A DNA stretch of 63,684 nt, the filler included, from Salisapilia sapeloensis CBS 127946 (Eukaryota; Protista; Oomycota): assembly GCA_023334545.1 (NCBI GenBank). It is 13 parts of 13 records of this genome, joined end to end, with 100 filler letters (N's around TTAATTAATTAA, not from the genome) between each part and the next. Parts side by side here need not be neighbours in the genome. Positions count along the whole stretch, not along the records: positions 29,307 to 32,949 come from JAADVB010000733.1; 12 more parts are not named here. One strand, 5' to 3'. The translations under genes were made by a program, and so were the position numbers. The notes beneath the pieces were generated by a model. That model worked only from the letters and a program-made list of their open reading frames with translations, searched no databases and had not been told where the DNA came from. Of this stretch, positions 1-63,684 are shown piece by piece (position 1 is the first letter of the stretch; every line of letters begins with the position of its first letter).

Positions 1-1992
1 AACGGCATTCTTCATTCCGGCTTGTCGAGAAAGAGGGCTCGACTCCAACTCTAAAGATGGAGACAAAGGTGTTTTCGACGCTATCTTCAACCTATTACTT
101 CTCCATGCACCCGAGCACAGTTACCGATGAAGATCTGCTAAAATTAAAAGGAGCGACTGAGAACATAGACGACACCACTAAGCGAGCAAAGCAGGCAGGT
201 ATTATCTTGTACGGAGTCGCGTATGTCGCGTGGATATCAGTGTCTATCGTAACCGCCGGAACGGTGCCCCCGCCATTATTTTGACTATTTGGGTTCTTCT
301 AGATAACATTAGTCTTTTTTTACTGATCTTGAACTTGTTGTTCACTCGGCTTTGGTTTTTGGTTTACCCCGAACGCAGAGAGAAACACCAAATGAAAACT
401 TTACCCTTTCTCTCTGTGCTTGTGCCAATGTATTGCTGCGGTATATCAACGACTTTGATAGTACTCCTATCCGCAAAGTAGAGCTAATATGAGGTCTTGG
501 AAGCAATTGATCATGACTAACTAATTTTCAAGGCAATATCATCAATCACTGAATAAACATGGTAAATATTATAGCCTAATAATGGTTCAAGCCCTGGCTG
601 AATCCAATGCTCGTGGTATACCCAGCTTTTACTTAAAATGATATCTCCCTTACCAGGAGAATAGTGAATGCTGAGTTTGTCATTTATTTGCTGATGTGCA
701 GCGTCTAGATGCCATCCGAGATGCTTCCATGAGAGCCTCTATTATCCAAACTCGTACAGAGAGCCCGTGTTCGCGCTGACTACCAATTCGGCATAATTGA
801 AAATTCGCATTTTGTGATTCTAGTCATGATAATCAAATCAACAGAGTCTGTGTTTGCTTAGAGAAACCGATTTCGTTTTCCCACTTGCTATTGGAAACCT
901 AACACTTAATGTAACTTTCCCGCCAAACTAGCAGTACAAAACCGAATGGTCTCTATTACCAAAGATGATGCCACTTTAAATTCTTGGTCTGTCTCTGTCA
1001 CTATCTTCGTCTTTGATACAATCAGGAGGAAACGATCTTCGAGAAGACTTCAAGTCACGCCTGGTGCTCGAAATATACAAATTTGAAAAAGCGCGCGAAA
1101 TAGTCGCTTCACTTGGTGAGCTCTTCGCTATTATTTCGGAACAAGCGTAGTAGAGTGGCGAATGAAATAATTGAGCGATGTTTGTGGTTCTCATTGTACT
1201 TTGTCCCGCTGAAATGGCGAAGAGCAATCTTTTTGTGACTAAGAAATATATTTGTTAATCCTTTGGAATCCCGTAGGAATCACCCGCAAAGCGGAAATGT
1301 TGGTCTGGGTGGGTAATGGCATAATCGTGAACGCCGACCCAAAGAGGCGGCCGGCGGAGGGTCCAGATGATGTAAATGGCGAAAAGCTAACTAGCACAAG
1401 AAAAGCGAATGCAACTTCAATCTGAAGGGTTTCAGAGGATACACTCGACACCATTCCCCGCCGAGACATGACAGAAGAACAGACAATATATATGGATAGG
1501 AATGGAAAATCAAATAGTGACGTAAGAGTTTTGGGTTGCAGACGAGTCCAGCGATGGCAGCTTCGTCCCACTCATCGATGGTCAGTTTATCGAGATTTGC
1601 AAGCGGGCAACTACACAGTGTGCTGGACGGCTGATAGTGAGGATTTGCTGGACAATGGTGGAATTTAGGTCCTGCCTCAAAAATTCACCCAGAGAAAGAG
1701 CATAGTTACTAGTGTAGTCTCTTTACGGGAGTGTGATGTTCTCGTGGTGTCCATGACGGAAGAAGACAGCTTGGAGAAAACCCCTCCCGCATTCATGAGA
1801 CTTCACTTTCAAAAGACTTTTTAAAAACGCATAGCTGAGCGACATGAGATCCACGCTTAGTGAAAAGAGAGCAGTAGCAGTAAGTCGATGGAATAAGTTT
1901 ATCTCATCATATGTGCCTTCATGTGTTTGTTCCAAGTGTCCATACAACAAGGCTTGAATCCAATTTAAAAAGCCATATCTTCTACTATTTGT

Positions 1993-2673
1993 CTAAGCTA
2001 GCAGAGCATCGAGATGATCGGTGACATCAGAGACGGACGGTCGAGCCGATGCGTCCTGCGTCAGCATCCATCTAGAGCCCACGCATAAGTCACAGCAACA
2101 AAAGCATTTTCTATCTCTCCTACCGAATGAGCTGGATGAAAGATTCTGTGTAAATCGTACGAGAAGGAAACTTGATCGGACCGATGACAGATAAGAGGTG
2201 TACTCGGTGGCTCTCACGTCACCAGACTCGAGGATCGTACACTCGAACGGAGAGTAGCCAAATGTCAAAGCGTAGACAAAGTACTCAAGTGACCAGGTTA
2301 GAGGCGACAGGCATGAGTACATCGACCATTGCAAGTTGTACCAGGAGCACGCACCGTTCGTCCGGGGCGTGACCTTGCCTCTGTTCGGCACGTCATACAG
2401 CTCTATCGAGACAAGCTCCATTCAGACAAAGTTACACCCATACCAAGCATAAAAAGATATCTGGTGCTGGATATGGTATGGAACTATGTTGTACTCCTTG
2501 CTCCTGCAAGAGAAGTCTGCTCTACCGGTTTGCGGCCGTCCATGACGGAGCCAGAGTTCGTCAACATTGGCCCATAGTCTTCTGACAAAAGTATTATCTC
2601 TGACTGCGAACAAATATCTTCGCATGGGTAGTTACCAAAGAAGAGTAGCACCAGTAATTATGTCTCGATATGC
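1993..2673 (-). pseudogene. Decayed NAK/STK16-like Ser/Thr protein kinase
   Basis: Kinase subdomains occur in order across shifted frames: AYRDI (HRD loop, from 2673), EIILLSEDYGPMLTNSGS (DFG degenerate), QHSSIPYPAPD, ELYDVP..RT, WSLEYFVYALTFGYSPFECT, RWMLTQDASARPSV. Stops, frameshifts and damaged splice sites are present. It may extend upstream to about 3077. Confidence 0.6.
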
Positions 2674-5220
2674 CGAAGAAGATGATGTGCGTGTTGCTTG
2701 AGCACCTTGGTGCTGATCGAGCACTCTCTAGTCGCGCAAATGGCAGTCTAAAGGATTGTAATCGCATGCACTCTACTTAAATAAGTCATTTATATCAAAG
2801 AGAGACGACATTGCTGGCTAACTGCGTTCTCTATTGCTGTCTAAAACATCAAGTGCTTCACCACGTATTCGTTGGCCAATTGGATGAGATGGTCGGACTC
2901 TTCGTGACTTTGGCATATAAACAATGTTAATGGCAAATCCAACGTTCGAGTCGTTTTTGTTTCAATGCGAACGCTTCGCTGAGCGTCATCCGAGCTGTGT
3001 CTTGACCGATAGATCGACACCATCCAGCTCGGTTTTTTATCATCGAGATATGCGGTAAAACGAAGTCTAACTACCACATGAGGAAGCCTAAAACGCCAAG
3101 GGGAACCGATTACCGGTATCTAACAGCTCGACAATAAAGACACGTCCAGCGAACTAGATGATGATGAGTAGCATAGCGACTTGCAAGACATACATGCAGT
3201 GAAATAACGCTATCAGTCAGATACGGTGAAAGAAGTTTTGCCCAAGATGAGATCACCAAAATAAAGACGATAGACATAGCAACCAGGACACCCTGGATGA
3301 TGAGACTAAAATTGTGAAAGGTATCTCGTACGAGGTCAAAGGAGCTTTTGCTGATCGACGGAGCGACATGATCCATTTCAAATGCGCTTTCACGGAGCTT
3401 GATATCATCTGTTCTAGTTGTCCTGGCCTTGATAACTGTCGATACCGAGTTTCTCACCGACGCCTTGGATACAGCGGAGAAAATCGAGTGTCTCTCCAGG
3501 GTTTCCATACATGGCGACCGCGAGTCGAATCAAGACACTCGAATAGGAATAAACTTGTTTATCTTGGACGCGCGCTTTGTGATAATGACGATTAGATCGC
3601 GCATTGATGTGGAAGAATAAGGACCGCGACTTCACGCCACGTTTTCAGATTTTTCTCTCGTTCATCTGCAACAAATCTAGAAATAGCCTTCGCTTTGGTA
3701 ACCGTCCCGTCCGACTTTCCTCTAGTCTTGAATACTTATCCAGATAAAAATGACATGTCGCTACGAACTTTAGATCGGTATCTTGTAACGCCCCTTGCTC
3801 TCAATCCTTGTCCACCCGAGCGAGAAAAAATCCATTAGAACTCGACATAGTAACTTGGAGAAAGATGGCTGAATAGATCAATAAAGCAGAAAAATAACGT
3901 GCCGTACGGAGCCTCCAGCTGCTGGTCCTTCGCGCGGACTACGCTGTCTGAGTAGCGACCAATCAACGTCGGAACATATCCATACACGATCGTCCGTCGT
4001 TCAAATTCAGTTTACAATCTTCCTCCTGACGAGCTAAAGGTACCATGCCAGCAACCAGTAGCAATAGCTCGATCAAAATGAAGGGCTGGTTCACACCGAG
4101 AAGAAGCAATAGACGCTACTTTTACTACATGAAGGTCAGAAGAAGTAAAATGACCCTGCGTTTGCTCACAGATGCGCCTACGACATGGTATAGCTACATC
4201 CATCTATGGCTCTATTCTTGTCTTACCATGTACATTTCCACAGGGAATTTGCCATGGACGCTACCAACGTCCCCCAAGGCTCTCATCCTGGTGTCACTCT
4301 ATCTAGAGATGAGCTCGTAGGCGTTCTCAAGGTACATCTCTTCAGAATCCATGCCGACTACTCTTTGCTGACGCTGTTGTCTATAGGACCATCTAGTACG
4401 ACACGAACTACATCCTTTTCTCCAAGTCTTTGAAGTGGACGATTTCACGTTAGCGCTCAAGATGAAGTGGACCATGTCGATGGGTCTGTCTTCTACCTAT
4501 CTTTTGTCATGTCGTCTTGCAGAGTGAAATCGAAAGACTCGCGTCTGATACGAAAATTAAAAGCTCTCGACGAAGCTTGTCAAATGGATACGGAGCTCGA
4601 ATCGACTGGGACCGAGGAAGATCCCACGCACGGAGACCTTATTGGCAGCGAGAGAGAGCCTCCGATGCGACAGTCGAAGCGCGTCAAGGTACTTCATTGG
4701 GTGAAGACCACTGCATATACAATATCGACTGTAGCAACCCTGGTCAGCATGGCAGCAGCACAAGAGTCTTGAATGACTTGGCGTGGATGGTGATAGACAC
4801 CGGTACTCTATAACCATCTACCTTGCATATACTAGCTTCTTAGTACATTTCGTCAAGCATTAGGGATGAACTAGTAGTTAAATAAATTTATTTTCTGTTT
4901 TCACGATTGTCATGTGTCCGAGTATTGCTGTAATCTATCAATTATCGTCGGTACTCGTCCTCTTTCTCTTCCAGTTGAAACGGAACTACTACGCAACGTT
5001 TGTTCTTTCGAAACTTTGGTATAAGACAGTAAACTAGTCTATTACAAACCGCCACGATGTCCTTACTAGTGACTCCAGATCCAAAAGAGACTTTCAAGCT
5101 CCCTCGTCAGACATTGCATACAGATAGCTCATCTTGAAAAATAAAATTCTTTTCTTTTCTTTTGTGTTCTTTCCTACAATTCTTTTCTTAGTGCGCGAGT
5201 GGATTCGAGCGTCGAGGACG

Positions 5221-5841
5221 ATGGCGCTTAGTCGGAGTAACTTTCGAGCGCAGTACTACAAGACGCTGGGCGTACCGGTCGTACCTCACATCGTAGACGT
5301 GGAGGCAGCTTATGCTTCCGTCTTTGGCGAGCGTACGATCAATACTTCTCAGCTCGTCAAAGTAGCGTTAGAAGTGGGCGTTCCGTCAGCCTATCGAGCA
5401 TGGACGTGGCAAGTACTAACTGGCGTCCTCCCTCCTTGCTCCGAAGTCTGGCAGTTTGTCATGGATGAAAAGCAGCAAATGTACATGGACGTCGTGGACT
5501 CCATTCGCGTCCTGACGTCTGATTCTGAGTCGGACGACGACGTCGAGTCTCTCCTCCATCTCCACCAGACGTACTGGGAACGTATCCTCTCGAAACCCTC
5601 TCTGTCCATCATGCACGACCAGGACTACTACCGCTGCATCGGTCGTGTCGTGCGTCACCTCTTCCAGCACCCATCAGACCGCTTCTGGGTCTTCACGAAA
5701 GTGAGTCAGCTCCTCTCGGATACTCCGACCCCGTCCTTCATCTGCACCTCTTCCTCCTCTCCGTCCGACAGCCTCGTTCTCCAAGTCGAGACGCACCTCC
5801 TGCGTGTCTTGGAGGGCAGTCGCTGGGTCGATCGTAGCTAG
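5221..5841 (+). CDS. TBC1D7: TBC1D7-like protein (TBC domain, TSC complex subunit family), 206 aa
   Basis: ATG at 5221. NFRAQYYKTLG...PSAYRAWTWQVLTGVLPP...QQMYMDVVDSIRVL resembles the TBC1D7 N-terminus (NFRSVYYEKVG...PSMYRALVWKVLLGILPP). The ORF-track start at 5134 is a non-ATG codon. Confidence 0.75.
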   Translation: MALSRSNFRAQYYKTLGVPVVPHIVDVEAAYASVFGERTINTSQLVKVALEVGVPSAYRAWTWQVLTGVLPPCSEVWQFVMDEKQQMYMDVVDSIRVLTSDSESDDDVESLLHLHQTYWERILSKPSLSIMHDQDYYRCIGRVVRHLFQHPSDRFWVFTKVSQLLSDTPTPSFICTSSSSPSDSLVLQVETHLLRVLEGSRWVDRS

Positions 5842-5959
5842 TCAACTTCAATAATCAGCACCTCTTCAAGATCTCTAGTATACAAAAGCCAAGTGATTGG
5901 AAAGATATTCTCTCGTGATCGGAATGCCATTCGAGAATTAGCTTCCTAGTACACAAGCC

Positions 5960-8491
5960 ATGGCCGCTGCCCCTTCCACTGCCCCTGCGACCGTCAACCT
6001 CGCAGGCGATGAACTCGGCGACAGCTCTCTCCTAGACCAGCTCCATGACCTCCATCGACGACTCGCAGCCGTCCGACAGGACTCGCAGAGGTATAACGCA
6101 GCCACCAACAAGATTGGGCCCATCCCGATGGCCAACGAGAGCAACAAGATCATTGTCGTGAGCGTCCGACGCTGCGTTCGGATGACCAAGTCTCCGGAAG
6201 ATGATGCGTGGCAGTACGTCCCGTCCGAGACGGGCTTCCGGAGCGCCGTGGACCACTTGCGAGACGGGAATAAGCTGCAGTGGATTGCCTGGCCGCAAGC
6301 GGTGATCGACGAGAGCAGTCAAGACGGCGTACGTCGGAAGCTCGAGGCGGACTTTAACTGCCGCCCGGTCTTCCTCGGCCCGGAGCTCTTGGACCAGTTC
6401 CACAACCAGTTTTGCAACGAGATCCTCTGGCCGCTCTTCCATTCGCTTCCGCAGCGATCAGACAGTCGCCTACTAGAAAACTTTAACGACAAGTACGATG
6501 CGTACTGTGCGGCCAACCAAAAGTATTTGGATGCCGTGTCGGAGATTTATAAGGAAGGAGACCTGGTGCTCGTGTGTGACTATCAGCTCATGCACCTCCC
6601 AGCTCTTCTGCGTCGTCGCTTCCCTGACATCACGTGCGGCTTTTACTTCCAATGTCCCTTCCCGTCCTCCGAGTTCTTCCAGATGATCCCGGCGCGAGAA
6701 GCCTTGCTCCAGGGTGTCTTGGGCGCCGATCTCGTCACCTTTAACCACTTTGACTACGTCCAGCACTTTCTAAACGCCTGCACACGCACGCTTGGGCTCG
6801 AGCCTTCTCCCAGTCGCGTCGAATACAATGGACGACTGGTGTCGCTCGGGATCTGTCCCATGGGCATCGACCCAGACAAGTACAAGATCACGCCAGCCGT
6901 CCAGACGCATGTGGATGCGCTCAAGAAACAGCAGCAGGGCATGCGCATCATCGTCGGCGTGCTCAAGCTCGACGTGTGTAAGGGCATCCCGGACATGCTC
7001 GAGGCCATGGAGTACCTATTGCAGCACTACCCCGAGTATCAGGGCAAGGTGGTGCTGTACGCAGTGGTGCGCGACGTCGGCCGCACGACATCGCTGCAGT
7101 ACAAGATGCTGAACCGCCAGGTGAATGAGCTCGTGGGCCGCGTCAACGGACGCTTCGGCACGGCCGACTATTGCCCGATCTACTTTATCAAGAACTCGAT
7201 CGAGCAGGAGCAGCTCGTGAGTCTGTACAAGTGCGCGGACGTGGCACTCGTGACGAGCATCAAGGAAGGCATCAACCTCCAAGCGATGGAGTTCATCGCG
7301 GCGCAGAAGGACTCTTGCCAAGGCGTCTTGGTCTATAGCGAGTTTGCCGGCTGTGCGTCGTCCTTCCAAGGCGCTTTGCTCGTGAATCCGATGCACATTG
7401 AGCAAGTGGCGGCGAGCATCGACTCGGCGCTCAAGATGAACAACACGACGAAGCGCATTCGGCATCACCAGCTATCGAGATACGTGAATACATATACGAG
7501 TAAGCTATGGGCGCAGCGCATCATGTCTGCTCTAAACGATGCTGCTGCGACGTCGAAAGAGTACAATCGCCTCGAGAAGCTCGACCCGGCGCAACTGCTC
7601 GGGTACTTTGAACGTAGCGAGCGGCGGTTGTTCCTGCTGGACTATGACGGCACGCTGGTCAAGTACCAGAGCATGCCGGAGCTAGCTGCACCGCCGGAGC
7701 AGGTCGTGTCGTGCGTAGAGGAGCTGGCAGCAGACCCGCGGAATGCCGTGTACGTCATCAGCGGTCGAGGCAAGGCGCGTCTGCAGGAGTGGTTTGGCCA
7801 CTTGCCGCATGTGGGACTAGCGGCAGAGCATGGGTATTGGTTCCGTCCGGCCGTGAAGCACTCGGCGGAGGAGAGTCCGGAGCCGACGGATGCGACGTAT
7901 GCGAGTGACGAGGACGAGACGACGCAGCAGGTGCGTGAAGCCGTGCGGAGTGGTGCGGATGGCGAGAAGCTCGGGTGGCAGTGCATGTTTAGTGAGTTGG
8001 ATCTGGACTGGCGGGAGGAAGTCGAGAGCATTTTGGAGCACTTTACGGAGCGCACGCCCGGCAGTCTGTTGGAGACGAACAACTGCTGCTACACGTGGCA
8101 CTTCCGGGACGCCGACCCGATCTTTGGGCTCAAGCAAGCCAAGGACCTGCAAGTGCACTTTGATCAGATGCTACGAGACCGACCGGTGGGCGTGGTCTTT
8201 TGCCGCTCGAAAAAGTATATCGTCGTCCGGCCGTGGCGTGTAGGCAAGGGACGTGTGGTGAGTCGGATCCTCGAGCACGAGAGCGAGAGTCCGTACTTTA
8301 CGTCGCTGGACTTTGACTTTATCCTGGCGGTGGGTGACGAGCGGACGGATGAAGACATCTTTAACGTCGTCCAGGGCTCGAATTGCTACACGTGCACAGT
8401 CGGACAGAAGGTCAGCCGGGCGCAGTACTATGTGGAGGAGCCGGAGGACGTCGTGCGAGTCTTGACGGCATGCAGTAGTATGGCCGAGTAG
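5960..8491 (+). CDS. TPS: Bifunctional trehalose-6-phosphate synthase/phosphatase (GT20 + HAD), 843 aa
   Basis: GT20 motifs: FCNEILWPLFH, DYQLMHLP, PFPSSE, KGI, EGINL..E, GALLVNP. C-terminal TPP motifs: LLDYDGTL, ISGR, GKG, GDERTDEDIF. Confidence 0.93.
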   Translation: MAAAPSTAPATVNLAGDELGDSSLLDQLHDLHRRLAAVRQDSQRYNAATNKIGPIPMANESNKIIVVSVRRCVRMTKSPEDDAWQYVPSETGFRSAVDHLRDGNKLQWIAWPQAVIDESSQDGVRRKLEADFNCRPVFLGPELLDQFHNQFCNEILWPLFHSLPQRSDSRLLENFNDKYDAYCAANQKYLDAVSEIYKEGDLVLVCDYQLMHLPALLRRRFPDITCGFYFQCPFPSSEFFQMIPAREALLQGVLGADLVTFNHFDYVQHFLNACTRTLGLEPSPSRVEYNGRLVSLGICPMGIDPDKYKITPAVQTHVDALKKQQQGMRIIVGVLKLDVCKGIPDMLEAMEYLLQHYPEYQGKVVLYAVVRDVGRTTSLQYKMLNRQVNELVGRVNGRFGTADYCPIYFIKNSIEQEQLVSLYKCADVALVTSIKEGINLQAMEFIAAQKDSCQGVLVYSEFAGCASSFQGALLVNPMHIEQVAASIDSALKMNNTTKRIRHHQLSRYVNTYTSKLWAQRIMSALNDAAATSKEYNRLEKLDPAQLLGYFERSERRLFLLDYDGTLVKYQSMPELAAPPEQVVSCVEELAADPRNAVYVISGRGKARLQEWFGHLPHVGLAAEHGYWFRPAVKHSAEESPEPTDATYASDEDETTQQVREAVRSGADGEKLGWQCMFSELDLDWREEVESILEHFTERTPGSLLETNNCCYTWHFRDADPIFGLKQAKDLQVHFDQMLRDRPVGVVFCRSKKYIVVRPWRVGKGRVVSRILEHESESPYFTSLDFDFILAVGDERTDEDIFNVVQGSNCYTCTVGQKVSRAQYYVEEPEDVVRVLTACSSMAE

Positions 8492-8535
8492 AGAGGAGAG
8501 AGTAAAGAATAAAGAGGAAAGAGTTCTTTTATCAC

Positions 8536-11500
8536 TTAGTCTTCGCTGTCACTAGCGTTGCGCAGGCGTTTACGTTTACGGGGTCGACGAGACTTGTTGC
8601 GAGGTGTCGGCAGACTGTCGTCTTGTTCCAAGGCATCTTCCATGTCGTCTAGTCCGTCTTTGACGCGATCGAGGTAGGCTTCGAGTCGATCTAAACTGCT
8701 CTTCATGTCGGCTGGAAGCTCCTTGTTCCCACCAGAGTGTCTCGTCCGACCGACGATCTTCTCAAACGAGCTCAAGACCGTCTTGTCGTCTAGTGCAGAG
8801 CGATACTTTTTCCGATGCTCGAGCAAGTACTCGATCGTCTTGTCTGTGTGTGCCGTGTGGGACAGACAGAGCGCTAGGTCTCGCTGCTCGTCCTTGGTCC
8901 CAGCCTTGTGCATGCGCTCGAGGAGCTTTTCGACAATCGCCGAGACGTTCTTGCCCGTCGAGACGAACTGCATGAGGAATTTCATGATCTTGGCAAAGTC
9001 CTTCTTGCTCACGGCAGCGTTCGTCGACAGTTGACTGACGACGTCGGGGATCATGCTAAAGACTCGATGGCCGGGTTTATTCGCTAGTTCATAGAAAAAG
9101 CTCTGGGCCATACTACGCACACTCTCGTGTTCATCGACGAGAGATAGACAGATGTCCCCGAGACGTCCCTTCATCTTGACCATGTCGTTGAGCGCCAAGT
9201 GGCTTAGTACGACGATCGTATTCTTCCGGACACGAAGGTCGTGGTCATGTAAGCGCGCGTACAGCTGCGGCTGATGCGGTTCGATTAGGTTTGGGAAACG
9301 GAAGGCGAGGTCTCCGACGCCGACGACGATGTTGGCTCGAACAAGAGGCTGGCTCGCTGTCTCGAGCGTCGAGAACAAGGTGTCTAGATGCTCCTTGCAA
9401 AAGTCTTCCGAGACAGCCATGTACTTGCCTAGTGTCTGTACGGCACACTCGAGTAGCAGGTCTTGTCGTAGAGGATCCTGTTGCTCGCCTTCACTCGCGT
9501 CAGGCGAGTGGAGGTGGATGAGATGGAGGACTAGAGGAGCGAATCGACCGAGGACGTTATCTGTCACGACGTGATCTTTAATCAGTCGTCGGACGTACTC
9601 GTCTTCATCTGCCTCGATGGTCTGTCCCATCGCGAGCTCTTCATCCTGATCGTCGTCTTCATCTAGCATCATGCTCTTCGGCCGTTTCTGCTGCAGCCCT
9701 CGTAGCTTCTTAATACTCGCATCCTTGTCTTCAATGTAGACAAGTAGGCGCAGTGCAAAGTGTCCTAGTAGAAAGACAAAGTGTGCTAATTCATACACAT
9801 CTACTTTGGATGTACCAAAGAGTCTTTTCGATAAACTCTCGAGGATATCAGCCACTGCATCTTGTGGTTTCTTTTCAAGTACAAAGAGAGCATCTGTCGC
9901 TGCTTTGACATTCTCAAACCACATCGGTCCAGCATCTAGCTGTTCATCTTGCAAGACTTGTAGCTTGAGAAATTGATCTAATTGTCTCTTGATGCCTTCA
10001 ATCGCATCGAGGTTCCACGTCTGGAGCTCCTCGAGCTCATTCGGAGACGTAGGCACTTGCTGCATCAGACTACACGCTGCCGTCATGACCAGTCGCTTGC
10101 CTCTATTCCGACACACGACGTCGCTAAAGCCGTGCTCCTGGACATCCACCAGTCGTTCCCCCGTCAGCAGCAGCTTCTTGTCTCGCTTGCACAACATCCC
10201 GAGCAGCGCAAAGGCTGCTGCAGCCATGACCTCTCCTTCCTCCTCCGTCGCGTCCCACAAGGCGGCGATGACGGACGTCGGGAGCTCTTGCTTGGCATGC
10301 AGATCTCCTAGAATCTTCCCGAGACATCGAATCTCTGCCTTGGAGCAGTCTTTCGATAGCATGAGGATACTCCTCGCCATATCCTTCGGCAGCTTCTGAT
10401 GAGCTCCTTGAGAATGGAGAAAGAGCCGAACGAACGTCTCTGTCAGTCGATCAAGGATCTGCGGATCGTCTCGATAGACAAGCGGAAGCATGCTCTGGAT
10501 ACCCACCTGTGCGTCTTTGACATGGAGCTTGTAGCCGACCTCGAAGAACTGCATCGCTCCAAGAACATCCGAGGTCGATGCACTGCCTAGTAACTTTTTC
10601 ACGAGTGGTTTCGCCTGGTCATCGACGCACTGGAGGAACGTCACGGCTTCTCCACACAACGTACAGAATGCTGACGCTAGCTGCAGTTCCTGTTGTTTCT
10701 TCATTCGATGCTCCAGAGCTTGGGCATCCCCATCCTCTGCCTCTGGAAGCTCCGACAGCTGAAGCTCTAGCTTACTGACGTTGTCCTGAACCTTGGTATG
10801 TATGCTCACGTAAGCTTCCAAGTCTAAGTCTGTCTGTCGCATGCCTTCCATGAACGGATTGTTGCGAAGGAAGATCGTCAGAAGGTTGAGGCTCTGTCGA
10901 CGAACAGCTACAGATCGGTCTTGGAGACGGTCGACAGCTAGTTCGACGAGCGACTGGACAGAGGAGAAAGGGACGTGGGCTTCTTGCACGAGACTCGTGA
11001 GCTCTTTGAGCGTATGGCTACGAACGTAGGACGTTCCATCCATCGCCTGGTCCTTGAGTGCCTGGATGACATCGTCTCGCTCGTCTTTGCTCAAGTCCTG
11101 ATGACTCGGCTCGGACTCTTGGACGCCCAAGTTCCGGTCGGACTGGACACGACTGGCGTGGCGGAGCATGTGCGCCATGGCCGTGACGCCGGCGTTCCGA
11201 CACGTGTACGAGTCGCTGTCACACAGCTCTAGGACAAAGGACTGGTTCTCGATCATCAGGACAGGTGAACGAGACGAGAGCTCCGTGACGAAGGCTGCGC
11301 AGTTCTTCTCCCACGCGCCGTGCTTGGGTCCGTCACCCATGGTCACGTGTGCGACTTCCTCCAAGATGTCACTGGCAAAAGGTCGGACGCCATAGTCATG
11401 GACGACGACTTGCGTGAGCTCCGCGATGGCTTTGACGACGTGCTCATGGGTTCGAAGGAGGTCGACGAGAGAGGAGACGGGCGAGTGTCGTACGAGTGGC

Positions 11501-12269
11501 GTTTGCTTGAGGCACTTGCCAAGTAAATGATAGAGCTTCTGTTTTAACGAATTGCTTTTAGCGAAAAGTGGGAGGGATAAGAGAACGATGGCTGGGCGAG
11601 TGTATAACGCAAGGAATTCTTCTTCTGGGAAGTTGGTCTCCCACAGACGAAAGACACTTTGGACGAGACTGGACGCAAGGCGATCCACGGCACTTTCGAC
11701 CAGAGGTACCCAGTTCGAATTGGCTTTCGAAGACTTTTTAGCTGTCTGTAGATCGTGTTAGATACGAGAGGAAGATGAGAGAGAGAGAGACGAGTACCTT
11801 GTGGTCGTCGATGGATTTGCTCAAGCCGTCGAGAGCCATGACGAGGAGGTAAACGGTCGCTTTAAACGCACTACGATACTGCATCCCGTACTCGTTCTCG
11901 TAGTCGACGCCCTGGTCACGCACGCTCTTGGTGACGGTCGTGACAAAGGCCGAGAGCATGCGCACGATGCGCACTCGGACGTGGTCGGATAACGACCCAA
12001 GCTTTCTAGATTGGAAGTGACTGAGTCTGCGATACAATTGCAATGCAGCTAGCAACCTACTTGACAAAGCTGTAGGCTAGATCGAACGTCGTTTCGTTTA
12101 ATACGTCCAAGGCGGTGGCACTGTCTAAGACGGTGGTCTCCAGGTCCTTGAGACTCTGCACCGCCTCTTTCGCATCCAAAGTCTCGACGTCGACGACATT
12201 ACCGACGTACATCCTATCATCTCGAGGCTCTTCTAGTTCCTCTAGAGCAGTCGGCACGATAAACTCCAT
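8536..12269 (-). CDS. NCAPD2: Condensin I subunit CAP-D2/Cnd1, 3 exons, about 1208 aa
   Basis: Cnd1 domain VRANIVVGVGDLAFRFPNLIEP...VRKNTIVVLSHLALNDMVKMKG. Exons 12269-12061, 12005-11798 and 11745-8536 join in frame through GT-AG introns of 55 and 52 nt. Confidence 0.93.
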
Positions 12270-12408
12270 GGCGGCAAGCTGCCGGATCCGTGGCAGTATG
12301 TGCAGAACACGAAATAAGGATTTCGGAGATAAAATTCGGATTTCGGTACAAAGTTCGGATGAGGTAGATTTAGTGAAAACTTAATCTGAGACGGACGCAC
12401 TACGAAGG

Positions 12409-14067
12409 ATGCAAAGCCTCGTACTCGTCCTCTTCGCTCTTGTCTCCTTTTTTTGGACGACATGGGCACTTGATTGTGATCGTAACGACTGCAATACGTT
12501 TGCATGGAAAGAACCTCAAGATACGCAGGTCGTTTTCATGTCGATTGCCATGAAAAGCCATGCAGAGCCTTTGCTTCGAGTCGCACAGGGCATGCGAGAT
12601 CTCGGTTATAACGTCTCTTTCGCGACGCACGACTCTGGCAAAGACTGGGTGCAGGCACTGGACTTGCCCTTTGTATCTGCCGGTGCATTCCCAGTGTCTG
12701 CTGAAGACTTGCGAGGCAAATTACGTGCTGTGACGCGAGATTCGAGCAACTTTCGAGGCATCTTGACCATCTTTAGCGATATCTACGTCGCTGCAGCTCG
12801 ACCTATGTTCGATGCATTGCTCCCACAGTTCGAGCTGTCTCGTCCTGACCTGATTGTCATGGACGTAGCCACTGTCGGCGCCCAGGACCTCGCACATAAG
12901 CTGCAGGTACCTCACATTGTCAATTCTCCTTCGCTCATGTTTGATCTCGGCGACAAACCGAGCTACGTGCCGGCGTGGGGCACAGGATTTAGCATCCACA
13001 TGTCTCTCTGGAACCGCTGCATGAACATCTTGTTCCCGAGACTTCTGAGCGTCGCGCTCACGCCGCCATACATGCAGCTGAACAAGGTCCGGTGGGAGCT
13101 CCAGCTCAAGCCCTATCGTTCGCAGCACGACGTCTTCCGCGGCGCTCGAGTGCTCTTGAACACTGCGTTTGGTCTCGAACATCCGTATCCCATGTCTCCT
13201 CTCACGGAGCCCGTGGGTCCGTTGCTTCCTCTAGACTACTCCCATGCCCCTTATAACAGTCGCTCTCTCCCTTCCTCGCTTGCCAAGTGGCTCGACCCGG
13301 CCTTTGTAGTACTAGACCAGCAACCTATTAAACCTATAGTATACATCCATCTCGGCTCTCTTGCGTATATCGATGCATGGCAGGCCGAAGCACTCGTCCG
13401 AGGCCTCACGATGGCAGCGGACGAGGCGCCGGTCAAGGTCCTGTGGGTGCTCCCGATGGACCAACGGAGCATCCTACCAGCTGAGATGCCTCCCACCTTC
13501 AAGGTGCGGCCTCCCACGAACCTATCAACGCTGGACGTGCTCAAGCATCCGCATGTCCGGCTCGTGGTTTCCCACTGTGGCATGGTCGCAGCCCAAGAGG
13601 CTCTCGTGTCTGGTCATCCGCTCTTATGTATTCCTTTTTTAATCGATCAGCCGGACATTGCGGCTCGAGTCGTAGATGCTGGAGCTGGGATCAGTATTGA
13701 CAAGACGGCGATGACTCCGGAGCTCGTACATGCTGCTGCGAGAGAGCTCTTGACGAATAGGACGTACGTGGATGCAGCCACAAGAGTCGGGCGGTTGCTC
13801 GAGCGAGCGGGTGGGACGACTCGAGCGATCGAGGTGATCCGAACCGGCCTGCGCACCGGGTTTGGCCACCTCGAGACGCTCGAGCTATCTTCTCCGTGGC
13901 ACAAGGCGGTGATGCTGGACGTCTGGACGGTCTACGTCGCCATCTTTTGTCTCGTAGCAGCTCTGTTGCGTGTTCTATGGTTGCTCGTGTACTTTGGCAT
14001 GAGCAAGAGTTGGACGTACTTGGTGTCCAAGGTGTCCAGGACGACGGACGACCGGAAACGCGACTAG
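12409..14067 (+). CDS. UDP-glycosyltransferase (GT1), signal peptide plus C-terminal TM, 552 aa
   Basis: N-terminal signal peptide, SH catalytic His (MKSHAEP), UGT signature VVSHCGM...QEALVSGHPLLCIPFLIDQ, and a hydrophobic helix with a short basic tail at the C-terminus. Confidence 0.85.
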   Translation: MQSLVLVLFALVSFFWTTWALDCDRNDCNTFAWKEPQDTQVVFMSIAMKSHAEPLLRVAQGMRDLGYNVSFATHDSGKDWVQALDLPFVSAGAFPVSAEDLRGKLRAVTRDSSNFRGILTIFSDIYVAAARPMFDALLPQFELSRPDLIVMDVATVGAQDLAHKLQVPHIVNSPSLMFDLGDKPSYVPAWGTGFSIHMSLWNRCMNILFPRLLSVALTPPYMQLNKVRWELQLKPYRSQHDVFRGARVLLNTAFGLEHPYPMSPLTEPVGPLLPLDYSHAPYNSRSLPSSLAKWLDPAFVVLDQQPIKPIVYIHLGSLAYIDAWQAEALVRGLTMAADEAPVKVLWVLPMDQRSILPAEMPPTFKVRPPTNLSTLDVLKHPHVRLVVSHCGMVAAQEALVSGHPLLCIPFLIDQPDIAARVVDAGAGISIDKTAMTPELVHAAARELLTNRTYVDAATRVGRLLERAGGTTRAIEVIRTGLRTGFGHLETLELSSPWHKAVMLDVWTVYVAIFCLVAALLRVLWLLVYFGMSKSWTYLVSKVSRTTDDRKRD

Positions 14068-14126
14068 ACGACGAGGATATAGTTGGTACAGTAGTGGTAC
14101 GCGTTTCAGTTTTTCATCCGCTCGCT

Positions 14127-14725
14127 ATGGCTCGATCGAGTGCGCATGCGAATGGCGTTTTGAGCAACGGACATGGAAGTAGGCAGATGCATGTTGGTTT
14201 AATTGGCCTCGGGAGGATTGGAAAGGTGCATGCTAAGGGGCTGCAACGAACGAATGGTGTTATTGAAATTGTATGTGGTTTATGACTTCATCCTGCCTCG
14301 TGCGACAGTGCTTAGTTTCGTGTCGGTAGATGTCCGATCCGTATACGTCGGAGCTAGAAGAGTTGGCGAAACAGTATGGTGCGGCGAAATGGACCAAGGA
14401 TGCAAGTGAAGTGTTACGTGATCCAAAGGTCGATGCCGTCGTCGTGTGCTCGCCCACTCCGCTCCACGCAGAGCAGATAATCGAGGCAGCGGGGAATAAG
14501 AAGCACATCTTTTGTGAGAAACCCATCGACTTGAGTCTGGATGTGGTGGACAAGGCCATCGCTGCCGTATGTATACATAAACGTAGTGGTAGGAGCTTTT
14601 GCTAACGGTATTATGTAGGTGGAGGAGGCTGGCGTGAAGCTTATGGTGGGATTCAACAGGCGTTTCGACGCCAACTTTAAACGTGTGGAAAGATCGGTGG
14701 CGAGTGGAGAGGTGGGCGACGTGAA
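14127..14725 (+). CDS. myo-inositol 2-dehydrogenase-like Gfo/Idh/MocA oxidoreductase (3'-truncated by spacer)
   Basis: GLIGLGRIG Rossmann motif, HIFCEKP, GFNRRFDANF. In-frame GT-AG introns at 14271-14329 and 14567-14618. Confidence 0.85.
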
Positions 14726-14825
14726 NNNNNNNNNNNNNNNNNNNNNNNNNNNNNNNNNNNNNNNNNNNNTTAATTAATTAANNNNNNNNNNNNNNNNNNN
14801 NNNNNNNNNNNNNNNNNNNNNNNNN
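14726..14825. other. Artificial contig spacer (44 N + TTAATTAATTAA + 44 N); 12 copies in the window
   Basis: The same 100-nt structure with a six-frame stop linker also occurs at 29207-29306, 32950-33049, 34391-34490, 36408-36507, 38938-39037, 40297-40396, 44231-44330, 47223-47322, 57909-58008, 61305-61404 and 62477-62576. Confidence 0.98.
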
Positions 14826-14999
14826 CACTTGGTCCTGAATGTTGGTGGTCGGTTCCTGCGCAACGAGCAAGAGCGTTCCGAGCAGTGCGAGTCCTGCCAC
14901 GGTCAAAAGGACTCCTCGAGCACCTTTCTTATTGCTGGAAGGTGTAGATGGCCTGTCGAGAGACACGAGCGGTGTCTGCTCCGTCCCGTACGTCGACAT
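14826..14999 (-). CDS. N-terminus of an unknown type II membrane protein (truncated by spacer)
   Basis: ATG at 14999. MSTYGTEQTPLV...KKGARGVLLTVAGLALLGTLLLVAQ gives a short cytosolic tail plus one TM helix, and the frame runs into the gap. Confidence 0.55.
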
Positions 15000-16157
15000 C
15001 TTCGCTCCAATTTAAATCTGCTGTCTTCTCGATCGACCGACTGATGTGCAAAAATCTTCTAGAGACGCATATCATCTTATCGTCGAAGTAGCGCTAAAGA
15101 TAGCACCACAAGATGATGGACAAACCAAAGCGATGGATGTAATAATTCTACTTTAGAAATTGCGGCAGTATTCTCGTTTGGCCGAATTGCGCAGATAGAT
15201 TATTGCATCCGCCCAGAGTCCCTAACATAGCAGAACTACACTGATTACGAGCGGTCATGAAAGAATACTCCCCATCGTCAGACGGCATTATGTCATCTCG
15301 ACTGGTATCAGTTGATTGTTGAGGTCTTCATCACTCATACCACTTTACGATCATGTGCCGTTGTATTTTCGACTAAGCGATGCTAAACGCTCTATTCTTT
15401 CTACGTTCAAGTTGGATCTTCCGGCTAGCCATAGCTCGATGATGTAACTTCGAGTGTTACGACGCCAAAAGCGATCGTGCCAATAGTTCTAGACTCTCTC
15501 ATTGAGTCTTTTAATGACTCCATGGTTCCAGCAGTAGACATATCAAACCAATTTCTCCATGAACGATTAGATGCTTTTGGATGATGACCCGTAAGTAAAG
15601 CCTTTGTAGCCTTCTATCTCCTTCGATGCTAGTGAACAGATGAGATTGGAAATCTGGGGTGGATTCACCGCTAGTACGGACTAGGTGAACGCAGAGTTGA
15701 AGAGAACCGAATGGAGGGAATTATTTGCAAGTAGGACAGCACGTTGCTTTTTCATTCTACAGTTTGCTGCGAAAGCCGCAAACATCAATTTGTCGTCGGC
15801 AGCATACAGATTTATTAGAAGGCGCCCACTGAACAAGTACAATGGAACTATATTAAGATTTACTGGTTACTTGGAAGCAGCAATGACAACACCTCAGCGC
15901 GGATACCTTCTCGGTTGTACGTTGGCGCTGAAAGAAGCAGTGTTATGCATTATATTGTATCCGTATTAGTGGACTCTAGATGCAGTATTTCGAGGCACAT
16001 ACCGATCGGCAAGTTACTTTGCTTTATACAGCATTACCTTACTAGTAACTCAGTTTTTACGACCGACAATGGCTTGATTGACCATTCACCTCGAGCGTGA
16101 GGCGAGGCACAATGGAAGATTGCCCATGCAGACGAAACGTAAACTACATATGTGCTT

Positions 16158-17693
16158 TCAATGTAAATCTCCATACTGCTCGTTCATATCTCTACTCCAC
16201 TTGCGACTAGCAGCAAGTCTATCCTCCGTCATCTTTAACCAAGCTGCCTGTCGATCTTGCTCATTTATAGACAAGGTATGACCGTATTCTGAAATCATTT
16301 GTCGCTCTATCGCATCCTCGTCCCATTCGATGTTGCCCATCGAGTCCAAGCTATTGGAACTCGACAGGGATTTCGTATCTCGCTGATCTTCACTGGATGC
16401 AACAGACCAGGCGACAGGAGTTGATAAGTTAATAAAGCTTCCCGTCGGTGTTATATCATCTGTGAACGGGAATGAATGCAAGTCAGACGTGTGTCCATTG
16501 CAGATACTTTGTTCTGACATCAACGGATGACTGTCACTCGCTAACATCTTCTCTGTGTCGACTTGTGTTGTTCCGAGACTTGCATCTTCAAAGCGTCCGG
16601 CTAATATTTGCTGTCTAGCGACCTTATACGCACTCTCTTGGCCAACTGTATGATTACATCGCCTACATAGATGGATTTTCGTCTTCTTTGCTCGTAAGAA
16701 CGGAACGATATCTACTTTTGTCCGTTGCATACTGCAAGATCGGCAAAGGAATGTCGAGCAAAGTATGCAAACCTTGCGCTTACGAAGGGCGCTGAACCGC
16801 TTATGGCATGCGCTACAGACACTTTGTTGACTGTGCCGAAGTAACTTGTGTGCATCATTATTTGACTGGGCAGCATACCGATGCTGCAATAGCCAAGACA
16901 ATTTCCTATCGCCTGAGCATTCGACTGCATTCGAACAAACAATCAAGCCTTCAGCAGCTATAGCTAAAGCAATGGGATCTAGCACTCGTCCAAAGGCTTC
17001 CACGTAGCCTTTCATAAAGACACTCACGACACCAGGCGACGTTTGCTTGAATAAGCTGCACGCAGACAGTCTAGTTCGTCGGACGTCTTTCTTATTAAGA
17101 AGAGGAGCAGACGGAAGGTCGATGCTATGATAAATATCGTAGCCGATACATTCGCCGTTCGGTTGGTAAAGCATACCTGTCGCTTTCATATATACCATAT
17201 CACGACCTTTAACTACAGCCGCTAGTGCTGGTCCAGTCGTGGAAATGTGCCATTGTACTTTAAGCGTATGATAAGGCTGGTCCGGTGTCGGACGTTCAAT
17301 CGAATATAAAGTCTGTGCGTCGGATACGTTGACTTGGGAGTAGCAAGATAACTGCATCATAGCTGCTTCGTCAGGACAAGAGGTGCCATAAAGCACGTCG
17401 TCAAGAGAGCCTTGGATATAGCCAACTCCCACTAACAGACGAGGAAGTAGCGGTGGATGCGATTTATCTGTGTTTTCCTCTCGAGCAGCAGAACGCTCTC
17501 GATATACATTGATACCTCGTTTCGCACACGCGAGCTTCCACTTCTTCTGCGTGAACGTATCTGGTCCTTGCATATCTTCCCAACTTGTTAGGGTCTGACG
17601 TATCATCTTGGACCTGGTTCGTCTACAATCATCCTGCTGCTTTTCTGACAAGTGTATAGGTGGATACTTCTTCGACTCCCAGCGATCTGCCAT
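16158..17693 (-). CDS. START-like domain + FYVE-type zinc finger protein (oomycete-expanded family), about 511 aa
   Basis: WKLACAKRGINVYRER, GSLDDVLYG, RDMVYMKATG, GYDIYHSIDLP, then CSAC..F....RKKVCILCSTFLCRSC...LCRRC. First ATG at 17693; the track start is TTG. Confidence 0.8.
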   Translation of the reverse strand: MADRWESKKYPPIHLSEKQQDDCRRTRSKMIRQTLTSWEDMQGPDTFTQKKWKLACAKRGINVYRERSAAREENTDKSHPPLLPRLLVGVGYIQGSLDDVLYGTSCPDEAAMMQLSCYSQVNVSDAQTLYSIERPTPDQPYHTLKVQWHISTTGPALAAVVKGRDMVYMKATGMLYQPNGECIGYDIYHSIDLPSAPLLNKKDVRRTRLSACSLFKQTSPGVVSVFMKGYVEAFGRVLDPIALAIAAEGLIVCSNAVECSGDRKLSWLLQHRYAAQSNNDAHKLLRHSQQSVCSACHKRFSALRKRKVCILCSTFLCRSCSMQRTKVDIVPFLRAKKTKIHLCRRCNHTVGQESAYKVARQQILAGRFEDASLGTTQVDTEKMLASDSHPLMSEQSICNGHTSDLHSFPFTDDITPTGSFINLSTPVAWSVASSEDQRDTKSLSSSNSLDSMGNIEWDEDAIERQMISEYGHTLSINEQDRQAAWLKMTEDRLAASRKWSRDMNEQYGDLH

Positions 17694-19947
17694 GAACTCA
17701 AACCTAGCAAAAGATGAGAATGGCTTCGTAATTTTAAATGGCAGTCTGATCACTTGCCTCGTCAGACGCACCGATTTCGAAGTGTGATCCTTTCCCGCCG
17801 CCAATCAAGTACGCGCACCAAGTACAGTATCCGAATAACGAGTCTGATTTGAAATGTTGCGTTGAACACCCATCAAGCAGCATTCGAATTTATCTTCCCC
17901 ATTGTTCGGTAACAAGCAGAAGACGCGTTCGAATATGCTTTGCATACTGCACCATGTAACAATTGGACGAAGGGCTCGATACTCTAGCCCACTTAATCAC
18001 TGGCTTGACGTGTTCGGACGGGATAAAGAAGCGATCGGATAGTTCAAAGGAACGAGCAAATCCTTTGCTCTTTCCTGTGTACTCCATCGAGATTCGAGTT
18101 TGCCGCCGATGAACAGCATGAGGAATCTATGAAACTTTTTAATCGATACTAGAATTAAGGATATGATCAGCGTCGCTTTTGCCCTAAAAAGTGGAGCTTT
18201 AAAACGCTTTTGGTCATTGTGATTGACAAAATTGCCCTGATGATTTGTACCTGCTCTATCTGGAAATCTGACAAAAGCATCGGTCAGACAGCAAAAGCCA
18301 GATCTGCCACATTGCTCTCAGCTGAATGGAAGGAATGTTGTTAGCGTTTATCATCATACTCTTTGCATGCGTATCCAAGTCATACCGGAGGAAATCTCAG
18401 GCATCAGCGTTGGCACATCTTGGTAAGCTTTTAATCTTCATTACGCCACGATTACAAGATGAGCTACAAAGTCCATTCAATACGCAGTAGATAAAGAAGC
18501 CTTACTGCTGCAGAGCATGCAATGATTATCTTGTTCATCCTTTTTTCTATCCAGCGGACTTATTGCAGCCGTTCACTTTCATCCAAGTGCGTGATTCCGT
18601 ACATTCCATATGACCGGCTACTTTAGAACAGCAGCTTGATTCTTAGATCCCTTTCTTCCAGCATCTGAATTTCCAATAAGGCGCATAAGTTTGTACACTC
18701 GATTACAAGTCATCCAGATACATGGATTTCGCTGGACAGCCTCCAACTACAGTCATATTATGCAGCGAATATATCTAGATACAGACCACTGTTTGAGAAT
18801 GAGCTTTATAAAGGCATTTAAGAGTGTATCTCATCGCTCTGATTAAAACATGAACGAATGTCCATCTGATGCGAATGGTCCTTGTACATATCTTCTCGTG
18901 TTTTCCAGAGACTTTCATCCACTCGATGCCAAGTCAAGTCACTATATACTCTGTGGCGACACTTTGCACGCGAAATTCTGATACCAAATTGACTTAAAGA
19001 GGGATAGAAAGATCTATATGCTAGCATGTAAGATAAATATGGTCTACATGCATGCGCCCTATCCACGCTAATAAAGTCACTCATCTGACGTCTCGGGTAT
19101 CACCGAGGATACACTTTGGGTCTCGAAGTACTTTACTAAGTACTTGCATACAAAAACGGGGAGAGGATTAAAATAAATATATTTGAGTACATCTTCTGAC
19201 CAATTTTCTGATAGAATCATCTTGCTGGTACAGAAGTAGAGTCAGTATATCATATTTGTCTGGTAGAGTAGCGAAAAGATTAGCATCCTTCCTCGCGCGC
19301 ACGACTTTGCTAGCTGAATTTCACTTTTTATTGCTTCGAGCTTTAGACTGTACTCCCTTGTTAGTCCTTGCATACCTAGTCACGCCGACCAGAGGAGGAG
19401 GTTAGCAAAGTAAAAGGATATAGATGCAGACAATGCTATCTAGCAGATCGACGATGCGACAATTGTGGTCACGCAATAGGTATCTTCTGGACACACTTGA
19501 CATCCCGCACAATGATGCATTTCCGGTCTACTCTTGTCATACCTTCAAAGTACTATGTCAAAACTCTTTCGCGTCAGCAAATGATTTTGATGCGAGTGAT
19601 TCTGCATATACTTGGAAATGGATGAGTGAAAGACAAAGTGCAATATATCTAAATGGACAAGTTTCCACTGCCTCCTGCAAGGAGCAAAATCAGATACCGC
19701 CCAGCAAGTCTTCCTCTGTTCTTCCGAATATCGAAAGAAGGGACTTGTTTTGCCAGTTTAGCTTATAAACGAGCAAGTGATGACTATGCCTGCAAAGCAA
19801 CGTGAGAAAACGCTCTAATCACGATTGAACGCATGCCATATTGAAAATGAGGAAATATCTAATTTGACAAGTAAAAATAGTTTATAGTCATTTTATAGAA
19901 ATTTTAAAAATGGTTTATATTTTTCTATTTCAACTCCTACAACATAA

Positions 19948-20019
19948 GCCTCTATAGCTCAGTGGTAGAGCACTCGCTTCGTAAGCGAAAGGTCGGTGGT
20001 TCAATCCCGCCTGGAGGCT
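19948..20019 (+). tRNA. trnT-CGT: tRNA-Thr(CGT)
   Basis: 72 nt. Acceptor stem GCCTCTA/TGGAGGC, D arm GCTC/GAGC, anticodon loop TT-CGT-AA, T arm GGTGG-TTCAATC-CCGCC. A T-run Pol III terminator follows. Confidence 0.95.
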
Positions 20020-20941
20020 CTCTTTTTATTTTTGTTATGCTTTTAGTGGCATCTTTTGTTGCTAAGCAATGAAAGTAGACATCGGGAAAACTTTTATGTA
20101 ACTTAAATATATTTGTGCCACCGTTCTGAACTACCTTATTAATATTTCCATTAGTTCATGTTTGGGCACTTGCTCACTAATCCTTGTCATGGCCTGAGTG
20201 AGCCATTATTCTAACCATGTGGCCTTCGTACAGTTAAGCGATATTCCACAATGCAAATCTATGAACGGTGTAAGCTAGAAACAACACGTACAGCTTTACA
20301 TGTTACGGAATGACTACTGGAATACCAGTCCTTAGTGAGCAGTTTCGTGTTGTGCTTGCAAAACGAAGCTATGGTTAGCACAAAGACGTCTTGCACATTA
20401 TTCTCACGCACCCAGGTCTACAAGTGAATTTCGCATGGGAACTTTGACTCCACCATCAAATTGTTATCTCGCTATACATATCGATTTATAGCAGTACAAG
20501 TACATACATTTTCCATGTTTCAAACCAGACATTCAACGGAATAAGATCTAATCTACTAGCGTGCATTGGCGCGACCGAATAAGAGTACAAGAAGATGGCA
20601 ATCAACCTAGCTTCGGGCGCTATTTATATCGGGCGACAACGAAAGCACGATTCAATTAACAAAATATCATCTACCATAATTTATCCAAGTTATTCCAGTA
20701 AACTGAACTAAAACTACCCATCTGTTCTGATCTACCATTGTTTGGACGGGCGTGTCATTCGCATAATCTCCTGGAGCCAACGAAGCGTCGGTACTCGCTT
20801 CTCGCTCCATTCCTGACTTGTAGCACACATACACGTTTGCAAACCTAGCGCGTATCCATCTGTAATTTGAACCTCCAGAGCGTACGTCAAGTCACCGTTG
20901 CGTGTCAAAGTCACATTCATAGACACGCAGCCGCTGCAAAA

Positions 20942-21844
20942 ATGCACGCCATGAAGACTCGCCTACGCATATTTGCTTTAACTGCCAAGAACGCAACCAT
21001 CATGATTGCTGAAGCCGCGATTTCCCGCCGATTTATTGGTGTATGGGCCGCCGGAATCGCTGCCTATGCTGTCTACCCCATCGCTGAGCCCACGAGCGAC
21101 CTGTCATTGAAACTCGCGCAAGGCACCAATTCAGTCGAAGTAAGTCGCAAGGACCCATTTGCAGTCAACGTCCGCAATGTTGCAGCCCGAGTTGGCGTGA
21201 AGAACCCATCCAGACTCTCCGTTCGTCTCAGTGAAGACACGGCAGGAGCCTCCGTCGGTTCTAACTGGACGATTACCCAGCGTGGTGCATGCATCGTACT
21301 CCCATTGGAATTGTACGATGCCTTCCATGCGACGAAAGAAGAGCATGCGAGATTCAGTGACATCCCAAAGAAGGACGAGATCGATTTTGTATTGGCACAT
21401 GAAAGCGCGCATATTGCTCGTAACCACGGTCTCAAGTCCGGCCTGTTCCTCCCATTGTCACTCGTCCTCAGTACGTTTGCCATTCGCAAGATACCCAACC
21501 GCGTCATCTCGTCCGTCGTAGGTGCATGTGGCCTAGTCGCGAGCAACATTTTATTATCGTGGCATCTCGAACATGAAGCTGACCACATCGCGGCTTTAAA
21601 CGGGTACGCTCGCGGTGGCATCGACTGCTTCGAGAGGAAGCTATCTCGCAACTGTGAAGCCAGGTCACTATTAGATACTCACATGATCACACCCGAGGGA
21701 AACTATCTCGGAGACACTAGTCACCCACTCCTCACTTCTCGTGTCGAGCGGTTAAAAGCCGTGGCTGACCACCATCCGTTGATCCCATCGCCTCTTGCTG
21801 TCAGCTCCAAGCAAGAGTCAAGCTGTACAAACCCCTTTCGATAG
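20942..21844 (+). CDS. TMEM177-like M48-family zinc metalloprotease, 300 aa
   Basis: FVLAHESAH (HExxH, 21398-21412), EHEAD (21569-21583), SHP..SRV. The segment YARGGIDCFERKLSRNCEARSLL...TPEGN resembles TMEM177 YACGGVEFYEKLLSGNLALRSLL...TPSGN. Confidence 0.75.
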   Translation: MHAMKTRLRIFALTAKNATIMIAEAAISRRFIGVWAAGIAAYAVYPIAEPTSDLSLKLAQGTNSVEVSRKDPFAVNVRNVAARVGVKNPSRLSVRLSEDTAGASVGSNWTITQRGACIVLPLELYDAFHATKEEHARFSDIPKKDEIDFVLAHESAHIARNHGLKSGLFLPLSLVLSTFAIRKIPNRVISSVVGACGLVASNILLSWHLEHEADHIAALNGYARGGIDCFERKLSRNCEARSLLDTHMITPEGNYLGDTSHPLLTSRVERLKAVADHHPLIPSPLAVSSKQESSCTNPFR

Positions 21845-21921
21845 AAACAAGAGATAGAGCTAGTGTTAATACGCAATGTGATTGATTTTTGATAAATATC
21901 CAAAACGAAACTGTAGGACAT

Positions 21922-23520
21922 TTATCCTTGCTTGGTCTCTTCATGCATCTGTGCTTCCAACGCCGACTGTGCTCTTTGGACCAGTTGCGCCAAGAGCGAA
22001 CGATCTAACGCTTGTTTCTCTTCCGTCGGAAGCTTCTTCTCCACTGCTTCATGCACCGCACGGGGAAGTTCCCTCGACAGGTGCTTGAGGATCTCCACAC
22101 GATACATGCATGCGCTCTCCGAGTTGCCATCCGGAGCAGATTCTTCCTGGACATTCGCCAGTTTCTGCTTGATATCAGACTCGACTGCAGTCGACACAGC
22201 AGATGCATCTCCAGGGGACGACAGACGGATGAACCCGAGGATACGTGCTGTTACACACTTGAGCAAGTCCATTCGAACGCCATGCGCCACTTGACTTAGA
22301 CGCCGGACAGCTTCATCGAAAGCGTTTCCAGACGACTTGCTCCAGTCGTAGTTGCTCGTCTCGTCCAAACTGTTCTCTCGAATCCGCTTCAGACTGGCCG
22401 CAGCTTCCAAGTGACTCGTCACGTCCGGAACACTAGAGCTCTTGTCACTTGATGTAGGGAGGTAGGACGGCAAAGGACTGCTCAATGGTGCAGGAACTTG
22501 GGACTGACTAGTCGTTGCGTGAAGTGGACGCAATTGGTAAGTCGATGCTGGCGTCCTCTTCTCCACTTTAACAGGCGAAGGCTGCGTCATGGAATACCCA
22601 TTTCCAGTTGCACTTGGAATTGGACTAGCAAGCCCTTGACTCAACTGCAGCAGCGTATGTGGATGCGCATTGCAATGCATACCTAACGACGGCAGCGTCG
22701 GTGTCATTGGTGTCGAAGGGTTCGACGCATTGTCTGTACACGTTTGATTTCGCATCGCTACTACTTGCATCACATTGATCATTTGCTTATTCAGTTGTTG
22801 GATCTGTGATCTCAATCCAGACACTTCGGACCGTAGTTCCTCCATCTCCGTGCGATCGATCGTATGCGGCTTCGAATCAGCATTCGACACAGAACGACGT
22901 CGAATCTCTTTTAAAGAATCACGGTCACCACGCATAAACTTGTCATGATGGAACTCAAACGATGCGCTGTTCCCACCACCATCTACACCTCGGAGCTTTC
23001 GGAAGCCATAGAGGTTGAGTTGCCTAACGAAGGAACTAAAGTTTTTATGCTTGAAGAACTGAGGAATCACGCGATGGGTGAAAGCTGTCGGATCATGAAC
23101 GACAAAGCTGTCACCATTCGGAGACCAACCAGCCAACTCGTTCGGACAGTTCTCTACGAGGTCATACAGCTTTTCAAGAAACAAAGGTGTCTCGTCTCGT
23201 CGACGTCGCTTCGGCGTTGGCTGACTTGTGTCCAAGTTCGTAGGCGTGCCATCCATATGACCGAGCTCTTCGCTGGTATGACTGCTACTTGGTAATTGGC
23301 GTTTCGATCTCTGTGATGGGTCCTCCTGTGGTATTGATATCGTCGTTGGCGCTTCCAATTGTTCCGAAGTCTGCTGTGCCCGATTCCTTTCTTTGCTTGG
23401 ACTATTTGCTACTTGATGACTGTCTAAACCTCCATCTTTGTCGGTCGATGCCGACGTCGGAACGACATCCTGGTTATCCTCTTTGGCTGAAACCGACGTG
23501 GAATCATCTTGGGCTGTCAT
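21922..23520 (-). CDS. HSF: HSF-type DNA-binding transcription factor, 532 aa
   Basis: PLFLEKLYDLV...WSPNGDSFVV...FFKHKNFSSFVRQLNLYGFRK, followed by a coiled coil (EMEELRSEVSGLRSQIQQLNKQM). Confidence 0.92.
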   Translation of the reverse strand: MTAQDDSTSVSAKEDNQDVVPTSASTDKDGGLDSHQVANSPSKERNRAQQTSEQLEAPTTISIPQEDPSQRSKRQLPSSSHTSEELGHMDGTPTNLDTSQPTPKRRRRDETPLFLEKLYDLVENCPNELAGWSPNGDSFVVHDPTAFTHRVIPQFFKHKNFSSFVRQLNLYGFRKLRGVDGGGNSASFEFHHDKFMRGDRDSLKEIRRRSVSNADSKPHTIDRTEMEELRSEVSGLRSQIQQLNKQMINVMQVVAMRNQTCTDNASNPSTPMTPTLPSLGMHCNAHPHTLLQLSQGLASPIPSATGNGYSMTQPSPVKVEKRTPASTYQLRPLHATTSQSQVPAPLSSPLPSYLPTSSDKSSSVPDVTSHLEAAASLKRIRENSLDETSNYDWSKSSGNAFDEAVRRLSQVAHGVRMDLLKCVTARILGFIRLSSPGDASAVSTAVESDIKQKLANVQEESAPDGNSESACMYRVEILKHLSRELPRAVHEAVEKKLPTEEKQALDRSLLAQLVQRAQSALEAQMHEETKQG

Positions 23521-23784
23521 GCTTGGCTTTATTGAGCCGAGTGAATAGCCGCTGGAGCAAGTAGATGCTTCAAGAAGTACGAGAGGGGTAGAGGCAAAAG
23601 CTTGTTCCTACGTTCCGAGAAATTCTAGTCTTGTTCGAAGCGTTGTATTGCGCTTTGTATTCAAGTTGAAACGAGCCAATCAATTCATTTGCACCGACAC
23701 GTCAGTAAATCAAATATGTGTATCAAATATGACACGAATCAATTAAATTGTAGTATACCACATAACCAATCAATGTGCTTGGCT

Positions 23785-26348
23785 ATGACAACCAAAGTCG
23801 ACACGAGTGACCCATCCATCACGTCGGCCGGAATGAGCCACGCACTGCTTCCCACAATGCTAGAGAAAGATGCAAATGCCATCACCGGTATGTTTATATA
23901 CTCATGCATTGTATATAATTAAACGCTCTTACAAAACTTGTGCATTACTATACAATAGCACTTGTCCAGGAGCAAGTGCATGATGTGCTTGCCAAGCCAG
24001 AGGCTACGAGAGCCTTTGCAAACCAAGTGATTGGCGAATTGGAAACAGTTATGGAGCAGTACTGCTCAGCAAATAGTTCTGAGATGAATGAGCAGCAAGA
24101 GGCTCAAATCGGAGCACTTTTGCATGCTGCAGCTATGGTAAGCTAAAACTCATAAACAAGTACGCATGATCTAAACTCTACTCGATATAGACAATTCGAT
24201 ACACAACCGAGCGATCAGCTTTGCTTCCATTGATTCCACGCTACTGGAAGGCATTCCATGCAATTATGCATCTTGCATCTGAAGAAAATGAGGCGGTTAA
24301 CCGCCTTAAAGTACATATGGTTCCCACCTTGCAACTCTTGTGACCAGCAACTTATTGTACGTATAGATGACTGGAGCGAGTGCTTCTGTACGAATTCTCG
24401 AGTCCTTTGAAGAAACTATCTTCCTGGATGATGTGGAGAAAGACCTCCAGTTCTTCATCTCTTGCATTTCCACTCCAGGACGAAAAGACAGAAGCTACCT
24501 TGTGCAACCGCTGTGCGACTATACGACCGTCGTACTGCAGACGCATGTTGACATCGCTTCTTTTGTCTACAGTCATGTACAATCTTCTTTTCAACGGTTT
24601 TATTTATCATCTAATCATCCTCTTTCCACATAGGTCTTACCATCTCTCCTCTGCTTCATCCGTTTCCACACGACAGACTCTGAGAGTTCCTCTAAGGTAG
24701 CGTCAGCTGCTGTATCAGAAGCAGCCTCTACCAGTGCCGTATTGATCCAAGCCAAGCTACAGCCGAGAGCTTCGGATGTAATGTCTATCCTCCCCCTCCC
24801 TGCTTTTGCGAATCAATTCGAGGATGAAGAAGTGAGTACCATTGCTCAGCTCCCGAATGAAAGCTCCAGAGGACTTGAAACACCCTCTAGCCTCGAGTCG
24901 TGTGACAGGGAAGATGTTGTCGGGTGCATTCAGGTAGTTCTTACCTGGCTCGAAGACAAGTCACAACGGAGCGTCGCTGCATCAGCGCTACCTGCTCTAT
25001 GCCACGCAGCGTTTGCAATCAATGGGAGTTACAATGCAGCTGAAGATACTGCTGGAAGACTAATTCGATGGTGTGTTTGCTTTCTTTCCACATGGCAAAG
25101 TATTTTCTTATGTGTGGCATCTACGTAGTCTGGATACGATGGACTTGGTACAGCCGGAAGACTTTGATTTTGTACGAGTCGTAGTAGACGCCATCACAGA
25201 CTTGTTAATGCGAATGCCGTACTGGACAGCAGCTACTTTACAAGCGTTGTTCGATGAACTGAAGACCGTGGTACCGTCTCTAGAGGTATACCATGAACTC
25301 TACTGCGCTCAGGATCCAAGTAACATGATGGTAAATAGGATGGAATGAAAGCTTCAAAGCTCGATAAAGCGAAACGAGCTGCCATTCGCAAGACGTGTCA
25401 ATCCACGAGGGACGGAGTCGTGGAAGCAATCGTTGCGTGGATTCATGCTGCTGGACCAACAGAAACGGCTTCTGTGCACGATGTTCTTGTGCAGCAAGTG
25501 GTGACAAAGCTTGCCGATCCTCGTATCTACGGCGACATCCTGTACGTCCTTCGCGATTCTGAGATGAAAGACGCCTACGCTTCGTGTCTAGCAGACTGTA
25601 GCTCTATGATTCTGCAAGCTGTCAATCGATTGAAAAGCTACTCCAAGGTTCCGATGCACTATAGTCTTCATGTACCTCGCATCTCATCCTTTGCTATAGG
25701 CTTCCGCCAAGCGCATTGTGCACGGCGTCAGTCGCTTGGCAGTTGGTGCTGGTGGTGACATCGCTTTCTATGCGGAAGACCTGGCGCAACCGTTGATTGA
25801 TGAGCTATCGTCTTTAAAAGGAGCGTCGAAAGCGACTCGACTACAGGCTGTGGGATGTCTTCTGAGCAGCAGTGCCCTCGACAATGACTTTATCGTATAT
25901 ACACTCCTACACGTGCTTTTAATGTATATGTCTAATGAGGTGTGGATAGAACGAAGATAATGAATGGGTGCAGCAGATTGTTGGTATCTTGCTCCTGGGC
26001 GCCGGCAGTGAAGACATAACATGTCTATCGATTGTGAATGAGCTACTTCGAACGGATGAAACAGGTCGATTGACGCAATTGTTGGCCAGCTACTGCTTGC
26101 ACAATAAAGACAGCGTATTCGACGGTATTACATCGACTTTATCTCGATGGCCACTGTACGACGAGGACTATGAAATCGTGATGCTACTACTGGACATCTT
26201 GCGCTCCCTCCAAACTGATCAAGAAATCCGACAAGAGCTCTTGTCTTACAAAATCGATGTCGTCGTGGAACTCATGATCGAACGTGCCAAGGAAGACAAA
26301 CTAGATGACCTCGTACATAGCTGCAGTGCCTTCTTACAGACAAGTTAG
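23785..26348 (+). CDS. HEAT/ARM-repeat protein, possibly a divergent importin-beta family member; 9 exons, about 700 aa
   Basis: In-frame GT-AG introns at 23888-23958, 24138-24190, 24311-24366, 24577-24633, 25071-25128, 25286-25338, 25648-25699 and about 25913-25973 (last donor uncertain). The protein is helical throughout. The importin-beta resemblance is weak and by eye. Confidence 0.6.
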
Positions 26349-27350
26349 TGTCGGTTCTACTAAAAATTTCCTACGACGGTTCCTCTTCTTACCTCCTACG
26401 TCTTTTCTCTTCCTTACCTTCAACTGCAAGCAAATCTCTCATTCATGATTCTCCAACTGCAAGCAGACCCCTCAACCACGATCCCGCAAACCAGGCTCCT
26501 GATTCCGACTAAATCTTTATAGTTTCTTGGCATATTGTGAAGTGAGATGGATGAAAGAGGAATATAGTTGCAGTGTAGAGACTTTGCGCGTTGGACAGTG
26601 CCGATTCTTAGCTATCTTCAATCTTATCTTCTTTATCTGCATCTAGTCATCGTAGTCGTCATGGGCCTTTCGGCTATCTTTCCAGCCTAATGTCGCATCC
26701 GCTTTTACAATCAAGCCTTAAACAAAAATGCCCATTCTCCGATTTCCCACAGCGCGCGCAACCGACAGCCAGCCACCCGCGTTCAACGTGCAAGACCTCC
26801 AGGGAGGCCGGTTCTTCCTCGAGGTCACTTCTTCGCCTACGTGTGACGGTCAGCCGGAGGGAGTTCGAAGTGTGACTGAAATGTCTTGCATTTAACAAAA
26901 CTGGCAAGGCAATCTGAAGGAGTCGGTATACGAAGGCAGCTGACAATGGACACTTCGACGACCGAAATGAACAGAAGAAGATGCACGGAGGGAAGATATG
27001 CGAGCCACAAGGTGGGACGGTTGAAGGTATACATATGAAAAAGGAGACGTCGGCGGTATTGTGAGGGATTCATATGGGCGAAAAGCTATGCAGCACATGT
27101 GCTGCAGATATGCGTAGCCCTTTACATCGATATATTGCTGAGCAAATATGGGAGATCAGTACGAATGCCAGTGCTCTTTCGTTCTTGCTTAGAATAGCCA
27201 ATAGTCGGTAAATTTAAACGGAAATGACGATAGCCCCTAGTAGATCCATTGCTTCCCACAGGTTATCAGATCTCGAAATACCTATCACTTTTCTTTGATA
27301 GTCCATTAAATACACTGCACCATACCCACCACAAAACCGAAATCTTGATC

Positions 27351-27956
27351 ATGATGCTCCAGCGTATGCTTCCTATCTCGACCGTGCGTCGTGCTGCACA
27401 GTCGCCGCTTGCGACTCGCTTCGCTGCATCCTTCAGCTCGAGCAGCAACCCGAATGTCTTCTTTGACATTGCGATCGATGACAAGCCAGCCGGCCGTATC
27501 ACGATCGAGCTTGCGGCGGACAAAGTGCCCAAGACGGCCGAGAACTTCCGTCAGCTTTGCACCGGTGAAGCTGGCAAGGGCAAGTCTGGCAAGCCACTGC
27601 ACTTCAAGGACTGTGGTTTCCACCGTATCATCCCTGGCTTTATGTGCCAAGGCGGTGACTTCACCCGTGGCAACGGCACGGGCGGAGAGTCCATCTACGG
27701 CGAGAAGTTCGCGGATGAGAACTTTGAGCTGCAGCACCAAGGCCCTGGCATCTTGTCCATGGCGAATGCCGGCCCGAACACGAACGGTTCGCAGTTCTTC
27801 CTGACGCTCGTCGACTGCCCGTGGCTCGACGGCCGTCACGTCGTCTTCGGCAAAGTCACGGACGGCCTCGAGGTCATGAAGAAGATGGAGGAGCAAGGCT
27901 CCCAGTCCGGTGCCACCCGCACGTCGGTCGTGATCCAAGACTGTGGTGAGTTGTAA
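27351..27956 (+). CDS. Cyclophilin peptidyl-prolyl isomerase with mitochondrial presequence (CypD-like), 201 aa
   Basis: [60 protein letters not shown]. The N-terminus is Arg/Ser-rich and lacks acidic residues. Confidence 0.95.
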
Positions 27957-28122
27957 TCCTAGTCAACACGAATGTCCTTGGCCTGATATGCAGAAAAGCA
28001 GTTTTGTATTGATCCACTCTTCCCTTCCATGCGCACTAGCAACCATTCACTTCCAGACGAGAGCATTGGTATCTCGTCACTGGATGAAGAAAAAAACGTG
28101 TAAAAAGAAATTCAGTTTCAAA

Positions 28123-29206
28123 CTACATGCATGTCTCGTCCGCAGCTTCACTCCTGTCCGATCGACGTAGCCCTGCTAGTCGCCTATGTAAGTTGTCTAA
28201 CTCTGATTCTAGCTGCAATTCCCGCGCGACACTTTCACCCAAAAGCTGTTCCAAGTACTTGATTCGACTTGCATCCGGTGCCATCTCCAACGCCTCGCGG
28301 ATATTACGACCTTGAGCACGCTGCCTTGTACGTTCCTCAGCACCTCTCCGATACCGCTCGAGGATCTCGTCTTCGTCTATCGACCCCTGCCTATCTTCAC
28401 TAATCGTCAACGACCGCTCGCCTCGGTTCACATCCGACGCGTCGTCTCCTGACGCTAGATCCTCATCGTCTTCACTCATCTCGGACAAGTCCGAGATCGC
28501 TGGCTTTGTCCGGAATTCGTCAAAGTCATGTATCACATCGACCTCCAGTCGCATAGCCTTCTCCTCCGCATCCAAGTCCGCGTCTGTCGTGATCGTATTC
28601 GCCGTCCCGCGAATATCCTGCGCCGGGTCACTGAACCCAGAGATGCTCGACACATCGTCGTCTTCTCCAGACGCTCGGACAGGATGCATGTACTCCATGT
28701 ACTCTGGATGACTCTCTGGATCCCATCGAAAGTACATGGCGTCCCACAGCACCACTCGCTTCAAGTTCGCACGCGGATAGAGCACGCGGTTCGTCGACCG
28801 GAACAAGGGGTTCTTGAACGGCACCGGGTTCTCCAGCACAGGTGTCCACACCGACTCGGTGCGTTCCCATACTTTATCCATATACCGCTGGTGCTCCGAG
28901 TTATTGAGAAACGTTCCATACAGACCTGACACGAGTGCATCCCACACATGCAGTAAGAAGCGTTCGTTGAACTCAAAGCAAGTCGTGAATTGGTGCGTCA
29001 TCTGCCACACGCAATCTAAAAACTGGAGCATCACAGGCGATCGCTCACTCGGTTGATCCGTAATGTCCTTCCCGACACCAATGCGATCAGCAAACTTGTG
29101 TCCGAAAGAGCACCATTCCTTCTCCACTAACACTGCAAATCCTCGTATCGTACGATAGTAAGGATCGAGCATCAACTGCGCCAAGGCTGTCAGCTGCGGC
29201 GTCCGA
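28123..29206 (-). CDS. Myotubularin-family phosphoinositide phosphatase, C-terminal part (5'-truncated by spacer)
   Basis: (D)RTPQLTALAQLMLDPYYRTIRGFAVLVEKEWCSFGHKF...SPVMLQFLDCVWQ...FEFNE, with an acidic and coiled-coil tail. Confidence 0.92.
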
Positions 29207-29978
29207 NNNNNNNNNNNNNNNNNNNNNNNNNNNNNNNNNNNNNNNNNNNNTTAATTAATTAANNNNNNNNNNNNNNNNNNNNNNNNNNNNNNNNNNNNNN
29301 NNNNNNGACAGAGAGGTATGCCGCTCCGTCCATTACGCGAACGCGCGTTATCATGCGAGTGCAAAACCGGAGGTCCAATGATCCACCAAAGTAGGTCGAT
29401 CCACCTCGGCTTTTGGCACTCTACGACAAAGTATGATGCAAATGTGTGCTAGAAATAGGGCGACCATCATTCTGGTGCGTTAGTATTGCCAGACCACCAA
29501 AATGCTGTTAGATCGGATCCTATGCAAATCCTTTGTATTCGCGTTGCTAGATCATTCTCTACGGTTGGAATGACTGTGGAACATCTATCAGTAGAGTTTC
29601 GGTTGGCGAAAAACTTATCTTTGGTGGAGAAACACGGCTCAATCACTCGTTAACTGACTTGTCTACCGGTCGTCTCCACGTTACGCAATCGCTGTCTGTC
29701 CGTCGTAGTGTTTAAACAACAGACGATGAATTGGTACACACTTGGAAAGCAGGAGGCCAACAACGGTCGGCCGATCAGTAGAGAGACTCGTTGGGTTCAG
29801 AAGTCAGATGAACGAAGCTGAGGTGCACATCATTATCTGATTCAATTGAACGAACTAGTGGCATCGGTAGTAAAGAATCGAGTACGACGCAGTTGTTGTG
29901 ACAATCGTCTTGTATTCGCTGCACTGCTTATAGGCAAACCCTACGATTGTGACTGGAAATCTAAGTGAGCAACTGCAT

Positions 29979-31035
29979 CTAAAAGACAGTGACGATACGC
30001 CAGTCCATATCTTCGGGTTCAGTCACTAGCGATTCAAAGCGCCATGTCGCAGCAGAATTGCGAGGCACATTCTGATCTTCTCCTTCTTTCATACGTACTT
30101 GCAAATGTTCCGTCGACTCAAGTCGAACGTCTAACATCATTCGTTCCACGATGGTATCGTGGTCTTCTTGCGTAATTTCCAACCCTTCCACCTCCAAGTC
30201 CTCATCCTTGAGCTCTTCAGCCTGCTTGCTCGCGCGAGACAGCGCATCGGCTGGAGATTCGCCACTGCTAATAGCCTCCCCTAGCGTATCCAGTTGTTTC
30301 TGTCGAGCAATTGACATGGCCTCTGTGTGCTTAATGTTGGCTAGTGTCAACCGATTCCAGTGGACGCCAGAGATGTAGCATCCATGAATGTCTAGCTTAT
30401 CGAGAATGAATGTATGCCCGAAGCGGTTCGTCTCACGCATCGAGAATAGGAAAGCATCTAAACAGGCGGGAGACAGACAACCTTTCAAGGTATCTGCAGC
30501 AGGCGATTCCGTGATGGCACCTGTGGCGTAGTTCATAAACTCTGGAGAATACAACGAGTTCATGACGAGATCGCACGCTTGTTGCGCTCCTTGGATGAAC
30601 TCGACACCATCAATTTCAGTCTGCATGGGTAATTGCATCTTGGCAAAGAGCCACCATTTATGAGGAAGAGAATAGTTCGGTGCAAAGACGTCGTGCTCGG
30701 CGTACTTGTTAAAGTCTTTCGAACGCTCTCGTGCACGACGTAGCATCCGAGAAAGCAGATCGAATGGATTTTCCTGCGGAGGTTCCGATTGCGATGAGAA
30801 GTGCTGTGCGCGAGTAAGATTGACTGCGGATTTCTCCAATCTTCGTGTCGACTTATACTATAAGTAGTCATAGAAACGAGATTAGCATTACTGTAGTGCA
30901 TGTAGATGCTGCATAAGTGTACAGCCGACTGCAAGAATTTTTGTAAGAAGTACGCACCGTGCATCGCAAGACGCGTGCCGATCGCTCTGCTCCCCACGCT
31001 CTCATCGCTGATTCTTTGTGTGCATAGGAAGACAT
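29979..31035 (-). CDS. Mitochondrial Tim44-superfamily / MAIP1-like protein, 2 exons
   Basis: DGVEFIQGAQQAC... and C-terminal WRFES...DWRIV pattern. Intron 30957-30858 joins an Arg-rich presequence exon. Start is ATG 31035 or 31005. Confidence 0.55.
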
Positions 31036-31141
31036 CGCTGTAGGTTTCAGGAAGGTTTTCCTTATACTCATAAAAACAACCTTCGAACGACAAATATTAC
31101 TGCAACATGACTACCATCACAGACGACATTTCAACACGAGC

Positions 31142-32796
31142 ATGACTCCTCGATGGCGAAGAGTGCTACCACGACGCTTTCCAAGACATTCAAAGTTTGC
31201 TAGATCTTTTACTACACAGAAAAATGAGTCACCTGTCCCGACAGAGCGTATCATATCTGCTCTCGTTGTCAATCGACCAGGTAAGAGTGGCAAAATCAAG
31301 GTGCTGGGATGGTTTAGCTGATAATGCTTCACGTGCTCTTTATAGGTACATTGGCACACATTGCCGATATGTTTGGTATTGCTGGACAAAACATTTCGAG
31401 TTTGTGTGTACGTCCGACAGTCGTACCAGAGCTTTCTCGTGTTACAATCAACATCGGCTTGCGTGAAGGCGAGGTGACCAAGTTTCAGAAAAGGCTTCGT
31501 TCACTCGTTTGCGTTTCCTTCTTCCACATTACTAGTGTACAGGCCTGTGTGGAGAATAAGGAGCTCATGATCCGCTCCCAAGTTCTCATCCGTCTCGCAC
31601 CTTTCAGCGATAGAGATCGCTTGCAGTCCATTTTAGATGAGTTTGGTGCCACGGTCGTTGACCAAGACAATAATGCCGTCATACCAAACGAGCAGTTACC
31701 TGACCCAACCATTGACGATAAGGCACATAAGTCTAGCGAAATGCGCATCAATGAAACTTTTGTGCATTTGGTGGAAGATCCGGATCGGATAGCAGATTTT
31801 ATCGCAGCGCTAAAGCAGTCCAAGTACGACATTCAAGAGACACAGTCGTGTGCACCGCTGTTTCTAGACCGATCTCAGTCTACTTTAGATGCAGCAGATA
31901 AGAAAAGTTTTACGAGGGAAGTGAATGAACATGTGGAGGAATTACAGACAGATCCACATCCAGCTCGGAAACTACATCCTTCCGATGAACCTACTTCAGA
32001 GCCAAAGCCTTCATCGTATACACCATCGTCGACCTATGAAATGCATACAGATGAACGCGGCTACTTTATGCGCGACCGACTGCAGCTCCATGCTCGTATC
32101 GCTCATCAGTTGTACGAAGGTGTACCGCAGGACTTGACGCGTCCCAAGTTCGTACTCCTACTAGGAATCCCTGGCTCAGGCAAATCCTCACTATTGAGCC
32201 ATCTAGACTCTCTTGGTGAACTCACGCTTGGAGATTTTGTCAATTTTGATGTGGACGAAGTCATCGCTTTGCTGCCAGAGTTTTATCATGCCATGCTTAA
32301 TGTCGGCCTCGGGAATGAGTTCCATGCTGACGTCGACCGTCCACTCCCCCGACCGCAAGCTCGATACCAAATGTGTCGTGCTGAAGCGAGATTCATCCTG
32401 CATAAGAACTTGCACAGCTCTATTATGTGCCGTAAGAATATTATTCTTCACGGCAGTGGAAAGTCCTTCCATAACTACATGAACATTGTCGATCAAGTAC
32501 TGGCCGCAGGGTTTGATACTCAGGTCGTGTGCCTCGATATATCCACAGACGTAGCATGCGATCGGGTGGAGAAACGTAGCAATAATGGATACGGACGAGA
32601 CGTGCCCAAGTCACTTGTAGATTTCACAGCGTCGATGATTACTCGTACGTTTCGGTTACTCTCGCAACGTGTTGAGAACGCACACTTGTTCGACAGCCAA
32701 GACTTACCTCCACGACTGGTGTGGAGCAAGCAGGACTCAAATGTCGTCGTTACACATGGCAGTTCAGATCCTACACAACGCAAGTATGGTTTGTAA
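31142..32796 (+). CDS. Fusion: mitochondrial presequence + AHAS regulatory subunit (ACT + ALS_ss_C) + zeta-toxin-family P-loop kinase, 529 aa
   Basis: Exon 31142-31280, GT-AG intron 31281-31345, exon 31346-32796. The splice reconstitutes IISALVVNRPGTLAHIADMF..GQNISSLCVRPT..PELSRVTI (IlvH-like ACT). Then RSQVLIRL..DRDRLQSILDEFGATVVD...EDPDRIADFIAAL, Walker A GIPGSGKS (32164-32187), FDVD, RVEKR..GYGRDVP. Confidence 0.85.
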
Positions 32797-34020
32797 GTTT
32801 AGGCCATCTTCGTAGAGCGCCCAATTGGATATTATGCAAGGCATATTAGGCTTTACATGAACAACACGCAGAAGCTGTAATAAGAACAAACGCCCAAGTC
32901 TTTGGCGGCTCGTTCTACTCGTACATCGCTATCTACCTTTCCATGCCTANNNNNNNNNNNNNNNNNNNNNNNNNNNNNNNNNNNNNNNNNNNNTTAATTA
33001 ATTAANNNNNNNNNNNNNNNNNNNNNNNNNNNNNNNNNNNNNNNNNNNNAATACTAGAGAGAAGTATCACTCAAATTAGTCTTTACGGATGTAAACGTGT
33101 GGGTCAAGACGACCTCGAAGAGCTAGATGGGGTGTGAAAATCAGACGTACCGAACGGTCGCGTCGAGGATCGCTCGGAGCTACCTCAAGAAGTAAAAGGC
33201 ACTGGATAGAAATAAGCCTCAAAGCATGACAGAGCTCGATATTTCGTTCTTGTTACAGATGAATGGCCGAAAACACATTACAACCAACTCCCGGTTCACC
33301 AAGTCTACACAATGCGCTTAAGCAACTACAACTACCACCTAAAATGTCGACGATTAAAGTTCTGGTCTCTTTCTGGCAAACAGTCAATGTAGAGCCTATT
33401 TATGCTTTGTGGTAACCTGGTTCAGTTGTTGGATGGAAATTTTGTACGAGTTTTATAAATGAAGCAAGTTTCTGCTCATCACGTTGGAAAGTATACCGAG
33501 TGATGACTCGCAACAAGTTGAATATTGATGTGTTCGATGACACCAGATTTCCGATCTTCCATATCTTGCCTCCTTGTGTCGACAGACTTGGGCCATCTAA
33601 GTTTTGTATGGATACCCAATCTTCCACAAGAAGCAGCAATCAATCGTCTACTTTTGTACTTGATAATTGCCGGAATAGAGATAAAGACGCTAGGCATTAA
33701 ATACTTCCATAAAGTATAGGGTAGTCGAAGATTTGCCCATTTACCGAATAAGAATAGTATTGCTACTTTTCCGCTTCGATAGCATTGTGAATGGTACGCT
33801 AGTCTTCAATCTATCCATCGAATCTTTTTGCAATAGAAACTAGTTTTGAAGGATGTGGTAAAGCTCGGCGTACGCAAGACTTAAAGTTTCTCCGATAAGG
33901 AGATCACTTGTGTTGTCGCTGTCGCGGTACGTACCTACTAACTCCGAAATTCTTTTTAATTGATTCCGGATACTTGCGTTGGTCGTTAGTACTAGATTCC
34001 CTTGGGAGTCCAAAACGAAG

Positions 34021-34038
34021 GTTCATTTCGCCATTTCC
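34021..34038 (+). promoter_or_regulatory. Oomycete Inr + FPR core promoter element
   Basis: GTTCATTTCGCCATTTCC lies about 30 nt before ATG 34068 and fits the TCATTYYNCAWTTT-type consensus. Confidence 0.6.
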
Positions 34039-34067
34039 ACGCTAAAGCTGAGACCTACCTCGCAGCA

Positions 34068-34390
34068 ATGGTAATCTCGAGATGTTTGCTTTGGGCGCTC
34101 TGGATTGTATGTATATCGACTGTATCAGCTATCAAAAAGTGTGACAAGCGTACGAATATTCTCATGTCGGACTGTGATAAAGAGTGCGATGTAGCATGCA
34201 TTATCCACCAGAAAGAAAATCGACGTCTCACTGGCTTCGGGGCTGGTGGCTTAACCGACTCAGTCTATTTTGCCGACAAACCAACTATGCGGCCAGAAGT
34301 TCGAAACAGGATATCGAGTTCTACTACAAGAGCTCAAATTGCACATCTTGTTGAAAGCGATACGGAGTCTGGATGTCAATATCTGTGCAA
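34068..34390 (+). CDS. Secreted or cell-surface Cys-rich protein, N-terminus only (truncated by spacer)
   Basis: Signal peptide MVISRCLLWALWIVCISTVSA, then KKCD..SDCDKECDVAC...GCQYLC. An Inr/FPR element lies upstream. Confidence 0.6.
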
Positions 34391-34607
34391 NNNNNNNNNN
34401 NNNNNNNNNNNNNNNNNNNNNNNNNNNNNNNNNNTTAATTAATTAANNNNNNNNNNNNNNNNNNNNNNNNNNNNNNNNNNNNNNNNNNNNCAAATGCTAA
34501 TAGTATATTTTTCTCTGCTTGTACCGCGCCCAGAGCTTAAATAAGCTATATACACTATAAGGCCTGTATACATCCATGCAATTTACTACAACATGATTAC
34601 AAGTCTA

Positions 34608-36290
34608 TAGCTGCTGCAAAAAGTCACGGGCCAACGCCATTCATTTGAAAATGAGTGATGGAATCGACAAGGTACGTCTACTTCATACATTTATTTCAAC
34701 CATCACGACCACCAACTAACGTTCTATATACGTCCAGTACTAAAAGCGGTCGTAAGACGTACTCGCCTATTGGAATCGCAGTTCCAGTGAGAGTACTTGA
34801 CGTAATAGTAGGTAGGTTTGAAGACTTGACTTTGTCTTAGCAAATTCAGAACTGAGTTACTTGCTTATCTCTCCCTACATCTTCATCTCTCTCATCTCCT
34901 TTCGCTCTTCACTCCAACTGCAACTTCAAGGGCGACTTCAATCACTTGACATGCATGTCGGAATTGACTCTGATCTTCTTCCTGCATCGCATCTGGACGT
35001 CAAATACAACATCACCGGAGTTGAGGGCACTATGCATAAAGAAACGTGCTGCTGGCTTGACCATTGCAAAGATCAGCCAGCAGCTCGATTTACTTTTGTC
35101 GACTGTGAAAGAAGTTATTTACCGTGCCTCATCTAACGGCCATGCCTACACGTCTGCACAATCTGAAAGGCATCGCGTGACGGACGAGCAAATAAATCGC
35201 TCAATCATTTGAGCAGTGAAGCAAGGCCGTTGCAGCTCGACTGTTCAAGTTGTTGGTAGAATAAAAGATAGTTTTAATATTATAGTTGACCCTTAATAAT
35301 ACGAAATCGCTTACATAATGCGGGTCTATATGGACGAGCCGCCAGGAAAAAGCCGTAGTTGACGGCAAAACATAGAACCAAGAGACTAAAATACGCCAAC
35401 GACTACCTTAGATTCTTACCGGAAGATTGAAAAGGGTTGTATTTAGTAATGAGAGCAGCTTTTGGCTCACTGGCTGAGCTGGACGTGTCTACATCTTGCA
35501 TGGACCGGGGAAAATGTTCAAAGAGCCGTGTACGGTACCGACATTCAAGTCAGATAGGGCAACCCTTATGGTTCTGGGTTGCATTACCTGGGATGGAGTT
35601 GGGGGACTTTACATATCCACAGCGTCCGTCACCCCAGGATAGTACCATAAGATTTTAGAAGCCAATCTGACTTCAATAAAAATGTACCCGGGCTTGATTA
35701 CAACATTTTGTTCGTCCAGGACGATGCACCTGCACATCGATCCCGAGTGAGTCAAACCTAACTTCGCAACAACAACATCAAGTGCCTGGATTATTCTTCG
35801 CAAAGTCCAGATCTAAATCCTATAGCAAATCTATGGGCAATCTTAAAGCAGGAGGTTAGCAAGTAACCTGCCTCTTCTATTTTCGACCTGATTACCACGA
35901 TAGAGGCTTTATGGTACAATATCGATCCGTCGATCGTCCAGAAGCTCTACCAATCCACACCAGCATGATTCCAGGAGGTAAAAGCAAACAAACGTTGTCA
36001 TTAAAGCTATCAACCAAATAAATCTAGTTAAAGATGAAATTGTTTTCTTTGTTTTTTGCACGGTACGTTCTTGGTTCGTCCCGTTTGGCCTTAAATAATT
36101 GAATGAAGAGCTAATTCACTCTGTAGCTCGTGACTTGATTGACGGAATTAGAAAAGGCTTTATATCTTATTCACTGTACAAAGCGGTATCATGTGCATAT
36201 TCTTTTAGAAAATATCGCCGTCACATCAATATAAAAAATAAAAAATAGCAAGTAGATAAAACTTTCGCCCGTGACTTTTTGCAGCAGCTA
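34608..36290 (+). mobile_element. Tc1/mariner (DD34E) DNA transposon, non-functional, 1683 bp
   Basis: Putative 24-bp TIRs TAGCTGCTGCAAAAAGTCACGGGC (34608-34631 / 36267-36290), each flanked by TA. A transposase remnant lies inside. The exact TIR limit is inferred. Confidence 0.75.
34946..35990 (+). pseudogene. Tc1-family transposase remnant
   Basis: HTH (TSPELRALCI..GLTIAKISQQL), GRAARKKP*, VVFSNESSF, TVPTFKS..LMVLGCITWDGVG, FVQDDAPAH, SQSPDLNPIANLW. D-to-E spacing is 34 residues (35720 to 35825). D1 is N and E is A; stops and frameshifts are present. Confidence 0.9.
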
Positions 36291-36640
36291 TAGACTTGTA
36301 ATCATGTTGTAGTAAATTGCATGGATGTATACAGGCCTTATAGTGTATATAGCTTATTTAAGCTCTGGGCGCGGTACAAGCAGAGAAAAATATACTATTA
36401 GCATTTGNNNNNNNNNNNNNNNNNNNNNNNNNNNNNNNNNNNNNNNNNNNNTTAATTAATTAANNNNNNNNNNNNNNNNNNNNNNNNNNNNNNNNNNNNN
36501 NNNNNNNGGGATGTACCTTTATCGCTACAAAGAGTAGGTACTTGCGTCGGAGTTGACACGCTAGTCAACAACGAAACGATTGCTCGGATTAGGCTTGTTG
36601 GCGTTCACTTTAGTCTAGGAGGGCATCGTGTCGAGGCAGG

Positions 36641-38767
36641 ATGGAGGTCGTGAACGCGTATGCGCTGCAGAGACAGCTGCAGACGCTCCAGGCGGAGAAC
36701 AGCTCGATCGTGAAGCACCTGACGCTCAAGGACAACCACCTGCAGCTCAAAGAGCAGCAGATGCGGGCCATGCAGCAGCGTCTGGAGGACCTGGAGGCGT
36801 CGGTGGCGAGCTGGAAGGACAAGTACTTGCAGCAGGTGAATTTGAACAGTGCGAATGGGAGTGGTGGGGGCGGTAGTGAGACTGTTGGAAACGCAGTGGA
36901 TGCAAGTGGTGCGAATGGAGCCTTGGGCGAGAGCTCTATGGTGTCGGGTGGCAATAACGCAGGTGAGTCGTCTTTGGCGGAGCGCGCCCAAGAAGCGATT
37001 GAAAGGTCGCTGCAGTCAGTGGCGGAGCAAGAGGCGCGAGAAGTGGCGTGGATCGAGTGGAACGGGAGCACGTCGCCGCCCAAGACCGGAGACGCTTGTC
37101 TGGACGCGGCGTCGGCAGCGAGGGAGGTGGCGGAAGCGAACGAGAAGGCTTCAACGGTGCTGAAGAAGAACGTGCAGATGGCGACGGAGCTTTCGGAGAA
37201 CCTGTCGAAGAGCGAGCGGCGGCAGCTGCAGCCTCTGCTGGACTATGCAGTCGGCGTGCTGCACCACTTGTCGTCGTCAGGATCTCCCACGACGGAGGAG
37301 AGACGGGGACTGGAAGAGCTGGTGTTCCACAACGTGAGCGAAGAGATGAGCAAGATCTTGCTGCTGCACCTGCTTCCGGCGCTGACGAAGGCGGGCAAGT
37401 GGGACCGGCCGCTCCGGTGCAGCTCTCGGACGTGCCTGAAGCCGAGCATGGACTTCCGTGTGTCTTCCTCCGGCGGCCGCTCGGTGGTGTCGGAGGCGGA
37501 TTTGTCGAGTGCGAAGAAGAAAGAGTCGAAGCTGGTGAGCTTTTCGAGCTGGAAGAAGGAGGACGCCAAGGCTGTGACTTCGAGGGCGACGGAGACGCTG
37601 CGGGAGAAGAAGGGTCGATCGGGCGACTCTCCTCCTGCTGCGAGCGATCGGGCGTCGTCTGCGGTTCCTTCGAAGCGGGTGGAGGAGAGCGACACGCCGG
37701 ACGCTCGACAGGATGTGCCGGAAGGCGAGGTGGAAGACGACTTTAGCGAGCACGTGTTCGACTGCATCGAGCCGGAGTCTTCTTCGCACCGGCAGACGAG
37801 CTCTTCGTCGATGCCGGCGGCGCCGGTTCCTCTGGTGTTGAGGAGCCACAGTCTCCGGCAGCTGCACCCGAGCAAGGCGGTGTATGTGTCGAAGCCGACG
37901 TCGGGCGCGTCTTCCGTGTCTCTATCGAGCGGCGCGTCAAGCGGACAGACGGAGAGGTCGCAGCGGAGGTACACGCACGTCGGGTACGACGCGTCGGAGT
38001 CGGTTCCGTCGTCTCCACCGCCAGCGTCCGCGGACCCTCTGGCAGCGGCCTCGTCGCATCCGGCGGGGAAGAAGGACCGGAAGGTGAAGAAGCTGGTGGG
38101 TAGCTTCAAGGACCGTTTCCATCGGCACAGTCGGACGTCGACGTCTTCGAAGGACCTGCTGCGGGCTCAGATCGCGGGTCTGACGGACCGCGAGAGTCCG
38201 AAGATGGACACGGATGGACCTTCGCCGGTGTCGTCCCCCGTGCTTCCGGACGTGTCGGCTGCGCGCGTGCTGTGCGACGGGTGCGGACGAGGTCCTCTGC
38301 ACGGGACGACGCACTACCGCTGTCGGACGTGCCAGGTGCACGACGGCCGGGACTATGTGCTGTGCACCAAGTGCTACAGACAGGGCGTCCACGGGAAGGA
38401 GAACGCGACGGACTTGCTAGAGCGCATCCAGGAGCTGGTGGTGGCCAAGTGTCCTGTGCTGGAGTCGTACCCTTCGCTGATGCAGCTTCTGCGCGTGGGC
38501 GTGTGTCGGAACAACGTGAAGAAGTTCAGTTTCTGTCTGACGTGGGTGGCGGATTTGCTCCAGTGCCAGAACACGAAGGCTCTGCGCGCGCGGCAGTTGG
38601 AGGTGTCTCAGATCGAGTCCAAGGACCGGCGGGAGCTCACGCGCGTGCTGACGGAGCTGCTTCGAGACCATCGTCGGGACATTGAGATGCGGACGGAGTG
38701 GAAGCCATCGGAGGAGAAGGAGGTGGACACGCTCAAGATTTGGGTCAAGGACGCCGAGGTCGAGTGA
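36641..38767 (+). CDS. Coiled-coil + ZZ-type zinc finger protein, 708 aa
   Basis: N-terminal heptads, Ser-rich linker, and VLCDGCGRGPLHGTTHYRCRTC...DYVLCTKCYRQGVH. Single exon, very GC-rich. Confidence 0.8.
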   Translation: MEVVNAYALQRQLQTLQAENSSIVKHLTLKDNHLQLKEQQMRAMQQRLEDLEASVASWKDKYLQQVNLNSANGSGGGGSETVGNAVDASGANGALGESSMVSGGNNAGESSLAERAQEAIERSLQSVAEQEAREVAWIEWNGSTSPPKTGDACLDAASAAREVAEANEKASTVLKKNVQMATELSENLSKSERRQLQPLLDYAVGVLHHLSSSGSPTTEERRGLEELVFHNVSEEMSKILLLHLLPALTKAGKWDRPLRCSSRTCLKPSMDFRVSSSGGRSVVSEADLSSAKKKESKLVSFSSWKKEDAKAVTSRATETLREKKGRSGDSPPAASDRASSAVPSKRVEESDTPDARQDVPEGEVEDDFSEHVFDCIEPESSSHRQTSSSSMPAAPVPLVLRSHSLRQLHPSKAVYVSKPTSGASSVSLSSGASSGQTERSQRRYTHVGYDASESVPSSPPPASADPLAAASSHPAGKKDRKVKKLVGSFKDRFHRHSRTSTSSKDLLRAQIAGLTDRESPKMDTDGPSPVSSPVLPDVSAARVLCDGCGRGPLHGTTHYRCRTCQVHDGRDYVLCTKCYRQGVHGKENATDLLERIQELVVAKCPVLESYPSLMQLLRVGVCRNNVKKFSFCLTWVADLLQCQNTKALRARQLEVSQIESKDRRELTRVLTELLRDHRRDIEMRTEWKPSEEKEVDTLKIWVKDAEVE

Positions 38768-39037
38768 CTATGAGATGCGAGTGGAGATGTGGCGTCGATC
38801 GGCGTGAGAGCTCGTTCGATGCGTGTATGAGTGGTAGATTCGGGGTCGTCGTGTGGTTTGTGATTGGCGTTGTCTGTTGCTAGAGCGGAGGTGGAAACCC
38901 TTGGCTTCCATCGATCGGGAGATGGGAGGTGGATAGANNNNNNNNNNNNNNNNNNNNNNNNNNNNNNNNNNNNNNNNNNNNTTAATTAATTAANNNNNNN
39001 NNNNNNNNNNNNNNNNNNNNNNNNNNNNNNNNNNNNN

Positions 39038-40296
39038 TTTACCCAGCCGTGGGCCGGATCTCTGCTTATCTGGAACGAACGGCCAAACAAACTTCAGGGT
39101 CTAGTTACATTGGCTGCAACGAGGTGAGAGATGCCTCCCGAGGTGATTGGTGCGGTTGAATCGCACTAGAGTGTGCCTACCTCAGATAACTGCTTTGAAT
39201 GGGCCGGTCTGAGGTCTACGCGCATCCTTCCATTGCTTCCTGCTCTGGTTGAGATATGGCTGTGTGAGTCCGTTTCACATGATTTTACCGCGTTTCATTG
39301 TGCGTATTCAAATCAAAGAGATCGTCTCCGTGTTGTAGATCGACAGAGATGGTGATCTTTTGGGCATCTGCAGAATTATCACTCGACGGGGCTACCGCAG
39401 TACCACTTGAGCAAAATATGGACGATTTGTTGAGTTTCGGATTCGGTCAGCTCAGGGTTATCGCAGCGATAAACCGCCGCAAGTCTGACGCTTCCACATA
39501 CAGTAACTGCCTTCATTAGAGTTGCTAAAACTTTTGTCCGCACTCTAATCGATGGCCAGTGCTGCCGCTTCCTGCTCTCCAGAACCACGAGAAGCGCTGA
39601 CCTTTCAACAAACAGGTTTCAAATAGCTGGATTGGTTCAAAAGGTTTTGTTCGCTACCATTGCATGTGCACAATGATAACGAGATAGGTTAACTAGATCA
39701 GTATCGTTAATCCAAACTCTTGTATTCTTATTTGACAATAGGTATTTGTTCGAGCATTGCTTTCCTCGAGTATCTTCGTACACTAGTGCGTGATTACCCT
39801 TCACCCATTGGTCATTGACAGCTCCTCATGAGGGTAATCGTGCACATTTTGTAACGGTACGGAGAATGGATTATATTACCACCATAGAGAAGACGCTGAC
39901 ACCAACTACCAAAGGTACGAAGAGTGGAGCAGGGTAAACTTTTTGAAGCGTGTGCAATTCAATCCTTACGATCGGTTGACCTCGCAGGCTGCCGAGCTAA
40001 AACTTTCCCGTAGTAGTATACACGCAGCACCTGCACTGGTCCGCGGGCCTACGGATCTTAATGGAATGCATTAAGTAGATTTGAACGTCACGTTGTCCCA
40101 GCAGCTGTATCTCAACCAGAGCAGGAAAATCCCATTCAAAGCAGTTATCTGAGGCAGGCACACTCTAGTGCGATTCAACCGCACCAATCACCTCGGGAGG
40201 CATCTCTCACCTCGTTGCAGCCAATGTAACTAGACCCTGAAGTTTGTTTGGCCGTTCGTTCCAGATAAGCAGAGATCCGGCCCACGGCTGGGTAAA
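39038..40296. repeat. Contig with terminal inverted repeats (39038-39203 / 40131-40296)
   Basis: 141 nt are exact, with one mismatch at 39179 and 24 more matching nt. A further 20-nt match (39237-39256 / 40108-40127) follows a 30-nt indel. Confidence 0.93.
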
Positions 40297-40794
40297 NNNN
40301 NNNNNNNNNNNNNNNNNNNNNNNNNNNNNNNNNNNNNNNNTTAATTAATTAANNNNNNNNNNNNNNNNNNNNNNNNNNNNNNNNNNNNNNNNNNNNGACG
40401 GTCCGTTTCCGTTCGCGCAGGTCGTGAAGGCGGAGGAGTGGTCGCAAGTCTAACGTAGACAAGGAATATCAGAGCTGAGCTTGAGCTTTAAGTCGATAGT
40501 TGATCGCTTTCTTTGCTGTCTGGTAATCTAGGATTGACAGTGTCGTGGTAGAAGAACCACCACTGTGCGCAGGAGGTATGGACACCTGAATAACGCAAGT
40601 AGAGTTTGCTGAAATGTAGCGTAAATTTGGTCTAGTGATGTAAAAGGTAGCTGCGTCCAAAAGTAATCTCGACCCATGGTCATTTTGTTTGAAACGTGTT
40701 GGGTGGATGTGCATATATCGTCTGCGGGAGTACGATAATCGGAGCAAGCAACTTGCACGTAGACTTATCTCGATCGGTACCTGTGCTTACCGCC

Positions 40795-42772
40795 ATGCAG
40801 CCATTTCGCGGTCCACCACCTCCAGGACAAAGTGAGCCAGCCTTCCTACACTCAAGTACTTGTATTAATCTTATCTTCGTCCTTCTAACCTCGCCTATTT
40901 GCTCTAGACGGTCACCCGCCTCCGCCGCCACGAGGCATGGTTCCACCTCCACGCGGCATGGTTCCTCCTCCTGCTCCCGTAAGTGGTGCTCCTATCCGTC
41001 CACCACCTCCTGGCATGACCTCCTCATTCCCTCCTCCGCCATCCCATGGTGTTTCTACTACTGCAGTGACCACTGGCCTCGGAGCGCCACCGCCACCGCC
41101 TAGAGCCTATCCGTCACGTCCAGCGCAAACTTCAGCTGACACAGAAACCGGTCCCTTGAATGTCTTCGTAGGCAAGTTGCCAACTGATCTACCCGACAGC
41201 TACATTCGCAACATCCTCCAGGCACGAATACTACTTCCTACTTCCATATATTCCATTTTTCTACGCCATATCACGACTAGTACATGCTAACGAGTCTTTA
41301 TATCATTACAGAAATGCGGACAAGTGATGTCATGGAAACGTACGACGGATCCGATGTCTGGGAAACCCAAGGCTTTTGGCTACTGCACCTACTCTTGTGC
41401 TGCAGACGTACTTCGTGCACTTCATTTACTCAACAACCTTCGCGTGGACTCTCGAGAGATCGTCGTGAAAGTTGATAGCAAGACGAAAGAGAAGCTAGAC
41501 ATCTACGAGCAGTCTCTCACACCGCAGCAGCAGCAGGCTGCTAGAGCCAAGGACGAAGAAGTGAAGCAGATCCTCCAATCTCTCTATGAAGTTCGCAGTG
41601 GTGTCCACGGCGGGACACAGAACGACGTGTCTTTCTGGGGAACGCTCGTGGGTGCCAAGGAAGAGAAGAAAGAGGAAGAAAAGGAGGAAGAAGAGGGTCC
41701 TCCTGTGGACGCTGTGCGTGGTAAGATGATCATGACTGAGATTGAGAAATTCCGTTTGGCTCAATTGGAACGCGAGCGACAACAGGATGAAAAACGCCGC
41801 GAGGAAGTTCGAGAGAGATTGCGTCGAGAAGCAGAAGAGCGTGAAGCTCGTGAAAAGGAAAAGGAAAAGGAAAAAGAGAAGGAAAAAGAAAAAGAAAAGG
41901 CCAAACAACTCGCAAGAGATAAACCAAAGGAGCAGCCAAAAGAAAGATCGTCCCGAGACCGATCTCGCAGTCGATCGACGTCTCGTCGCCATCGCTCCAG
42001 GTCTCGCTCTCGATCTCGTCGTCACCGACATAAACGCCATCGATCTTCCAGTCGCAGCCGCAGTCGCAGCCGTCATCGCCATCGACGACGCCATCGTAGC
42101 AGATCGACAGAGAAGAAGCAGCAGGAGCCGATTGTCATTGGCTTGAAAGCAGCGAAGAGGGAGAAGAGCAAACCTGCAGTTGACACTGCCAAGAGCGTCT
42201 TTACGATGGAGGAGAAGGAGGAGGAGAAACCTCAGCGTCCGATTGTCCCTATCGAGTACACGGAAGAAGAGAAACTAGCCGCTGCTCCACTCCAGCAGCG
42301 TGTCGCGGCCACTGTGGCGAAGATCAACAGTCGCCCGAATGTTGTACGTATTCTGTCTAGGCTCGTAATGCTCGTATGGTCATCTAATAGAGTGAACTGT
42401 AGGATGTGAAGAGTCTGATCGACTCGATACCGACGGAAAAGGAAGCTCTATTCTCTTTTCCGATCAAGTGGAGTGTCGTGGATAGTGTAGGTTCCACTTG
42501 CTAATGGTATTTGACAAGAGACTGAGTATCTATGGACATAGAGCCAACTAGTGGATGACAAGATGGCGCCGTGGGTGCGGAAGAAGATTCAAGAGTATCT
42601 AGGGGAAGAAGAAGCGACGATGGAGAGGTTCGTATTAGACCAGTTAAAGCAGCATTCGGCACCTTTAGCCATTCAAGACGAGCTGCGACTCGTCCTGGAT
42701 GACGAGGCCGAAGTCTTCGTGAAACTTTTATGGCGCAAACTGGCGTTTGAAGCGCTTCGAGCGGACAATTGA
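40795..42772 (+). CDS. RBM25: RBM25/Snu71-like splicing factor (Pro-rich, RRM, RE/RS-rich, PWI), 5 exons
   Basis: NVFVGKLP..NILQ|KCGQVMSWKR..GKPKAFGYC (RRM) and WVRKKIQEYLGEEE..LDDEAEVFVKLLWRKL (PWI). Introns at 40832-40907, 41222-41311 (GC-AG), 42344-42402 and 42487-42541. Confidence 0.9.
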
Positions 42773-42785
42773 AACCTCTTTCTCT

Positions 42786-44021
42786 TTATTCCTCCTTCCT
42801 CTTCCTCTTGCGGTTCATTTCAAACGCTGTCATGCCTTTGCCTGATCCGATCACACCCACTCGTCCTTCCAACGTGTCTGGCGACTGGAAGATACTCGAC
42901 CCTTTCTTCACACCCTTCTTCTTCTTGCCCATCTTGCTCTGAAAAGACTTCCAGTCGTGCTGTTTAAGCTTATGCTGGTTCTCTAGCTCTGTCTTTCGAT
43001 TCAAGTTCTTTATGTGCTTGGCACGCTTCTTCTTTCGTTCTCTCTCGGCTTCGCTATCTGTTGGTAGGATCTGCAGGTTCTCCGGTATCTTAATCAACTT
43101 GTCTACGATCTTATCTTTCGATGGAAGTGTTGATGCAGGTGTGGAGGTAGCAGACGCTTGGGGAGTGGAAATGGACCGAAGGTACGAATACGGCACTTCC
43201 TCGGAATTACCGTAGCCGTCGAAGAGGACGGTGAACCCGTATGGAGTGACTTGTGTGACGGAGCAAGGATAGATCTGACCATCGACATAGTACTTGGCTT
43301 CACACTTGTATCCCGACGTGATTTCGTTAGATGGTGGAGTGTCCTCCGTTCGAATGGGCTCGATAGAACGTAATTCGGATGATGGCAGTTCATCTTCGGT
43401 ATGGAAACCTAGGTACTTGACCTGATACTGACCGGAAGATGACATGCTCTGGATGTATGCAGGGTACCAAAGGCCTTGCGATCTGACTTCCACCACTGTT
43501 CCAATCTCAAACTCGGACGCTAGAGACATCACTTCAGTATGACTGGCATATCATTGCAAGAGCTAGGTAGAGGCTACCTGGGGCATCTTCGACAGAAGGA
43601 TTGTCATTAGATTTTGGCTGTATTACTTCAGTTGTATCGGAAGTTTCTTGCTTTTGATCGGACTGATCCGAATTGGCATTCTTGAGCTCCAACTACTCGC
43701 GATTGTAGACGTCAGCTACTATTCCTCTTATCGACGACAAGCTATTCACTCCAATTGATCGATTCCATCACTTTTATTCGATCAACGAGAGGTTTAGACA
43801 TGCCTTTATGATCTATTTAGATGAAAATGAAGACTTGGAGTGCTACATACCATTTGTCGAGTAAGCTGTATGACTTCTAAAAGGTCTTTCGCGACACTTT
43901 GATACTCCTCATTCTGCGGATCATTCTCAAGAAGTTGCTGAATACTTTCGAGCTGCTCCGTGAATGTCGCTAGACGCTGCTGGAGCTCACTCACGCTCAA
44001 ATCTGCCGCGCCTGCCTCCAT
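42786..44021 (-). CDS. SMNDC1: SPF30/SMNDC1-like spliceosomal Tudor protein, 3 exons
   Basis: N-terminal QLESIQQLLENDPQNEEY..DLLEVIQLT, two Tudor-like modules, and C-terminal LQILPTDSE..KQHDWKSF..SIFQSPD..GRVGVIGSGKGMT. Confidence 0.85.
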
Positions 44022-44330
44022 ACTTTTCGCTTGTTCGAAATTGATCAGTATAACGACACATTCCCTCGTTTAATGACAAAATGACACTATCAATCCTAGA
44101 TTACCAGACAGCAAAGAAAGCGATCAACTATCGACTTAAAGCTCAAGCTCAGCTCTGATATTCCTTGTCTACGTTAGACTTGCGACCACTCCTCCGCCTT
44201 CACGACCTGCGCGAACGGAAACGGACCGTCNNNNNNNNNNNNNNNNNNNNNNNNNNNNNNNNNNNNNNNNNNNNTTAATTAATTAANNNNNNNNNNNNNN
44301 NNNNNNNNNNNNNNNNNNNNNNNNNNNNNN

Positions 44331-47222
44331 CCACTTATGTTTTACTTTTACGGTCTTGTGATAGAAAAATTCGAGGTGAGGAGGAGAAATGGAGGAGGTA
44401 GTGGATGTAAAAGGTCAACGGAATTGCGTATAAGCAGACAGACAGAATTACGTCACAAAAAATTGTGCGTACTTCTATGCTCCAGGGTTGGTCTTGACTG
44501 TTGGTCCACAGTTTTGTACATTCTATACAGCATACAACAGCTGAAGTGGAATTTCGGTAGTCTAGCTATCGTTTAGAAATCAGCTTGGACGGAAGTCGGG
44601 GGATCAGTTGCACGTCCGGGTAGATAAACAGACAACATTGAATATATCTGTAGCAATGTAGGGACTATTTGTAGATAAAACAAAATTCATCACCAGACAG
44701 TTACGGTATTCCAAAGATAGGATGTCTAGAACCGTTTTTATAGCAGACCAAACGGCAAACAAAGAAAAGCGACCCAGAAAGCTCTATATCAAGCGACGAG
44801 AAGCATTGACTTTTAAAGTAGTCTATGCTTTCTAAACTAAATACCGAATATGCTCGCTTAGAGATCGCTTCTAAGGCCTCTCGATTAATGGATCTGTATC
44901 TCAAGATCCAAATCTACAACAAAGGAGCGTACACGATTGAGAGACTCCAATCACTTAAAGATTATTGTGAGCAAGTATCTTTACTTCGCGTTCTCCTCGT
45001 TTGCATTCTCACACCACTTCCAGCTTTAATCGTCCCCATCGTCATCGATATGGTCCCCTTAGCCTCCCCACTGGAAGCATGGGATTTGAATACTGGGCTG
45101 TGGTTTCGCTTCTTTCTTGTTGCACTCTGCGGTTCGACTGGATTTACCCTTCAGATTGCATCTCATCTCCCAATTTTGCAGATTACCCGCTGGCGCGTCC
45201 TGGTGCTGGTTTTCGGAAGCAGCTTTACTTCAACTGGCATCTATGTTATAGCCGGTGCCTGCTGGACATTCCCAGTTCCTTTTGGGCTCGTGTTCATTTC
45301 AATACCGTTTGTGTGTATTTATTCTCTCCTTCTATACGCACTCTCCAATCGTCACACTCACCGAAACTCTCCGGAACAAACGAAGAACTTAATCAAAGAA
45401 ACAGGCATCTTTGCAACTCATGTATGCATCGTCATAGCGTACGTGGTGTTCAACGCAGTGTTTCAATTAATGACGGCTTCATAACAAGCTTTCGCAGTAT
45501 GTCTTTTACCCGTGCTCAAGATTTCTATGAAGAATATATATGCCTGGATACTTTCAAGAAGACAAATAGCCATTCCAGAAGCTACTATCTTCAGTGTGGA
45601 GGTAACATCTTTAAATCGATTTATAAATTTTCACCTTTGTAGAATAATCTTACTGGTTCAGGTGTTTAACGCGCTCTTCGTCTCCATTTGCATGCAGACA
45701 GCAGGAAGCATTGCAACAGCTATAGTCATTATTGTCATCGACGTTGCCCAAGTCATTCTTTCTTTATTTGAAATAAAGCATGATAGCAAAACATTACTTG
45801 CTGAAATCAAGAGGTGTAAAGCAGTACGTATGCATCAAACGAACTTGCTGGTACATGTGCTGGAACTGAGTAATAAATCTAATGGCAACAAGAGAATACT
45901 ACCGGTTGAGAGAAAATCTACATCAGAGACACGAACTGCGAGACCTACTGTTTTTGGTTCTCTAAAGACTGAGTCTTTATCTTTAAAATCACCTGTGAAG
46001 AAAATGAAGATAAAAACGAAGCAAGTTGTCGCTTATCAAGAATCACTGGCAAACCCTGTAAAGAAGAAAGGGGCTGATCAATCATTGCCGAATATAATTT
46101 CCTCTATAATATCTGAAAGTAATGCGAACTGTGCAAGAGGCGGTGCTATCGTAGATGAGGCTCTGAAGCTTCTATTTCATATCGAATATTGCCTCCTATC
46201 AGAGTACTGCGAGGTTGTGCTTCCGTTTCTGTATATCACATATTTGATCGTGCTTCATCAGCTCCCGAATGCTATATATTACGAACACTCTCGTAATCTT
46301 ACAAGGGAGAATCTGCTAGTTTTGGTGCTTAACCTCTCCGTCTTTATCACATTGGAGCTATTATCGCTGGTATTTTTGCATTATCTTTTAAAGAACCGAT
46401 TCAACTTTTCACCGGTACATCAACTCGCATACATACTGGATGAAGAGTGGAAGCAAATACAAGGACGCATCACCACGTTTGTGATGCACGCTTTGGGTTT
46501 CACGCTGATGCATTATGGTACGTATATTACAATTGCTTCCTGTGTCTCTTTTACTTTATCTCCAATCTATCAATCATCTCACATACGCATATGCCGCCGT
46601 GTTTTTAATCAGGAGTTGACTTTACGTTCAAGTTTAATTACGCCGAACAACTTGCCAGTGCTACTGTAGACTCACCGTGATCCACATCTCATACAAGTTA
46701 GTTGTAGAGCATTTGGCGCATATCCATGTGAAGTCCATATGACTGCATTGACAATCAAATTCAAACTTCATATAGTAAAAGTTTTAACGCGTTTCTGTTT
46801 TGTTCAACCACTTATAGATGTTGTGATTTAGCTACGGCCTCAAACCCTACGGTTGGCTATCGCATGTGGGGGCTCAAGTAGATATAACTATCAAGGGCGA
46901 GCAGCATAATCAATATCTTCTACACAAAGGAAAGCTTCGTCTTCATGCTAACAGTCTTCTTCTTCTAGAAACTTGCGGCATCTTGATTTGCTCCCCAACC
47001 ATCTAGATTATTATAACTCACGTACATACTATTGAAATCTAATTATAACGCAAAATGTCCACGACATATCACTGCATTTCCTACGCACAATTTTTTGTGA
47101 CGTAATTCTGTCTGTCTGCTTATACGCAATTCCGTTGACCTTTTACATCCACTACCTCCTCCATTTCTCCTCCTCACCTCGAATTTTTCTATCACAAGAC
47201 CGTAAAAGTAAAACATAAGTGG
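44331..47222. repeat. Contig with terminal inverted repeats (44331-44471 / 47082-47222)
   Basis: 141 nt are exact. The shared sequence ends in TA at both inner junctions and then diverges completely. Confidence 0.93.
44825..46680 (+). pseudogene. Oomycete multi-pass membrane protein family member with one premature stop
   Basis: GAYTIERLQSLKDYC..SLLRVLLVCILTPLP, EYCLLSEYCEVVLP, HQLAYILD. An in-frame TAA at 45482-45484 is followed by the same frame. Intron 46518-46612 restores the HYGVDFTFKF end. Confidence 0.7.
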
Positions 47223-47661
47223 NNNNNNNNNNNNNNNNNNNNNNNNNNNNNNNNNNNNNNNNNNNNTTAATTAATTAANNNNNNNNNNNNNNNNNNNNNN
47301 NNNNNNNNNNNNNNNNNNNNNNCCGGCGTGTAGACAAGCCGCCGATCGGCCGTGCGCCTGTAGTCGCGTAACATGAATAAAACAGCTTAAGACGAACCGA
47401 TCTCTCGTGTTAACTAGATACAACGCTCCTTCCGCCAGACCATGTGCATCGGTATGGAAGTTGGCTCGTAGTGGTGTCTGTATGTTTCTGAGCGTGTGTG
47501 GGAAGGGAGCACGTGGAGTTGTCTTTTCGCTTTGACTAGGCCTTTGACTTGAGTAAAGTATGAAAGCGCTTTTCTCAGGGCAGTCACTCTGTTGTTTTGT
47601 CGATAGCTCCAGACCAAAGTAGTTTTTCCTGTTTTCATCCAAAGCAGCAGTCCGTGACATC

Positions 47662-47680
47662 TCTCATTTCGACACTTTAC
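47662..47680 (+). promoter_or_regulatory. Inr + FPR-like core promoter element
   Basis: TCTCATTTCGACACTTTAC lies 20 nt before ATG 47701. Confidence 0.5.
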
Positions 47681-47700
47681 AAGCAGCAAAGGTATCTATC

Positions 47701-48471
47701 ATGGATAACTGGAAAGCGATGGCCAACCGAGCTGGGAACACGCTCTACTTTGCAGCAGAGAGCGCCGCGACCATGGGGAAAGAAAAAGGAATGCAGGCGT
47801 ATGAAGCTGCTTCCAAAGTGAACTACGGACAGTATGCGCAGACGGCCAAGGAGCGTGTAGTTGGCACACAGGCCTATCAGTCAGCAGGAAGTGCTGCTAC
47901 GGTCAGTCGCGATAAAGCCACGGCAGCGGCCGGCGTCGCTGCTTCTGCCGCATCGACGAGCCGACTTAAAGCCGCTTCTGCGTTTGTGATGGCAAAGAAC
48001 CGCTTCGTCACTGCTGGAGCTGCAGCGGAGAAGGAGCCAGAGGCGCCTGCCGGTGGTGATGGTTTCTTCCGGTATGAGATGACGGAAGACGAGAAACGAA
48101 AGAAGCGTGCGGAGGCCAAGCGCCGTGCAGAGCGCAACGCTCGAGGCGTCCACAGCTCTTCTCGTTCGAAGGAGTCTAGCAGCTCTCGAAAGGATGAAAG
48201 TGCATCATCCGAGTCCAAAGCCAAGGAAGGTAGCTCTCGATCGAAAGACGCAAGTAGTCATGGCAAAAGCACGTCTCGGTCCGTTCGGCCAGAGAGTGGA
48301 AAGTCAAAGGAAGATAAGGCAAAGAAAGAGACAAAGACAAAGGAATCCAAGACGAAAGAAAAGAGCAAGTCAAAGGACGAATCGGTGTCCAAGGAGGACA
48401 GCAAGTCCAAGGACGAGAAGAAGAAGAAGGGCCTCTTCCATCGGAGTAAGACGACGGAAGCGAGCTTCTAG
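47701..48471 (+). CDS. Hypothetical protein, Ala-rich N-half and Lys/Ser/Glu-rich disordered C-half, 256 aa
   Basis: ATG-initiated ORF with coding-like codon use and an Inr upstream. No domain was recognised. Confidence 0.7.
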   Translation: MDNWKAMANRAGNTLYFAAESAATMGKEKGMQAYEAASKVNYGQYAQTAKERVVGTQAYQSAGSAATVSRDKATAAAGVAASAASTSRLKAASAFVMAKNRFVTAGAAAEKEPEAPAGGDGFFRYEMTEDEKRKKRAEAKRRAERNARGVHSSSRSKESSSSRKDESASSESKAKEGSSRSKDASSHGKSTSRSVRPESGKSKEDKAKKETKTKESKTKEKSKSKDESVSKEDSKSKDEKKKKGLFHRSKTTEASF

Positions 48472-48554
48472 TTCTGCTCCAACATAATTTCAAATCAAAT
48501 GAACAGAGTTGAGTGTCTACACACTTGTCTATTTACTATTGCTTCACATCCGAC

Positions 48555-51262
48555 TCACAAGGCTGCTTTCGGGGCGCTCGACAGCCCTCGACGCTTGTAG
48601 AAGAGGATGTACGCTGCGTTCGTCTTGACTTGAGAGGCGCTCGCAGGCGTGACACTTGCGTCGTCAAAGTTGTACCAGCCAGGATACGCCCCATTGTCGC
48701 TCCAGCTGCGCGCAAAGGCAGTGTAGTGTCCAAAGCCCATGCTGCCAAAGTGGTTCGTGACGCCGAACAGGTCGTACTCCATGCTCTTACCGCCCCTCCG
48801 AGGCTCGAGGCAGTAACTGGCCATGTCCAATCCTTCCAGTGGGAAGTCCACATACGCATCTAGTTTATCCCGCAGCACTTCGTTACGGTATTCAAACCTC
48901 TTGAGTGACAAGATAAGTACGTCCGGGAGACTCCACACTTCGAGCGTCTTGCGTGCCGGTACGTGGTCTTTACAGTTGGAACAGTACCACAGGTTGGCTT
49001 CATCTAGCGTCTCCGACTGGGTGAACTTCTTGAAGCAGTCATCCAGTGTCAGCTTCCCACCGGTGGATCCGCGCAGCTCCTGCACGCTACTGTCGTCCTT
49101 GATCTTCTCCATGTGAGGTCTCGGCTGAGCATCCGACATGCAGATGTCCTGAGGCCATGAGAACGCCAAGTACGTCAGGTCTTCATTACTGCGAAGGAAG
49201 TTGGTGCTGTAGAGTCCTGTCGTCTGGTTCGAATGGTCTGCCTGGGTAAATTCGGAGACAGAGACAGAGTCATCCAACGGAACTGCTTCGTCCTTGACGA
49301 TGCTGCCGTCTCGGTCGCACACACGGAGGTTGGTTGCCACTTGCTCCAGCGAAATGTCCAACGGCGCCTTGGACGCTACTCTAGACTGCAGTTGCGCCTG
49401 CAGCTGTTTCACCAAGTACTTGCAAGAGGACTTTTTCGACAGGGGGATCATGATAGGATCTCCGACAGTCGACGTGTCGATGCGGTGGTAGACAAAGGCG
49501 TAGCTGAGCTCTTCCTCGTCTTCATACGACGCAGGTTCCTCAATTTCATACAGCACCAGTCGGTCTTCGTCTCTCACTCGGACTAGACGCTCCATGTCTC
49601 CCACCAGTCGATACACCATGCTCTGGTAGACGTCTACCACGAGCAAGTCGGCTGCGGTTTCGACGCCGCACTTGTTCGCCACTGCTCTCTTGAGTGTCAA
49701 CATGCTACCCTTCTTCGGTACTTCCACAATGTACCTCGTCGTGTCCTTGTCTTTCGACGCAGGTACGAAGAGTACTTCCATCTTGCGACTCGACTGCGAC
49801 GGCAGCTCCAACTGGATGCAGTTGTACGGGTCGAACGTGATGCTCACTTTGCCACAGTCCGGACACACGACGGTGCTTTTGAACTGACCCTGGACGTAGT
49901 CTACCAAGATGCTGCGATTTCTCAAGAGATGCCTCTTCCATGCTTCATCTGCAACAATCACGTCCTTGGTCTTGCCGTCTGACTCCATTGTTTCCGTATA
50001 TGGTTTGTGCTCCACGCGATTCAAGTCTTCGTGTAGACCGTCCACAAGGTACGCCAGTAGTTCCTGCGCATCGTGCTGCTGGAAACCAGAAAAGCGAGGC
50101 GCGAACCTCGACACCGCTCGTTTCAAGGCAGACGGCGTCGTGTACGAGTCGCGGCCAAAGTACAGCTCTTTCATCAGCCCTTCGTACGCGTCGACGAGGT
50201 GGCCGCCCGTACCGAGGACATTGTCTCTGTTCACGTCGTCCTTGAATGCATTGGACAAAAAGTACGTTGTCAGCGGCTCCACGTGGCTGAGGCACTGGAG
50301 CGCCGAGTTCATAAAGCACGTGTTCCCGACGTTACGCAGACCCATCTTGCCACGTCGCTCACTCTCGAGCTCTGCCAAGACAGCCTGCTCCTTCTCCGCA
50401 TCTGGAAGAGAAGACTTGCAGCTGGCCTTGTGCCATTTCCAGTGGGACGTCTGACACGCTGTGCCGCAGTACCAGAGCAATTGGCAGTTTCCACAGCGCT
50501 TGAGAGAGGCAGGAGCACGACGACAGGCGGCACAGAACTTGGGAATGATCTGACTACCGCTCGACTGTTTCTTCACTACTTTCTTCGGAAGTGGTGTGGT
50601 AACCTCGCTCTGACTTACTCCCTTCGGAGTTTCTTCCTCGACTGCTCCGTTCTCAGTCGTGAGCTCTGGGTAGACATCCACACGATTAAACGCGGTGCCT
50701 AGATCACTGTCTCCTACCTGTATGACGAACCTAGCAATGGTTGGACCACCTCCGTACCAGCATGTCAATGCATTCCATACCTCCTCTGGTAACAACATGT
50801 AGTGATACTGCTCTTTTAACTGTGGTCGTAATGGACCACCCATGAGGTCATCCAGTGGTGTATCGGAAGAAACGTGGAGTAGCGGAAGGTTGTTTAGTTT
50901 ACTCGGCGGAGAGCTGTCCGAGATCTCATCCCTATCGTACCCAACGAACTGACACCATCGCTCCCACCACTTGGCAGCAACGACGTATCGTTTTTCACCT
51001 ACCTGCAGACCCTGCTTATCCGCCTGATCCATCAATTGCTTCACCACTTCTCTCTGTTTCTCCGGAGGTGGCGGAGAAGAGACCGTCGGATCGACACTCG
51101 TTGGAGCCCCATCCTCCTTTCCATCATTCCCATTCGCATGAGGCGTAGGCTTATTCTTGCCCTTCTTGGTCTTTTTCGTTGGTTTCCGACGAGGCTACAG
51201 ATAGATATAGAGCATTAGTGACATATCCACAGCACAATTGTCGGTCATACTACCTTGGCCAT
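48555..51262 (-). CDS. Ubiquitin-specific protease: DUSP + MYND zinc finger + USP catalytic domain, about 882 aa
   Basis: YVVAAKWWERW..WYGGGP (DUSP), CAAC..CGNC..YCGTACQTSHWKWHKASC (MYND), GLRNVGNTCFMNSALQCL, QHDAQE, HFGSMGFGHYTA, WYNFDD. A 9-nt first exon (51262-51254) joins through intron 51253-51195. Confidence 0.92.
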
Positions 51263-51433
51263 CCTGATCTGCTGCCAATTTGATCCGATCGCTACGGTGC
51301 GTTGGTCGGTGGGGTTTTGAATTCAATCAAGTACGTTTTGTGACATTTGAGTTATTCACTTCGGTACTATTCACTTCAACCTCCGAGTCTGAAAAATCAT
51401 GTTTTTTCGATAGCGAACGGAAGAGATTCGTAC

Positions 51434-51449
51434 GTCATTTCGACTTTGC
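51434..51449 (+). promoter_or_regulatory. Inr + FPR-like core promoter element
   Basis: GTCATTTCGACTTTGC lies 24 nt before ATG 51474, within the divergent USP/scramblase intergenic gap. Confidence 0.55.
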
Positions 51450-51473
51450 GCACGCACCGCACACGTCTCAAGC

Positions 51474-52340
51474 ATGGTGCTCTGGGGCGGACAGGACTAT
51501 GAGTCTGTGCCGCAAAAGCTGAGCGAAGTGAGAGGACTCGTCATCCGACAACGACCGCAGCCGCTGGAAGTCGTCGCTCAAGCTTTCCAAGTGCCGTATG
51601 AGGCAGCGAACAAGTACAAGATATCAGTCTTGCCGACGAACAAGGTCGTGAAAAATAAACCGAGCGACCCGGATGGATGGGAGCCGACGTCAGATGAGCT
51701 AGATGCGCTCGATACGTTCCTCTTTGCCCACGAACGCAGCAGTTTTATCATCCGGACGGCCCTGACCTTCCTGGGATGCTGCCATAACATCCGACCGTTC
51801 AAGCTCAACTTTTCTGTTGCAAGAGGCGGAAACGTGTACGTTGCACAGCGGCCGTTCCGACTGGGTGGATGGTGCTGCCAGCCGATGGAGATGAGTGTGG
51901 ATGCCATGGAGGAAGGTCGAGTCCGACATCTCGGTCGAGTGCGTGAAGACTACGCGCCATACATGGTCAAGTGCTGTCTCAGCTGTGTATGCTGCACCAA
52001 CTACGCATACGTCGAGCAGGCGACAGAGATTGAAGGCGAGTACGAGACCAAGTACAAGTTCCGCGTCAATCGCGGTTGCTGCGGCCGAACGAACAATTGC
52101 TGCGGAGGAACTTGCTGCCAAAACGATGCCGTCTATGACATTTTAGACAGCAACGGCAAGGTCGTAGCGCACTTGCAACAGACATTTGCTGGCGGGAAGA
52201 ACGCATGGTTGGGTGCCGTCTTCCGAACGGTGCTCGAGTTCAACTCGTACTTGCTCGAGTTCCCGCCCGAGTCAACGGCGGAGGAACGGATCCTCCTGCT
52301 CACTACGCTCTTCCAAATTGAATTTACCTTCTTGGATTAG
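51474..52340 (+). CDS. Phospholipid scramblase-like (Tubby-C/LURP fold) protein, 288 aa
   Basis: AHERSSF..GCCHNIRPF, RPFRLGGWCCQPMEM, LGRVRE, Cys clusters, and LEFPPESTAEERILLL. Confidence 0.7.
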   Translation: MVLWGGQDYESVPQKLSEVRGLVIRQRPQPLEVVAQAFQVPYEAANKYKISVLPTNKVVKNKPSDPDGWEPTSDELDALDTFLFAHERSSFIIRTALTFLGCCHNIRPFKLNFSVARGGNVYVAQRPFRLGGWCCQPMEMSVDAMEEGRVRHLGRVREDYAPYMVKCCLSCVCCTNYAYVEQATEIEGEYETKYKFRVNRGCCGRTNNCCGGTCCQNDAVYDILDSNGKVVAHLQQTFAGGKNAWLGAVFRTVLEFNSYLLEFPPESTAEERILLLTTLFQIEFTFLD

Positions 52341-53921
52341 AGAAAGTGGATGCGAGACGCTTGTACGACGGTGAAGAGAGTGCAGTGGGCGTATGGCGCA
52401 GGTCCATTTAAATTTCTTTGTGCATAAACAATAAACCCTTACTTTTGTTCTACATCTTAAATGTGGCTGCAGCGGTTCTTTTCGAAGCGTAGTGGACTAC
52501 TATTGGATATCTTGTAGTGAAGAAATGTAGATTATGCCTGGGCTACCATAATATAAGCTCAGTCAAAGTGCTAATATGCTATGGAGAAAGAGCTGACACG
52601 ACCAGATTTAATTCTCTTCATGTCATGATATGCATCCGTGTGAACATCATTGTTTCAGAAGGCATGGAAACGATTCTGGAGTAGCAATAATCTTTATCAG
52701 GATAGAAGGGATCGATTATTAGGTGTTCACGTGAACTATTATTATGCAGAGTGATACGCAGGCCTTCAAGGATATGGAAGAGACCTTGCGGTTTCCTGAC
52801 TCTGGTCCATTAATTACGCATTCTGGTCTTCTTCGATTCTACATGCACGAAAGATGAATATGGGGATACAGCTTGGAAACTTTAATTAGAACGGATTTGC
52901 ACAGAAACATGGAGACGAATGTCTGAGTTTCGATCCTAGATTTGTTCAACTTACTCTAGACGTTTATTCACAAGATAGTCTCTATTAGTTACAACGAATT
53001 GCGCTAGCTAAACATATATATACAAGTCCCTGACCAGGAAAGAAATAGGTTACCAAACGAACATACTCGGGACGTATTGTAATGAACAAGGCCGAAGAGA
53101 GCTACCACGCTACGTACACTCCTCCTCAAGATCGCATTCAGCATCAGAAAGGAGTCGTGAGAATGTTTGCATATAGCCGACAACAATCTATAAAAACTAA
53201 TCCCCTCAAGCCATCGAATGTAGTTTAAATTCAACTTGATTAGATGATGTCGATTGCATCCACACTAGGTTATTCATATTCGCTTTGATTTTCCCTGGAT
53301 AAACGAATTTGATGGCTCTATCCATTTCAGTTGACGTAATCTGGCAATGGAGCAACATCTTAACCAAGCACCATGGCTTATCGCTTGTATTCGTCGACCG
53401 AGACCAAAAACCATAATAGACGAGTATACTTTATCTGAGTAAAAATTTCATTAGCAGCTTCCTTTGAGACATCAGGGTTGCACGTCAGAGTGATTGGCGA
53501 GATGTCAACGTGCAAAACAGTTGGTGCAGGTAGAAGACGCAGACTCCAGCATGCATCGACTCGGACTGCCATTACCAGGCACACAACTCAGCGTTTCTCG
53601 GGCTTAGACTATTTCGAGGAAGCAGTACGTGCATGCGTACCGAAGCAAGCAGAATTAGTTTTAAACAAAGCGCACACATTTCCTTGAAGGCATTAGCTGT
53701 TTCAGCGTCGTGCACGAAACTTCGCAGACCATTTTTAGATCCAAATCCATCCAAATCGATCTCGATCGCATAAGATCGAATGCTTTTTTCAACGCTTCTT
53801 ACTTGATCGATTGTTTATCTATGCAAAGTCCGTTTGCATCATCCTAAGATGAAACGACCGAGTTGGTCTACCTCACAAATAAATTTACGCTCGCACAAGC
53901 AAAGCAACCAACCAATCTACT

Positions 53922-54977
53922 ATGTCTGAAACGCGCACCGTCAAAGCCTACGCCGCCTTCGAGGCCAAGGGCGACTGCAAGGAATGGGAGTACACTGCTC
54001 CTCCTGTCGGTCCGCTCGACATCGAAATCAAGATCTCCCACTGCGGTATCTGTGGTACGGATATCCACACCATCGACAGCGGCTGGGGCCCTACGGAATA
54101 CCCGTGTGTGCCCGGACACGAGATCGTCGGCACGGTCGAGAAGGCCGGCGACAAGGTCACCCGCATGAAGGTTGGTGACCGTGTCGGAGTCGGCTACCAG
54201 CAGTGGGCTTGCCTGAACCGTGACAACGATTGCAACAAGTGCAAGCGCGGTGACGACAACTACTGTCCGCGCTGGGTTGCCACGAACGCCAAGTATGAGA
54301 GTGGCAACACCGCCCACGGCGGTTTCGCCGATTACATCCGCTTGGAGAACAACTACGCGTTCAAGATCCCGGACAACATCAACTCGGACGTGGCCACTTC
54401 TCTCATGTGTGCCGGTGCCACGGTCTTCACGCCATTGCACCGCATGGGAGTGAAGGAGGGTGACCGTGTGGGTGTCGTTGGTATCGGCGGTCTTGGTCAC
54501 TTGGCTCTCCAGTTCATCAACGCCTTGGGCGCGACGCCGATTGCCTTCTCTCGTTCTGCCGACAAGGAGAAGGAAGCGCGCGAACTTGGTGCCAAGGAGT
54601 TCGTCAACGTCAGTGACGAGAACCAGGTCAAGAACGCCAGTGAGAGCTGCGACTACTTGCTCTTGACGGCCAATGCCACGGACATGCCGTACGACATGTA
54701 CCTGTCTTTCTTGGACGCGCGCGGTACCTTGGCGATGGTCGGTATTCCGGAAGACCAGGTCAAATTCATCCCGTTCATGATCGTTGGCTTCGGCAAGAAG
54801 GTAATGGGCAGCAAGGTTGGTAGTATCGAAGACATCACTGCCATGCTGGAGCTTGCTGCTAAGAAGAACGTTCGCCCGATCATCGAGAAGATGCCCATGG
54901 AGAAGGTGAACGAAGGATTGCAGAAGGTTCGTGACGGCAAGGCTCGCTTCCGTTGCGTGCTTGAGAACAAACAGTAA
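53922..54977 (+). CDS. Zn-dependent alcohol dehydrogenase, CAD/YahK/ADH6-like, 351 aa
   Basis: CGICGTD, GHEIVG, structural-Zn cysteines (CLN..CNKC..NYC), and GIGGLGHLA. Confidence 0.95.
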   Translation: MSETRTVKAYAAFEAKGDCKEWEYTAPPVGPLDIEIKISHCGICGTDIHTIDSGWGPTEYPCVPGHEIVGTVEKAGDKVTRMKVGDRVGVGYQQWACLNRDNDCNKCKRGDDNYCPRWVATNAKYESGNTAHGGFADYIRLENNYAFKIPDNINSDVATSLMCAGATVFTPLHRMGVKEGDRVGVVGIGGLGHLALQFINALGATPIAFSRSADKEKEARELGAKEFVNVSDENQVKNASESCDYLLLTANATDMPYDMYLSFLDARGTLAMVGIPEDQVKFIPFMIVGFGKKVMGSKVGSIEDITAMLELAAKKNVRPIIEKMPMEKVNEGLQKVRDGKARFRCVLENKQ

Positions 54978-55772
54978 GCCTTCGGGTATTTAAATATACG
55001 AAACCAATTCGAGCACAAGAACGGTTTTGTTTGGTTAGGAGCTACAAGTATGCAGTGCAGTGCAAACATACATCCCGTATAGGTCTTCATCGTATTCATG
55101 TCCGAGGTGTGAGCAGCTGAGCTGATAATGATTGTGCGTTTCTTTTGCGAAATTGGCAACTCATCTAGGTCGAGGTAGCACACATAGTAAGTGCCCCAAT
55201 TTGGAGACAGTATTGACAAGTACATACAAGCAGCACATAGCATTCATAGTACTGTATCGTCCGGAAGGTACGCAGAGCTGTACCTGTGCTTCATTAGGTT
55301 GTCTGCTTCTGCAGAGCTGTTGGTAGCTCGTTGCATGTATTGTAGTTCATTTGAAGTTAGGGTGTCTTCTGGGAAATGTATGTCAAAACACGTACCTTTA
55401 ATAATCTGCGTGTCATTAGAAAATTCTAGTGATTACTGAATCCTTGTGACCCTCAAAGTCAACGTGGATAAGTGAACCATAACGACATTTCTTTTTGTAA
55501 AGTGATATCAAGTTCCTAGATCAATAATTTTGGCTTTATCTTTCGAATTGCATTGGCTTGACTATTCGACACGGTTTGTCATTCTTTAGCAAAACTGGTA
55601 GATTGAAAACGTGCATAAGGAATACATCAATCGAATACTTGTCATGCTCTATCTCGTGTTCTTAAAGTCCTCTAGTGTGCGCGTGAAAGTAGATGGCATC
55701 GAGTCGATGTCATTTTCTTTTCTTTCTTTTCTTTTCTTTTGGCAAAGGAATGTCTGACATCAAAAGCTAAAA

Positions 55773-57512
55773 ATGTCGAAGGAAGACATGCCTATGCTTT
55801 CGCAGGCTGTGCTCTTCGTTGTGCGGCACAAGGACAGCATTGCAGGGCTTCACCACGTCACCAAACTACTGGATGCATTTCTAGACTATTCGATGCTGGG
55901 TTCTGCTTTGCAGGCAGCAGAGAAGGGCTGCTGGCGCATCGTTCAAAGGCGCATCGAGGACTATTGTGAAGAGTTGCGTTATCACGACTGGAGCATGATT
56001 CTAACCGCTGCAGCCAAACAGCAGCGACTGGACATGCTCCAGCTCTTACGACGTGCATTTGCTCAGTACAATTATTTTCCAAAAGAAGTTTTAAAGTCGG
56101 CAGCATCCACAGGGAACCTGGAGCAGCTACAATGGGTAATGGAGCAAACGCTGCCTCTATGGTACTCTGTTGCAGCAACAGAAGCAGCTTTTAAAAGTCA
56201 ACTAGAGGTTTTAAAGTACTTGTACAAGAGAAACGTTGTATTTAATAAGTACCAAGTGGCCACCCAGGCTGCTTTCAATGGCGATGAAGCACTCATGCGG
56301 TGGGGAATGAAGAATCTTTTATTTAACGAAGTGGATTCAGACAGTCTTGTTGAAAATGCTGCTGGCAACGGACAAGTAAGTATGCTACAGTACCTGCACG
56401 AGCTCGGCATTACGCCAAAGACATCGAGCGCTGTCGAGCGAGCCGCTTTGCATGGTCAAACGTCTGCGGTCAAGTGGCTCCTTGACACTTATCATCTCCA
56501 AGTGACTTCTACTGCCTTGGAAAACGCAGCCACAAACGGCTATTTGGATTTGGTGGTGCTCTTCCATGAAATGGGCGTTTGTGCAAGCTCCCTCGCGATG
56601 GACAATGCTAGTGCTATGGGAAGCCTTAATGTAGTTCAGTATCTACATGAACACTGTGCAGGAGGTTGCACGACAGATGCAATGGACAAGGCAGCAACAG
56701 AAGGTCACCTGACAATGGTACAATGGTTGCATACACATCGGCATGAAGGCTGCACTGCGAGAGCAATGAATGGAGCAGCTGGTAACGGCTATCTCTCCGT
56801 TGTAAAGTTCCTCCATGAAGAACGAACGGAAGGAGCGACGACGAAGGCGATGGACGTTGCTGCTCGGAAGGGACACTTGGAAGTGGTAATCTGGTTGCAT
56901 GAGAACCGGTCCGAGGGTTGTACGATCAGCGCAGCCAATCGAGCTGCTATGGCTGGTCATGAAGAGATGGTCGGATGGCTTGTTGCCAACCGATCGGAGA
57001 TTGCACCCATGAATCTGATGGAAGCAGCGGCGGCCTGTACTACAAAGGACATGGTGCCGTGGATTCATGGCATGTACTCAGGTAGTTGCAGCTCTCGCGT
57101 CATGGACATTGCGTCTGAGAGAGGCAACCTGTCTGCTGTCCGGTGGCTGCATGAGCATTGTCAAAGAGGATGCACTCGGTTCGCCATGGATGCAGCTTGC
57201 TTGAATGGACACCTGCAGGTCGCCAAGTTCTTACATAAAAATCGATCGGAAGGAAGCACACCGTTGGTGCTCACCAATGCTGCTGCGATGGGGAAACTAG
57301 ATGTGGTGCAGTGGCTCAAGGAGAATGGAATCGCGAGTATCACCAAGGACGCTATCAAGCTGTCTGCGAACAATGGACATCCAGAGGTATCCAAGTGGAT
57401 GCTAGAACAGGACGGTGATCGGTTTTATACGATGGATAAGTTAGATTGGAACGCCATGGCTTCTGAGACGGACTTGAAGCTGTGGCTCCGGCTGCATCGA
57501 CGAGACCCATAA
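55773..57512 (+). CDS. Ankyrin-repeat protein (oomycete-expanded AMD..A..GHL type), 579 aa
   Basis: Repeated AMDxAAxxGHLxVVxWLHxxRxEGCT units. Confidence 0.9.
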   Translation: MSKEDMPMLSQAVLFVVRHKDSIAGLHHVTKLLDAFLDYSMLGSALQAAEKGCWRIVQRRIEDYCEELRYHDWSMILTAAAKQQRLDMLQLLRRAFAQYNYFPKEVLKSAASTGNLEQLQWVMEQTLPLWYSVAATEAAFKSQLEVLKYLYKRNVVFNKYQVATQAAFNGDEALMRWGMKNLLFNEVDSDSLVENAAGNGQVSMLQYLHELGITPKTSSAVERAALHGQTSAVKWLLDTYHLQVTSTALENAATNGYLDLVVLFHEMGVCASSLAMDNASAMGSLNVVQYLHEHCAGGCTTDAMDKAATEGHLTMVQWLHTHRHEGCTARAMNGAAGNGYLSVVKFLHEERTEGATTKAMDVAARKGHLEVVIWLHENRSEGCTISAANRAAMAGHEEMVGWLVANRSEIAPMNLMEAAAACTTKDMVPWIHGMYSGSCSSRVMDIASERGNLSAVRWLHEHCQRGCTRFAMDAACLNGHLQVAKFLHKNRSEGSTPLVLTNAAAMGKLDVVQWLKENGIASITKDAIKLSANNGHPEVSKWMLEQDGDRFYTMDKLDWNAMASETDLKLWLRLHRRDP

Positions 57513-57610
57513 GTCTGTTTCCAAAAGCACACTAAGATAATTGAAAGAAGTACAGACATTGTTCTTGTTTCCGACGGTTACTGGTAACATAGCATCTACT
57601 GCAAACCATA

Positions 57611-57908
57611 CTAGTTTTCCAGCACGCACCGGTAGCGCACGGTGTTCTCACGGACCATTTGCACGCCTTCGTTCACCTTGGACATTGGTAACTTCTGGAT
57701 GATCGGACGAACGTTCTTCTTCGCGGCGACTTCCAGCATCTCACGGATTTCGCTGACGGATCCAATCTTGCTGCCCATGAGACAACGGCCCATCGGAACC
57801 AGCGTGAATGGAACAAAGTTAATCTTATCTTCAGGCAAACCAACCATCACCACGGTGCCACGAGGACGAACGTAGCTAAAGTACTCCGCATAGGGCATGT
57901 TCTTCGCG
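57611..57908 (-). CDS. Second CAD-like alcohol dehydrogenase, C-terminal part (truncated by spacer)
   Basis: MPY..RGT..MVGLPED..MGSKIGS..MLEVAAKKNVRPII..RYRCVLEN is clearly paralogous to 53922..54977. Confidence 0.9.
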
Positions 57909-58008
57909 NNNNNNNNNNNNNNNNNNNNNNNNNNNNNNNNNNNNNNNNNNNNTTAATTAATTAANNNNNNNNNNNNNNNNNNNNNNNNNNNNNNNNNNNN
58001 NNNNNNNN

Positions 58009-58413
58009 AAAGGTGGCACTGGGTCTACCGTCGTGGAGCCGTCCAGAATCGTTCAATTAGCTGAAGACTCGACGGGCTGGTCTGGTCGAGAATCCTGCAC
58101 CGGCGAACTCTATGAGTTTGATTCGGATCAACTCAGCCCTTCAACGACAGCTTCGCTTAGTGCTTTTGCGCAACTGACATCGTCAAGTGACAATATCCAA
58201 GTATATGAGAGCAAAAACAAAGCACCAGACGATAATGCTCTCGCAGAAGGAGTTCTGGAGGGCGAAGACGAACTGGATACGATGGTTGCAAACGTTTGGA
58301 GGGGTAGTATTTCAGAGCTTTCACTCAATGATCAAGAGCGTGGTCGGCAGCTGGCATGGCTGAAAATGACTGAAATGCGACTCCGGCAGGATGAAACAAC
58401 CACCATGGGTTAA
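58009..58413 (+). CDS. C-terminus of a START-FYVE family paralog (truncated by spacer)
   Basis: Open frame from the contig edge, ending QERGRQLAWLKMTEMRLRQ. It matches 60789..61304 and the tail of 16158..17693. Confidence 0.7.
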   Translation, partial: KGGTGSTVVEPSRIVQLAEDSTGWSGRESCTGELYEFDSDQLSPSTTASLSAFAQLTSSSDNIQVYESKNKAPDDNALAEGVLEGEDELDTMVANVWRGSISELSLNDQERGRQLAWLKMTEMRLRQDETTTMG

Positions 58414-60788
58414 AATGAACCTAATGCATAGTTGATGCTTGAATTTCTCTACAATTGCATTTATTGGCAGTAATGTTTGTTGTTTAAACGTTTTATGATG
58501 ATACATTCATCTGTGGTGCTCTGCAGAAACTCGCTTTCGCTTAATGGACATAAGCTACCACCTTCAATAAAAATTTTCTTGGCTTTCACCATAAAGTGAT
58601 TAATGGTTTTCTTGGAAACGGTTTATTACATAGCTGTTTTACCTAGGTGTCTAGATCTACCAAATGTTCATAGCCGTTGGGAGCTATCTTAAGATAGCAA
58701 ATAGCACCCGATGAACAGGAGAAAAGGAGCCGAGTTAGTGGGTGTACGTAATGGAGTCAGGCATGCCCAGTGACCCGTATTCATAGCATTGCCTTATGTC
58801 ATCCGGGAGTAAGGTTTGAATGACCGCAAGCTCAGTAAAGTGGCTGATAGTTTTGCATCTAAACTAAATCGTTTTGTCTACCTTCTGCCGTGTCTCTTAG
58901 TGATTGTCAAACGAAATAGTTTAATGTCTGTCGGATCGTGCTCCTAGAAGTCTGCCAATATATCTTCAGGCTTCAGTCAAGAAACAAGTGATCGCTTAAA
59001 ATACTTTTCTAGAAAACTTATAGCTTAGAATATGAATTTATACACCTTTTGTTTTCGAGAGCTCCTTGGTTTTGCGTACTACATCCCGGTTTCGACAATA
59101 TCACTAGTAGACATTAATTTATAATCGGGAAGTTGTTGATGCAGTTGTCGTTGAACGGAAAGAACCAGTGGCCTACGTTGATTATTTTTTAGGTATATTA
59201 TAAGATAGCAATATCGAGCAGACGAAACTACTCGTGGGTCTAGTGTCATCAGACTATCTGCTGAGTACGCGGTGGAAGATACAAGACCTCATGTACCAAC
59301 GCATAATATTTTATGCTCCCTTGCTTTATCCCAAGCTTCGTTGCTGCGGGGACGTATGGCAGCAGAAACCACTAAAAGTCGCAGAGGAGCTGGGTTCTAT
59401 CTTCCATTACCAGGACCTACGACTAAAGCCAGCTATCGGGCGGTAGTCTAACTGCCAAGTCCTGAAGTAGACACTTCCCAAGAATAACCACAGGAAATCT
59501 CTGGAATAATAAAAGAAGACACTCTGTTATGGAAATTTAGTCGACAACTTGTACAATTAGCAAGCTAAATTTTGGAGATATTGAAAATGTGTATGAACTT
59601 ACCGCTTACGCGCACACTGTATCACTCACGTGCTCATTCAAGTCATGCCAGCAGGTTTGTTCCTCTAAGAAACATTTTGCTAATACATTTAAAAACAAAC
59701 TGTATCAAATTTTACACTATAGGAACTACATCGCGGTATATTCATGGAAATATTCCCCATTTCAAAGCACCACTGCTTTCGAAAGCCACATCGGCACGCT
59801 CTACAATCGAGCAGTTCACTGCATGCGCGTGATGGAAACAATACGTTTGAGGAAAAGCTCAAGGAGGCTAATATTGTTTTGCTTCAGCTGGCTCTTGGTG
59901 TCCACTAGTCAACAGTGGCACTCGACCCTGCTACATGCAGCTGCATCTCTGTCGTCACATGACCTTATCAGATCCATTCCGTCTACATCGGATATCTAAC
60001 CCAACAACGCAGGATACAACTACCTCGCCTAGGTCAATGGTCCAATCTTAATTCACAATTCGTTTTGCTCCAAAAGTATCAAGTTCAGTACTTCATTACT
60101 GACAAAGAAGACTCGTGATCGCTGCTTGCTCTACGGCAGTTGTTAGCGAGTACGATCAAAGGAGAAAATAATCTAGAAACATTAAAGCATTCTCCGGCAT
60201 TTGAAAATGTGGCTGAAGATGGCCCGAAGTATGTTTATAACTCGTTTTACTGTTGACCTTGTTGTGGCATAAGATGCAACAACTGACAAGTACGTCACAT
60301 CTACAAGCTTCATAAATGACAATTAGAGTATGTACTCACAAAGGATGGGAATGAGTCTCGCAAGTGCATGCTAATATCGGCATTATGGACCGAGACACTC
60401 GACAGCGTCAGTAGCGAGTCCTGTTAATATAACAGGCTCACTTGTGTCGTGTTGCTGAAGGATTGCCTGACTTATAATTTTGACCCGGACAATATAATGA
60501 TACACCACTTTGAGGACAATAGACTGAGAGGCAGTGAACATGATTCAGTCTGTGGAATAAAAGAGATATTAAAACCGGCGTGAAACTCAATAGAATTTAG
60601 TTGCGGAAGTAGCGGTTACTTAGCGACAATCACTATCGGCGATAGCGGCTTGATATGGGAATGACGCCTTTTTTAAACCCGTGGAAGCGCGCATACTCAG
60701 AGAGTATCAAAGACAAGAGACTATGAAAATGCTTTCATTAACAAAGTCTATTGCCAACGAGTCGGAACATTTAACTCAAGTTCACGAA

Positions 60789-61304
60789 TTAAGCATTAGG
60801 CGTTTCCTCCGTCTTCCATCCCACGCTGGTTACATCATCCTGTCGGAGTCGCATCTCAGTCATCTTTAGCCACGCAAGTTGGCGATCACGCTCTTGTGCT
60901 TTTAGATCGAGCTCCACTGAATTACTCCTCCATACCTGTTCGATGATCATATCCCATTCCTCTGAATCGATTGAAGCGCCTCGCATGATCGAGCCTTCAT
61001 CCGAAGAGCTTTTTCCCGGGTGAACGATCGGATTCTCATCACCTAGCGATGTAAACTCGGCAAAGGTACTTAAGGAACCTTCCGTTGAGGGACTAAAGTT
61101 ATTTGAGTCAAAGACGTAAACTTCACCAGAGCAGGATTCTCTTCCGGACCAAGTATACGATCCCTCCGTTAGTTGTGAGATCCTTGCCGGCTCAACGGTG
61201 GTAGACCCACTACCGTCGTGCTCATATCGTCCAGCTCGAATCTCTTCCACAGCCACCTTGTACGAGTTGACTTGTTCAATCAAGTGGTCACAAGCCGTGC
61301 AGAG
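60789..61304 (-). CDS. C-terminus of a START-FYVE family paralog (truncated by spacer)
   Basis: Begins LCTACD..NSYKVAVEEIRAGRY, matching LCRRCN..SAYKVARQQILAGRF in 16158..17693, and ends QERDRQLAWLKMTEMRL. Confidence 0.75.
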   Translation of the reverse strand, partial: LCTACDHLIEQVNSYKVAVEEIRAGRYEHDGSGSTTVEPARISQLTEGSYTWSGRESCSGEVYVFDSNNFSPSTEGSLSTFAEFTSLGDENPIVHPGKSSSDEGSIMRGASIDSEEWDMIIEQVWRSNSVELDLKAQERDRQLAWLKMTEMRLRQDDVTSVGWKTEETPNA

Positions 61305-61404
61305 NNNNNNNNNNNNNNNNNNNNNNNNNNNNNNNNNNNNNNNNNNNNTTAATTAATTAANNNNNNNNNNNNNNNNNNNNNNNNNNNNNNNNNNNNNNNN
61401 NNNN

Positions 61405-61634
61405 AGTGGAGTCCAGCCTTTTTTATTCTGCTTGTTCACTTCTTCACCATTGCGTAGTAGCACCTTCACCACCTCCGCGTGTCCATTCTGAGCAGCCTTA
61501 TGAAGCGGGGTCGAGCCATCTTGTTTTTGCTTGTTCACGTCTCCACCATTGCGAATCATCTTGCGAACGCCTTCTACATCTCCTGCAGCAGCGTACTTCC
61601 ACAGTTCCTCACTTATACTGTCAATTGTAAACAT
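61405..61634 (-). CDS. Ankyrin-repeat protein N-terminus (truncated by spacer)
   Basis: AAAGDVEGVRKMI..GGDVN..DGSTPLHKAAQNGHAEVVKVLL..GWTP. Confidence 0.85.
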
Positions 61635-62576
61635 TGGCAGTCCTTGTAGCTTGACTCGATGTTGAGCCGAATGGAAACTTGGGCTTGGAAGGTCAAAATG
61701 AATAATGAATCTGTTGCTGAATACGGACTTGCAGGAGACAAGACCGGTTCAGTAGATATATCCAGAGAGTACCCATTCGGAGTCGATGAGATACAACAGC
61801 ACAATCCGACGAAATCAACCCATTTGGCTTAGTCGAGACTTTCAAATCAGCATGACCTACCTAGAGAGTCGAAGAGTGTCCTATAAATTCTAATTCACAA
61901 TCATCGTGTTTACTATCGTCTTCAGCGCGATATATGGCCAACTTGCATTCATTCATAAGCACCCACGCATAATTGCCACATCCGAAGTGTATTCTTCCAC
62001 GACTTAACCCATCTGGACTCTTCTGAATCCAGCCCACCCCTTCAGCTCAGTTGCGACTGTACCTGTAAGGTCATCCTTTGCACATTGTCTGTACTTCTAG
62101 TCGGTCAAGTTTGCTTCCTTCTATCAACTACTTTTTAAGGAATTGTTTCTATCTTTTGTACAAAAGTTATAGCTGAGATTTAAAATCTCTTTGACGTGTA
62201 CTGCCCAATTTGTTTGACGAGCTCTCATGACTTTCAAGGATGGCAGTGAGCGAGGATAGTAAGAAGTGAGACCTGTATTAAATTTCGGGCCTTTGTTTCC
62301 ATAGATTTAAAGTAGCCGTTACTAGAGCCAAGTCGTAAGTGTCTCTTTCCACTGGATTGTTCACTTACAAAAGTGGCAGGCTAGAAGATGATGCGACAAC
62401 GCAAGGTCTCATTAATATAGAAAATACCAAAGCGTGGAAGGTAGTATCGACTGGATCATGCTATGACACTTCATCCNNNNNNNNNNNNNNNNNNNNNNNN
62501 NNNNNNNNNNNNNNNNNNNNTTAATTAATTAANNNNNNNNNNNNNNNNNNNNNNNNNNNNNNNNNNNNNNNNNNNN

Positions 62577-63684
62577 AGGAGGACGAGGAATGGATGACTG
62601 TGGAAAAGGGAGGAACACGAAAAGGAAAGAGAACCACCCAGGAAGCGGAACCAGTCTCAGAAACGAAAGAAAAGACACCTGTGAAGGAGACCAAAGGGAA
62701 GCAGTATCAACAGCTAAAGCCGAAAACTGTAGAGTCATGGGAAAGCGTAAGTGATCAAGTCAACCCACAAACGCCAGCGAAGAAAAAACAGAAGAGGGAA
62801 AGAGTAAGCCCTCGATGGAGACAAAGATCTCTCCTCAAGTGAAGAAAAAGAACTCAGAGCGCACCAAACTAGCAGGAAACCAGCTACAGCATATACGCAA
62901 AGAACTGACAGAGCCAATGAATAAATGGCTGTTTCAGGACTATAATGGACAGAAACCCATGCAGATGCATGCAGAGCTAAACCAGCATAGCAGCCTAGAG
63001 GAAATTCTGGCAGCCACAGGATTAACCAGAGCGACGACGCCAAGTAATGGAAACTGTCAATACACAGCCATATTACAGTTTCTATACAGATGGAAGGATA
63101 TCAACGGGGAAAAAGATAAAGAGATGGAGAAAAAGCAACAACTATTAAAATGAGGATTAGTTGCAAGCGCAACGACATCAGGAAATGAAATTTCCACATG
63201 AAACGCGCAGGCAATTCCTACCAACACAAGAATACCCAGCGATATACGTATCACCGGAGGCATCGCTAAAATGCTTCGAGACCTACCTCAGTCAATTTGC
63301 ACAGTCAACTAATAAACTGAGCAATATGCTCCCAATGCATTTATGGGGAAGCAATGAAATGCTCATCCTAGCAGTTAAACTGTTGCAACGAACCATCTTT
63401 GTCATTAATGCGACAAAGAAAATGAAGAGCATCATGTTTCAAAAGATATTACCGGGACTAATCACTAGCAATGGAGCACTATTTCGCTCAGCAAAGGAAA
63501 GAATGATATCGATGGAAAGATGGCTAGAGGAAGTTGAATTGGAATTCTCACTGAGTCAAGCTAATGACGAAGCACCACCGATCGTCCTGGTTTTTGAAGG
63601 AAGTCATTTCTCAACAACAGTATGGAGCTCACCGAAGGAGCTAGAGGAGGAGCGAGAAAGGAAATTGTTTGATGATGAATCGGA
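62577..63684 (+). pseudogene. Disrupted OTU-like cysteine protease ORF, probably retroelement-associated
   Basis: Cys box TPSNGNCQYTAI (TGT at 63055), WGSNEMLILA..IFVI (63344), His box IVLVFEGSHF (CAT at 63605). A TGA at 63151 and frameshifts near 62830 and 63160-63190 disrupt the frame. Confidence 0.65.

Follow-up and report, generated by a model that had tools for sequence, protein, structure and literature searches.

A two-exon oomycete gene joins an AHAS-small-subunit-like ACT module to a zeta-toxin-family kinase domain

Gene structure and transcripts

The window analysed here is the whole 63,684-nucleotide stretch of Salisapilia sapeloensis DNA, filler included, and the gene of interest occupies positions 31142-32796 on its plus strand. 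A plain ORF listing gives two ORFs, of 59 aa (31142-31321) and 490 aa (31324-32796). As the coding sequence is split over these two, such a track leaves out exon 1. This was already recognised in the initial annotation, which placed an intron at 31281-31345 and predicted a protein of 529 aa, and both the ORF list and the transcript contigs agree with that model. Excision of this 65-nt segment (GTAAGA...TATAG) gives an in-frame join and the 529-aa product. At the junction the spliced protein reads ...ERIISALVVNRPG followed directly by TLAHIADMFGIAGQNISSL..., in agreement with the family consensus ERIISALVVNRPGTLAQIAD across the joint.

31142-31280, plus strand: exon 1, of 46 codons and one further nt, carrying the start ATG, an Arg-rich extension and, as first strand of the ACT domain, ISALVVNRPG; junction seen in transcript contigs.
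31281-31345, plus strand: intron of 65 nt, GT..AG, phase 1, lying within the Gly codon of NRPG/T; seen in transcript contigs and matched by the intron of Pythium oligandrum.
31346-32796, plus strand: exon 2, with a TAA stop at 32794-32796; its 482-aa product is encoded by 31348-32793; seen in the ORFs and contigs.

Four runs, all belonging to one study, yielded RNA-like contigs in which the intron is spliced out with GT..AG ends. The contigs skip 31279-31343 as reported, which corresponds to 31281-31345 once the +2 shift of the tool is taken into account. Single contigs of 1.9-2.2 kb span from approximately 31028 to 32949 with the intron as their sole joint, so that they run unbroken through the linker between the two halves of the protein; RNA-seq across the intron and linker was the check that had been proposed for this gene model. 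In the P. oligandrum orthologue this Gly codon is interrupted by an intron that is likewise 65 nt long and of phase 1, and in Saprolegnia diclina the fusion is encoded without an intron, as one continuous genomic ORF.

The gene model could in principle be an artefact in which two adjacent genes have been joined by chance. The long, poorly conserved linker is the one feature in favour of this, but there is no stop between the ACT domain and the kinase, single contigs cover both halves, and the fusion is shared by more than 50 orthologues, including the intronless S. diclina gene. In the Saprolegniales the linker itself is far shorter and almost missing. On the strength of the continuous ORF, the spanning contigs and the orthologues, an artefact can be rejected for practical purposes. 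The fusion of an ACT/AHAS-small-subunit module to a zeta-type kinase is a real, expressed single gene of two exons.

An AHAS-small-subunit relative in the N-terminal half

31142-31225, plus strand: presequence-like N-terminus, aa 1-28, with 9 Arg/Lys and no Asp/Glu.
31247-31533, plus strand: ACT domain of AHAS-small-subunit type, spanning the intron; PF22629, TIGR00119 and PDB profile matches.
31561-31875, plus strand: ALS_ss_C-like second domain with a disordered insert at 31669-31746; strand-helix-strand, insert, strand-helix-strand-strand in the AF2 model.
31876-32052, plus strand: linker, poorly conserved and partly disordered by alignment and AF2 model; transcript contigs unbroken across it.

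The composition of the first 28 residues fits the Arg-rich, acid-free presequence originally proposed. In the orthologues, the N-termini ahead of the ACT domain comprise 25-77 aa that are unconserved but likewise basic and acid-poor, and yeast Ilv6 also has a basic N-terminal extension. From these sequence features the fusion protein is probably mitochondrial.

Family, structure and sequence searches for the window protein were performed with the 482-aa exon-2 product rather than with the spliced 529-aa protein. Due to the absence of the first ACT strand from this query, the ACT scores of the window protein are lowered. PF22629 gave 20.2 bits for the truncated product and 30.8-41.4 bits for full-length orthologues, against a cut-off of 27, and a score above this gathering threshold identifies the ACT domain of the orthologues as one of AHAS-small-subunit type. 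TIGR00119 matched the exon-2 product with 38.9 bits (E 7.8e-10), below its equivalog cut-off of 56.9; the 13 residues absent from the query would probably raise this score slightly, but not by 18 bits. Profile matches to AHAS small subunits in the PDB were obtained at E 2e-15 to 2e-11, with positions 12-211 of the family profile aligning with yeast Ilv6 over both domains. For the N-terminal half, Foldseek found IlvH, Ilv6 and the Arabidopsis small subunit, and its alignments over the entire IlvH-type chains 2f1f, 2pc6 and 2fgc comprised 176-180 columns.

The ligand site of the IlvH ACT domain is formed by Asn11, Gly14 and Asn29, and these Asn/Gly/Asn positions are kept in the fusion. In VVNRPG, the Asn and Gly hardly vary among fusion members, and the third residue, Asn15 in QNI, is shared by all sequences of a 15-sequence alignment and by 38 of 39 in a larger one. 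The early remark that the N, G and NI positions for binding of branched-chain amino acids are retained holds nearly throughout the family.

The second domain is far more divergent. Its PF10369 (ALS_ss_C) score in the window is 14.1 bits against a cut-off of 23.2, and a scan of three orthologues gave no PF10369 match at E <= 0.01, although the fold and the Ilv6/IlvH profile alignment do extend over this domain. An insert of about 25 aa had been noted here, and the AF2 model has a corresponding unconserved stretch of 26 aa with pLDDT below 50 at exon-2 residues 108-133. Identity among orthologues is only 35-38%, making this the least conserved folded part of the protein, compared to 63-69% for the ACT domain against Pythium and Phytophthora orthologues and approximately 68% for the kinase; both end modules are thus constrained. 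By profile and fold comparison, the N-terminal half is a strongly diverged relative of the AHAS small subunit with a degenerate ALS_ss_C-like domain. The description of a 'full IlvH/Ilv6-like subunit' goes too far in view of the equivalog score, the Pfam score of the second domain and the long branch seen in phylogeny. Similarly, of the ACT, ALS_ss_C and Zeta_toxin profile matches that had been expected, Zeta_toxin was found, ACT was found in the orthologues, and ALS_ss_C fell below its cut-off.

Compared with AHAS small subunits (IlvH 2f1f; Ilv6 6u9d; Arabidopsis 6u9h and 6vz8), the fusion shares the N-terminal PF22629-type ACT domain, the Asn/Gly/Asn positions, the ...PELSRVTI strand and a second alpha/beta domain in the same order. 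It differs from them in its sub-threshold equivalog score, its second domain and its very long branch, and no canonical small subunit bears the kinase of approximately 250 aa found here. The Ilv6-type subunit P0216 has an insert of its own, located elsewhere than the disordered insert of the fusion. A complex prediction of the N-terminal half against the kinase domain, run without alignments or controls, scored 0.00 and gives no answer either way.

The Phytophthora infestans gene PITG_03410 encodes a 241-aa 'acetolactate synthase', and translation of one qPCR primer for this gene gives QLEDVV. An identical motif occurs in the canonical small subunit P0216 and in P0225, a variant of it, while P0224 has QLEDLV; QLEDVV is absent from every fusion protein compared. 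PITG_03410 is therefore probably a separate canonical small subunit, as judged from its size and one translated primer and not from its own sequence. P0216 itself was ruled out as the P. infestans gene, as both P. infestans qPCR primers lack a match in the P0216 locus; the atlas search places P0216 with fungi. As the canonical 241-aa subunit is apparently separate in P. infestans, the fusion is probably a paralogue of the AHAS small subunit and not the AHAS regulator itself. A profile search that requires shared 5-residue words found no unfused oomycete small subunits, a result that says little about their absence given this requirement; its only returns were a partial fusion fragment from Globisporangium, IlvH-type proteins of bacteria and a small number of subunits of fungal type.

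These data bear on the alternative that the fusion is a true AHAS regulatory subunit, main or alternative. It would then bind the catalytic subunit and supply the holoenzyme with a kinase or nucleotide-binding domain, which might link valine feedback to ATP status or phosphorylate some target at the complex. A precedent for nucleotides acting on AHAS regulation exists in yeast, where Ilv6 is responsive to MgATP. Both domains of a small subunit are present in their usual layout and the ACT ligand-site residues are kept, several databases use the name 'acetolactate synthase, small subunit', and the word-limited search just described gave no unfused oomycete subunit. Against this, we see a TIGR00119 score well short of the equivalog cut-off, a poorly conserved second domain that fails Pfam, an N-terminal half separated from canonical subunits by a branch of approximately 2.9 changes per site, and the apparent separate subunit in P. 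infestans. We consider a regulatory role within AHAS rather unlikely, but it is the alternative to be taken most seriously.

The zeta-type kinase domain

32053-32793, plus strand: P-loop kinase domain of the Zeta-toxin family; PF06414, Foldseek and profile matches.
32164-32187, plus strand: Walker A loop GIPGSGKS, aligning with GQPGSGKT of zeta; Lys279 (exon-2 numbering) invariant in 39/39 members.
32248-32256, plus strand: DVD motif; the second Asp is D303, aligning with the catalytic Asp67 of zeta (1gvn_B).
32449-32457, plus strand: His368-Gly369-Ser370, at the position of zeta Glu116-Gly117-Thr118 in the 1gvn_B alignment.
32563-32598, plus strand: Arg cluster R406, R410 and R417 in RVEKRS..GYGRDVP, without variation in the family or among distant relatives.

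The C-terminal half scores 47.8 bits with PF06414, against a cut-off of 22.3. Foldseek ranks zeta (3q8x/1gvn, E 2e-10), PezT (2p5t) and AvrRxo1 (4z8t) highest, with E values of 2e-10 to 1e-7 for 3q8x, 1gvn and 2p5t. Profile scores were 1.6e-13 for zeta 1gvn_B, 2e-11 for PezT and 1.2e-14 for Pnkp1, and an atlas feature search likewise led to the Zeta_toxin family. Identity to the zeta/PezT toxins is only approximately 15%, and the closest sequence relatives outside the fusion family are unnamed zeta-domain proteins of approximately 30% identity, one of them phage-encoded. The zeta/PezT-like assignment made at the outset, with HGS in place of the usual E/D-G-T, is thereby upheld, and all of the motifs quoted for it were located, the last of them (RVEKR..GRDVP) at 32563-32604.

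Zeta-type kinases are known chiefly as bacterial toxins. The likeness of the fusion kinase to zeta and PezT (1gvn, 3q8x, 2p5t) lies in the fold, the Pfam family, the Walker A loop, the catalytic Asp (D67 of zeta, D303 here) and the lid arginines. It differs from them in that zeta and PezT are UDP-GlcNAc 3'-kinases of epsilon-zeta toxin-antitoxin systems, whereas the fusion has no epsilon or PezA antitoxin, is eukaryotic, intron-containing and vertically inherited, and is joined to a sensor module. No Epsilon_antitox match was found at the window locus or among the orthologue neighbours in P. oligandrum and S. diclina.

K279, D303, R406, R410 and R417 are invariant in all 39 fusion members, from Saprolegniales to Peronosporales, and D303 is also invariant in distant zeta-domain relatives. 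By analogy to Arg158 and Arg171 of zeta, the Arg cluster probably provides lid or transition-state arginines. As the Walker A Lys, the catalytic Asp and these arginines are retained, the domain is probably catalytically active, judging from sequence. The HGS site is the exception. Its first position is His in 39/39 fusion members and its third is Ser in 37 and Thr in 2, and most aligned non-fusion relatives have D-G-T. Replacement by His of the Asp or Glu that zeta carries near the Mg-ATP site could lower or change catalysis.

An alternative suggested by this substitution is that the domain is a pseudokinase, acting as a sensor that binds ATP or another nucleotide and passes a signal on to the ACT module or to partners, with no phosphotransfer. 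The invariant loss of the acidic residue after strand 3 (Glu116 in zeta, Asp in the nearest relatives), together with the change of Thr118 to Ser, would fit such a role, but retention of D303, the Walker Lys and all three arginines is unexpected for a pure binding module, and His can also ligate metal or take part in catalysis. We find a pseudokinase improbable.

As to the substrate, the plant protein NADKc (At1g04280) offers a eukaryotic comparison. According to the published NADKc paper, it is a calmodulin-dependent, mitochondria-associated NAD kinase in which an N-terminal regulatory region of approximately 200 aa, containing the calmodulin-binding site, governs a C-terminal zeta domain; the architecture is reported from plants and some algae only, and AvrRxo1 of Xanthomonas (4z8t) is also described there as an NAD kinase. 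The precedent for a zeta-type NAD kinase that the initial annotation had invoked is thus real. The fusion kinase resembles NADKc and AvrRxo1, which act on NAD instead of UDP-GlcNAc, in being of zeta type, but the calmodulin-binding region of NADKc is of undescribed fold, unlike the AHAS-small-subunit module of the fusion. By extension, the fusion might be an NAD(H) kinase that supplies NADP(H) for ketol-acid reductoisomerase, a special case of the metabolite kinase favoured below. NADKc being eukaryotic and mitochondria-associated, and AvrRxo1 being among the best fold matches, speak for this version; zeta and PezT fit the fold better than AvrRxo1, however, and the nearest sequence relatives are the unnamed zeta-domain proteins. 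We judge NAD(H) as the substrate to be quite a long shot.

Distribution and proposed function

In a search of 1.84 billion representatives, the fusion was found in nine 50%-identity clusters only (E < 1e-30), after which the next matches drop to 84 bits and are zeta-only proteins. Named fusion members are oomycetes without exception, and are found in Saprolegniales and in the Pythium/Phytophthora lineage. The tree of the N-terminal half follows the order-level oomycete phylogeny, with a long branch off the canonical subunits, suggesting that the fusion arose once, ahead of the split between Saprolegniales and Peronosporales, and was then inherited vertically. The genomic piece holds one further gene, an overlapping neighbour transcribed divergently, which lacks a Pfam match and for which the only lead is to Tim44/Mba1-like proteins; a uORF lies at 31107-31145. 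As the neighbour genes differ among the window, P. oligandrum and S. diclina, gene context offers no functional clue.

The architecture had been thought to be undescribed, and our literature searches found no published description or study of an ACT/AHAS-subunit-zeta fusion. It is nonetheless already present in databases, in more than 50 oomycete entries, which automated annotation has labelled 'ACT domain-containing protein', 'Zeta toxin' or 'Acetolactate synthase, small subunit', among others.

The explanation that we favour, at a probability of roughly 45%, is that one nuclear gene encodes a probably mitochondrial, zeta-type metabolite kinase gated by branched-chain amino acids, with a diverged AHAS-subunit paralogue as its N-terminal half. 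The ACT module would dimerise and bind a branched-chain amino acid after the manner of AHAS small subunits, and would then allosterically gate the attached kinase. The kinase would phosphorylate some small metabolite, with a nucleotide or nucleotide-sugar the probable substrate. Aspartate kinase is an ACT-regulated kinase with an amino-acid-kinase fold and C-terminal ACT domains. It likewise joins an amino-acid-binding ACT module to a kinase, in the same broad pathway area, but the fusion instead has a zeta-type P-loop kinase with a whole AHAS-small-subunit module at its N-terminus as the sensor. A kinase wired to an amino-acid sensor taken from the AHAS holoenzyme is an unusual arrangement. 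As plant NADKc is the only characterised eukaryotic zeta-type kinase that we found, the fusion would be a second, independent domestication of this domain.

A combined reading would have the protein act in mitochondria as a kinase of a metabolite such as NAD(H), under the control of valine, leucine or isoleucine and docked on AHAS via its small-subunit module. We regard this as decidedly doubtful. If true, feedback on oomycete branched-chain amino acid synthesis would be tied directly to the phosphorylation of cofactors or nucleotides. Plants, fungi and animals would have no equivalent of such a device, and it would present a lineage-specific target in an infection-relevant pathway. Silencing of the 241-aa 'ALS' gene of Phytophthora gives field resistance (PMC12310827). 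With branched-chain amino acid synthesis thus a validated Phytophthora vulnerability, the fusion, as an enzyme confined to oomycetes and apparently tied to this pathway, could be a selective target. The invariant His in place of a Walker-B-like acid, with the other catalytic residues kept, also constitutes a natural experiment for zeta-kinase enzymology.

Transcript structure of the fusion gene

The ORF list of the piece 29307-32949 divides the fusion gene between two reading frames, with an intron between its exons:

31142-31321, plus strand, ORF of 59 aa
31281-31345, plus strand, intron of 65 nt (GTAAGA...TATAG), a splice joint in RNA-like contigs
31324-32796, plus strand, ORF of 490 aa

Excision of the intron joins both ORFs in frame to give a 1590-nt coding sequence of 529 codons, and the exon junction ...ERIISALVVNRPG/TLAHIADMF... 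agrees with the family consensus ERIISALVVNRPGTLAQIAD. RNA-like contigs cover the locus in four public runs, all unstranded, from a single study, and taken to be RNA on the basis of their spliced contigs, not of the record. In every run there is a contig that skips exactly 31281-31345, with GT..AG ends. In Pythium oligandrum the annotated gene is interrupted by an intron of equal length (65 nt, phase 1) within the identical Gly codon; the intron proposed in the initial annotation is therefore borne out. Three of the runs each give one contig of 1.9-2.2 kb, which starts near 31028 or 30958 and continues to the end of the piece without a further joint. The linker between the halves is therefore free of introns and breaks, and we see one gene and not two. 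The Saprolegnia diclina orthologue is an uninterrupted 1440-nt ORF coding for both halves. The splice contigs, the P. oligandrum intron and the continuous S. diclina ORF confirm the fusion and its coordinates, with the two orthologues providing independent support.

A module derived from an AHAS small subunit, joined to a zeta-type kinase

For the N half, residues 2-112 of the exon-2 product are recognised by the NCBIfam models for the small subunit of acetolactate synthase (E 7e-10), but the score of 38.9 bits stays below the equivalog cut-off (56.9). With Pfam ACT_AHAS_ss (cut-off 27), full-length orthologues reach 30.8-41.4 bits and this truncated product 20.2 bits. A profile of 39 family members, searched against solved structures, found the small subunits of Arabidopsis (6u9h_F, 2.3e-15), Thermotoga (2fgc, 8e-15), E. 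coli (IlvH, 2f1f, 7e-12) and yeast (Ilv6, 6u9d_C, 2e-11), the last in an alignment covering both sub-domains. In the AlphaFold model (pLDDT 78.6, pTM 0.68) an ACT fold leads into a second alpha/beta unit, and Foldseek alignments to whole IlvH-type chains extend over 176-180 columns. The second unit is broken by a 26-residue low-confidence stretch, which corresponds to the insert of about 25 aa first noticed in the sequence. It is the least conserved folded part (35-38% identity, compared to 63-69% for ACT); Pfam ALS_ss_C gives 14 bits in the window, below its cut-off, and no match in three orthologues scanned. The description 'full IlvH/Ilv6-like subunit' overstates the likeness: fold and profile matches span both sub-domains, but the equivalog score and ALS_ss_C fall short. 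Across the family, VVNRPG keeps its Asn and Gly, and QNI its Asn, without exception or nearly so, as had been claimed for the ACT motif; we take these to be the IlvH valine-site residues. The fusion N halves group as a single clade (support 100/100) in a maximum-likelihood tree, with about 2.9 changes per site between them and small subunits of bacterial or fungal type. The N half clearly descends from an AHAS small subunit, but is itself atypical.

The Arg-rich, acid-free N-terminus is present, with nine Arg/Lys and no acidic residues in the first 28 positions. The 22 full-length orthologues have 25-77 residues ahead of the ACT domain, unconserved in sequence and in almost all cases basic and acid-poor. 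This resembles a mitochondrial presequence and suggests a mitochondrial location, in agreement with fungal Ilv6, which is mitochondrial.

The C half matches Pfam Zeta_toxin at 47.8 bits (cut-off 22.3), and an atlas feature search also leads to this family. Its closest folds by Foldseek are zeta (3q8x, 1gvn; E 2e-10), PezT (2p5t) and AvrRxo1 (4z8t), ahead of other P-loop kinases, while a profile of the domain with its distant relatives finds Pnkp1 (1.2e-14), zeta 1gvn_B (1.6e-13) and PezT (2e-11). On alignment to 1gvn_B, GIPGSGKS matches zeta GQPGSGKT and D303 matches Asp67 (exon-2 product numbering). Where zeta toxin has Glu116-Gly117-Thr118, the fusion kinase instead has His368-Gly369-Ser370, the HGS motif of the initial annotation. 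K279, D303, R406, R410, R417 and His368 are each found in 39/39 fusion members; at the His368 position, the closest non-fusion relatives in the alignment mostly carry Asp-Gly-Thr. By alignment, the catalytic apparatus is kept save for this one lineage-specific, fixed substitution, a pattern that favours an active enzyme whose metal or substrate chemistry is altered over a decaying domain. That the domain serves as a non-catalytic nucleotide sensor seems improbable to us.

Distribution and candidate function

A word-indexed search returned 54 relatives covering the full length, and the named ones are all oomycetes (Globisporangium, Pythium, Phytophthora, Nothophytophthora, Peronospora, Hyaloperonospora, Aphanomyces, Saprolegnia, Achlya and Thraustotheca); the highest identity to the window protein is 55-56%, which places the source in an oomycete lineage without close kin among those in the database. 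An exhaustive search of 1.84 billion representatives gave only nine clusters at E < 1e-30, all from the fusion family, after which scores fall to 84 bits for kinase-domain-only proteins of about 30% identity. Neither search gave a protein with both halves outside oomycetes. The N-half tree matches order-level phylogeny, with the window sequence sister to Pythium and Phytophthora (support 93/89). Two Logan/ENA members of the fusion family, P0043 and P0052, fall outside both Saprolegniales and Peronosporales; they and P0053, also from Logan/ENA, may stem from early-branching oomycetes or from environmental relatives, and could help to date the fusion.

Where context is readable, one kinase-only relative, P0059 (833 aa; encoded at L005:6001-8502 and L006:2930-5431), lies on a phage-like contig between the large terminase upstream and a portal gene immediately downstream, as is typical for phage proteins that are head-associated or injected. 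P0059 is among the nearest non-oomycete kinase-domain relatives; another kinase-only relative has a RadC-like domain.

An N-half profile search, set to the lengths expected of free small subunits, gave no unfused oomycete protein, a weak result as this search needs shared 5-residue words. Phytophthora infestans PITG_03410, the 'acetolactate synthase' target of host-induced silencing in a field-resistance study, is 241 aa long (PMC12310827). Small subunits have this size; catalytic subunits do not. One PITG_03410 qPCR primer translates to QLEDVV. This motif stands unchanged in P0216, a canonical small subunit, and in its variant P0225, reads QLEDLV in a further protein, P0224, and is absent from all fusion proteins examined. 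Judging by this size and motif, P. infestans probably carries a canonical small subunit as a separate protein, and the fusion P0018 ('Zeta toxin [Phytophthora infestans]') would be a paralogue of it. The silencing target may be the regulatory rather than the catalytic subunit, a point not discussed in the paper (PMC12310827). We consider it rather unlikely that the fusion is itself a genuine AHAS regulatory subunit bearing a kinase.

The fusion is one expressed, oomycete-restricted gene whose two modules have concordant family and fold assignments, and the predicted ligand-site and catalytic residues are conserved in its family. We tentatively read it, with a probability of about 0.45, as a small-subunit paralogue acting as a metabolite kinase gated by branched-chain amino acids. 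The protein would reside in mitochondria, and its ACT module would dimerise and bind a branched-chain amino acid, in the manner of AHAS small subunits, and allosterically control the attached kinase, whose substrate would be a small molecule. A subset of the gated-kinase reading, NAD kinase specifically, has a real precedent in plant NADKc, as initially claimed; the zeta-domain architecture of NADKc itself is reported among eukaryotes only in plants and some algae (NADKc preprint). However, nothing here links the domain to NAD over UDP-GlcNAc or another substrate, and we regard this as a long shot.

The architecture is already in public protein databases under automatic names and is not new as sequence. 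Full-text literature searches found no paper describing or studying it. The fusion would join two known themes, regulation of an enzyme by an ACT domain and domestication of a zeta kinase.

The divergent neighbour and the 5' region

The neighbours of the fusion gene are not conserved between the window, P. oligandrum and S. diclina loci. In the window, a divergent gene precedes it:

29979-31071, minus strand, neighbour gene (exon 1 31071-30958, ATG at 31071; exon 2 30857-29979)
30957-30858, minus strand, neighbour-gene intron (CT..AC on the plus strand; joint present as loose ends in three runs)

The product of about 330 aa has a basic N-terminus and no Pfam match; among its atlas features, the stronger leads are to oomycete hypothetical proteins and the weaker ones to Tim44/Mba1-like mitochondrial proteins. 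Since the 5' exon lies at most about 70 nt from the fusion start codon, the two transcripts may overlap head to head.

A 12-codon upstream ORF (MTTITDDISTRA; 31107-31145, plus strand) has a TGA stop that overlaps the fusion start codon (ATGA). Contigs reach upstream of it but are unstranded and may be the neighbour's; its place in the 5' leader is putative. A 78-nt GT..AG joint at 30950-31027 (plus strand), seen in short contigs of two runs, may be an intron in the 5' UTR of the fusion gene; it overlaps the minus-strand neighbour's exon 1.
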